Shown: positions 1-34,833 of the stretch, piece after piece
Position numbering within the stretch: the stretch's first letter is position 1
How the letters are laid out: each line of letters opens with the position of its first letter
IMG/VR virus record: IMGVR_UViG_3300046779_000811
Coordinates: 1-34,833 of that record
Strand: one strand, 5' to 3'
DNA from: a virus
Taxonomy: Duplodnaviria > Caudoviricetes
DNA: 34,833 bases
Program-made: the position numbers and the translations under genes
The notes under the pieces: model-generated
Database searches by the model: none
What the model was told of the DNA's origin: nothing
Seen by the model: the letters and a program-made list of their open reading frames with translations, nothing else

Positions 1-1191
1 GTAACATCTTCTCCAGGAGGGTATACTGCTACAGGATCTTCATCACCACTTTCTGTGACAGGTCTACAATCAGATACAGCATACACATTTACAGTTATTG
101 CAACTAATGCTGCTGGAAACTCTGTAGCATCTTCTGCCTCTAATAGTATTACTGCAACAACGGTTCCAGCAACCCCATCTGCACCATCTGCTTCATCACC
201 AAATGCAAATCAGGATGTTATTTCATGGTCAGCACCAGCAAATGGTGGAAGTGCAATTACAAGTTATACATGGCAGTCATCTGATGGAAAGTCAGGATCA
301 ACCAGTGCAACAAGTGAAACCATTAACCAAGAAGCAGGAACGGCACAGACATATACAGTTTATGCAACAAATGCAAATGGAAATTCATCAACATCTCCAT
401 CATCAGGAAGCGTTACTACAACATTCTCATTTGCACCATTCTCAGTCTTCGGATTCTCTCCGTTCTCTGTGTTTGGATTCTCTCCGTTTGGCGTGTTTGG
501 ATTCTCACCATTTGGTGTGTTCGGATTCTCACCATTTGGATTCTCTCCGTTTGGAGTGTTCGGCTTCTCGCCATTCGGAGTTTTCGGATTCTCACCATTC
601 GGATTTTCTCCTGCAGCATACGGAATCAAGTGTATTGACGGAGAAACCTACATTAGAATTAAGCCAGGAGTTGGTTCAGAAGTAACTGATCCAGAAACTG
701 GTATTACAGTTATGAAGAACTCTAACGGTGAAACTATTGCAAAGAAGGCTAAAGACATTGTAATCGGAGATACCGTACAGTCTCTCAACTATGCTGAAAT
801 TGATCAAAGTACACCAGACTATGAGGTCTTTGCATGGAACTCAGAATCTCTTACACCAACAGGCGACACAGAGACAACAATTGTTGACATAGAAGAAAGC
901 GTTAGAAGCCAAACAGTTTGCTTCAATAACGATCAGTCAGCACAGTTCACACTTGAGCACCCAATTCTTGTTAAGAAGACTGTAGACGGAGTTTCAACAC
1001 ACGTCTTCAGCATGGTTGCAGAAGTGGAAGTTGGAAACTCAATCTTCAAGTACAATCCATCAACTGGAACACCTGAAGAGATTGTTGTTAACAGCATTGA
1101 CGTGCTTCCTGGATCTAAGACTGTTTATACATTTAGCGCTGAGCCAGCAGACTTAATCATCGCTGGTGATGTAGTTACTCACAATAAGTAG
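1..1191 (+). CDS. 5'-truncated fibronectin type III domain protein with FGFSP(FGV) tandem repeat and C-terminal Hint domain; probable virion-associated protein
   Basis: Frame is open from base 1 (VTSSPGGYTATGSSSPLSVTGLQSD), so the start lies upstream of the window. FN3 signatures: VTGLQSDTAYTFTVIATNAAGNS, ISWSAPANGGSAITSY, YTVYATNANGNS. The repeat and Hint motifs follow. Confidence 0.85.
   Translation, partial: VTSSPGGYTATGSSSPLSVTGLQSDTAYTFTVIATNAAGNSVASSASNSITATTVPATPSAPSASSPNANQDVISWSAPANGGSAITSYTWQSSDGKSGSTSATSETINQEAGTAQTYTVYATNANGNSSTSPSSGSVTTTFSFAPFSVFGFSPFSVFGFSPFGVFGFSPFGVFGFSPFGFSPFGVFGFSPFGVFGFSPFGFSPAAYGIKCIDGETYIRIKPGVGSEVTDPETGITVMKNSNGETIAKKAKDIVIGDTVQSLNYAEIDQSTPDYEVFAWNSESLTPTGDTETTIVDIEESVRSQTVCFNNDQSAQFTLEHPILVKKTVDGVSTHVFSMVAEVEVGNSIFKYNPSTGTPEEIVVNSIDVLPGSKTVYTFSAEPADLIIAGDVVTHNK
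424..612 (+). repeat. Coding tandem repeat of 24-nt and 15-nt units: FSFAP x1 and FGFSP x8, six of the nine units followed by FSV or FGV
   Basis: Direct translation: FSFAP FSV FGFSP FSV FGFSP FGV FGFSP FGV FGFSP FGFSP FGV FGFSP FGV FGFSP FGFSP (63 aa, 24 Phe, no charged residue). Third codon positions vary between units. Confidence 0.97.
631..1185 (+). other. Hint (Hedgehog/intein/BIL-like) autoprocessing domain, 185 aa, with no homing endonuclease
   Basis: Block A CIDGETYI (Cys1 at 631), KKAKDIVIGDTV, block B FTLEHPILV (TxxH), VAEVEVGNSI, block F/G VYTFSAEPADLIIAGDVVTHN. Only Lys and the stop follow. Confidence 0.88.
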
Positions 1192-1196
1192 CATAA

Positions 1197-1865
1197 ATGC
1201 GTGGGGATAGAAATCCTAAAGCATCTACTTTTTGGTTAACTTCTTCAGACTTGTCTTTTTCAGACATAGTTAACAAAAGTAACTGTAGAAGGCTGTATGT
1301 TGAATATCAATATGTTTTGTCTAACGATAAGATTAAAACTTCGGTTTTAAAACCTATTAATGACTATGCTTATAATCTGTATCCAGCACCAGATCTAGTA
1401 AAATATGAAGATGGATTTATATATTTGAGACAAAAAACTCATGCTGAGATGTGGATTAAGAAAAACTATAATGAAGGTTTTTACTTTTTAGATCGACCAC
1501 ACATTAGACAATTTTACCCCTCTTCGGAGATATTAAAAGACGATAAGTGCTTCTTGCCAACATTTAAGTTCTACTGTCCATGGTTTGTTGACATTGATAG
1601 AGAGTACGAGTTGCTGCAGGTTACAGATGTAGAGACCCCATTCCTTATTAAGGAGTTAAAGTTAAATAGGATAGATACAAATAGAGATATTCTAGAGCCA
1701 CACTTTGTGCCATTCCTATTTAAAAAAGTCGGGGATCATATGATAAATAAAGACTATGGTAAAATTAGTATAGGTACACCTATGTATGACATTAAGATGA
1801 AGGTAAGCGAGTCAGAGTATGACTTGTTTGTTAAGTTTTATAGTCAATATAGCAAGAGTAAATAA
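1197..1865 (+). CDS. Hypothetical protein, probable diverged paralog of the two downstream dUTPase-fold-like proteins
   Basis: 222-aa ORF, start uncertain. FKFYCPW, ETPFLI and YGKISIGTPMYDI correspond to LRINPMW/TVPFTL/GVIEKGTPIAQV and FGFRMHW/DLPFLV/GTIPRGTPIFQL in the next two ORFs. Confidence 0.6.
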   Translation: MRGDRNPKASTFWLTSSDLSFSDIVNKSNCRRLYVEYQYVLSNDKIKTSVLKPINDYAYNLYPAPDLVKYEDGFIYLRQKTHAEMWIKKNYNEGFYFLDRPHIRQFYPSSEILKDDKCFLPTFKFYCPWFVDIDREYELLQVTDVETPFLIKELKLNRIDTNRDILEPHFVPFLFKKVGDHMINKDYGKISIGTPMYDIKMKVSESEYDLFVKFYSQYSKSK

Positions 1866-1878
1866 AGATAGGAACACA

Positions 1879-2598
1879 ATGCCAAATATAGAGTTTCACC
1901 CTTGGAGTGAAGACGCTGAACTTCTGGTTAACAAGCCAACACCAACTAAACAAAATGTTCCAGACTGGTACAGAAAACAACCGTCATACGTTAATAAAGA
2001 TGAGTTCTTAAAGAAAGGCGTTTCTGGCTCTACGATCAAAAAGTGCATGCCTGTTTTTGATGCTATGACGGCTGGTTATACTATTTACTGTCCAGTTGAC
2101 ATTTATGTTGATGCAACTGACCCTTTAAAACTTGAGTACAATATTCCAATCGCTATTGCAGGTTTGAAGAAAGAGATTTTTACAACTCACTCTCCAGAAC
2201 AGGTTACCCACTATCCAATGGCAAGCAGTGTCCACAAGGATGTTCTGAGAATTAATCCAATGTGGTCAGTCAAGACATCTCCTGGATATAGTTCTTTGTT
2301 TACGCCACCAATGCATCAGGCAACAGTGCCATTTACTCTTGTTCCTGGAATTATTGATACAGACTCTTATATGAGTGAAGGGTTTTTGTCATTTAAGATT
2401 GATAACACATTTAAGGGAGTAATTGAAAAGGGTACTCCGATAGCGCAGGTTATTCCATTTAAGAGAGAGTCTTGGAGTAGCGAGATTATTGAGTATGAAG
2501 ATTCAAAAGAAAATCAAAAACAACAAAGAATGTTGATTAGAAGCAAATTCTTTAATTATTATAAGAATTACTTTTGGCACAAGAAGGAATGGCATTGA
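1879..2598 (+). CDS. Conserved phage protein, dUTPase-like fold (DUF6065-like), function unknown
   Basis: Start moved to ATG 1879 (AGGA upstream, no overlap). Motifs PDWYRK, TIKKCMPVFDAMTAGY, WSVKTSPGYSSLF, PGIIDTD, IEKGTPIAQVIPFKRESW. Confidence 0.7.
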   Translation: MPNIEFHPWSEDAELLVNKPTPTKQNVPDWYRKQPSYVNKDEFLKKGVSGSTIKKCMPVFDAMTAGYTIYCPVDIYVDATDPLKLEYNIPIAIAGLKKEIFTTHSPEQVTHYPMASSVHKDVLRINPMWSVKTSPGYSSLFTPPMHQATVPFTLVPGIIDTDSYMSEGFLSFKIDNTFKGVIEKGTPIAQVIPFKRESWSSEIIEYEDSKENQKQQRMLIRSKFFNYYKNYFWHKKEWH

Positions 2599-3326
2599 CC
2601 AACATAATAAGATTCTTACCAAGTGATATTGATATGTACAATAATCTGGATGTGCTTGCACCAGAGCCTGCTATCAAACATATCCCAGAATGGTACAAAG
2701 ACTTAGCACAACATTACAACACTAATAACGTGGAGTTTTTAAACCCAGTAAACGATAGGGGTACAGATGGTGCCAACGTATCAACAAAGATGTGCTATCC
2801 ATTTCGAGATGCAATGACTGCTGGATACATGTACCGTCTTACAGAAGATCTTCATGTATCATTAAATCCAGATGGCAAACCTATTATTTCTTGGGATAAT
2901 GAAAATTTTTTAATTTTAGATAAGCGGTATATTGCTGACATTCCTATTCCAAATGGATACCACCCCATACATTTTGGTTTTAGAATGCACTGGTACTACG
3001 AAACACCACCAGGCTATTCAGTTTTATTGACCCATCCAATGAATAGATTTGACCTGCCATTTCTTGTTCCTTCTGGAATAATCGAATCAGACATAATGGG
3101 TATTCCAGTTTTTGTAACATTTTTCTTAAAGAAGGAGTTTATAGGAACTATACCAAGAGGCACACCAATCTTTCAACTTGTCCCGTTTCAACGTGAAAAC
3201 TGGAAAAATGAAATATGTACAGATGAAAAAGAAATAAACAAAAAAGACTATGAACTAGAAAATAGACGTAGTAGGCTTTTTGGGTACTACAAGAAGCATG
3301 CGTGGAGACGCAAGGAATACTTATAG
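2595..3326 (+). CDS. Conserved phage protein, dUTPase-like fold (DUF6065-like), paralog of 1879-2598
   Basis: TTG start overlapping the upstream stop with AAGGA 6 nt upstream; ATG 2589 is an alternative. Motifs PEWYK, TKMCYPFRDAMTAGY, WYYETPPGYSVLL, SGIIESD, IPRGTPIFQLVPFQRENW. Confidence 0.7.
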   Translation: MTNIIRFLPSDIDMYNNLDVLAPEPAIKHIPEWYKDLAQHYNTNNVEFLNPVNDRGTDGANVSTKMCYPFRDAMTAGYMYRLTEDLHVSLNPDGKPIISWDNENFLILDKRYIADIPIPNGYHPIHFGFRMHWYYETPPGYSVLLTHPMNRFDLPFLVPSGIIESDIMGIPVFVTFFLKKEFIGTIPRGTPIFQLVPFQRENWKNEICTDEKEINKKDYELENRRSRLFGYYKKHAWRRKEYL

Positions 3327-3340
3327 TGTATAATTATAAT
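3326..3340 (+). promoter_or_regulatory. Putative -10 promoter element (tandem TATAAT)
   Basis: GTG-TATAAT-TATAAT between genes, then AAGGAGA RBS (3348-3354) and ATG 3359. Confidence 0.5.
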
Positions 3341-3358
3341 ATGTTCAAAGGAGAAAAC

Positions 3359-3982
3359 ATGAAAGAGCACAAATTTTTTGATAAGCACTTGGATATCAAC
3401 ACAGAAAATCTTGCCAAGTACTTATTGCTACAATCAGACAGAATTAAGGATGCAACCCTTCCAGGTATTAAGACACTAGGAGAAAAAGAATTCTGGGTTG
3501 AGTCAGGAAGCATTTCTACTGTAAAGTGGAGAGAGTACAATGTATTTCAATTCCTTAATAAGGATATATATAAGTTATACAAGAGCATTTCTGAGGTTAC
3601 ACGAGAGGCTTGCGAATACTATAATATCAATTTTGAAGAACAAAACTATATGGTTCAGGGATGGTTTAACGTTAACTATAATAAGACTGGTAAGTTAAAT
3701 TGGCATGATCATGGTGGACCATTTGCACCTCACTTTCATGGCTACTATTCTGTTAAGGCAGAGCCATCTGTAACATACTACAGAATCTACAACGATCCCT
3801 CACGTGAAGTAGCAAATCATAATATTGATAACAGAATGATTATTTCTGAAATGGGTCACCCACATGCACAGGCAGACTGGGACTGGGATGGTCCAAGAAT
3901 TACTGTTGCATACGACATTGTTCCTCTAGAGTCTTTGATTGCTTCAAATACATCAGAACAGCATTGGTTGCCACTACTATGA
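3359..3982 (+). CDS. Putative 2OG-Fe(II) oxygenase, HxH type (TIGR02466-like)
   Basis: Start at ATG 3359 after the AAGGAGA RBS. GWFN...WHDH...FHGYY...GHPH...RITVAYD gives an HxH...H triad and an Arg for 2OG binding. Confidence 0.7.
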   Translation: MKEHKFFDKHLDINTENLAKYLLLQSDRIKDATLPGIKTLGEKEFWVESGSISTVKWREYNVFQFLNKDIYKLYKSISEVTREACEYYNINFEEQNYMVQGWFNVNYNKTGKLNWHDHGGPFAPHFHGYYSVKAEPSVTYYRIYNDPSREVANHNIDNRMIISEMGHPHAQADWDWDGPRITVAYDIVPLESLIASNTSEQHWLPLL

Positions 3983-4614
3983 TAGAGAAGCCAAAGCATA
4001 AGTTCTTTGAAAGAACTCTTAATAATGATCTAGAAGCACTCACAACCTTTCTGTCACAAAAGATGTCAGAGTTTTCAGAAGGAAAGGTTCCAAATGTAAC
4101 AAAAGAGCAGTATGATAAACTAATTGATGATGCAGTTGCAACCAAACTTGGTCAGCACTATAACATCTTTCAGTTTCACAATAAGGAAATTCACAACCTT
4201 TATTCTGCGGTATCAGAAATGATCAAGGAAGCATGCGAGTACTACGGTATTGACTTCAAGGCAGAAAACTATATGATTCAGGGTTGGTTCAACTTTGACA
4301 GATATAAGAAACCAGAACCATTGCCAGATCGATACCTGCATGATCATATGGATGGAAAGGGTGCTCCAGACTTTCACGGATACTATTGTGTCAATGCTGA
4401 ACCATCCCACACATACTATAAGATTGGTGGCATGGATGGAGAAAGATTTGCAAATGTCAATAAAAACAATCGTGCAATTCTTTCAGAAACTGGACACCCT
4501 CATGGGATTCAAAGTTGGGAAAGGGAAGACTTCAGAATTACAATTGCTTACGATGTAGTTCCTTTAAATGAGATTCGCCTTTCACCAGAACAACACTGGA
4601 TTCCGCTTGCATAA
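3979..4614 (+). CDS. Putative 2OG-Fe(II) oxygenase, HxH type (TIGR02466-like), paralog of 3359-3982
   Basis: ATGA overlap start at 3979. GWFN...LHDH...FHGYY...GHPH...RITIAYD, collinear with the upstream gene over its full length. Confidence 0.7.
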   Translation: MIEKPKHKFFERTLNNDLEALTTFLSQKMSEFSEGKVPNVTKEQYDKLIDDAVATKLGQHYNIFQFHNKEIHNLYSAVSEMIKEACEYYGIDFKAENYMIQGWFNFDRYKKPEPLPDRYLHDHMDGKGAPDFHGYYCVNAEPSHTYYKIGGMDGERFANVNKNNRAILSETGHPHGIQSWEREDFRITIAYDVVPLNEIRLSPEQHWIPLA

Positions 4615-5471
4615 TGAAAAGTAAAATATTAGTTCACATATATTCATACAAAGACTCTGAACTAATAAATACTATAGATGCGCTTTTAGATAATGTAAGC
4701 CAAACTAACTTAGTCGATATCTACGTAGACGATCAAAATAATTTAACTAGATACGAAAAGTTTTTAAAGCACAAGAACGTATTCTATAACCCTGTATGGT
4801 GGGATGACTTGCTTAGTCCTTTATCATACAGGGCTTCTTGTGTCCACGCTAAGCAACATGAGGGCTATGACTACTTTCTATTTATATCTAGGGCAACAAC
4901 ATTAAGCAAAAATTGGGATGAAGACCTGATTTCTTTATTGCCAGAGAAAGCAGTTCTTTCTGGTAAAGGTTCGGTAGAGTGCTATGTTAAAGACAATTTT
5001 TATATTCAAAAAGACAGGTCAGATTCAGACGATATCACAAATACAGGTGTAGTTGATCAATCTTTTATTTTTGGTAGGTTTTCAGATTTGTTAAGTGTTC
5101 ACTTGCCACATGAGTTAAAATTCTTTGGTATCGATGAGTATCTGTCGATGTCATTTTTAAATCAGGGGATTGAGGTGTACAGCCTTCCTTCAAACTATTA
5201 TAACCAAGAGCCAGATAACCTAATTACAAAAGATTATGTTCCATTCTCTCTTAACCACAACTACAACCTAGTTATTGATATACTTAAGGGAAATACTACA
5301 TCAATTTTAAAGTACGAATCTCCTAATAAGTTCCTTGATAAAGTTAATATTAACGTCGAGGACCTGTATCGTCTGCCATTTGATTTTAACGATATTGAGT
5401 ATGACAGGTTTTCTGAATTAGACTTGGTTGGTGGAGTAAGGTATATTCAAAAAAGAGATAAGGTTTCATAA
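4614..5471 (+). CDS. GT60-like (Skp1-hydroxyproline GlcNAc-transferase-like) GT-A glycosyltransferase, possibly degenerate
   Basis: ILVHIYSYKDSELINTIDALL resembles the IFVSIASYRD motif; YFLFISRATTLSKNWDEDLI resembles YxLQIDSHxRFxxxWDxxLI; FIFG...LKFFGIDEYLSM...QGIEVYS resembles FGEE...THGxDxY. Confidence 0.65.
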   Translation: MKSKILVHIYSYKDSELINTIDALLDNVSQTNLVDIYVDDQNNLTRYEKFLKHKNVFYNPVWWDDLLSPLSYRASCVHAKQHEGYDYFLFISRATTLSKNWDEDLISLLPEKAVLSGKGSVECYVKDNFYIQKDRSDSDDITNTGVVDQSFIFGRFSDLLSVHLPHELKFFGIDEYLSMSFLNQGIEVYSLPSNYYNQEPDNLITKDYVPFSLNHNYNLVIDILKGNTTSILKYESPNKFLDKVNINVEDLYRLPFDFNDIEYDRFSELDLVGGVRYIQKRDKVS

Positions 5472-5514
5472 AAGAGTTTTTTGTTTAAAGAAACATAAAG
5501 TATTGGTTTAGGGT

Positions 5515-5539
5515 AGAGTTTTGCTTTTTGTAAAACTCT
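5515..5539. repeat. Inverted repeat directly upstream of the RNR -10 element
   Basis: AGAGTTTTGC-TTTTT-GTAAAACTCT (10-bp stem with one G:T pair); an extra AGAGTTTT half-site lies at 5473-5480. Confidence 0.7.
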
Positions 5540-5547
5540 GCTATAAT
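5539..5547 (+). promoter_or_regulatory. Extended -10 promoter TGCTATAAT for the RNR gene
   Basis: Perfect TGnTATAAT in an intergenic gap; GAAAGGA RBS before ATG 5581; the same 12-mer TGCTATAATTAG recurs at 20999. Confidence 0.75.
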
Positions 5548-5580
5548 TAGATCTATTCCGTTTTTGAAAGGACGAAACAC

Positions 5581-7611
5581 ATGTCAGATTTTTTTAGTTT
5601 TAGATTACCAGAGGATTTTGTAGAGAAGTACAAAAACCAAGAAAGTCCATTTGGATTTAAAGATGCAGCAGAAAACTCTCTTGGAGAAATCACTTTTATT
5701 CGCACCTATTCTCGTGTTAAGGAAGATGGAACTAAGGAACGTTGGCACGAAGTTTGTCGTCGTGTAATTGAAGGAATGTACTCAGTACAGAAGAACCATG
5801 CTAAGGAAAATCGCCTACCATGGAATGACTATAAGGCTCAAAAGTCAGCGCAGGAAGCCTTCCAGAGAATGTTTGAACTTAAGTGGACACCACCAGGTCG
5901 TGGTATGTGGACCTTCGGAACACCAATGACTATGGAAAAGCGTAACTCTGCAGCACTTCAGAATTGTGCTATGGTTTCAACAAAGGACCTAGACAAGAAT
6001 GATCCAGGAGCACTATTTGCTTGGGTAATGGATGCTTTGATGCTTGGCATTGGGGTTGGCTTTGATACTGTTGGACAGGAAAAGGGTTTTATTATCTATG
6101 CCCCTACAGAACCTGCATCGATTTATGATATCCCAGACACTCGTGAAGGATGGGTAGAGTCGGTTAGACTTTTGCTAAACTCTTACCTTCGTTCTAATCA
6201 GCCAGTACAGCAGTTTAACTACGACCTTATCCGTCCTCTAGGGGCACCTATTAAAGGCTTTGGAGGGGTTGCTAGCGGTCCAGCACCACTCATTCAACTA
6301 CATACACAGATCGATAAGGTAATCGGCGGTAGAGCAGGAGAAACCCTTGATAGTCGTGCTATTACAGATATCATTAATCTTATTGGTACATGTGTAGTAT
6401 CAGGAAACGTCCGTCGTTCTGCAACACTTGCATTGGGTGCAGCAGGAGATGAAGACTTTATTAACCTTAAGAACGCAGAAGTGTTTCCAGATAGAAACTC
6501 ATTTGACCCAGAGAACCCAGGTTGGGCATGGATGTCAAATAACTCAATTTCTGCAACAGTCGGAATGGATTACGAAAAGTATACAGACCTGATTGTTAAT
6601 AACGGAGAGCCAGGTTTTATTTGGCTTGATGTTGCTCGTAACTATGGTCGTCTAGCAGATCCTGCAGATGGAAAAGACTATCGTGTTATGGGCTTCAATC
6701 CTTGTGCGGAGCAGCCATTGGAGTCGTATGAACTTTGTACACTTGTAGAAGTTCACTTGAATCGACATGAATCCAAGGAGGACTTCCTCAAGACATTGAA
6801 GTTTGCTTATCTTTATGGTAAGACTGTTACATTGCTTCCAACACACTGGCAGCAAACAAATGGTATTATGCAACGCAACCGTCGTATTGGTACTTCTCTT
6901 ACAGGCATTGCCTCTTTTGCAGACCAAAAGGGTTTGCCAGCAGTTCGTGAATGGATGGATGAGGGCTACCAGACAATTCGCAAGTACGATCACTCTTATT
7001 CAGAATGGCTATGTGTTCGTGAATCAATTCGTGTAACAACTGTTAAGCCTTCAGGATCAGTATCAATTCTTTCTGGTGCAACTCCTGGAGTTCACTGGGG
7101 ACCAGGAGGAGAGTTCTTCCTACGTGCCGTAAGGTTTGGTGACACAGACCCAATGCTTCATTTATTTAGAGCAGCAAATTATAATGTTGAAAAAGACGTT
7201 GTTTCAGCAAACACATCAGTTGTTTATTTCCCAATCAAGTCAGGTCACCCACGATCTGAAAAGGATGTAACACTATTTGAAAAGATTGCGCTTGCAGCAA
7301 CTGCTCAAAAGTATTGGTCAGACAACGGTGTTTCTGTAACCCTATCATTTGATAAGGAAACAGAGTCAAAGCATGTTGCTCCAGCACTTCATATGTACGA
7401 AGGACAACTAAAGGCAGTATCATTTCTACCAATGGGAAATACAGTTTATCCACAACAGCCATACACTCAGATTACAGAAGAAGAGTATAATGGATATATT
7501 GGCAAATTGAAGCACATTGACTTTGGAGCAATTTACGACGGAGTAGATAATCTTGAGGCTCAAGGTGAGGCATACTGCACAACAGACTATTGTGAAATCA
7601 AGGTAAAGTAA
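5581..7611 (+). CDS. nrdJ: Class II adenosylcobalamin-dependent ribonucleotide reductase, monomeric RTPR type
   Basis: RTYSR, PPGRGMW, LQNCA, GNVRRSA, GEPG, NPCAEQPL..YELCTL (thiyl-radical Cys), RRIG, TTVKPSGSVS and the C-terminal redox pair CTTDYC. Confidence 0.95.
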   Translation: MSDFFSFRLPEDFVEKYKNQESPFGFKDAAENSLGEITFIRTYSRVKEDGTKERWHEVCRRVIEGMYSVQKNHAKENRLPWNDYKAQKSAQEAFQRMFELKWTPPGRGMWTFGTPMTMEKRNSAALQNCAMVSTKDLDKNDPGALFAWVMDALMLGIGVGFDTVGQEKGFIIYAPTEPASIYDIPDTREGWVESVRLLLNSYLRSNQPVQQFNYDLIRPLGAPIKGFGGVASGPAPLIQLHTQIDKVIGGRAGETLDSRAITDIINLIGTCVVSGNVRRSATLALGAAGDEDFINLKNAEVFPDRNSFDPENPGWAWMSNNSISATVGMDYEKYTDLIVNNGEPGFIWLDVARNYGRLADPADGKDYRVMGFNPCAEQPLESYELCTLVEVHLNRHESKEDFLKTLKFAYLYGKTVTLLPTHWQQTNGIMQRNRRIGTSLTGIASFADQKGLPAVREWMDEGYQTIRKYDHSYSEWLCVRESIRVTTVKPSGSVSILSGATPGVHWGPGGEFFLRAVRFGDTDPMLHLFRAANYNVEKDVVSANTSVVYFPIKSGHPRSEKDVTLFEKIALAATAQKYWSDNGVSVTLSFDKETESKHVAPALHMYEGQLKAVSFLPMGNTVYPQQPYTQITEEEYNGYIGKLKHIDFGAIYDGVDNLEAQGEAYCTTDYCEIKVK

Positions 7612-8141
7612 TGGAAAAAGATACATCTCAGATAAAGTATATAAAAGGCTTTATGAGTCCAGAAGATGCTGAAAGAATTTATCAGCATGCTAAAAAATTT
7701 GATGATGGATTTAATATGCATGGTAATAACGAAAAAGAGTTTAAGGTATACACGTACCACGAGATTGAGGCTAATGAGAAAGAAGTCTTAAACCTAATGC
7801 AGGATTACGCATTTAGAGTTTATGATTATGTTCTTAAAACATACGGTGGACCATTTCAAGAATTCAATCCTCACAAAACTCATATTGCACGTTTTGAGGA
7901 AGGGCATGGAATGCACGATCACTTTGACTCATCACGACCAAACGATATAGCAACACTTGTATATCTTAATAGTGACTATGAAGGCGGAGAGATTTATTTC
8001 CCTGATTACGATATTGTTATTAAGCCAGAGCCAGGAGACCTTCTTTGTTTCCCAGATCAGCCAGCGTATGTTCATGGAGTTAAGACAATTAAGAGTGGCA
8101 CAAGATATACAACACCTCGTTGGTTCACACGCATAGTGTGA
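7611..8141 (+). CDS. Prolyl-4-hydroxylase-like 2OG-Fe(II) oxygenase
   Basis: HFD (HxD), LVYLNSDYEGGEIYFP, KPEPGDLLCFP, HGV, RYT; TAATG overlap with the nrdJ stop. Confidence 0.88.
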   Translation: MEKDTSQIKYIKGFMSPEDAERIYQHAKKFDDGFNMHGNNEKEFKVYTYHEIEANEKEVLNLMQDYAFRVYDYVLKTYGGPFQEFNPHKTHIARFEEGHGMHDHFDSSRPNDIATLVYLNSDYEGGEIYFPDYDIVIKPEPGDLLCFPDQPAYVHGVKTIKSGTRYTTPRWFTRIV

Positions 8142-8147
8142 TAAAAT
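8139..8147 (+). promoter_or_regulatory. Extended -10 promoter TGATAAAAT, near-leaderless
   Basis: TGn-TAAAAT 9 nt before ATG 8157, with no Shine-Dalgarno between. Confidence 0.55.
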
Positions 8148-8156
8148 AGACTTATA

Positions 8157-11100
8157 ATGTCTAGTCCATCTAACCTATACGCAGAAAAGGTGTTTGCAGA
8201 ACACCCAATGGCTTTGTGGGCACTAGATGACAAGGTAGATTATATTTCTTTAATTTCTGAGTCTGAGAGAGATCTTTCTTCTTGGACAATTTCTGGCGGT
8301 ACTGCAGAACTATCACCAGGAACCGTAGATGAACCGTTTATATCTAGTCATGTTACTAAACTAATTGGTGAGACAACAGAAGGTATCTACAATATAATAG
8401 AGTGTCGTGGACCAGAACTATTTGACTTACAGGACTTAAATCATGAACTTGGAACATTTGCAATTGGATCATATTTTTACTCTTTAAGTCCATACATTGT
8501 TGGCTTAGATATTGGATACGAGTATTATGATTCTACTACTGGATCTAATGTTCAAAACTTAAAACATTACGACACATCGGTGTATGATAAATGGTTGTTT
8601 GTATCAGAAACCTTTCATATACCGACAGATGATGTGGCAATGAGGCCAGTAATTAAGGTAACATATCTAAATAGTTCAACTCTAGATGAGACGTATGAGT
8701 TTTTAGTTAATGGTTTTTCTATTGGGCAGTGGTCAGAGGAGTTTCACTCTGTGTCTTTAGGCGTTGAGCCAATTGCTTTACCAACCAATATTAACTTGCC
8801 AGCACTAAACGGTATTAAAGCAAATGCATATGGACTACAGGAAAGTTCTGGGTACTATATTCTTGATCAATCATCTTTGTGTGCTAAGAACTCTGGAGTT
8901 CCAATGGTATACGGAGCATCTAACAACACAATCATTGTTCCTAACTCAAACATGTATCCAGGACTAATTGTGCCTGGTCAAGGATTTTTAAATAACTCTG
9001 GAAAGTTTAAAGAGTACACAGCAGAGATGTGGCTTAGAATTAACTCTAGTGCAACTACACTTAAAAGAATATTTGGACCAATTGGATCTAATGATGGCTT
9101 GTATGTAGATGGACCATTTATCAAACTAAAGATATCTGACAACGTAGGGTCTTTTTGCGTGGGGCAGTGGACAAGACCGATGCTCATACATATTAGAATC
9201 ACAAAGAATGCAGCAAGTCTATTGATCAATGGAGAGCAAGTAATATCGCTAGATTTTATAACTGAAGACCTAAGTTTCCCAGACAAAGAAGTGGCTGGAA
9301 AAGATAATGACTGGCTAGCATTTTATGCCTATGAAGATGTATCTCCGCTCGAACTAGACTGTGTTGCAATCTATCCTTATCAGGTTCCTATCTTGGTAGC
9401 CAAGAGAAGGTTTGTTTACGGTCAAGGTGTTGAGATTCCAGAAAATATTAATAGTGCCTACAGTGGTACTTCTGTATTTATTGATTACCCCTTTGCAGAC
9501 TATACTAATAACTACATGTATCCAGATATGGGAAAATGGTCACAAGGTGTTGTTGATAATCTTGCTATAGAAAACAACATGTTGTCTATTCCAGACTATG
9601 CTTTGCCAAACCTTGTTTCTAGTTCTAAAACTCTGGACAACTTTAAGCAGGACAACTATGCAATACAAAATGAAGATGAAGTGTTTATCTCACTATCACC
9701 CAATAGTAGTTGGAACTCTACTAATTCATATTTAATTTTTGATACGATTAACCCCATTGCTGAAGAAACTGCTGCAATTTATGGTGTCTTTAAGTATACA
9801 GAGGTAGATAGTGTTGAAAAGACTTTAATTAGAATAGAAGACCAAAGTACTGGAAACTATCTATCTGTCAACATAAAAGACAATCTTATTAAATACGTTC
9901 TGCAGGTTGAATCAGAATTAAGCACAATTTATCAGTCTGATGCTGTTTTGTTGGGAGATCACTTTACTGCTGGTATCAACCTAAATGATTTTTCTAATTA
10001 CTACGGTGGTAATGTAGCATCTCTTTTAGGTAACAGATCAACACTACGTGTTTATATTGGCGGAGACAAAGAACTACAAAACACCTTTAAAGGAAAGATC
10101 TATAAGATTGTTTTTGATAACGCTAAAAACTTTACAAAAGTTTCAAAACTTTTTAATGAGTCAGGAGTGCCTAAAGAGTATGAGAATGTCTTTAATCAAT
10201 ATGACATGTCAGTGCTTTATGATGCAGGAGATGACTACTTTGGCGAAGATCAATCATTCTGGCAGTACGTCCTCGATGGAGGAAACCCTTCATCTTTTGT
10301 AACAACAAGGATATCTGAGCATAATGGAAGTTATGAGTTGGTTGGATCATTACAGTTTGGTTTGTTTGAACTTGATATAAACGTTTCTAGTTCATGGGAA
10401 GATAACATCCCACTGACATATTTTGCTAAATACGTAACTGACTCAAAGGGCAAAGAGTTGTACGACTTGGACTTCTTGCAGTTTAATATTAACTATCCAG
10501 CACCAATCAAGTATGTTGAGTTTGGAGATTATCAGGGATGGACCTATGCAGAACTTATGTCTAGATACTCTACTCCAGTTCAAAGAACCTATGCCTCTTT
10601 AGACAACCATCTTTATACTGGATACAATAACTACTCTGACTTACTCACTAAGTCATCAAAGAGATATAATCTAGACACCAAGAGGTCACTGGTTAGATCT
10701 TATGTTTCTTTTCAGTACACTGTCGACGGTGCTAACTCAAGCGCAGATTCTTTTAAGTACTCAGTTCGACCAGAAGTTGGTTCAGTAGTTCGCCCAGGTA
10801 CGTACGTTGTTGATAAAGATGAAGATGGAAATAATATCTACGATAGTTTCTTAAATACAAGATATGAGGTTGTCGATAACAGCATTATTTATCCACCTTC
10901 AGGAATTAACTTTAATGATTTATCTTTGGTGGTGCATTTACAGATTTCCGTAAGCAATATTTCTAAGAACCCTCTTAAGGTTAGGTCTTTGCAAATTGCA
11001 TCTCAGGCATTTAATGAATCAGCAAATGAGATAGGCACTAGATTTGGAACACCTATTTATCCATACAAGAAGACTGGTGTTTATTATGACTATAAAACAG

Positions 11101-11909
11101 AGAATCCGTTTAGCATCTATAAAGGAAGTTCCCCTTATCTATACCTAACAAGAGATAGCGGTATTCAGGTCAGAGGTACCTTTGATCCACTAGTTAATAG
11201 AGGGCTTGCTATTCCAATCAACAAGTCCTTGTCCAGTGACTACAAGGTTATGGCAATGCAGATTGCAGTAAGATATGATCAAAGTTTCTTCCCATATGCA
11301 CCAACATCAATTTTTGAAATAGAAAGTCGAAATGGTGTTATTAAATTTTTTATGGTTGCTGATAGTCCAGAAGGACAAAGAGCAAGGGTATATGCAATCA
11401 ATGCTAACACTGGAGAACTTGAAGATGGTATTACCTTCTACCTGAACGGCAATATTGTTAATGATCCAGTATTGACAATTAAGGAGTGGTCATTTATTGG
11501 AATCTCATTTTCTAATCTACTTAACTTCAATAACTTTGTTGGCTCTTTTAGAGTTAACGGACCACTGCTGGTTAACCTGGTATCTAATTACAAGTCGACA
11601 AATCTTCAAGAAGTACAGACAGTGACTACAAGACCTTGGTTTAAGGTTAAGTACTCTGGCGCACTGGAACTAGACTGGGACTTTTGGGATCTAGCCTATA
11701 AGTGGCAAGGTGTGCTTGTTCTTTCCTCAACATCCTACTATGGAGCAAACCCTTCTGATATCTATAAGGCTTATGCTGGAACAAATAAGATTTTGGTCGA
11801 TGACTACAATGAGGCAGAAACTAACCCAAAGATTTTATCGTTTAAAGACTACGAATATAACATTTATAGTGAAATAGAGTGGCAGTCTTCAACGCAAAAC
11901 GCAGTATAA
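8157..11909 (+). CDS. Large virion structural protein with concanavalin A/LamG-like domains
   Basis: 1250 aa, rich in beta-strand and aromatic residues. N-terminal PMALWALDD; LamG-like YTAEMWLRI...HIRITKNAASLLINGEQV and FYLNGN...WSFIGISF. Confidence 0.6.
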   Translation: MSSPSNLYAEKVFAEHPMALWALDDKVDYISLISESERDLSSWTISGGTAELSPGTVDEPFISSHVTKLIGETTEGIYNIIECRGPELFDLQDLNHELGTFAIGSYFYSLSPYIVGLDIGYEYYDSTTGSNVQNLKHYDTSVYDKWLFVSETFHIPTDDVAMRPVIKVTYLNSSTLDETYEFLVNGFSIGQWSEEFHSVSLGVEPIALPTNINLPALNGIKANAYGLQESSGYYILDQSSLCAKNSGVPMVYGASNNTIIVPNSNMYPGLIVPGQGFLNNSGKFKEYTAEMWLRINSSATTLKRIFGPIGSNDGLYVDGPFIKLKISDNVGSFCVGQWTRPMLIHIRITKNAASLLINGEQVISLDFITEDLSFPDKEVAGKDNDWLAFYAYEDVSPLELDCVAIYPYQVPILVAKRRFVYGQGVEIPENINSAYSGTSVFIDYPFADYTNNYMYPDMGKWSQGVVDNLAIENNMLSIPDYALPNLVSSSKTLDNFKQDNYAIQNEDEVFISLSPNSSWNSTNSYLIFDTINPIAEETAAIYGVFKYTEVDSVEKTLIRIEDQSTGNYLSVNIKDNLIKYVLQVESELSTIYQSDAVLLGDHFTAGINLNDFSNYYGGNVASLLGNRSTLRVYIGGDKELQNTFKGKIYKIVFDNAKNFTKVSKLFNESGVPKEYENVFNQYDMSVLYDAGDDYFGEDQSFWQYVLDGGNPSSFVTTRISEHNGSYELVGSLQFGLFELDINVSSSWEDNIPLTYFAKYVTDSKGKELYDLDFLQFNINYPAPIKYVEFGDYQGWTYAELMSRYSTPVQRTYASLDNHLYTGYNNYSDLLTKSSKRYNLDTKRSLVRSYVSFQYTVDGANSSADSFKYSVRPEVGSVVRPGTYVVDKDEDGNNIYDSFLNTRYEVVDNSIIYPPSGINFNDLSLVVHLQISVSNISKNPLKVRSLQIASQAFNESANEIGTRFGTPIYPYKKTGVYYDYKTENPFSIYKGSSPYLYLTRDSGIQVRGTFDPLVNRGLAIPINKSLSSDYKVMAMQIAVRYDQSFFPYAPTSIFEIESRNGVIKFFMVADSPEGQRARVYAINANTGELEDGITFYLNGNIVNDPVLTIKEWSFIGISFSNLLNFNNFVGSFRVNGPLLVNLVSNYKSTNLQEVQTVTTRPWFKVKYSGALELDWDFWDLAYKWQGVLVLSSTSYYGANPSDIYKAYAGTNKILVDDYNEAETNPKILSFKDYEYNIYSEIEWQSSTQNAV

Positions 11910-11911
11910 TA

Positions 11912-11920
11912 TGGTATACT
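11912..11920 (+). promoter_or_regulatory. Extended -10 promoter TGGTATACT, leaderless
   Basis: 7 nt before ATG 11928, no SD; identical 9-mer at 20295. Confidence 0.65.
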
Positions 11921-11927
11921 TGTGGTT

Positions 11928-12332
11928 ATGAATATTGAAAAACCAGGAAAAAAGCGTAAAGTATTGCCCAAAATGAAGGGGCAGGTTGGCGAGTCTAAAG
12001 TCAAGGTTATTGAAAAGCATTACGATTGGGGCCTATATGTATACAAAAAGGCTAACGGAAAATGGTTTACTGACGGTAACGGATCAATCCTTAACATTGA
12101 ATCAATGAAGGGTGACATTGGACAGATTGCAAAACTTAGAGATGCTGCAAAATATTATGGTGATGAAGGCGACGGCACCTGTATTTTTGTTCCAGGTTTA
12201 ACACGTATTTCAGAAGAAGAATACTCTGAGCAGAAGCAAAGACTTTCAGAAGGACTTATTCCCTCTATGAACGACCTTGGTGCATGGCATGCTGCACAAC
12301 AAACACACAATAAATATGGAAGTGACGAATAA
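11928..12332 (+). CDS. Hypothetical protein upstream of the portal gene
   Basis: ORF with a basic N-terminus (KPGKKRK) and a TAATG overlap with the portal gene; ATG 11928 preferred to GTG 11922 on promoter spacing. Confidence 0.75.
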   Translation: MNIEKPGKKRKVLPKMKGQVGESKVKVIEKHYDWGLYVYKKANGKWFTDGNGSILNIESMKGDIGQIAKLRDAAKYYGDEGDGTCIFVPGLTRISEEEYSEQKQRLSEGLIPSMNDLGAWHAAQQTHNKYGSDE

Positions 12333-13939
12333 TGTCCGAAGATAATGAATACATAATTGGTGCATCAGTAGACCACTTCCCAGAAGCAGCAGATATTTTT
12401 AAAGAGCAAGATCCATTCAATAAAACATGGGACGAACTTAAGGTTTTGTCTGGTTTAGATAATAACTTTAAAAGAAGAGCAACACGTATTGCAAAGGGTG
12501 AAGTTACACCACAATACCTAGAAAGTTCTTTGGCTGTAAAAAGCGGTAAGGACGGAGCAAAGTCAAAAGAGATTAACCCTGGCAGTATTTACAGAAACGG
12601 ATATGGACTCTTTGATGTTATTACTCCGCCATGGAATCTATACGAATTGGCAAATTACTACGATACCTCTTTTGCTAACCATGCTGCAATTGATGCAAAG
12701 GTAGAAAATATTGTTGGCTTGGGGTATGACTTTGAGATCTCACCAAGAACTATGGTTAAGTTAGAAGCAGCACAACCAAAGACAGCAGAGAATGCTCGTA
12801 AGAGAATTGAACGTGCAAAGATTGAATTAACTGACTGGCTTGAAAGTTTGAATACTGAAGACTCTTTTACAACTATTATGGAAAAGGTTTATACAGATAT
12901 TCAAGCAACAGGAAATGGTTACATTGAAGTTGGTCGCACAACTGCTGGACAAATTGGTTACATTGGACATATTCCATCAGTAACAATGAGAGTCCGTAGA
13001 TTGCGTGATGGCTTTGTTCAGGTCATTGGTAATAAGGTTGTTTACTTTAGAAACTTTGGTGCAAAGAATCCAAATCCAGTAACAGCAGATACACGACCAA
13101 ATGAAATTATTCATTTTAAGGAATACTCACCACTAAATACTTTTTATGGCGTTCCAGATATTATTTCAGCAATTAATGCTTTACATGGAGATTTACTTGC
13201 TTCACAATACAATATTGATTACTTTAGCAATAAGGCTGTGCCAAGATATGTTGTAACACTTAAGGGCGCTAAACTTTCTGGAGAAGCAGAAGATAAAATG
13301 TTTAGATTCCTTCAGACAGGAATGAAGGGGCAAAACCACAGAACTCTATACATTCCATTGCCTGGAGATTCAGACACCAACAAGGTTGAGTTTGAAATGA
13401 AGCCAATTGAAAACGGCGTACAAGAAGGATCATTCGAAAAGTATCGTAAACAAAACCGTGATGATATTTTAGTAGCACATCAAGTGCCTTTGTCAAAGTT
13501 GGGCGGTGGAGATTCATCAGCCATTGCAGCAGCACTAGCACAAGATAGAACTTTCAAGGAGCAGGTAGCAAGACCAGCACAGAGAGAACTAGAAAAGCCA
13601 ATCAATAAGATTATTCGTGAGCAAACAGATATCCTTCAGTTTAAGTTTAACGAGTTAACCCTTACTGATGAAATTGCTCAGTCACAAATCCTTGAGAGAT
13701 ACGTTAAGAATCAGATCATGGTTCCTAATGAAGCAAGAGCAATCTTGCGTATGCCTCAGCGAAATGGTGGAGATGCTCCTCTAGAGATGAAGCCACAGCA
13801 GGCAGCAGAAGAGACAACTAACAGAGCAAGAGATACAGAAAGATCTAATAATCAGTCTGATAGTCCAGCCACAGTTTCTGGACGTAACCCAAAGGGCGAG
13901 GGTCGTAAATCAGATGAATTGCCTGAATTGTCCGAATAG
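12332..13939 (+). CDS. Portal protein (PBSX/XkdE-like family)
   Basis: AIDAKVENIVGLGY, GNGYIEVGR...HIP...MR, NEIIHFKEYSPLNTFYGVPD, YFSNKAVP, DILVAHQVP, PNEAR; precedes protease and capsid. Confidence 0.92.
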   Translation: MSEDNEYIIGASVDHFPEAADIFKEQDPFNKTWDELKVLSGLDNNFKRRATRIAKGEVTPQYLESSLAVKSGKDGAKSKEINPGSIYRNGYGLFDVITPPWNLYELANYYDTSFANHAAIDAKVENIVGLGYDFEISPRTMVKLEAAQPKTAENARKRIERAKIELTDWLESLNTEDSFTTIMEKVYTDIQATGNGYIEVGRTTAGQIGYIGHIPSVTMRVRRLRDGFVQVIGNKVVYFRNFGAKNPNPVTADTRPNEIIHFKEYSPLNTFYGVPDIISAINALHGDLLASQYNIDYFSNKAVPRYVVTLKGAKLSGEAEDKMFRFLQTGMKGQNHRTLYIPLPGDSDTNKVEFEMKPIENGVQEGSFEKYRKQNRDDILVAHQVPLSKLGGGDSSAIAAALAQDRTFKEQVARPAQRELEKPINKIIREQTDILQFKFNELTLTDEIAQSQILERYVKNQIMVPNEARAILRMPQRNGGDAPLEMKPQQAAEETTNRARDTERSNNQSDSPATVSGRNPKGEGRKSDELPELSE

Positions 13940-13959
13940 TAAGATATTGTTAAAAAGGG

Positions 13960-13968
13960 GTTTATAAT
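13960..13968 (+). promoter_or_regulatory. Putative -10 promoter (GTTTATAAT), leaderless
   Basis: TATAAT at 13963-13968 just before ATG 13972/GTG 13975, no SD; lacks the TG extension. Confidence 0.45.
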
Positions 13969-13971
13969 ATA

Positions 13972-15279
13972 ATGGTGATCAATATAGCCAAGGCTCATTG
14001 GAATTCAGACGGAGAAAACTTACGTCTTTCTATGCCCTTTAGTAAGGTTGACAAGGAAAGACGTATTGTATCTGGTTTTGCATCTCTCGATAATATCGAC
14101 AAGCAAAACGACATTGTAACTGCAGAAGCATCAATGCAGGCATTTGCAAAGTTCCGTGGTAACATTCGTGAAATGCATCAGCCACTTGCAGTAGGTAAGA
14201 TGATTAACTTTAAAGAAGACAAGTACTTTGATCCAGAATCTAAGAAATTTTATTCTGGTGTTTTTGTTTCTGCATATGTTTCAAAAGGTGCACAAGATAC
14301 TTGGGAGAAAGTTCTTGACGGAACACTAACTGGTTTTTCAATTGGCGGAAGAATGAATAAGTGGGATGACGGATATGATGAGAAGTCAGATACACAAATT
14401 AGAATTATTAAGGAATATGATTTAGTAGAATTGAGTCTTGTAGATTCACCAGCAAATCAGTTTGCAAATATCGTATCAGTAGAAAAGGTTGATGGCGTGG
14501 ATGTAATCAAGGCAGATGAGACAGTTTTGGAAAATGTGTTTTATGACAAGGAAGCAGGACTTGTTTTAGTTTCAGAAAATGAATCAGAACTAAATCCAGT
14601 TACTGGCAACCAAATGGAAAATATAGGTTTCGTTGAAAAAACGGATAATGAAAAAACAACAATGATAAAGTTCTTAGTTGATAGTGCTAAAGGCATTAAT
14701 ACTTCTAAGATTAACAAGGAGGTCAATCCTATGACAGAAACAACAAACGAAGTAGTAGAAGAAATCGTTGAGAAATCAGATGCTACAGTTGTAGAAACAC
14801 AGGTCGCTCCAGAGGCTATTGTCGAAGAATCAACAGATGCAGAAAAGGCTATGAAGCCAGCAGATGAAGAGACTCCAGCAGAAGATGCTAGCGAAAAGCC
14901 AGCAGATGAAATGGAAGAAGACAAGGCAAAGAAGTCAGATGATATTGCAGCAGTAGTTGCAGATATCAAGGACAATCTTACAACAGCCTTTAGCGATCTA
15001 TTATCAACAGTTAAGTCTTTGCAGGCAGAAGTAGAAATGCTTAAGTCTTCAAAGGTCGATGTTGACACAGTAAAGGATTCATTTGATGCAGTTGCAAAAG
15101 ATATTGCTTCAGCAAGAAATGAATTTAATGAGTTTGGTAAGCGAGTAGACGCTGTAGAAGCAGACACCGCTTTCCGAAAGTCTGGAGATCTCGGAGAGAT
15201 CATCCAAGACCAACCAGAGATGGTTGAAAAATCCCTATGGGGCGGACGTTTCCTCAAAACAACCGATCTATTTAGTTAG
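13972..15279 (+). CDS. Prohead maturation protease (XkdF/HK97-type) fused to an acidic coiled-coil scaffold region
   Basis: RRIVSGFAS...DKQNDIV, IREMHQ, WEKVLDGTLTGFSIGG, LVELSLVDSPAN; Glu/Ala/Asp-rich helical C-terminal part; lies between portal and capsid. Confidence 0.88.
   Translation: MVINIAKAHWNSDGENLRLSMPFSKVDKERRIVSGFASLDNIDKQNDIVTAEASMQAFAKFRGNIREMHQPLAVGKMINFKEDKYFDPESKKFYSGVFVSAYVSKGAQDTWEKVLDGTLTGFSIGGRMNKWDDGYDEKSDTQIRIIKEYDLVELSLVDSPANQFANIVSVEKVDGVDVIKADETVLENVFYDKEAGLVLVSENESELNPVTGNQMENIGFVEKTDNEKTTMIKFLVDSAKGINTSKINKEVNPMTETTNEVVEEIVEKSDATVVETQVAPEAIVEESTDAEKAMKPADEETPAEDASEKPADEMEEDKAKKSDDIAAVVADIKDNLTTAFSDLLSTVKSLQAEVEMLKSSKVDVDTVKDSFDAVAKDIASARNEFNEFGKRVDAVEADTAFRKSGDLGEIIQDQPEMVEKSLWGGRFLKTTDLFS
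14731..15279 (+). CDS. Nested in-frame scaffolding protein (182 aa) from an internal start
   Basis: AAGGAGGT (14716-14723) sits 7 nt before the in-frame ATG 14731, exactly where the acidic coiled-coil region begins (MTETTNEVVEE). Confidence 0.7.
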   Translation: MTETTNEVVEEIVEKSDATVVETQVAPEAIVEESTDAEKAMKPADEETPAEDASEKPADEMEEDKAKKSDDIAAVVADIKDNLTTAFSDLLSTVKSLQAEVEMLKSSKVDVDTVKDSFDAVAKDIASARNEFNEFGKRVDAVEADTAFRKSGDLGEIIQDQPEMVEKSLWGGRFLKTTDLFS

Positions 15280-15300
15280 AAATCACTTGGAGGTGAAATA

Positions 15301-16449
15301 ATGTCAGAAGAAATTAAGAAAAATCAGCCAGGTACATCTGGTAACATCGGTGGAACAGCACCAGGACTCTATCAGGGTCAAGGCGCTTTTGCATCAGGAT
15401 CAACAGAAGCAGCAAACGTACCAGGTAACTACACCGACGGTGGAGCACTAGGAAATATTCCTACAGCACTCCTCGGTACTACAGATGGACCAAACGCAGT
15501 CAATCCTTCAGGTGATGCCGCTAGCGGAATCCTTCGCCCTGAACAAGCACGTCAGTTTATTGACTACGTGTGGGATGCAACTATCCTCGCTCAAGATGGA
15601 CGTAGAGTCACAATGAGAGCGAACACCATGGAACTTGAAAAAGTTAACGTTGGTGAGCGTGTAATCCGTTCTGCTGCTCAAGCAATCGGTGATTACACCA
15701 ACGCTGGAGCAACCTTCTCAAAGGTAGAACTTACAACAAAGAAGATTCGTCTTGACTGGGAAGTAACAGCAGAAGCACTTGAAGACAACGTCGAAGGTGC
15801 AGCACTTGAAGATCACATCGTTCGTCTTATGACAAACGCATTCGGTAACGATATCGAAGATCTTGCAATCAATGGTACAGGAGACTCTGATGACGGAGCA
15901 TTCCTTGGTATCATGAACGGTTTCGTAAACCGTGTAAAGACAGAGGGAGATGCTCATGAGGCAATTGTTACAGTAGCAGATAATGCTTGGACAACTGAAG
16001 TCATGCAGAACATCATCCTTGCAATGCCACGCAAGTATCGTGCTCTCAAGAACAATCTAAAGTTCTATGTTGGTACAGATGCATTCCAGGGTATCGTTAA
16101 GAACAACGGTACACTTGCAGATGCAATCGCTGAAGCCTTTGTTAACAAGGGCCCAGGAACAGAAGCAAATCGTCAGGCATACCTTGATGGTAATGGACAG
16201 ACATTCGGTGGAGCACGTACAACTCGTGTCCTCGGAGTAGACGTTCAGGAAGTTCCATACTACCCTGCAGGATATGTCGACTTGACATTCCCACAGAACC
16301 GTGTATGGGGATTCCAGCGTGACATCACTGTTAACCGTGAATACAAGCCAAAGAAGGATACTGTAGAATACACAGTCTTCGTTCGCTTCGGTATTCAATG
16401 GGAAGAACAAGATGCAATCGCATTCGCTGACGCTGCATCAGATGCATAA
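15301..16449 (+). CDS. Major capsid protein (HK97 fold, XkdG-like)
   Basis: 382 aa after the protease/scaffold; GGAGGTGA RBS; GILRPEQARQFIDYV, KVELTTKKIRL, EALEDNVEG, DIEDLAINGTG, MPRKYR; followed by a strong hairpin. Confidence 0.93.
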   Translation: MSEEIKKNQPGTSGNIGGTAPGLYQGQGAFASGSTEAANVPGNYTDGGALGNIPTALLGTTDGPNAVNPSGDAASGILRPEQARQFIDYVWDATILAQDGRRVTMRANTMELEKVNVGERVIRSAAQAIGDYTNAGATFSKVELTTKKIRLDWEVTAEALEDNVEGAALEDHIVRLMTNAFGNDIEDLAINGTGDSDDGAFLGIMNGFVNRVKTEGDAHEAIVTVADNAWTTEVMQNIILAMPRKYRALKNNLKFYVGTDAFQGIVKNNGTLADAIAEAFVNKGPGTEANRQAYLDGNGQTFGGARTTRVLGVDVQEVPYYPAGYVDLTFPQNRVWGFQRDITVNREYKPKKDTVEYTVFVRFGIQWEEQDAIAFADAASDA

Positions 16450-16467
16450 TCTGTAGACAGCAAAGTT

Positions 16468-16503
16468 TAGGGGGAGTAGGAGTTAACGCTCCTGCTCCCC
16501 TTA
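16468..16503 (+). terminator. Strong hairpin / intrinsic terminator after the capsid gene
   Basis: TAGGGGGAGTAGGAG-TTAACG-CTCCTGCTCCCCTTA, a 15-bp stem with two G:U pairs; the U-tract is weak. Confidence 0.75.
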
Positions 16504-16512
16504 GCAATTTAA

Positions 16513-16521
16513 TGATATAAT
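16513..16521 (+). promoter_or_regulatory. Extended -10 promoter TGATATAAT
   Basis: Directly after the capsid hairpin; AGGAGGA RBS at 16529-16535 and ATG 16541. Confidence 0.75.
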
Positions 16522-16540
16522 ACTATTTAGGAGGAATAAA

Positions 16541-16981
16541 ATGGAAAATTTAGATAACACAGTTGAAGAAACACAAACTGAGGCTCCTGTTGAAATCGTA
16601 GAAACTCCAGTTGTTGAAGAAGTAACTCCAGAACCAGTCAAGGTTGAAGAGGCTCCAGAAGCAGTTGAAGAGCAAGCGGTTGTAGGAACAGATTCACTTG
16701 CTGAGTCTACTGCAGAAGTACAAGCAGTAGGAACTGTAGCAGGTGGAGCAATCGGAGTTGCTTCAGCACCTCGTGCTCCAAAGAAGGCAGCACCAGCAAA
16801 GAAGAAGTCAGCAAAGGAAACTGTAGCGCTTCATTCTACAAAGAATGTTACATGGCCAGGCGTAGGCAAGGTCTACAAGGGTTACAACATTGTTGAAAAG
16901 GATATTGCTGATCAGTGGCTAACACGCTCACATATCCGCACTGCAACACCAGAAGAGGTTGCCAAGGAATTTGGTAAGTAA
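16541..16981 (+). CDS. Hypothetical head-associated protein (acidic low-complexity N-terminus, Lys/Ala linker, small C-terminal domain)
   Basis: Own promoter and strong RBS; lies between the capsid and adaptor genes. Confidence 0.75.
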   Translation: MENLDNTVEETQTEAPVEIVETPVVEEVTPEPVKVEEAPEAVEEQAVVGTDSLAESTAEVQAVGTVAGGAIGVASAPRAPKKAAPAKKKSAKETVALHSTKNVTWPGVGKVYKGYNIVEKDIADQWLTRSHIRTATPEEVAKEFGK

Positions 16982-16982
16982 T

Positions 16983-17894
16983 ATGGAAATATTGAGAGTT
17001 CCGCCTTATCCAGATACTATTGATTTAACTTATATAATTCCACAAGGAGTTTTGTCAAGCGACGAGTTAAGTTATGTAGTAACGGATTTGGCGGATCTTT
17101 CATATTCCCAAGATACTTTTTCTGGGGTTCCTGGAGATGAGATCTTAATTCCAGTCTCTGGAAGATTTGATACAACGTATCAACTAAAAGTTTTTAAGAA
17201 TAGCGCAAAGGTCTTTGAAGACTTCTATACGCTAGTAAGACCATATGTCAACCCAAGTGAACACGGTACAACTGCATCAGAGATCAGCCAATATCAGCAA
17301 TTAGATGCAGATGTCAGAGCGATCATTGATACACACATTACAGATGGTTTTTATAATAAGAAGAAGAGCATTCAGGCAGTTGGACAAGGCGGAGACTACT
17401 TTAGTCTATGGGAGCCAGTCAATGAAATTTTGCAAGTTTACGAGAACAATGTTTTGGTATACGATGTCAATACACCAGAAACAAATATTCTAAGTTATTC
17501 TGTTACACCAGACGGATCTGCAATTCAACGAACAGAAACAGAATTGTACAACCGTGCAGAGCAGGGAGTTCAAAGATATCCAGCATCTTACGGAGACCTG
17601 GGCTACATTGGTCCTTCTAAGTCTGTAGACTTTCCAAGAGGATACGACTATACATTCGTTGTAGACAGCGGATACAAGATGTTGCCATCAGATGTTAAGC
17701 GAGCAGCAGCAATGTTGATGGAAGACATCAAGTGCGGTAAACTTGATTACTACACAAAGTATGTAACATCATATAATACAGATCAGTATAAGGTTCAGTT
17801 TGACAAGAGAATGCTTGAGGGAACTGGCAACGCTCTTGTTGATAAGATATTAGATAAATACGCAAAGACAATAACTAGACCTGGATTGTTGTAA
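16983..17894 (+). CDS. Putative head-tail adaptor/connector with an N-terminal extension
   Basis: ATG 16983 follows the upstream stop; RAIIDTHITDGF and FVVDSGYKMLPSDVKRAAAML (GY..LP..VK.A motif), ending VDKILDKY; syntenic position. Confidence 0.7.
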   Translation: MEILRVPPYPDTIDLTYIIPQGVLSSDELSYVVTDLADLSYSQDTFSGVPGDEILIPVSGRFDTTYQLKVFKNSAKVFEDFYTLVRPYVNPSEHGTTASEISQYQQLDADVRAIIDTHITDGFYNKKKSIQAVGQGGDYFSLWEPVNEILQVYENNVLVYDVNTPETNILSYSVTPDGSAIQRTETELYNRAEQGVQRYPASYGDLGYIGPSKSVDFPRGYDYTFVVDSGYKMLPSDVKRAAAMLMEDIKCGKLDYYTKYVTSYNTDQYKVQFDKRMLEGTGNALVDKILDKYAKTITRPGLL

Positions 17895-18340
17895 TGTTGT
17901 GCGAGGGCAAAGACTTTACGTTCCCAATGCAAGTAGATGTTTTCTATCCTACTGTTGAACAGGGTGCATATGGAAATGTCAAGAAGCAGTGGATGCTTAA
18001 TAAAACAGTTGCTTGTCACTTTACAACTGCTGGTTTAAAGACCAAAGAAGAAATTGTTCCAAACGTAAACATCACTCAAGACACCATGCTTATTGGAAGA
18101 GTCAAGTCAGACATTAGAATCTCTAACCTTGACTCAGGGACTTCTCTTACTAACGTAGTTTTAACAAACATTCAAGATGCTCACTGTAACAGCATATATA
18201 TGGAAACATCTGGAGTTCGTGCAGGCAAGTCTACAATATTTGAGGTTGCTTCACAAGAGCCTTTTGTGGGTCCATTTGGCAATGTAGAGTATTACAAGTT
18301 AGTTCTTCGTAGATCTGAAAATCAGGCGGTAGATATATGA
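17894..18340 (+). CDS. Putative head closure (stopper) protein
   Basis: 148 aa, beta-rich, QGAYGNVKKQW near the N-terminus; TAATG-coupled after the adaptor. Confidence 0.55.
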   Translation: MLCEGKDFTFPMQVDVFYPTVEQGAYGNVKKQWMLNKTVACHFTTAGLKTKEEIVPNVNITQDTMLIGRVKSDIRISNLDSGTSLTNVVLTNIQDAHCNSIYMETSGVRAGKSTIFEVASQEPFVGPFGNVEYYKLVLRRSENQAVDI

Positions 18341-19008
18341 TATCTGTTAAGATTAATGATAAGCATCTAATGAGAGATCTAAACAATATTATTGAATACT
18401 CATTCGGATTCCTTGAGGGAATTAACAAGGGCAAGAGAGTATTTCTAGATAACCTTGGTAAGGATGTTACAGAGATGGTTAAGGAGTTTGTTGACTCAAG
18501 CGCTAGAGTAAATCCATCTAGACTACATCACATCTATGAGTGGTATCAAACAGGAAGTCCAGAAGCAAGATTATTTGACATTAACTACACTGTTAGCAAC
18601 CTAGGTCTTTCATTTAAGTCTACACTCTCTCAATCAAGAAGCATCAAAGATGGATCAACTACACCGTTTTATGACAAGGCAAGAATTATGGAAGAAGGCA
18701 TTCCAGTTACTATCGTTCCCGTGAAAGCAAAGGTTTTGAACTTTGAAGTAAACGGAGAAGAGGTATTTACAAAAGGTCCTGTAATAGTTGACAACCCTGG
18801 TGGAAATACACAGGCTGGATTTGAGTCAACTGTTGATCAGTTCTTCTCTCAGTATTTTTCTCAAGCATTCCTACGCAAGTCTGGCGCAATGTCAGAACTA
18901 GAGAATGCACAGATTTATAAAAATAACTTTGCTGCTGGCTCAAGGCAGGGAAGAGGAAAGGGCATTGAAACTGGCTATCGCTGGATAGTAAATGCAAAGG
19001 TATCATAA
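18337..19008 (+). CDS. Putative neck/tail-completion protein
   Basis: Synteny between stopper and tail terminator; ARIMEEG...IVPVKAKVLNF motif; ATGA overlap. Confidence 0.5.
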   Translation: MISVKINDKHLMRDLNNIIEYSFGFLEGINKGKRVFLDNLGKDVTEMVKEFVDSSARVNPSRLHHIYEWYQTGSPEARLFDINYTVSNLGLSFKSTLSQSRSIKDGSTTPFYDKARIMEEGIPVTIVPVKAKVLNFEVNGEEVFTKGPVIVDNPGGNTQAGFESTVDQFFSQYFSQAFLRKSGAMSELENAQIYKNNFAAGSRQGRGKGIETGYRWIVNAKVS

Positions 19009-19529
19009 TGGCAATTTATCACCCACCTACATTTATTAATGCTTATCTAATAGATAAGACCACTGAATTTAATGCTGGAGATGGCATTCCATTTTTTCCA
19101 ACTAGCCCAACATCCATAGACGACCTAACAGAAACATTTCCTATGAGTTCTACAACGTTTTGTGTCTATGATCGTATGCTTAAGATGAGAAGGTCTCCAT
19201 TTCCACACATCAAATCAGAACAGTTGATGTATTACTTTTATTCTAAGGGGTCAAATGCTATATCTAATGTAATCAATGTTACACAAAAAGTCCAAGATCT
19301 ACTAGACTATGAGGATGAGTCTGCACAAGACTTAAATGATTGGATCAGAAATAAGCAAAAATCCTCCAATCCATTAAGGGATGACTCTGGACAGCCATTC
19401 CCGATGGTCTTTTTCCACAGGCTCAAAATCTATCAACTCCAAGAAACCAGAGATATTATTGACTTTGGTACAGCCCGTACCTACGCTGGTAACAAGATTA
19501 TCATAGACTATGACTGGCATAAGTCATAA
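19008..19529 (+). CDS. Putative tail terminator protein
   Basis: 173 aa directly before the major tail protein; the function call rests on synteny. Confidence 0.5.
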   Translation: MAIYHPPTFINAYLIDKTTEFNAGDGIPFFPTSPTSIDDLTETFPMSSTTFCVYDRMLKMRRSPFPHIKSEQLMYYFYSKGSNAISNVINVTQKVQDLLDYEDESAQDLNDWIRNKQKSSNPLRDDSGQPFPMVFFHRLKIYQLQETRDIIDFGTARTYAGNKIIIDYDWHKS

Positions 19530-19536
19530 TAAACGC

Positions 19537-19545
19537 TGTTATAAT
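19537..19545 (+). promoter_or_regulatory. Extended -10 promoter TGTTATAAT for the major tail gene
   Basis: Intergenic; GAGGTGA RBS before ATG 19602. Confidence 0.75.
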
Positions 19546-19601
19546 TGGTAGTGAGGAAACAAACGCCTTTATTTCAAAACAGAAAAAAGAGGTGAAAAAA
19601 T

Positions 19602-20234
19602 ATGGCATATTCAAGAGGTAACAGTTCTCAGATTATCGTGGGTGCAGCAGCGCTGTTCACATACGAACTCGGCGAACTTTCAAATGCCGATCTACCAGCA
19701 TACGTAGACGGTACTTCTTACAAGGATACTCTTACAGGAACCGACTTGGCTCCTACAGATTTCCGCAATGTTGGATATACATCTAACGGTCTCGAAATCA
19801 TGTTCCAACCAGACTTCGCAGAAGTTGCAGTGGACCAGGTACTCGATGCAGCAAAACTCTTCAAGCAGGGCATGCAGGTTAACATGAAGACTTCTTTCGC
19901 AGAAGCAACTTTAGAAAACCTTCTTTTTGCACTTGCAGGAAAAGATGCAGATCTCGCAACCGTGAGCGGTAACCCAACACTCAACATGTCAGCAGGCGAT
20001 ATTGGCGAATGTCCAGTAGAGCGTGGACTTGTTGCAGTAGGCCCAGGTACAGGTGACTGTGCTGAAGGTTCAAACTTGGAAAGAATTTACGCAGCATATC
20101 GTGCACTTTCAATTGAGAGCGTTACAGTATCTGCTAAGAGAGATGCAGCGACAATGTTCGATGTAACTTTCCGCCTTCTTCCAAACAATGATGGTTCATA
20201 CGGTAAGATCGTTGATCGTACTGTAACAGACTAA
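19602..20234 (+). CDS. Major tail (tube) protein
   Basis: IIVGAAALF, FRNVGYTSNGLEIMFQPDFAEVAVDQ, FAEATLENL, FDVTFRLLP; own promoter and terminator; upstream of chaperones and tape measure. Confidence 0.85.
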   Translation: MAYSRGNSSQIIVGAAALFTYELGELSNADLPAYVDGTSYKDTLTGTDLAPTDFRNVGYTSNGLEIMFQPDFAEVAVDQVLDAAKLFKQGMQVNMKTSFAEATLENLLFALAGKDADLATVSGNPTLNMSAGDIGECPVERGLVAVGPGTGDCAEGSNLERIYAAYRALSIESVTVSAKRDAATMFDVTFRLLPNNDGSYGKIVDRTVTD

Positions 20235-20253
20235 TACAATTTAATATAAGATT

Positions 20254-20295
20254 AGCCCAGACCCTTGAAAGTCTGGGCTTTTCTGTTTTCTTTTT
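20254..20295 (+). terminator. Intrinsic terminator after the major tail gene
   Basis: AGCCCAGAC-CCTTGAAA-GTCTGGGCT perfect 9-bp stem followed by TTTCTGTTTTCTTTTT. Confidence 0.9.
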
Positions 20296-20303
20296 GGTAT
20301 ACT
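20295..20303 (+). promoter_or_regulatory. Extended -10 promoter TGGTATACT, leaderless
   Basis: 6 nt before ATG 20310, no SD. Confidence 0.7.
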
Positions 20304-20309
20304 GTTTAG

Positions 20310-20987
20310 ATGGCAAAACAAGTATACAAAACTGGGTACGTAGAAGATATTAATGGAAATATCATAAAGGTATCCCCACTTAAGATTAAATATATGAGAG
20401 ACTTCATGGATAAGTTTATTCTGGTCTCACAAACACAGGATCAAGAAGAAGCCCTAGATTTAGTTATCGAATGTGTATTTATCTCAATGCAACAGTTTGC
20501 CCCCAATGTTTATTTAGATAAAGATGTAGTAGCAAACAGTTTCGACCTCAAAACACTTTATAAGATATTAGAGTATGCTGCAGAAATTAAAACATCTACA
20601 CCACAGGGTAGCGAGCAAGAGTCTAAGGACGGAGCAACTTGGGCAGACATAGATTTACCAACACTAGAGGCAGAAGCATTTTTGACGGGGATCTGGAAGA
20701 ACTTTGAAGAACTTGAGTCCTCTATATCAATGCCAGAACTAACACTCTTACTATCTACTAAAAGAGATTTAGAGTATCAGCAAAAGAAGTTCGATGCAGC
20801 AATGCAGGGCGTTAACCTTGATGAGGAAACTGATAAATCAGATCCTTGGGAAGACATGAAGGCTAGAGTATTTAGTGGTGGTAAAGCAAAGGACTCAAAT
20901 GACATTATGTCGTTTCAAGGTCCTAAAGCACAGAAGGCAGGGTTTGGTATTGGCATGGGATTAGACTACGAAGATTTGACAAAATAA
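20310..20987 (+). CDS. Tail assembly chaperone, long form (G-like domain plus C-terminal T-like extension)
   Basis: Between major tail and tape measure; the first ~95 aa align with the downstream short ORF. Confidence 0.7.
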   Translation: MAKQVYKTGYVEDINGNIIKVSPLKIKYMRDFMDKFILVSQTQDQEEALDLVIECVFISMQQFAPNVYLDKDVVANSFDLKTLYKILEYAAEIKTSTPQGSEQESKDGATWADIDLPTLEAEAFLTGIWKNFEELESSISMPELTLLLSTKRDLEYQQKKFDAAMQGVNLDEETDKSDPWEDMKARVFSGGKAKDSNDIMSFQGPKAQKAGFGIGMGLDYEDLTK

Positions 20988-20998
20988 GCGTACGTTCA

Positions 20999-21007
20999 TG
21001 CTATAAT
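20999..21007 (+). promoter_or_regulatory. Extended -10 promoter TGCTATAAT
   Basis: Intergenic perfect consensus; GGAGGA RBS at 21025-21030. Confidence 0.75.
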
Positions 21008-21033
21008 TAGTAATGTCTACAAACGGAGGAAAA

Positions 21034-21372
21034 ATGACTACAACAGTATATGAAGCAAACAAAGTAACACTTATGGACGGTACAGAACTTGAACTGAAGC
21101 CACTAAGCGTATCTTTGCTTCGTAAGTTTATGAAGACCTTTGACAAGATTGCAAAGGTAGCAGACGATAATGATAAATCAATGACAGTCCTAATGGAGTG
21201 TGTACAGATTGCACTAGAGCAGTACAAGCCAGAGTTGGCAAAGGATGCAGCAGCGTTGGAAGCAAATATTGATCTTCCTACGGTTTACAAGATTGTGGAT
21301 GTTGCGTCAGGTATTAAGTTGGGTGAGGATTCATTCTTGAATGCTGCCCTTGCTTCAGCAAACGCTGAATAA
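21034..21372 (+). CDS. Tail assembly chaperone, short (G-like) form
   Basis: ATG 21034 after GGAGGA (ATG 21013 is an alternative leaderless start); helical 112-aa protein directly before the tape measure. Confidence 0.75.
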   Translation: MTTTVYEANKVTLMDGTELELKPLSVSLLRKFMKTFDKIAKVADDNDKSMTVLMECVQIALEQYKPELAKDAAALEANIDLPTVYKIVDVASGIKLGEDSFLNAALASANAE

Positions 21373-21391
21373 GATAAAGAGGTGAGAATGA

Positions 21392-24300
21392 ATGTCAGAT
21401 GTTAATGCTAATATCAGCGTTAATATTGACACGTCTGCAGCCCTAGGTGAATTAAAAAATCTACAGCGACAGATCTCACAATTCCATAATCAAATAGCAA
21501 AATCGTCTGCATCAGCAGCGATAGCACAAAGAAACCTGCAGCAGGAATTCGTTAACTCGATCAATGCTACAGGTCAATTTGCTGCTCGCATGCAGACAAT
21601 CAAAACATCTGCCGAATCATTTACCACGTCACTTGAGAAGAACAAGTTCTCAATGCGTGAGTACTTTAGATACGGAGTAGCCTCCTCTAAAAGTTTTGGT
21701 AAAGTATTTAAAACCGAGTTTGAAACAATCAACAAGGTTGCCGAAGAGCGTGTAAGAAAATTACAGACACAGTATATTAAGATGGGCAGAGATGCCTCTG
21801 GAGCAATGAAGGCAATTGCCGTTACACCACTTGCTCTTGATATGGAAAACCTAAGTACAAAGACAATGATGGCTGCTCAAAAGCAGCAACTATTTAATCA
21901 ACTCTTAGCACAAGGAACAACAAACTTAATTAACTTTGGTAAGAATACTCAGTGGGCTGGTCGTCAGTTGATGGTTGGTTTTACAATCCCACTTAGCGTT
22001 TTTGGTTCTACAGCATCCAAGGCTTTTATGGATCTTGAAAAGCAAGTAATTAGATTTAAAAGAGTTTACGGAGACCTGTTTACTTTGCCATCTGAAACTG
22101 AAGCAAACTTGACAGTTATTAGAGGCCTGGCTTCAGAGTTTACCAAGTATGGTGTTGCTATTGCAGACACTATGTCTATTGCAGCAGATGCTGCAGCAGC
22201 AGGTTTCTCTGGTAGAAAACTTGAAGAACAAGTAAAGGCTGCAACTAAGTTATCTATCTTAGGTGAAGTAGAAAAGCAACAGGCTCTTTCTGCAACAATT
22301 GCAATTCAAACAGCGTTTAAGATGAACTCAGATCAACTTGCTGAGTCAATCAACTTCCTTAACGCAGTTGAAAACCAATCTGTCGTTAGCCTTCAAAACT
22401 TAACAGATGCTATTCCAAGAGTAGCACCAGTTATTCAAGGTCTTGGTGGAGACATCAAGGACATGTCCGTATTCCTTGCAGCAATGCAAGAGGGTGGTGT
22501 TAACGCAGCAGAAGCAGCAAACGGTCTTAAGTCTGCATTGGCCTCTATTATTAATCCAAGTAGGGCTGCTAAAGAAATGCTTGCCAGTGTTAATATTGAT
22601 TTAAATGCAATTACCACTCGAAACGAGGGTAACGTCATGAGAACAGTTCTAGACTTAGCAGAAGCAATGAAGGAACTAACACCTCTTGCAAGACAAAGAA
22701 TTCTTGAGCAACTGTTTGGTAAGTTCCAGTTTGCAAGAGTGTCAGCGCTCTTTGATAATATTGCTAGATCAGGATCACAAGCAGCAAATGCACTTGAACT
22801 TGCCAAAATGTCTTCACAAGATCTTGCAGCAGTTGCCAACAAAGAATTAAGTGCTATTGAAGAAAACACTGTCACAAAGTTTAAGGCATCTATTGAGGCA
22901 CTTAGAGAATCGATTGCCCCAGTAGGAGAGGCATTCCTTAAGGTTGTTACGCCAATCATTGAACTATTTACCAAGGTTTCAGATAAGTTTAACAACCTAT
23001 CAGATGGCACAAAAAAGGTTGTAACCACTCTTGTTACTTTGTTTGCTGGAGTGGGTCCAGTTGTTCTCATGTTGGTTGGTCTTATTGCTAACTTTGGTGG
23101 ACAGTTACTTAAACTGTTCGGCTTGATCAGAAATGGATACTTAAGGCTTAGTGGTCAGTCAAAGTTCTTGGGAGAACAAACACAATATCTTACAAGTGAG
23201 CAGATGCAGGCAGAGGCCGTCGCTCACTCACTTGACCAAGTTCACGCCAGACTAACACAGCGCTTCACAGTTGAAGCCGATGCCGTCAATAATTTACGCA
23301 ATGCTTATTTGTCCGCTGCTGCTGCTTCTGAAAGATTTGCCTTTAACAATCCAGGTATGATGGTTCCACAATCACGTCAGCCTAAGAGATATGCTGAGGG
23401 TGGAGTTATCAGTGGTCCAGGAACAGGAACATCCGATTCTATAATCGCACGAGTATCTAACGGTGAAGCAATTATTCCAGCAAAGTCTGTTGCAAGAAAT
23501 CCAGATTTGGTTAATGCTCTTGTATCAGGAAATATTCCTGGGTTTGCTACAGGAAAGAATCCAACCACTGGAACAGTTCTTGGCGGAACATTTAAATCAA
23601 GAAGATATTCTCCAGTTGCAATGATGGCTCCAGGAAATACACCTGGCGGATTTGGAATGGACAAGGAATGGCTTATGATGAACGAAGAAGCAAAGGCTTC
23701 TTTTGCTGCATCAATCAAGACAGCCATGATGATGGAGCAGGGCATACGTGCAACACAAGCAAACTATCGCAAGTTTGGCGAGAACCTTGCACCAACTCTA
23801 GACACAATTTTTGATATCTTTAAGCAAGGAGTTACAGATGATGTAACAAACATTGCACAGGTAGGACAAACACAATACCCAATAATTATTAAGAGTCTTG
23901 AAGACATGGCAAGGGCTGGACAGATTTCTGCAAGAGATATGGAGTCTATGTCTGTTGCTGTTAGAAAGATGCTTGCACCACTTGATAGCGACTTAACGCA
24001 ACAAAATCTACAAAGAGTTGAACTTGCAACAAATGATGCTGGAGAAAGTTTTGTAAAGAGAGCATCCACAGAAAGATTCGGCTTGAGTTATAAGGATCAA
24101 ATTAAAAAGTCATTTGCCTCAGAACTTGCAATGCGTGGAATGGATCAGCCAGCAGATTATCCTGGATCTTATCAATTTGCACACATTCCATACTCTGCAC
24201 CTACACAAACATATGTAGAACCATTCTTGCGTAAGAAGGCAGGCGCAGGATCTGCTATTGAACAACAAGTATTGCAAGAACTAAGAAATGGTGCAATCTT

Positions 24301-27300
24301 CAAGGAAGGCCAAATCTTAATTGAAAAACAAGCAATGCAAGTTGGAAGAGTTGCAGTAGGAGCGGTAGCCAAGGGAGCAGGCACAGCGTCCCCATCACAT
24401 ATAACTGATCAAACAGGACAAGATATTGATAACGGACTTATCATTGGAATGGAAAAGAGATCTGGAGCAGTTGCTGCAGCAGCAGCAAAGGTTGCTAATG
24501 GAGCAGTCACACAGTTTGAACAAACAGCCTCTGGACTTATTGTTCCATCAGGATATGGCGGGGGTGCAGGAGAGGCTGCTCTACCAGAAGGATTCACTAG
24601 AACATCTGGAATTTCAGACACAATGATTGGCCCAATGCCAAAGCAATCTCTTCGTGGTAAACTTACGGGTGCATACAAGAACTTTAAGGCACAACCACTT
24701 AAGACAAAAGCGTCAGCAATTTCAGGTGGAGCAATGCGTGGTGGAATGGTTGCATCAGGTGCCATGCTAGCAGCATCAATGATGCCAGGTCCTGTTGGAC
24801 AACTTGCACAAGCAGCAGCACCTGCTGTTATGGGGCTACAGTCACTTGCAATGGCACTGCCACTGTTGACAAATCCACTTGGATTAGCAGTTGCTGGAGT
24901 TGCAGCGGTAGCAGCAGGATTCTTCTTCTTAAGAAAGAAGCAGCAAGAGTACATCAAGGAACTACAAGATGCTGGCAAGAAAGAAGCAGAAGCACGTCTA
25001 GGTAATATTGAGTCGATTGAGGCTTATTCTAGATACGTTGGAGATAAGGCTCTTCCATCAGAAAGACAGTTTAATAGGGTCGGAGACAAGAGATTTATCG
25101 ATGCAGATCTGGCTAAGGCAGCAAACTTTAGAAAGTTCTACGCTGAAGAAGGAAAGACAATTGGAAATCAATTAGCAGGACGTGCTGGCAAAACTAACGC
25201 ACTTGATGTATCAGCAAGAGATGTTGCACAAAGAGCAGCAGCATTTGGTTTGGCACCTGCTGATATTGCAGCAAACATCAAGGCAGCAGCAGAACTATCT
25301 GGAGTAAGTGAGATTAAACTCAAGGGTAAGGTTCAAGAATTACTAAACAAAGATGGCAAGGATATCACTAAAGAGCCACTCACACTAGATGCACGTATTA
25401 ACTATTTGAGTAAAGCATCAGAAACAAGTCTTGCAGTTATTCAAAGAAAGATTGATCAGATCAAGCCACCACAACTTCAGACTGATGCAAATGGCAATGT
25501 TGACTATTATGGATATAATGCAGAAGTTCAAAAGAACAGAGAAACCCAAATCAAGAATACAAAGTTTGCGACAGTAGGACTTACGCTTGCACTAGAAGAT
25601 CAAAAGAACTCTTTGGCTATCCTTAATGGAATGTATGTTGATGGCAAGGTTACTGTTGATCAATATAATGCTGCATATGAAGCACAGATGGTTAACTTTA
25701 GAAATATTAAAAAGGCTACAGATGATTTGGTATTGAGCCTAGACAAGGTTGATCCAAGTGGAAAGGCATCTGCTGCTGCAATCGCAGATATGGCCGACCA
25801 AACATTTAAGGGATTAGAAAAAACAAATAAAAAGGTTGCAGCACTTCTTAAGAAGACAGTAACAAAGAGTTTGCCAAAGAACATGAGAACGGAAGTTCTT
25901 ATTGCCTATGCAAACGGAAGTTTGTCAGCAACAGATATTTTACAACTAGATGCAATTTTAAGTGATATGAAGGGTAAGACCTACGAGCAAAAGGTTAAGT
26001 ATGTTGCAGATCTAACTGGAATCTCAGAGGCGCTTACACTACAACTTGAAACAAGTTTGGCACTAGAAAATCTTAGAATTGCACAAGATAAATATCGTGC
26101 TGCAAAAGAAAGAGGAAGCACTGCGCTTGCTAAGTACAAGAAGAATCTTGATAACGCTAAGGGCTCTGTAGAAAAACTTAAGAAGGCTATTGAAGAGGGT
26201 GGCAAAGTAACCAAGGATTCTCCAGAAGTTCCTGGTACAACTGGGGTAAGCGAAGGTGGTTCTAAAGATAAGCCATACGCTTTTGTTGACGAACTACTTA
26301 AGAAATTAAAGTTAGTACGTAAGAATTCAATTGATGCAACTAAGGGCGTAAGTGGCTTTATTGCAGCCTTGAAGGGGGATATGACTGGCTTTAAGGGAAC
26401 AGATGAGTTACTTAGAGCAGGTGGGGCTACACAGGGCTTTATTGACATCATTGGCGGACTTGACGCTGTAACATTTAAGAAGATCGAGAAGAGACTATTT
26501 ACATTCACAAAAGATGGAAAGTTAAAGTTTGGTGACCTTGGCGCAGCAATCCAGAAGTTTACCAAGGAAGTTGAACTTGGAAGTTTTGTAGATCAACAAC
26601 AGCAGGTAGTGACAAACGCTGGTCAACAAATGACAGCCTATACTAAACTAAAGGCTGCTGGAGTTTCTGCAACAAAGATCACTGAGATTCTTGGAAATGA
26701 AGCATTGACTACTGCAGTCGCTGCTGAAAAGGTAGGAAGCACTGACTGGAAGAACTTTATTTCTGGTGCTAAAAAGGCAACTGGTTCAGTTACCGAACTT
26801 GGCAAGGCATTGAAGATTAATGCATTCTTAGCAGAGCAAGAACAAGAAACATCTACAGACAAAATGAATGAATACTTTGCTGCACAAGAAGCAATTATAA
26901 GACAGCAATCACGTGCAGACTTTACTAAGACACAGGGTATGAGTCCAGAAAAATATGAACAACTTATTGCAAAGCAACAAGAGTCTCTTGATTTAGCCCA
27001 AAAAGATGTAGATATAGAACAAGAAAAGATTGATCTCATTCAAGAAGAAATCGCTCTATTTAATAGAGGTCTAGAACTTATTGGACGAGAAGAAGAAGCA
27101 ATAAACAAATCTTACGAAAAAAGAACTAAAGCAATCGATGACCAGATTACTGCTCTTGAAGATGTTAAGAAGGTAAATCAACAACTTATAGATCAGCAAA
27201 AGCAACAAACAGATTTGGCAGGAGCACTCTCTTCTGGAGACTTGGGAGCAGCAGCAAAGATAGCACAAGAAATGCGAGCAGGCGCTGCACAGAATTCACA

Positions 27301-28327
27301 GCAGACACTAATTGAAAATCTTGGCAAGAGTAAGACTGCCCTTGAACTGCAAAAGCAAAAAGATATTGAAGCAATTCAAGTACAGATTAATGGTCAGTAC
27401 TATACTAGAACACAGATTCAAGATCTTGTTTTGGCCAAAGAGGATAGTATTTATCTTGCAGAACAAACAACTCTTAAGGCTGCCCAGGATACGGTTAAAG
27501 AGAAGCAAAAAGACTTAGACAAAATGCAGGAGATCATTGATAAGTATAACAAGGAAATGACTGTTGCAATTAATAATGTCACGAATGCTTCTGGACAAAC
27601 AAAGGCTGAGTGGGAAACCGTTAACTCTGTTATTGAAACAACAGCGGACTGGCTTGGAGATGAGCATCTTCTAGGGCTAACAGACGATGTTGCAAACAAA
27701 ACATTAACAATTGAGGATGCATGGAAGAAGGTTCTTCAGGCAATTCAAAATGCGTCTGCAGCAGCAGCCGCTTTTGGCTCTGGAGCAAGCGTAAAGGCTG
27801 GATCAACCACACCACCACCGCCACCACCAGTTGCTCCATTAACTACAAAACAGCAGGAAATTGCTAAAGAGCAAATCAGCGCTGTACAAGGATTGGTAAA
27901 GAGTGGGCAGGTAGACAAGGCTGAGGCTGCAACCGTATCTATGATGAAGGAAATAGCAGCAGCAAATCCATCTGCGTCAATTGGCGCTAAGGATGTAGTG
28001 GCCATGAGAAAAGCAGCACTTGGATATTTAAATGCTGGTGGCATGGTCCCTAAGTACTTTGCAGCAGGTGGATACGCACGAGGTGCAGACACAGTACCAG
28101 CAATGCTTACACCAGGTGAATTTATTATGAGCAAGTATGCTGTTAACCAACATGGTGTTGAAACAATGAAGGCAATCAATAATGGTCAAGAAGTTGGCGG
28201 ATCAGTGTATACTTATAACCTAAGTGTTAATGTTAAGTCTGATGCAAATCCTAATGATATTGCAAGAACAGTAATTTCACAGATTAAACAAATTGATGCA
28301 CAAAGACTTAGAGGAGTAAGACAATAA
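21392..28327 (+). CDS. Tail tape measure protein
   Basis: 2311 aa, Ala/Lys/Gln-rich and helical; TP901-type core (LAAMQEGGVNAAEAANGLKSALASI, LEQLFGK), hydrophobic segments, GGxxxGxDTVPAMLTPGEF near the C-terminus; GAGGTGA RBS. Confidence 0.93.
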   Translation: MSDVNANISVNIDTSAALGELKNLQRQISQFHNQIAKSSASAAIAQRNLQQEFVNSINATGQFAARMQTIKTSAESFTTSLEKNKFSMREYFRYGVASSKSFGKVFKTEFETINKVAEERVRKLQTQYIKMGRDASGAMKAIAVTPLALDMENLSTKTMMAAQKQQLFNQLLAQGTTNLINFGKNTQWAGRQLMVGFTIPLSVFGSTASKAFMDLEKQVIRFKRVYGDLFTLPSETEANLTVIRGLASEFTKYGVAIADTMSIAADAAAAGFSGRKLEEQVKAATKLSILGEVEKQQALSATIAIQTAFKMNSDQLAESINFLNAVENQSVVSLQNLTDAIPRVAPVIQGLGGDIKDMSVFLAAMQEGGVNAAEAANGLKSALASIINPSRAAKEMLASVNIDLNAITTRNEGNVMRTVLDLAEAMKELTPLARQRILEQLFGKFQFARVSALFDNIARSGSQAANALELAKMSSQDLAAVANKELSAIEENTVTKFKASIEALRESIAPVGEAFLKVVTPIIELFTKVSDKFNNLSDGTKKVVTTLVTLFAGVGPVVLMLVGLIANFGGQLLKLFGLIRNGYLRLSGQSKFLGEQTQYLTSEQMQAEAVAHSLDQVHARLTQRFTVEADAVNNLRNAYLSAAAASERFAFNNPGMMVPQSRQPKRYAEGGVISGPGTGTSDSIIARVSNGEAIIPAKSVARNPDLVNALVSGNIPGFATGKNPTTGTVLGGTFKSRRYSPVAMMAPGNTPGGFGMDKEWLMMNEEAKASFAASIKTAMMMEQGIRATQANYRKFGENLAPTLDTIFDIFKQGVTDDVTNIAQVGQTQYPIIIKSLEDMARAGQISARDMESMSVAVRKMLAPLDSDLTQQNLQRVELATNDAGESFVKRASTERFGLSYKDQIKKSFASELAMRGMDQPADYPGSYQFAHIPYSAPTQTYVEPFLRKKAGAGSAIEQQVLQELRNGAIFKEGQILIEKQAMQVGRVAVGAVAKGAGTASPSHITDQTGQDIDNGLIIGMEKRSGAVAAAAAKVANGAVTQFEQTASGLIVPSGYGGGAGEAALPEGFTRTSGISDTMIGPMPKQSLRGKLTGAYKNFKAQPLKTKASAISGGAMRGGMVASGAMLAASMMPGPVGQLAQAAAPAVMGLQSLAMALPLLTNPLGLAVAGVAAVAAGFFFLRKKQQEYIKELQDAGKKEAEARLGNIESIEAYSRYVGDKALPSERQFNRVGDKRFIDADLAKAANFRKFYAEEGKTIGNQLAGRAGKTNALDVSARDVAQRAAAFGLAPADIAANIKAAAELSGVSEIKLKGKVQELLNKDGKDITKEPLTLDARINYLSKASETSLAVIQRKIDQIKPPQLQTDANGNVDYYGYNAEVQKNRETQIKNTKFATVGLTLALEDQKNSLAILNGMYVDGKVTVDQYNAAYEAQMVNFRNIKKATDDLVLSLDKVDPSGKASAAAIADMADQTFKGLEKTNKKVAALLKKTVTKSLPKNMRTEVLIAYANGSLSATDILQLDAILSDMKGKTYEQKVKYVADLTGISEALTLQLETSLALENLRIAQDKYRAAKERGSTALAKYKKNLDNAKGSVEKLKKAIEEGGKVTKDSPEVPGTTGVSEGGSKDKPYAFVDELLKKLKLVRKNSIDATKGVSGFIAALKGDMTGFKGTDELLRAGGATQGFIDIIGGLDAVTFKKIEKRLFTFTKDGKLKFGDLGAAIQKFTKEVELGSFVDQQQQVVTNAGQQMTAYTKLKAAGVSATKITEILGNEALTTAVAAEKVGSTDWKNFISGAKKATGSVTELGKALKINAFLAEQEQETSTDKMNEYFAAQEAIIRQQSRADFTKTQGMSPEKYEQLIAKQQESLDLAQKDVDIEQEKIDLIQEEIALFNRGLELIGREEEAINKSYEKRTKAIDDQITALEDVKKVNQQLIDQQKQQTDLAGALSSGDLGAAAKIAQEMRAGAAQNSQQTLIENLGKSKTALELQKQKDIEAIQVQINGQYYTRTQIQDLVLAKEDSIYLAEQTTLKAAQDTVKEKQKDLDKMQEIIDKYNKEMTVAINNVTNASGQTKAEWETVNSVIETTADWLGDEHLLGLTDDVANKTLTIEDAWKKVLQAIQNASAAAAAFGSGASVKAGSTTPPPPPPVAPLTTKQQEIAKEQISAVQGLVKSGQVDKAEAATVSMMKEIAAANPSASIGAKDVVAMRKAALGYLNAGGMVPKYFAAGGYARGADTVPAMLTPGEFIMSKYAVNQHGVETMKAINNGQEVGGSVYTYNLSVNVKSDANPNDIARTVISQIKQIDAQRLRGVRQ

Positions 28328-28968
28328 TGACATCTTCAAACTATATGCTAGGTAGAAAAAAGTATGCTAGACCACAGGGTATGTTGTGGGCAGATAACTC
28401 TGGCACACTTGTCAATGGTCTTTATGTGCCAAATGGGTACGAAGTAAACTCAGACACAGGGTCTGAAACAGACACTAGTACATTTAATCAATTTCTTATC
28501 TTGTCAGATGACAACAGAGCCCCACTCTCATTTACGCCTACACGAATTGAAAAAAGAGAAAGAATGGTTAATGGAAGGATGCGGTCAACACATATTGCAG
28601 ACAAATTAACCTTGTCTACAAGTTGGGCAATGCTGCCATCTAGGTCTCATTATGTCAACCCAGACTTTAACTCATCTACGGGAAAGTCTTCGTTTGCAGG
28701 TAACAACTCACTTGAGTACACATCTGATGCAGGCGCAGGTGGAGTAGAACTACTAGACTGGTATGAGAATCACCAGGGATCTTTTTGGGTTTATCTATCA
28801 TACGATAAGTACTCTAACTTTGGAAAAGACGATGCTGCTTATGGACACCTTGATCAGTATAGCCAAATCATTGAGATGTTTTTTGCAGACTTTTCTTATT
28901 CAGTCGAAAAACGTGGTGGAACAAATCACGATCTTTGGAATATTTCTGTCACCCTGGAAGAAGCATAA
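28327..28968 (+). CDS. Putative distal tail / minor tail protein
   Basis: First gene after the tape measure (TAATG overlap); RERMVNGRMR...KLTLSTSW and terminal ISVTLEEA are typical of this position. Confidence 0.6.
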   Translation: MTSSNYMLGRKKYARPQGMLWADNSGTLVNGLYVPNGYEVNSDTGSETDTSTFNQFLILSDDNRAPLSFTPTRIEKRERMVNGRMRSTHIADKLTLSTSWAMLPSRSHYVNPDFNSSTGKSSFAGNNSLEYTSDAGAGGVELLDWYENHQGSFWVYLSYDKYSNFGKDDAAYGHLDQYSQIIEMFFADFSYSVEKRGGTNHDLWNISVTLEEA

Positions 28969-31900
28969 TGTTTGTTAACGACGAACTTAAATCATTTTTG
29001 CAAACATCTTCTGTCGTAAGAAGTCAGTCTGCTGTTATTGCAGAGTGGAACATGAACATTGCAGAAAATATAAAGCAGATCGGCAATTATAGATATAGAC
29101 CTCTTGATGAGGCTGGGACTAAGTACAAGAATCCAGCGGGATCATTTGATCAAAACGATACTGCTAATTATTTTACTAATGCTACTGACGCAGATATCAA
29201 GGTAGATGGTGGGTTTGATGACTCAGGCTCCCCAATGATTTTTACATCTACTAAAGAAAAAGTAAAGATGATTTATTCTTTAGAAGACTGCTTTAAGAAG
29301 TTCCGTCCACGTTCTGGCATTAATAAGGCCAACTATCTAAAGTCAAGATTTCTTCACAATACAAATATTGAAATGGCCAAAAGGCCACGATATTACATGG
29401 CAGATAAAAATGATCAGTTTAAGTACTGGACATCCTATAGAACAGAAGACAACAAGGAGCGAGGAATTGCTAACCAGTTCAAGAATGGCAAGTATTTTAT
29501 AGACGATGCTTCACCATTTGTAGTTTATAAGAATCGTGTTCCATCAAACAGAATTGTTATTAAGATGCAGACTAACGTTGGAACTGTTGACCTTGGGCCA
29601 TTCAAGGGTGCATCTGGTTCTATATCAGATCCTCTGTATGGTATGGCCAACCAAACTACCCCAGTTCAATGGAAGGTTCAGGCTCTTTCGGGAAATAACT
29701 GGGTAGATATAATTTCTTTTAATGAGTCGTCCACAAGAAAAGACGGTACAGCAGTAATCAAGTCAGATGGATATGTAGAACTATCTTATGGACTAGTAGT
29801 ACCAGAACGCTACAGAGATGTGTTCGTTAAGGCTGAAGAATATACAAATATAAACTTTTTACCAGAGCAGTCTGTAAATGGCTACGCCTATCTGATTAAG
29901 GAAAATGACCTAGATATTGGGTCATACTATGTTTGGTTTGATGGAGCATATGAGATTTTTACACCAACATACGGATGGTATCTTGAAGAGGAAACTGTAG
30001 ATAGATTAACTAACTTTGTGACTGATCTTACCTCTCCTGTCAAGTATACAGATACTGCAAATGGATTGCCCTCATACCGTGAGTTTGACTACCTTGATGG
30101 AATAAGAATTGTAGTAGAAACCATGAACAAAGTCGATTCTACCTTTGATCTTATTGAACTATCACCAAGACTATGTGTAGACTTATCTGGAAAAGTTCAA
30201 GATTTTAATGTTACAAAAACAGCAGGAGATCTAGGATCCAATGGTTTACCTGTTGGTCAATTGCTTGCATCTACAGGCTCATTAACTTTGTTTGACTACG
30301 ATCAAGCCTTTAATGATAACAACACCGACAGCATTATTGTAAACTATATAAACAACAATATACAGATTAAGTTTTATGACATTGTTGTTGATGTAGATGG
30401 ATATGATTATTTTATTCCAATCAAAACAATGTACTCAGAAGGATTCCCACAAACAAATGCTGCCTCTCGTACAGTTCAATTTTCATTAAGAGATATGTTC
30501 TTTTATCTAGAATCATTGACCGCACCACAGATGCTTTCTACCAGCGTTTCACTGAGTTACGCAGTGTCCTTACTTCTAGACTCAATAGGCTTTTCTAATT
30601 ATGTTTTTAAGAGAGTTGCATCAGAAACCGAATTGATTATCCCATACTTCTACATTCCACCAGACAAGACTGTTGCCGAAGTTTTAAATGATCTTGCTGT
30701 ATCAAGCCAAACAGCGATGTTCTTCGATGAATACAATAACTTTGTTATGATGAGTAAAAAGTATATTATGCCATCTACCACAGACAGGCAAACAGATATT
30801 ACTTTGTATGGTTCAGATGATCAAGAAGATATAGGCGTTAAAGAAAACCAGTCAACATCTACCAACATCGCCAATATACTTGAGATATCGTCTGAAGATA
30901 AGTCGGTATTCAATGACGGTAAGATAACCTATAGCACACGATACATACAAAAAACATTCGGTTCAATAAGACAAGCAAGTATGATTGACTCAGACAAGAC
31001 TTGGATTTATAAGCCAGTTTTGCTTTGGGAAGTTGTAGGTTCAGAAAACACAAAGTCTGTAAATGGTCAAGTTGGCGCTCAGTCTAGTTATGTACTTGGA
31101 GCAATTCCACTTAACTCAACACTATCTGCTGAAGTTCCCAAAGTTGTTAATAATGTAGTCGTAAACAATGTTATGGATTTGGGAGAGGGTGTCTACTGGT
31201 TGACCAGAAACTCTGGATACTTCTATGCAAATTCTGAGATTATTAAGTATGATGCTGTACAGTATAATGTTGGTGGCGTAGGAAACGTTTGGATTACTAA
31301 TGCTCAAGAATACGAAAACTACTTTTCAAAGATTAGTTTTAATGGAAAGATTTATCCAACTGGCTTGATTAGAATTTATTCAGAACCAAACTATGAGGTA
31401 GTAGAGGGAATATTTAAATTTAAAAATGGCCCAGTAGCCAAGCATGGTAGAGGTCAGTTTGGCACTCAGGTAGTTGCACATAATGCTGGCATTAATCCTT
31501 ATTGGTCTGACAATGCTAACGTACGTGGATGCACAATGAACTCACAATACCTGTTTAGCCTAGCATCACAGTCTGATCAGAACACACCATATACAGTCGC
31601 TGCAGCAGGGCTAAACAATACCTTAGCACAAAAGTCAACACGTAATGGGATTATTAAAAATTTCTTGTCTAGTTCGTATATGACAGAAACTGCTGTTAAT
31701 AGGTTACAATCTACACAAACTGGCACAATACAATCATCCGCACTTATTCTTGAAGGCCCTTCTTTTGGTACTACTGAAGCGCCTCTAGACTTTTTGTCTT
31801 ATGTTTATAAGCCATTAACGAATAAGTTTAAGCATTTTGGAACACGTATGCGTATTGTAGGAAAAATTGAGAATAATGAAAATCGTGGACAAACACCAAT

Positions 31901-33266
31901 TGGCAGTGGCACGTACTACGTTGTAACTGGATCTCAACCAAATCAAAATATTAACGTAGGAGGTGGATCTGGCGGTCTTGCTGTTATGCTAAATCCAGAA
32001 ACAAATAATGGATACTACTTTGAAATTATTGCATTGACAGAAAATAATATCAATGATTATACAAACTCTTCTGAAAGATTACACAATATAATTTTTTATA
32101 AGGTTGGAAAAGATCCGTCTTCATCTAACGCAATTCCAATTAAACTTTGGGGAGGACTTTCAAATATTATTGTTGATAATGGAAAGTTCACTGGTCAGTA
32201 TAGAATGGTTGGTGAAGAGAGTCCAACGGTATACGATCTTGCCGTCGAGTACCAAGACATAGGAAAGATTAGACGATTCTTCTTATATATTAACAATAAA
32301 CTTATTACAACTGTGGACGACACCAATCCGTTGCCAATATACAACAATATGGCAGTCTTTACTCGTGGTGCATCAAGATGTATGTTTGAAAATATTTATG
32401 CTCTAACAAGCAACTATTCTCAAAACACAACTTTTGCTTTGGATACACCAGTCAACTCAGCAATTGAGGACACAGAGATTAATGCTAACGAGTCATTTAG
32501 TAAGTATGCCATGAGCGGAATAGTACAATCTACGTTCTTGTCTGGAATAAGTCCTTCAGAGCCACCAAAGTATTTAATGTACTTTGAGGAGTTTGGAACA
32601 ATTATGAGAGAGGCAGCATATTTTAATGTTAGATATGATAAAGCCTATCCAGCATTGTACGCAAAGTTGTCTCCAACCTTTAATAGAATTAAGGGCTACA
32701 CTGTTTCTGGTTTTAGGGCAGGTTCATACGGCGCAGAGTTCTTGATCTTTAACTCAACAGATACTGCACTTAGTTTGGATGAGACAACTGGAAACTACTT
32801 GAGAATCCAGGGTATAACATTTACGCAGCAATCTCAGAACGATCTCACCGTTGATGCTTACTTTACTAAAAATAGTAACTTCTCTAATACAGACTTTACT
32901 AATACACAACTTGTTAAGTCACCACTAAAGGCTTCACAGGACTATGAGGACATTAAGGTAAGTAGAATGACTTATGGCAAAAAAGAGTTTGCTCTGGATA
33001 CACCATATGTTCAAACAGCAGATGATGCAGAATCACTTATGTCTTGGGTTATATCAAAGGTATCAAAGCCAAGAAAATCTGTTGGCGTAAGGCTATTCAA
33101 CCTTCCAATTTTACAACTTGGAGATATTGTTAATATCCATTACAAGGATGAAGCAGGTATTGACGAAGTATCTCCTACATCAACTAGATTTTTAGTATAT
33201 AATATAGAGTATGCAAAAAATGGAACTGGATCAGAAATGACAGTTTATTTAAGTGAGGTGGCATAA
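28968..33266 (+). CDS. Large minor tail / tail-tip hub protein
   Basis: Start moved to ATG 28968 (TAATG overlap). Hub-like VAEVLNDLAVSSQTAMFFDEYNNFV and C-terminal LDTPYVQT...PILQLGDIVNI; beta-rich internal region. Confidence 0.7.
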   Translation: MFVNDELKSFLQTSSVVRSQSAVIAEWNMNIAENIKQIGNYRYRPLDEAGTKYKNPAGSFDQNDTANYFTNATDADIKVDGGFDDSGSPMIFTSTKEKVKMIYSLEDCFKKFRPRSGINKANYLKSRFLHNTNIEMAKRPRYYMADKNDQFKYWTSYRTEDNKERGIANQFKNGKYFIDDASPFVVYKNRVPSNRIVIKMQTNVGTVDLGPFKGASGSISDPLYGMANQTTPVQWKVQALSGNNWVDIISFNESSTRKDGTAVIKSDGYVELSYGLVVPERYRDVFVKAEEYTNINFLPEQSVNGYAYLIKENDLDIGSYYVWFDGAYEIFTPTYGWYLEEETVDRLTNFVTDLTSPVKYTDTANGLPSYREFDYLDGIRIVVETMNKVDSTFDLIELSPRLCVDLSGKVQDFNVTKTAGDLGSNGLPVGQLLASTGSLTLFDYDQAFNDNNTDSIIVNYINNNIQIKFYDIVVDVDGYDYFIPIKTMYSEGFPQTNAASRTVQFSLRDMFFYLESLTAPQMLSTSVSLSYAVSLLLDSIGFSNYVFKRVASETELIIPYFYIPPDKTVAEVLNDLAVSSQTAMFFDEYNNFVMMSKKYIMPSTTDRQTDITLYGSDDQEDIGVKENQSTSTNIANILEISSEDKSVFNDGKITYSTRYIQKTFGSIRQASMIDSDKTWIYKPVLLWEVVGSENTKSVNGQVGAQSSYVLGAIPLNSTLSAEVPKVVNNVVVNNVMDLGEGVYWLTRNSGYFYANSEIIKYDAVQYNVGGVGNVWITNAQEYENYFSKISFNGKIYPTGLIRIYSEPNYEVVEGIFKFKNGPVAKHGRGQFGTQVVAHNAGINPYWSDNANVRGCTMNSQYLFSLASQSDQNTPYTVAAAGLNNTLAQKSTRNGIIKNFLSSSYMTETAVNRLQSTQTGTIQSSALILEGPSFGTTEAPLDFLSYVYKPLTNKFKHFGTRMRIVGKIENNENRGQTPIGSGTYYVVTGSQPNQNINVGGGSGGLAVMLNPETNNGYYFEIIALTENNINDYTNSSERLHNIIFYKVGKDPSSSNAIPIKLWGGLSNIIVDNGKFTGQYRMVGEESPTVYDLAVEYQDIGKIRRFFLYINNKLITTVDDTNPLPIYNNMAVFTRGASRCMFENIYALTSNYSQNTTFALDTPVNSAIEDTEINANESFSKYAMSGIVQSTFLSGISPSEPPKYLMYFEEFGTIMREAAYFNVRYDKAYPALYAKLSPTFNRIKGYTVSGFRAGSYGAEFLIFNSTDTALSLDETTGNYLRIQGITFTQQSQNDLTVDAYFTKNSNFSNTDFTNTQLVKSPLKASQDYEDIKVSRMTYGKKEFALDTPYVQTADDAESLMSWVISKVSKPRKSVGVRLFNLPILQLGDIVNIHYKDEAGIDEVSPTSTRFLVYNIEYAKNGTGSEMTVYLSEVA

Positions 33267-33754
33267 TGGTTGATGCAAATCCAAATTTACCAGAGATCGT
33301 TCCATCTACATCTTCTTCTGGCGTAAAGATACCTACAACAGATATTATTCTTTATAATGATGAGTCTACTCCAATCGAGGTTATGTCGGATCTTATATTT
33401 GAAAATATAGGTGGGCAGGAGATTATCAACATTGCAAGAAATGACATTGTCAATGGGCAAAATGTAATCTATCAGCCAATTAAAAATTTGACAAGTCTTT
33501 ACTTCCAGTATAATCCACAAAACATTTTGGCACTACAAAATACTTCTGAGGAGTACTTTAAAAAGTTTCCAATTAAACTAGAAAACACTATCCCAAATAT
33601 TGGGACTGGTCCAAATGGTGAGACGGTCTACATAGAGGCCTCAACTGGCAATCTTATCATTAATGTTATTAATCTCAATTCAGACGAGCAGGTAGAAGTA
33701 GAAATACTCAGCAACGGGGCAATCTTTAATGATACAATATATGGGGTGGAATAA
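33266..33754 (+). CDS. Hypothetical minor tail protein
   Basis: 162-aa ORF coupled by TAATG within the tail module. Confidence 0.65.
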   Translation: MVDANPNLPEIVPSTSSSGVKIPTTDIILYNDESTPIEVMSDLIFENIGGQEIINIARNDIVNGQNVIYQPIKNLTSLYFQYNPQNILALQNTSEEYFKKFPIKLENTIPNIGTGPNGETVYIEASTGNLIINVINLNSDEQVEVEILSNGAIFNDTIYGVE

Positions 33755-33757
33755 AAA

Positions 33758-34833
33758 ATGATAACTAATACTGGCAAGAATATCCTTGCAAAATATTTAA
33801 TTGGCCAAGCGCCAGCGTATGCTTCATATGTTGCGATTGGTTGTGGAGCCACACCCGTACCAACTGATGCCATCCTTGGCGACTATTCAGCAAAAACACA
33901 ACTAGACTTTGAGATGTTTAGAGTCCCCATAACTTCCAGGGGATATGTAAATGAAGATGGTGTAGCAAAGGTAGTATTGACAGCAGAGTTACCAACTGAA
34001 GAAAGATATGAAATCAGTGAAGTTGGTATTTATTCTGCTGGATCCAACCCAATGGCTGGAGCCTATGATAGCAAATCAATCTATGTGTTTACACAGGATG
34101 AGAACTGGGAACATCACACTGCCTCAGCAGCAACAGAGATTCCAGTTATTTATGAGCCACTAGATGGCGACGACAACGATAATGTCATTGATCAGCCATA
34201 CTCTGTTTTTCAAACAAATGCAGATAATAGAATCTTTACAAATTCACAAAGAATTAATAGATATGAAAGAGCCAGATTTTTTAATAACGTTGTTATGCTT
34301 TCTGGAGACTCCTCAAACCTGACATTAGACTCAAACAACAGACTAGTCGTAAACGCTGGATCAGAACATATCCACTTGACTGGAGCAACACTTGACTTTA
34401 ATAAGAATGCACCTACTGACTCACTCAAGTTTGCATTTTCTGTTGCAAGCAAAGATGGTCAATCAAATGCAGTCCCTGATTCAGTTAGGGTCTTGCTGCA
34501 GTTTTCTTCAAGCGATGTTCATGGAACAGGTGAATACGCAAGATTTGAAGTTGTTCTTAATAGTGCTGATTATGATTTTGATACAAAAAGATATTTTGTT
34601 GCTACAAAGCAATTACAAGAACTAGTAAAGAGTTCTGGCTTTACTTGGGCAAGTGTTGACGTTGTACAAATCTATGGTTGTGTTATTGACAATGGTCAAC
34701 CATCTTCTAATTTTTATGTTTGTTTAGACGCAATCAGGTTTGAAAATAATAGCACAACTAATCCACTATACGGTCTTACTGGTTACTCTGTTATTAAAAA
34801 TACTAATGCAGCCACAATTGTCAAAACAGCAAA
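33758..34833 (+). CDS. 3'-truncated minor tail / fibre-associated protein
   Basis: ATG 33758 starts MITNTGKNILAKYLIG...YVAIGCG...LDFEMFRVPI...ISEVGIYS, resembling tail-fibre N-terminal domains. It is absent from the ORF track, consistent with no stop before the window end. Confidence 0.7.
   Translation, partial: MITNTGKNILAKYLIGQAPAYASYVAIGCGATPVPTDAILGDYSAKTQLDFEMFRVPITSRGYVNEDGVAKVVLTAELPTEERYEISEVGIYSAGSNPMAGAYDSKSIYVFTQDENWEHHTASAATEIPVIYEPLDGDDNDNVIDQPYSVFQTNADNRIFTNSQRINRYERARFFNNVVMLSGDSSNLTLDSNNRLVVNAGSEHIHLTGATLDFNKNAPTDSLKFAFSVASKDGQSNAVPDSVRVLLQFSSSDVHGTGEYARFEVVLNSADYDFDTKRYFVATKQLQELVKSSGFTWASVDVVQIYGCVIDNGQPSSNFYVCLDAIRFENNSTTNPLYGLTGYSVIKNTNAATIVKTA

Follow-up and report, generated by a model that had tools for sequence, protein, structure and literature searches.

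The DNA analysed here, a 34,833-nt window from an uncultured freshwater phage whose host is probably an actinobacterium, begins with the gene of a repeat protein (ORF1), which is followed by W2, W3 and W4, W5 and W6, W7, a ribonucleotide reductase (RNR) gene and W9 (Table 1). Between nt 1197 and 5471 the genes are tightly spaced, with intergenic gaps of -19 to +14 nt. One contig from a public freshwater/aquatic sequencing run, which may be the source sample itself, spans nt 1-3862 unbroken. Profiles, folds and coordinates confirmed the layout reported in an earlier note on this sequence, namely FN3 domains, nine Pro-ended units and a Hint domain ahead of packed enzyme-like genes.

Table 1 Features at the array locus of the window
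Feature	Position (nt)	Strand	Basis
ORF1 N-terminal part, two FN3 domains, 5'-truncated	1..423	+	PF00041; Mtd_N/tail-fibre genes upstream in relatives
Phe-rich Pro-ended array, nine units, candidate substrate	424..612	+	FSFAP; F[SG]VFGFSP x6; FGFSP x2
Hint domain, C1...TLEH...HN-K-stop, predicted self-cleaving C-terminal cap	631..1191 (domain 631-1188)	+	Solved-intein matches
W2, degenerate DUF6065/dUTPase-fold paralogue without conserved Cys	1197..1865	+	Weak profile-profile match, probability 81
W3, DUF6065 (phrog_7084), trimeric dUTPase fold, invariant KxC	1879..2598	+	Profile and structure comparison
W4, second DUF6065 paralogue	2595..3326	+	phrog_7084 profile; travels with W2 and W7
W5, 2OG-Fe(II)-fold oxygenase, HDH...H...R	3341..3982	+	Motif and structure model
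W6, W5 paralogue	3964..4614	+	Motif; 42% identity to W5
W7, GT60 (PF11397)-fold protein without DxH metal motif, activity doubtful	4614..5471	+	ESM Atlas fold, motif check
Class II (B12) ribonucleotide reductase, intervening, outside the proposed system	5581..7611	+	Profile match
W9, P4H-like 2OG-Fe(II) oxygenase, HFD...H...R	7611..8141	+	PF13640

ORF1 (nt 1-1191) is open at its 5' end; the full-length protein, P0001, comprises 455 aa. Its FN3 part matches PF00041 (E 1e-5) and precedes the array at aa 142-205, which consists of one FSFAP and eight units ending in FGFSP. The units use six different codon spellings, and the repeat thus exists at the protein level. Unit length and number vary freely among relatives, where the ORF1-type gene is the last of the tail-fibre block (position fixed in 17 of 19 records). 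ORF1 probably encodes a minor virion appendage protein. No homologues of ORF1 or W7 were found in cultured phages.

Hint domains are recognised by Cys or Ser at position 1, a block-B TxxH motif and a terminal His-Asn pair. ORF1 accordingly carries C211, TxEH (TLEH) and H394-N395, and it matches the solved inteins 7oec and 5bkh (E 0.007-0.009). Within the family, all 62 domains have Cys or Ser at position 1, the Ser1/xAsp variant accounts for half, and PF14890 was matched by 10 of 22 members. A splicing intein would be followed by a C-extein starting with Cys, Ser or Thr; in ORF1, Asn395 is followed by Lys and a stop. The domain resembles BIL and Hedgehog Hint domains in its Cys1/Ser1, block-B His, terminal His-Asn and missing C-extein nucleophile, but differs from them in that it lacks a sterol-binding region, caps a peptide array and is dispensable, being absent from 11 of 36 genes with FGFxP arrays. 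As the Hint domain lies C-terminal to the array, cleavage would shed the Hint domain and leave the array on the FN3 domains. The earlier proposal of Hint-mediated release or anchoring conflicts with both this position and the Hint-less genes. Judged from its motifs, the domain is predicted to be a self-removing cap that undergoes autocleavage.

The W5 model (pLDDT 90) shows the double-stranded beta-helix of 2OG-Fe(II) enzymes, including the His ligands and Arg, and both W5 and W6 keep the metal and 2OG motifs, which bears out their earlier description as HxH oxygenase-like. Neither matched a Pfam or NCBIfam family; their best structural matches were 3bvc and 2rg4, which we take to be structures of the TIGR02466/PF13759 family, and hhalign produced no alignment with a TIGR02466 protein of T4-like phages. 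W5/W6 and W7 profiles likewise found nothing meaningful among PDB sequences. W5 occurs in all near-complete relatives tested whose arrays are not of the PPFF class, while W6 is nearly confined to the array locus. W9 is the P4H-like oxygenase noted before, one gene beyond the block with the RNR gene between; it carries HxD...H...R, and its peptidyl-Pro hydroxylation is a prediction within a family, PF13640, that spans many substrates. Its subfamily fills the slot preceding a 1250-aa gene, and the genomes of the family hold one to seven further PF13640 oxygenases scattered elsewhere.

Of three genes previously described as dUTPase-fold-like, two are clear members of DUF6065. W3 and W4 match phrog_7084 (E 1e-48 and 1e-34; PF19541 under cut-off), and W3 adopts the trimeric dUTPase fold (Foldseek; Z 11.1, rmsd 2.8, 120 aligned). 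W2 appears to be a degenerate member, given its profile-profile match to DUF6065 (probability 81, E 1e-5): none of 57 W2 sequences matched a DUF-only HMM at E<1e-3, the conserved Cys is absent, and ESM Atlas assigned no family. Trimeric dUTPases carry five catalytic motifs. DUF6065 keeps a motif-3-like Asp and the motif-4 Gln and has neither the RSG motif nor the Gly-rich arm; W2-W4 do not show the five-motif set and gave no match to PF00692. A K-x-C motif plus Asp set is invariant in the W3/W4 family (76/76), and exactly three dUTPase-fold paralogues are present in 17 of 19 near-complete records.

W7 has a PF11397/GT60-like GT-A fold (ESM Atlas 0.97, TM 0.75), with a Pfam E value of 0.002 that is under cut-off. 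The metal-binding DxH motif of the GT60 enzyme Gnt1 was found in none of 61 W7 homologues, ISRA standing in its place in the window, vs all 11 canonical GT60 paralogues of phages. DxH is also described as the metal-binding motif of ppGalNAc-Ts (PMC6939170). Of 31 complete FGFxP loci, only 2 have W7 next to the array, and in seven of eight near-complete records (found via the repeat or FN3 part alone) it is about 60 kb distant, usually accompanied by two dUTPase-fold genes. In most sister phages W2, W4 and W7 form such a block about 60 kb from the array, so that the genes do not make up a single fixed cassette. Together, motif and position speak against transfer of GlcNAc to hydroxyproline by W7; an inactive subunit or one that serves in binding is a likelier role for it than that of a GlcNAc transferase.

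The earlier note had named its own test of whether array and enzymes belong together, namely that repeat class and enzyme content co-vary among relatives, and this was borne out. Array loci were collected by an FN3-only search blind to the enzymes, which yielded 55 distinct genes. Complete FGFxP loci are followed by W5/W6-family genes in 30 of 31 cases and by P4H-like genes in 29 of 31. Neither follows the Pro-poor FGA (6/6) or YSFxP (2/2) arrays, where a single DUF6065 gene, the W3 paralogue, is retained. PPFF arrays have no adjacent W5/W6, W7 or W2 (0/36), and P4H arrays plus DUF6065 in 32 of 36 cases. The adjacent enzyme set thus switches with repeat chemistry. This extends to the distant slot: genome-wide, W7 and W5/W6 are present in 19 of 19 near-complete non-PPFF records vs none of 17 PPFF records, the majority of which are fragments (38-88% complete). 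In three PPFF records, including a complete one, nothing occupies the syntenic slot about 60 kb from the array; G041 and G042, which lack the slot marker, were left out of this comparison. PPFF phages nevertheless nest among the remaining phages in the portal tree. W7, W2 and W4 form a family block that is lost in PPFF phages. That the enzymes are mere core genes of the family was dropped as an explanation in view of the PPFF relatives without them.

The coupling has exceptions and a limited number of independent instances. Three full PPFF arrays lack adjacent enzymes, one full FGFSP array (G007) has just one W5-type gene, and YSFxP arrays contain Pro yet have no adjacent P4H gene. The Hint tree shows one origin each for the FGA and YSFxP classes, which leaves only about three to four independent contrasts, with linked genes able to hitch-hike; several FGA origins, suggested by the FN3 tree, were set aside and counted as one. 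The RNR tree mixes all classes and is unusable for counting events. The same array-plus-enzyme layout recurs in a group of T4-like myoviruses, located through DUF6065 alone, which hold fibre, Pro/aromatic repeat protein, GT8, P4H-like, DUF6065 and TIGR02466 genes together; in all 20 distinct loci the repeats come before GT8, and 7 of these loci include Hint. Fibre-gene families are common to both phage groups, which may therefore not be fully independent.

Oxidative tailoring of a virion appendage by array-linked enzymes accounts best for these findings, a reading that we consider about evenly balanced. The Phe/Pro array of ORF1 would probably be hydroxylated by W6, W9 and W5, with the DUF6065 proteins as predicted partners. 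An N-S acyl shift at Cys211 followed by hydrolysis would remove the predicted Hint cap and yield FN3-FN3-array, the product that Hint-less relatives encode directly. W9 may act on the prolines of S-P-F, since it is P4H-like and occurs beside FGFxP but not FGA or YSFxP arrays, and W5/W6 may act on the F-small-F motif, given the W5 kept with a Pro-free array. The result could be a modified hydrophobic tip for adsorption or shielding. Of the tailored-substrate idea in the earlier note, the coupling of array and enzymes is supported, while the GlcNAc step, Hint release or anchoring and the block as a single cassette are weak. Other repeat proteins in these genomes (PT, TIN, NTQ) could be the real enzyme targets.

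Alternatively, the enzymes may be hitch-hikers, co-inherited with the fibre block and acting on nucleotides or DNA, the host envelope or small molecules, which we regard as rather unlikely. The motif-3-like Asp in the dUTPase fold of W3 would fit such a role, as would the failure to find canonical dUTPase (PF00692) in 13 of 13 complete records, the RNR gene adjoining here and in haloviruses, the usual 60-kb distance of W2/W4/W7, and the dioxygenase array of Syn9, taken as secondary-metabolite chemistry (Iyer et al. 2010, PMC2938197). However, the kit is replaced together with the repeat class, distant slot included, and DUF6065 lies behind fibre genes both in the T4-like group and in one that is podovirus-like, while in haloviruses it is found three genes away from the adhesin. 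Moreover, dUTPase motifs 2 and 5 are missing from DUF6065, which has gained KxC, and W9 reaches only E 0.085 against Tet/JBP.

The full route proposed earlier, in which W9 hydroxylates proline and W7 attaches GlcNAc to it, as happens to Skp1, with the product anchored through the Hint thioester, seems improbable. The folds of W7 and W9 and the GT8 genes kept beside repeats in the T4-like group agree with it, and so does one phage (G019) whose array is free of Pro and which lacks W2/W4/W7 at both known slots, although for this relation to proline the distant slot was reached in 1 of 14 FGA records and the array in 0 of 5 reverse records. Against it stand the missing DxH, the rarity of W7 beside arrays and its absence from the phages richest in Pro (PPFF), the 11 Hint-less genes, and the lack of any domain beyond Hint that could supply an acceptor. 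There is similarly little probability that DUF6065 trimers and degenerate W2/W7 serve as chaperones that solubilise the hydrophobic array or trimerise the appendage without covalent change: W2 and W7 do appear catalytically eroded, three paralogues are the rule, and behind FGA and YSFxP arrays only DUF6065 is retained, but the metal and 2OG motifs of W5, W6 and W9 are complete and the K-x-C plus Asp set of W3/W4 is invariant. That the units are excised as modified, RiPP-like peptides is very improbable despite repeated Pro-ended hydrophobic cores next to tailoring enzymes, because the Hint domain comes after the array and so is unable to detach the units from FN3, the block showed neither a protease nor a conserved spacer for cleavage, the gene keeps its place as the last of the fibre genes, and unit length and number vary freely.

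Oxidative tailoring of a repeat has a precedent in chlorovirus PBCV-1, whose prolyl 4-hydroxylase acts on viral Pro-rich repeats. The candidate here likewise combines a P4H of viral origin with a repeat that the virus itself encodes, but PBCV-1 is a eukaryotic virus with a single enzyme and neither Hint nor DUF6065. The Skp1 pathway of Dictyostelium and Toxoplasma (PhyA/Gnt1; PMC6939170) also combines a P4H-like oxygenase with a GT60-fold protein; W7, by contrast, has no DxH, in most cases is not linked to the array and is missing from the phages with the most Pro, and the target proposed here is a repeat borne by a protein of the phage fibre region. In Synechococcus phage Syn9 a tandem dioxygenase array also occurs, and the account of it (Iyer et al. 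2010, PMC2938197) mentions, in the part available, neither a repeat-Hint substrate nor co-variation with a repeat, both present here. The same authors predict that linked oxygenases hydroxylate co-encoded collagen-like or tail-collar proteins in bacterial operons. Enzymes of mycobacteriophages modify C-termini of virion proteins in actinophages, glycosylating capsid and tail tube (Freeman et al. 2023, as cited in PMC12619734); the putative counterpart here involves oxygenases and a repeat carried by a minor appendage. Our literature search, which covered few subscription papers, returned no account of this architecture or of DUF6065.

Aquatic phages commonly carry 2OG-Fe(II) oxygenase and DUF6065 genes as orphans, and these are often classed as metabolic helpers. 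A repeat sequence that predicts enzyme content provides these orphan enzymes with a short, defined and synthesisable candidate substrate, for which the FGA, YSFxP and PPFF arrays are natural negative controls. It is possible, and we suggest it tentatively, that aquatic tailed phages swap the repeat together with a matched kit of HxH oxygenases, P4H arrays, Cys-dependent dUTPase-fold and GT-fold proteins and so build modified aromatic virion tips as a host-range or shielding device, with DUF6065 as a new class of peptide-acting enzymes. If true, phage virion modification would widen from capsid glycosylation to the oxidative tailoring of appendages.

The features that the earlier note had listed for the window, namely FN3 domains, repeats, a Hint domain and neighbouring enzyme-like genes, are all present, with reservations on two of the genes 3' of the 5'-open gene ORF1, W2 and W7. 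ORF1 itself has the anatomy described there: FN3 domains are followed by nine Pro-ended units, then by a Hint domain that bears C211, TLEH and a terminal H-N-K directly before the stop. In relatives, ORF1 is the final gene of the fibre block, 3' of Mtd_N and tail-fibre genes. A homologue was detected in 17 of the 19 near-complete records, and one of the misses carries a sub-threshold copy. The arrays differ within the family (FGFSP or FGFTP, YSFxP, Pro-poor (FGA)n, PPFF) and directly precede the Hint domain; paralogous Hint proteins bear TIN, NTQ or PT repeats. Of 62 distinct Hint domains, 30 have Cys at position 1 and 32 have Ser; the first and last residues co-vary, Cys occurring with His-Asn (28/30) and Ser with an x-Asp ending (30/32). 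Eleven of 36 FGFxP genes lack Hint, their coding region ending right after the array, and the domain was detected in only 15 of 19 near-complete records. The simplest view is therefore that Hint acts as a removable cap.

Structural models gave W3 a trimeric dUTPase fold and W5 a 2OG-Fe(II) fold, matching its oxygenase-like reading, and W9 is P4H-like as previously called. The suggested dUTPase-fold trio held for W4, a paralogue of W3, but less so for W2, a weak, Cys-less paralogue whose fold is weakly supported. DUF6065, the family of W3 and W4, has an invariant K-x-C and Asp in 76/76 sequences. Exactly three paralogues, of the W2, W3 and W4 types, occur in 17 of 19 near-complete records (G001-G030), even if divided over two loci; this constancy suggests a candidate 1:1:1 complex. 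W7 is GT60-like as proposed, but the DxH motif is absent (0/61 W7 homologues versus 11/11 canonical phage GT60 paralogues); one acid is retained at this site in many homologues and none in the window's clade. For glycosylation of PT-rich repeats, the canonical paralogue bearing DSH is the stronger candidate.

Coordinates of array, enzyme and related loci (L numbers denote loci)
Feature	Position	Observation
ORF1 array	window nt 424-612	nine units
1250-aa conserved protein	window 8157-11909	directly before portal block; no Pfam or PHROG match
Canonical GT60 paralogue	L003:85-1002; L038:1706-2659	intact DSH motif; upstream of fibre block in some relatives
Second Hint gene	L011:665-1963; L012:480-1859; L020:620-2083	~9 kb upstream; Cys-rich modules, very different arrays (PT, TIN, NTQ or FSVFSF); P4H-like genes often follow
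Split ORF1 homologue	L007:2329-3640	frameshift within repeat, either from an assembly slip or as a natural variant without Hint
Sulfotransferase (PF03567)	L008-L024, e.g. L012:10741-11457	replaces W2-W4 directly 3' of FGFSP array
Distant slot	L133:4336-8552; L089:4589-7915	also carbamoyltransferase-like gene and several paralogues of unnamed 280-330-aa family (labels by inspection)
T4-like block	L295:126-9529 (and L296-L375)	fibre, two Tyr/Phe/Pro/Gln repeat proteins (L295: first one Hint-ended), GT8, 183-aa gene, P4H-like, DUF6065, TIGR02466, neck genes
Haloarchaeal DUF6065	L380:5854-6696	between RNR and Gly-rich adhesin/tail-fibre genes

The enzyme block 3' of ORF1 is composite. W2, W4, W7 and a different P4H adjoin ORF1 in the window's lineage and one other, and in many relatives this block lies ~60 kb off, between a subtilase-like gene and an endolysin. 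W7 was present in all eight near-complete records retrieved by the repeat or FN3 part alone, far from ORF1 in seven, and W3 and W5 exchange positions between the array-side and the distant slot. W6-type genes were found at 93 of 119 oxygenase loci with an FN3 gene versus 9 of 62 without, counts that include redundant and some partial loci. The close W9 subfamily (at least 50% identity) occurred only in the slot preceding the 1250-aa gene.

Enzyme content changes with repeat class, a co-variation for which the earlier note had proposed a check. A scan keyed to FN3 only gave 80 loci with 55 distinct genes, one frameshifted locus being left out; a PPFF pattern scan gave 124 loci, with 36 distinct genes having at least 5 kb downstream. 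Among the 31 FGFxP loci extending to the next structural gene, 30 carry W5/W6-family genes, 29 P4H and two W7, versus none of the 36 PPFF genes with W5/W6, W7 or W2. P4H genes (3-10 before RNR) and DUF6065 accompany 32 of these 36, and three full PPFF arrays lack neighbouring enzymes. All FGA (6/6) and YSFxP (2/2) loci have one DUF6065 each and neither oxygenase type. Genome-wide, W7 and W5/W6 occur in 19/19 near-complete non-PPFF records, many selected via these same genes, and in 0/17 PPFF records, just one of which is complete; of the five long PPFF records, three extend over the distant slot, which is unoccupied in each. PPFF phages sit at two positions among other classes in the portal tree. 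FGA and YSFxP each have one origin on the Hint tree, so that about three to four independent contrasts underlie these counts. In a single case, phage G019 (89% complete, array free of Pro), only W3 and W5 are kept.

A DUF6065 scan of genome contigs returned five loci. One belongs to a T4-like myovirus (neck, terminase and sheath genes), on a phage contig binned in a bacterial MAG. Among 80 loci related to its block, 20 distinct ones run from fibre to GT8; all 20 encode repeat proteins, the first Hint-bearing in seven, and the set is a single syntenic lineage. Fibre-gene families are common to this group and the siphoviruses, and the T4-like TIGR02466 protein gave no alignment with W5/W6. In a putatively podovirus-like group, DUF6065 comes after a long fibre-like gene and a small gene. 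The haloarchaeal HF1-group viruses with DUF6065 are cultured; here, the gene adjoins RNR, three genes from the adhesin and on the opposite strand, a placement compatible with either appendage tailoring or other substrates.

The window is an entire virus record of 34.8 kb (completeness ~32%) with portal, prohead protease, capsid, tape measure and tail genes, and its DNA occurs in freshwater or aquatic metagenomes. Because its capsid protein resembles that of large Streptomyces phages (~41% identity) and one relative has a WhiB gene, the host is probably an actinobacterium. No ORF1 or W7 homologue was found in a cultured phage.

We see about an even chance that the array-linked enzymes oxidatively tailor a virion appendage, with Hint as a self-removing cap. 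In the chemistry envisaged, W9 would act on the array proline and W5/W6 on the F-small-F motif, DUF6065 with its invariant residues would serve as partner, and Hint would excise itself. That the enzymes merely travel with the array and act on other substrates is rather unlikely, a reading favoured by the lack of a canonical dUTPase in all 13 complete records and by the one to seven PF13640 genes in each genome. A complete Skp1-like route is improbable (Gnt1 is described in PMC6939170), and we hold an assembly aid to be similarly doubtful. Release of the repeat as a RiPP-like peptide, raised in the earlier note, is very improbable, since by the Hint cleavage mechanism predicted cleavage at this C-terminal position would keep the array attached to FN3.

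Iyer et al. 2010 (PMC2938197) described a dioxygenase array from a cyanophage, accompanied by a dUTPase-fold protein that bears a Cys, and predicted that collagen-like or tail-collar proteins of other operons are hydroxylated. Hydroxylation followed by sulfation is predicted there for operons similar to the loci with a sulfotransferase behind the FGFSP array. Mycobacteriophage virions are known to be glycosylated (work cited in PMC12619734). Our literature searches found no paper describing the array-Hint-enzyme architecture; new here are the genome-wide exclusivity of two kits (enzyme sets accompanying a repeat class), the eroded GT60 site of W7 and the T4-like parallel of the repeat/Hint/enzyme layout. 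The repeat array and its enzymes constitute a testable candidate system of viral protein tailoring that is real and widespread.
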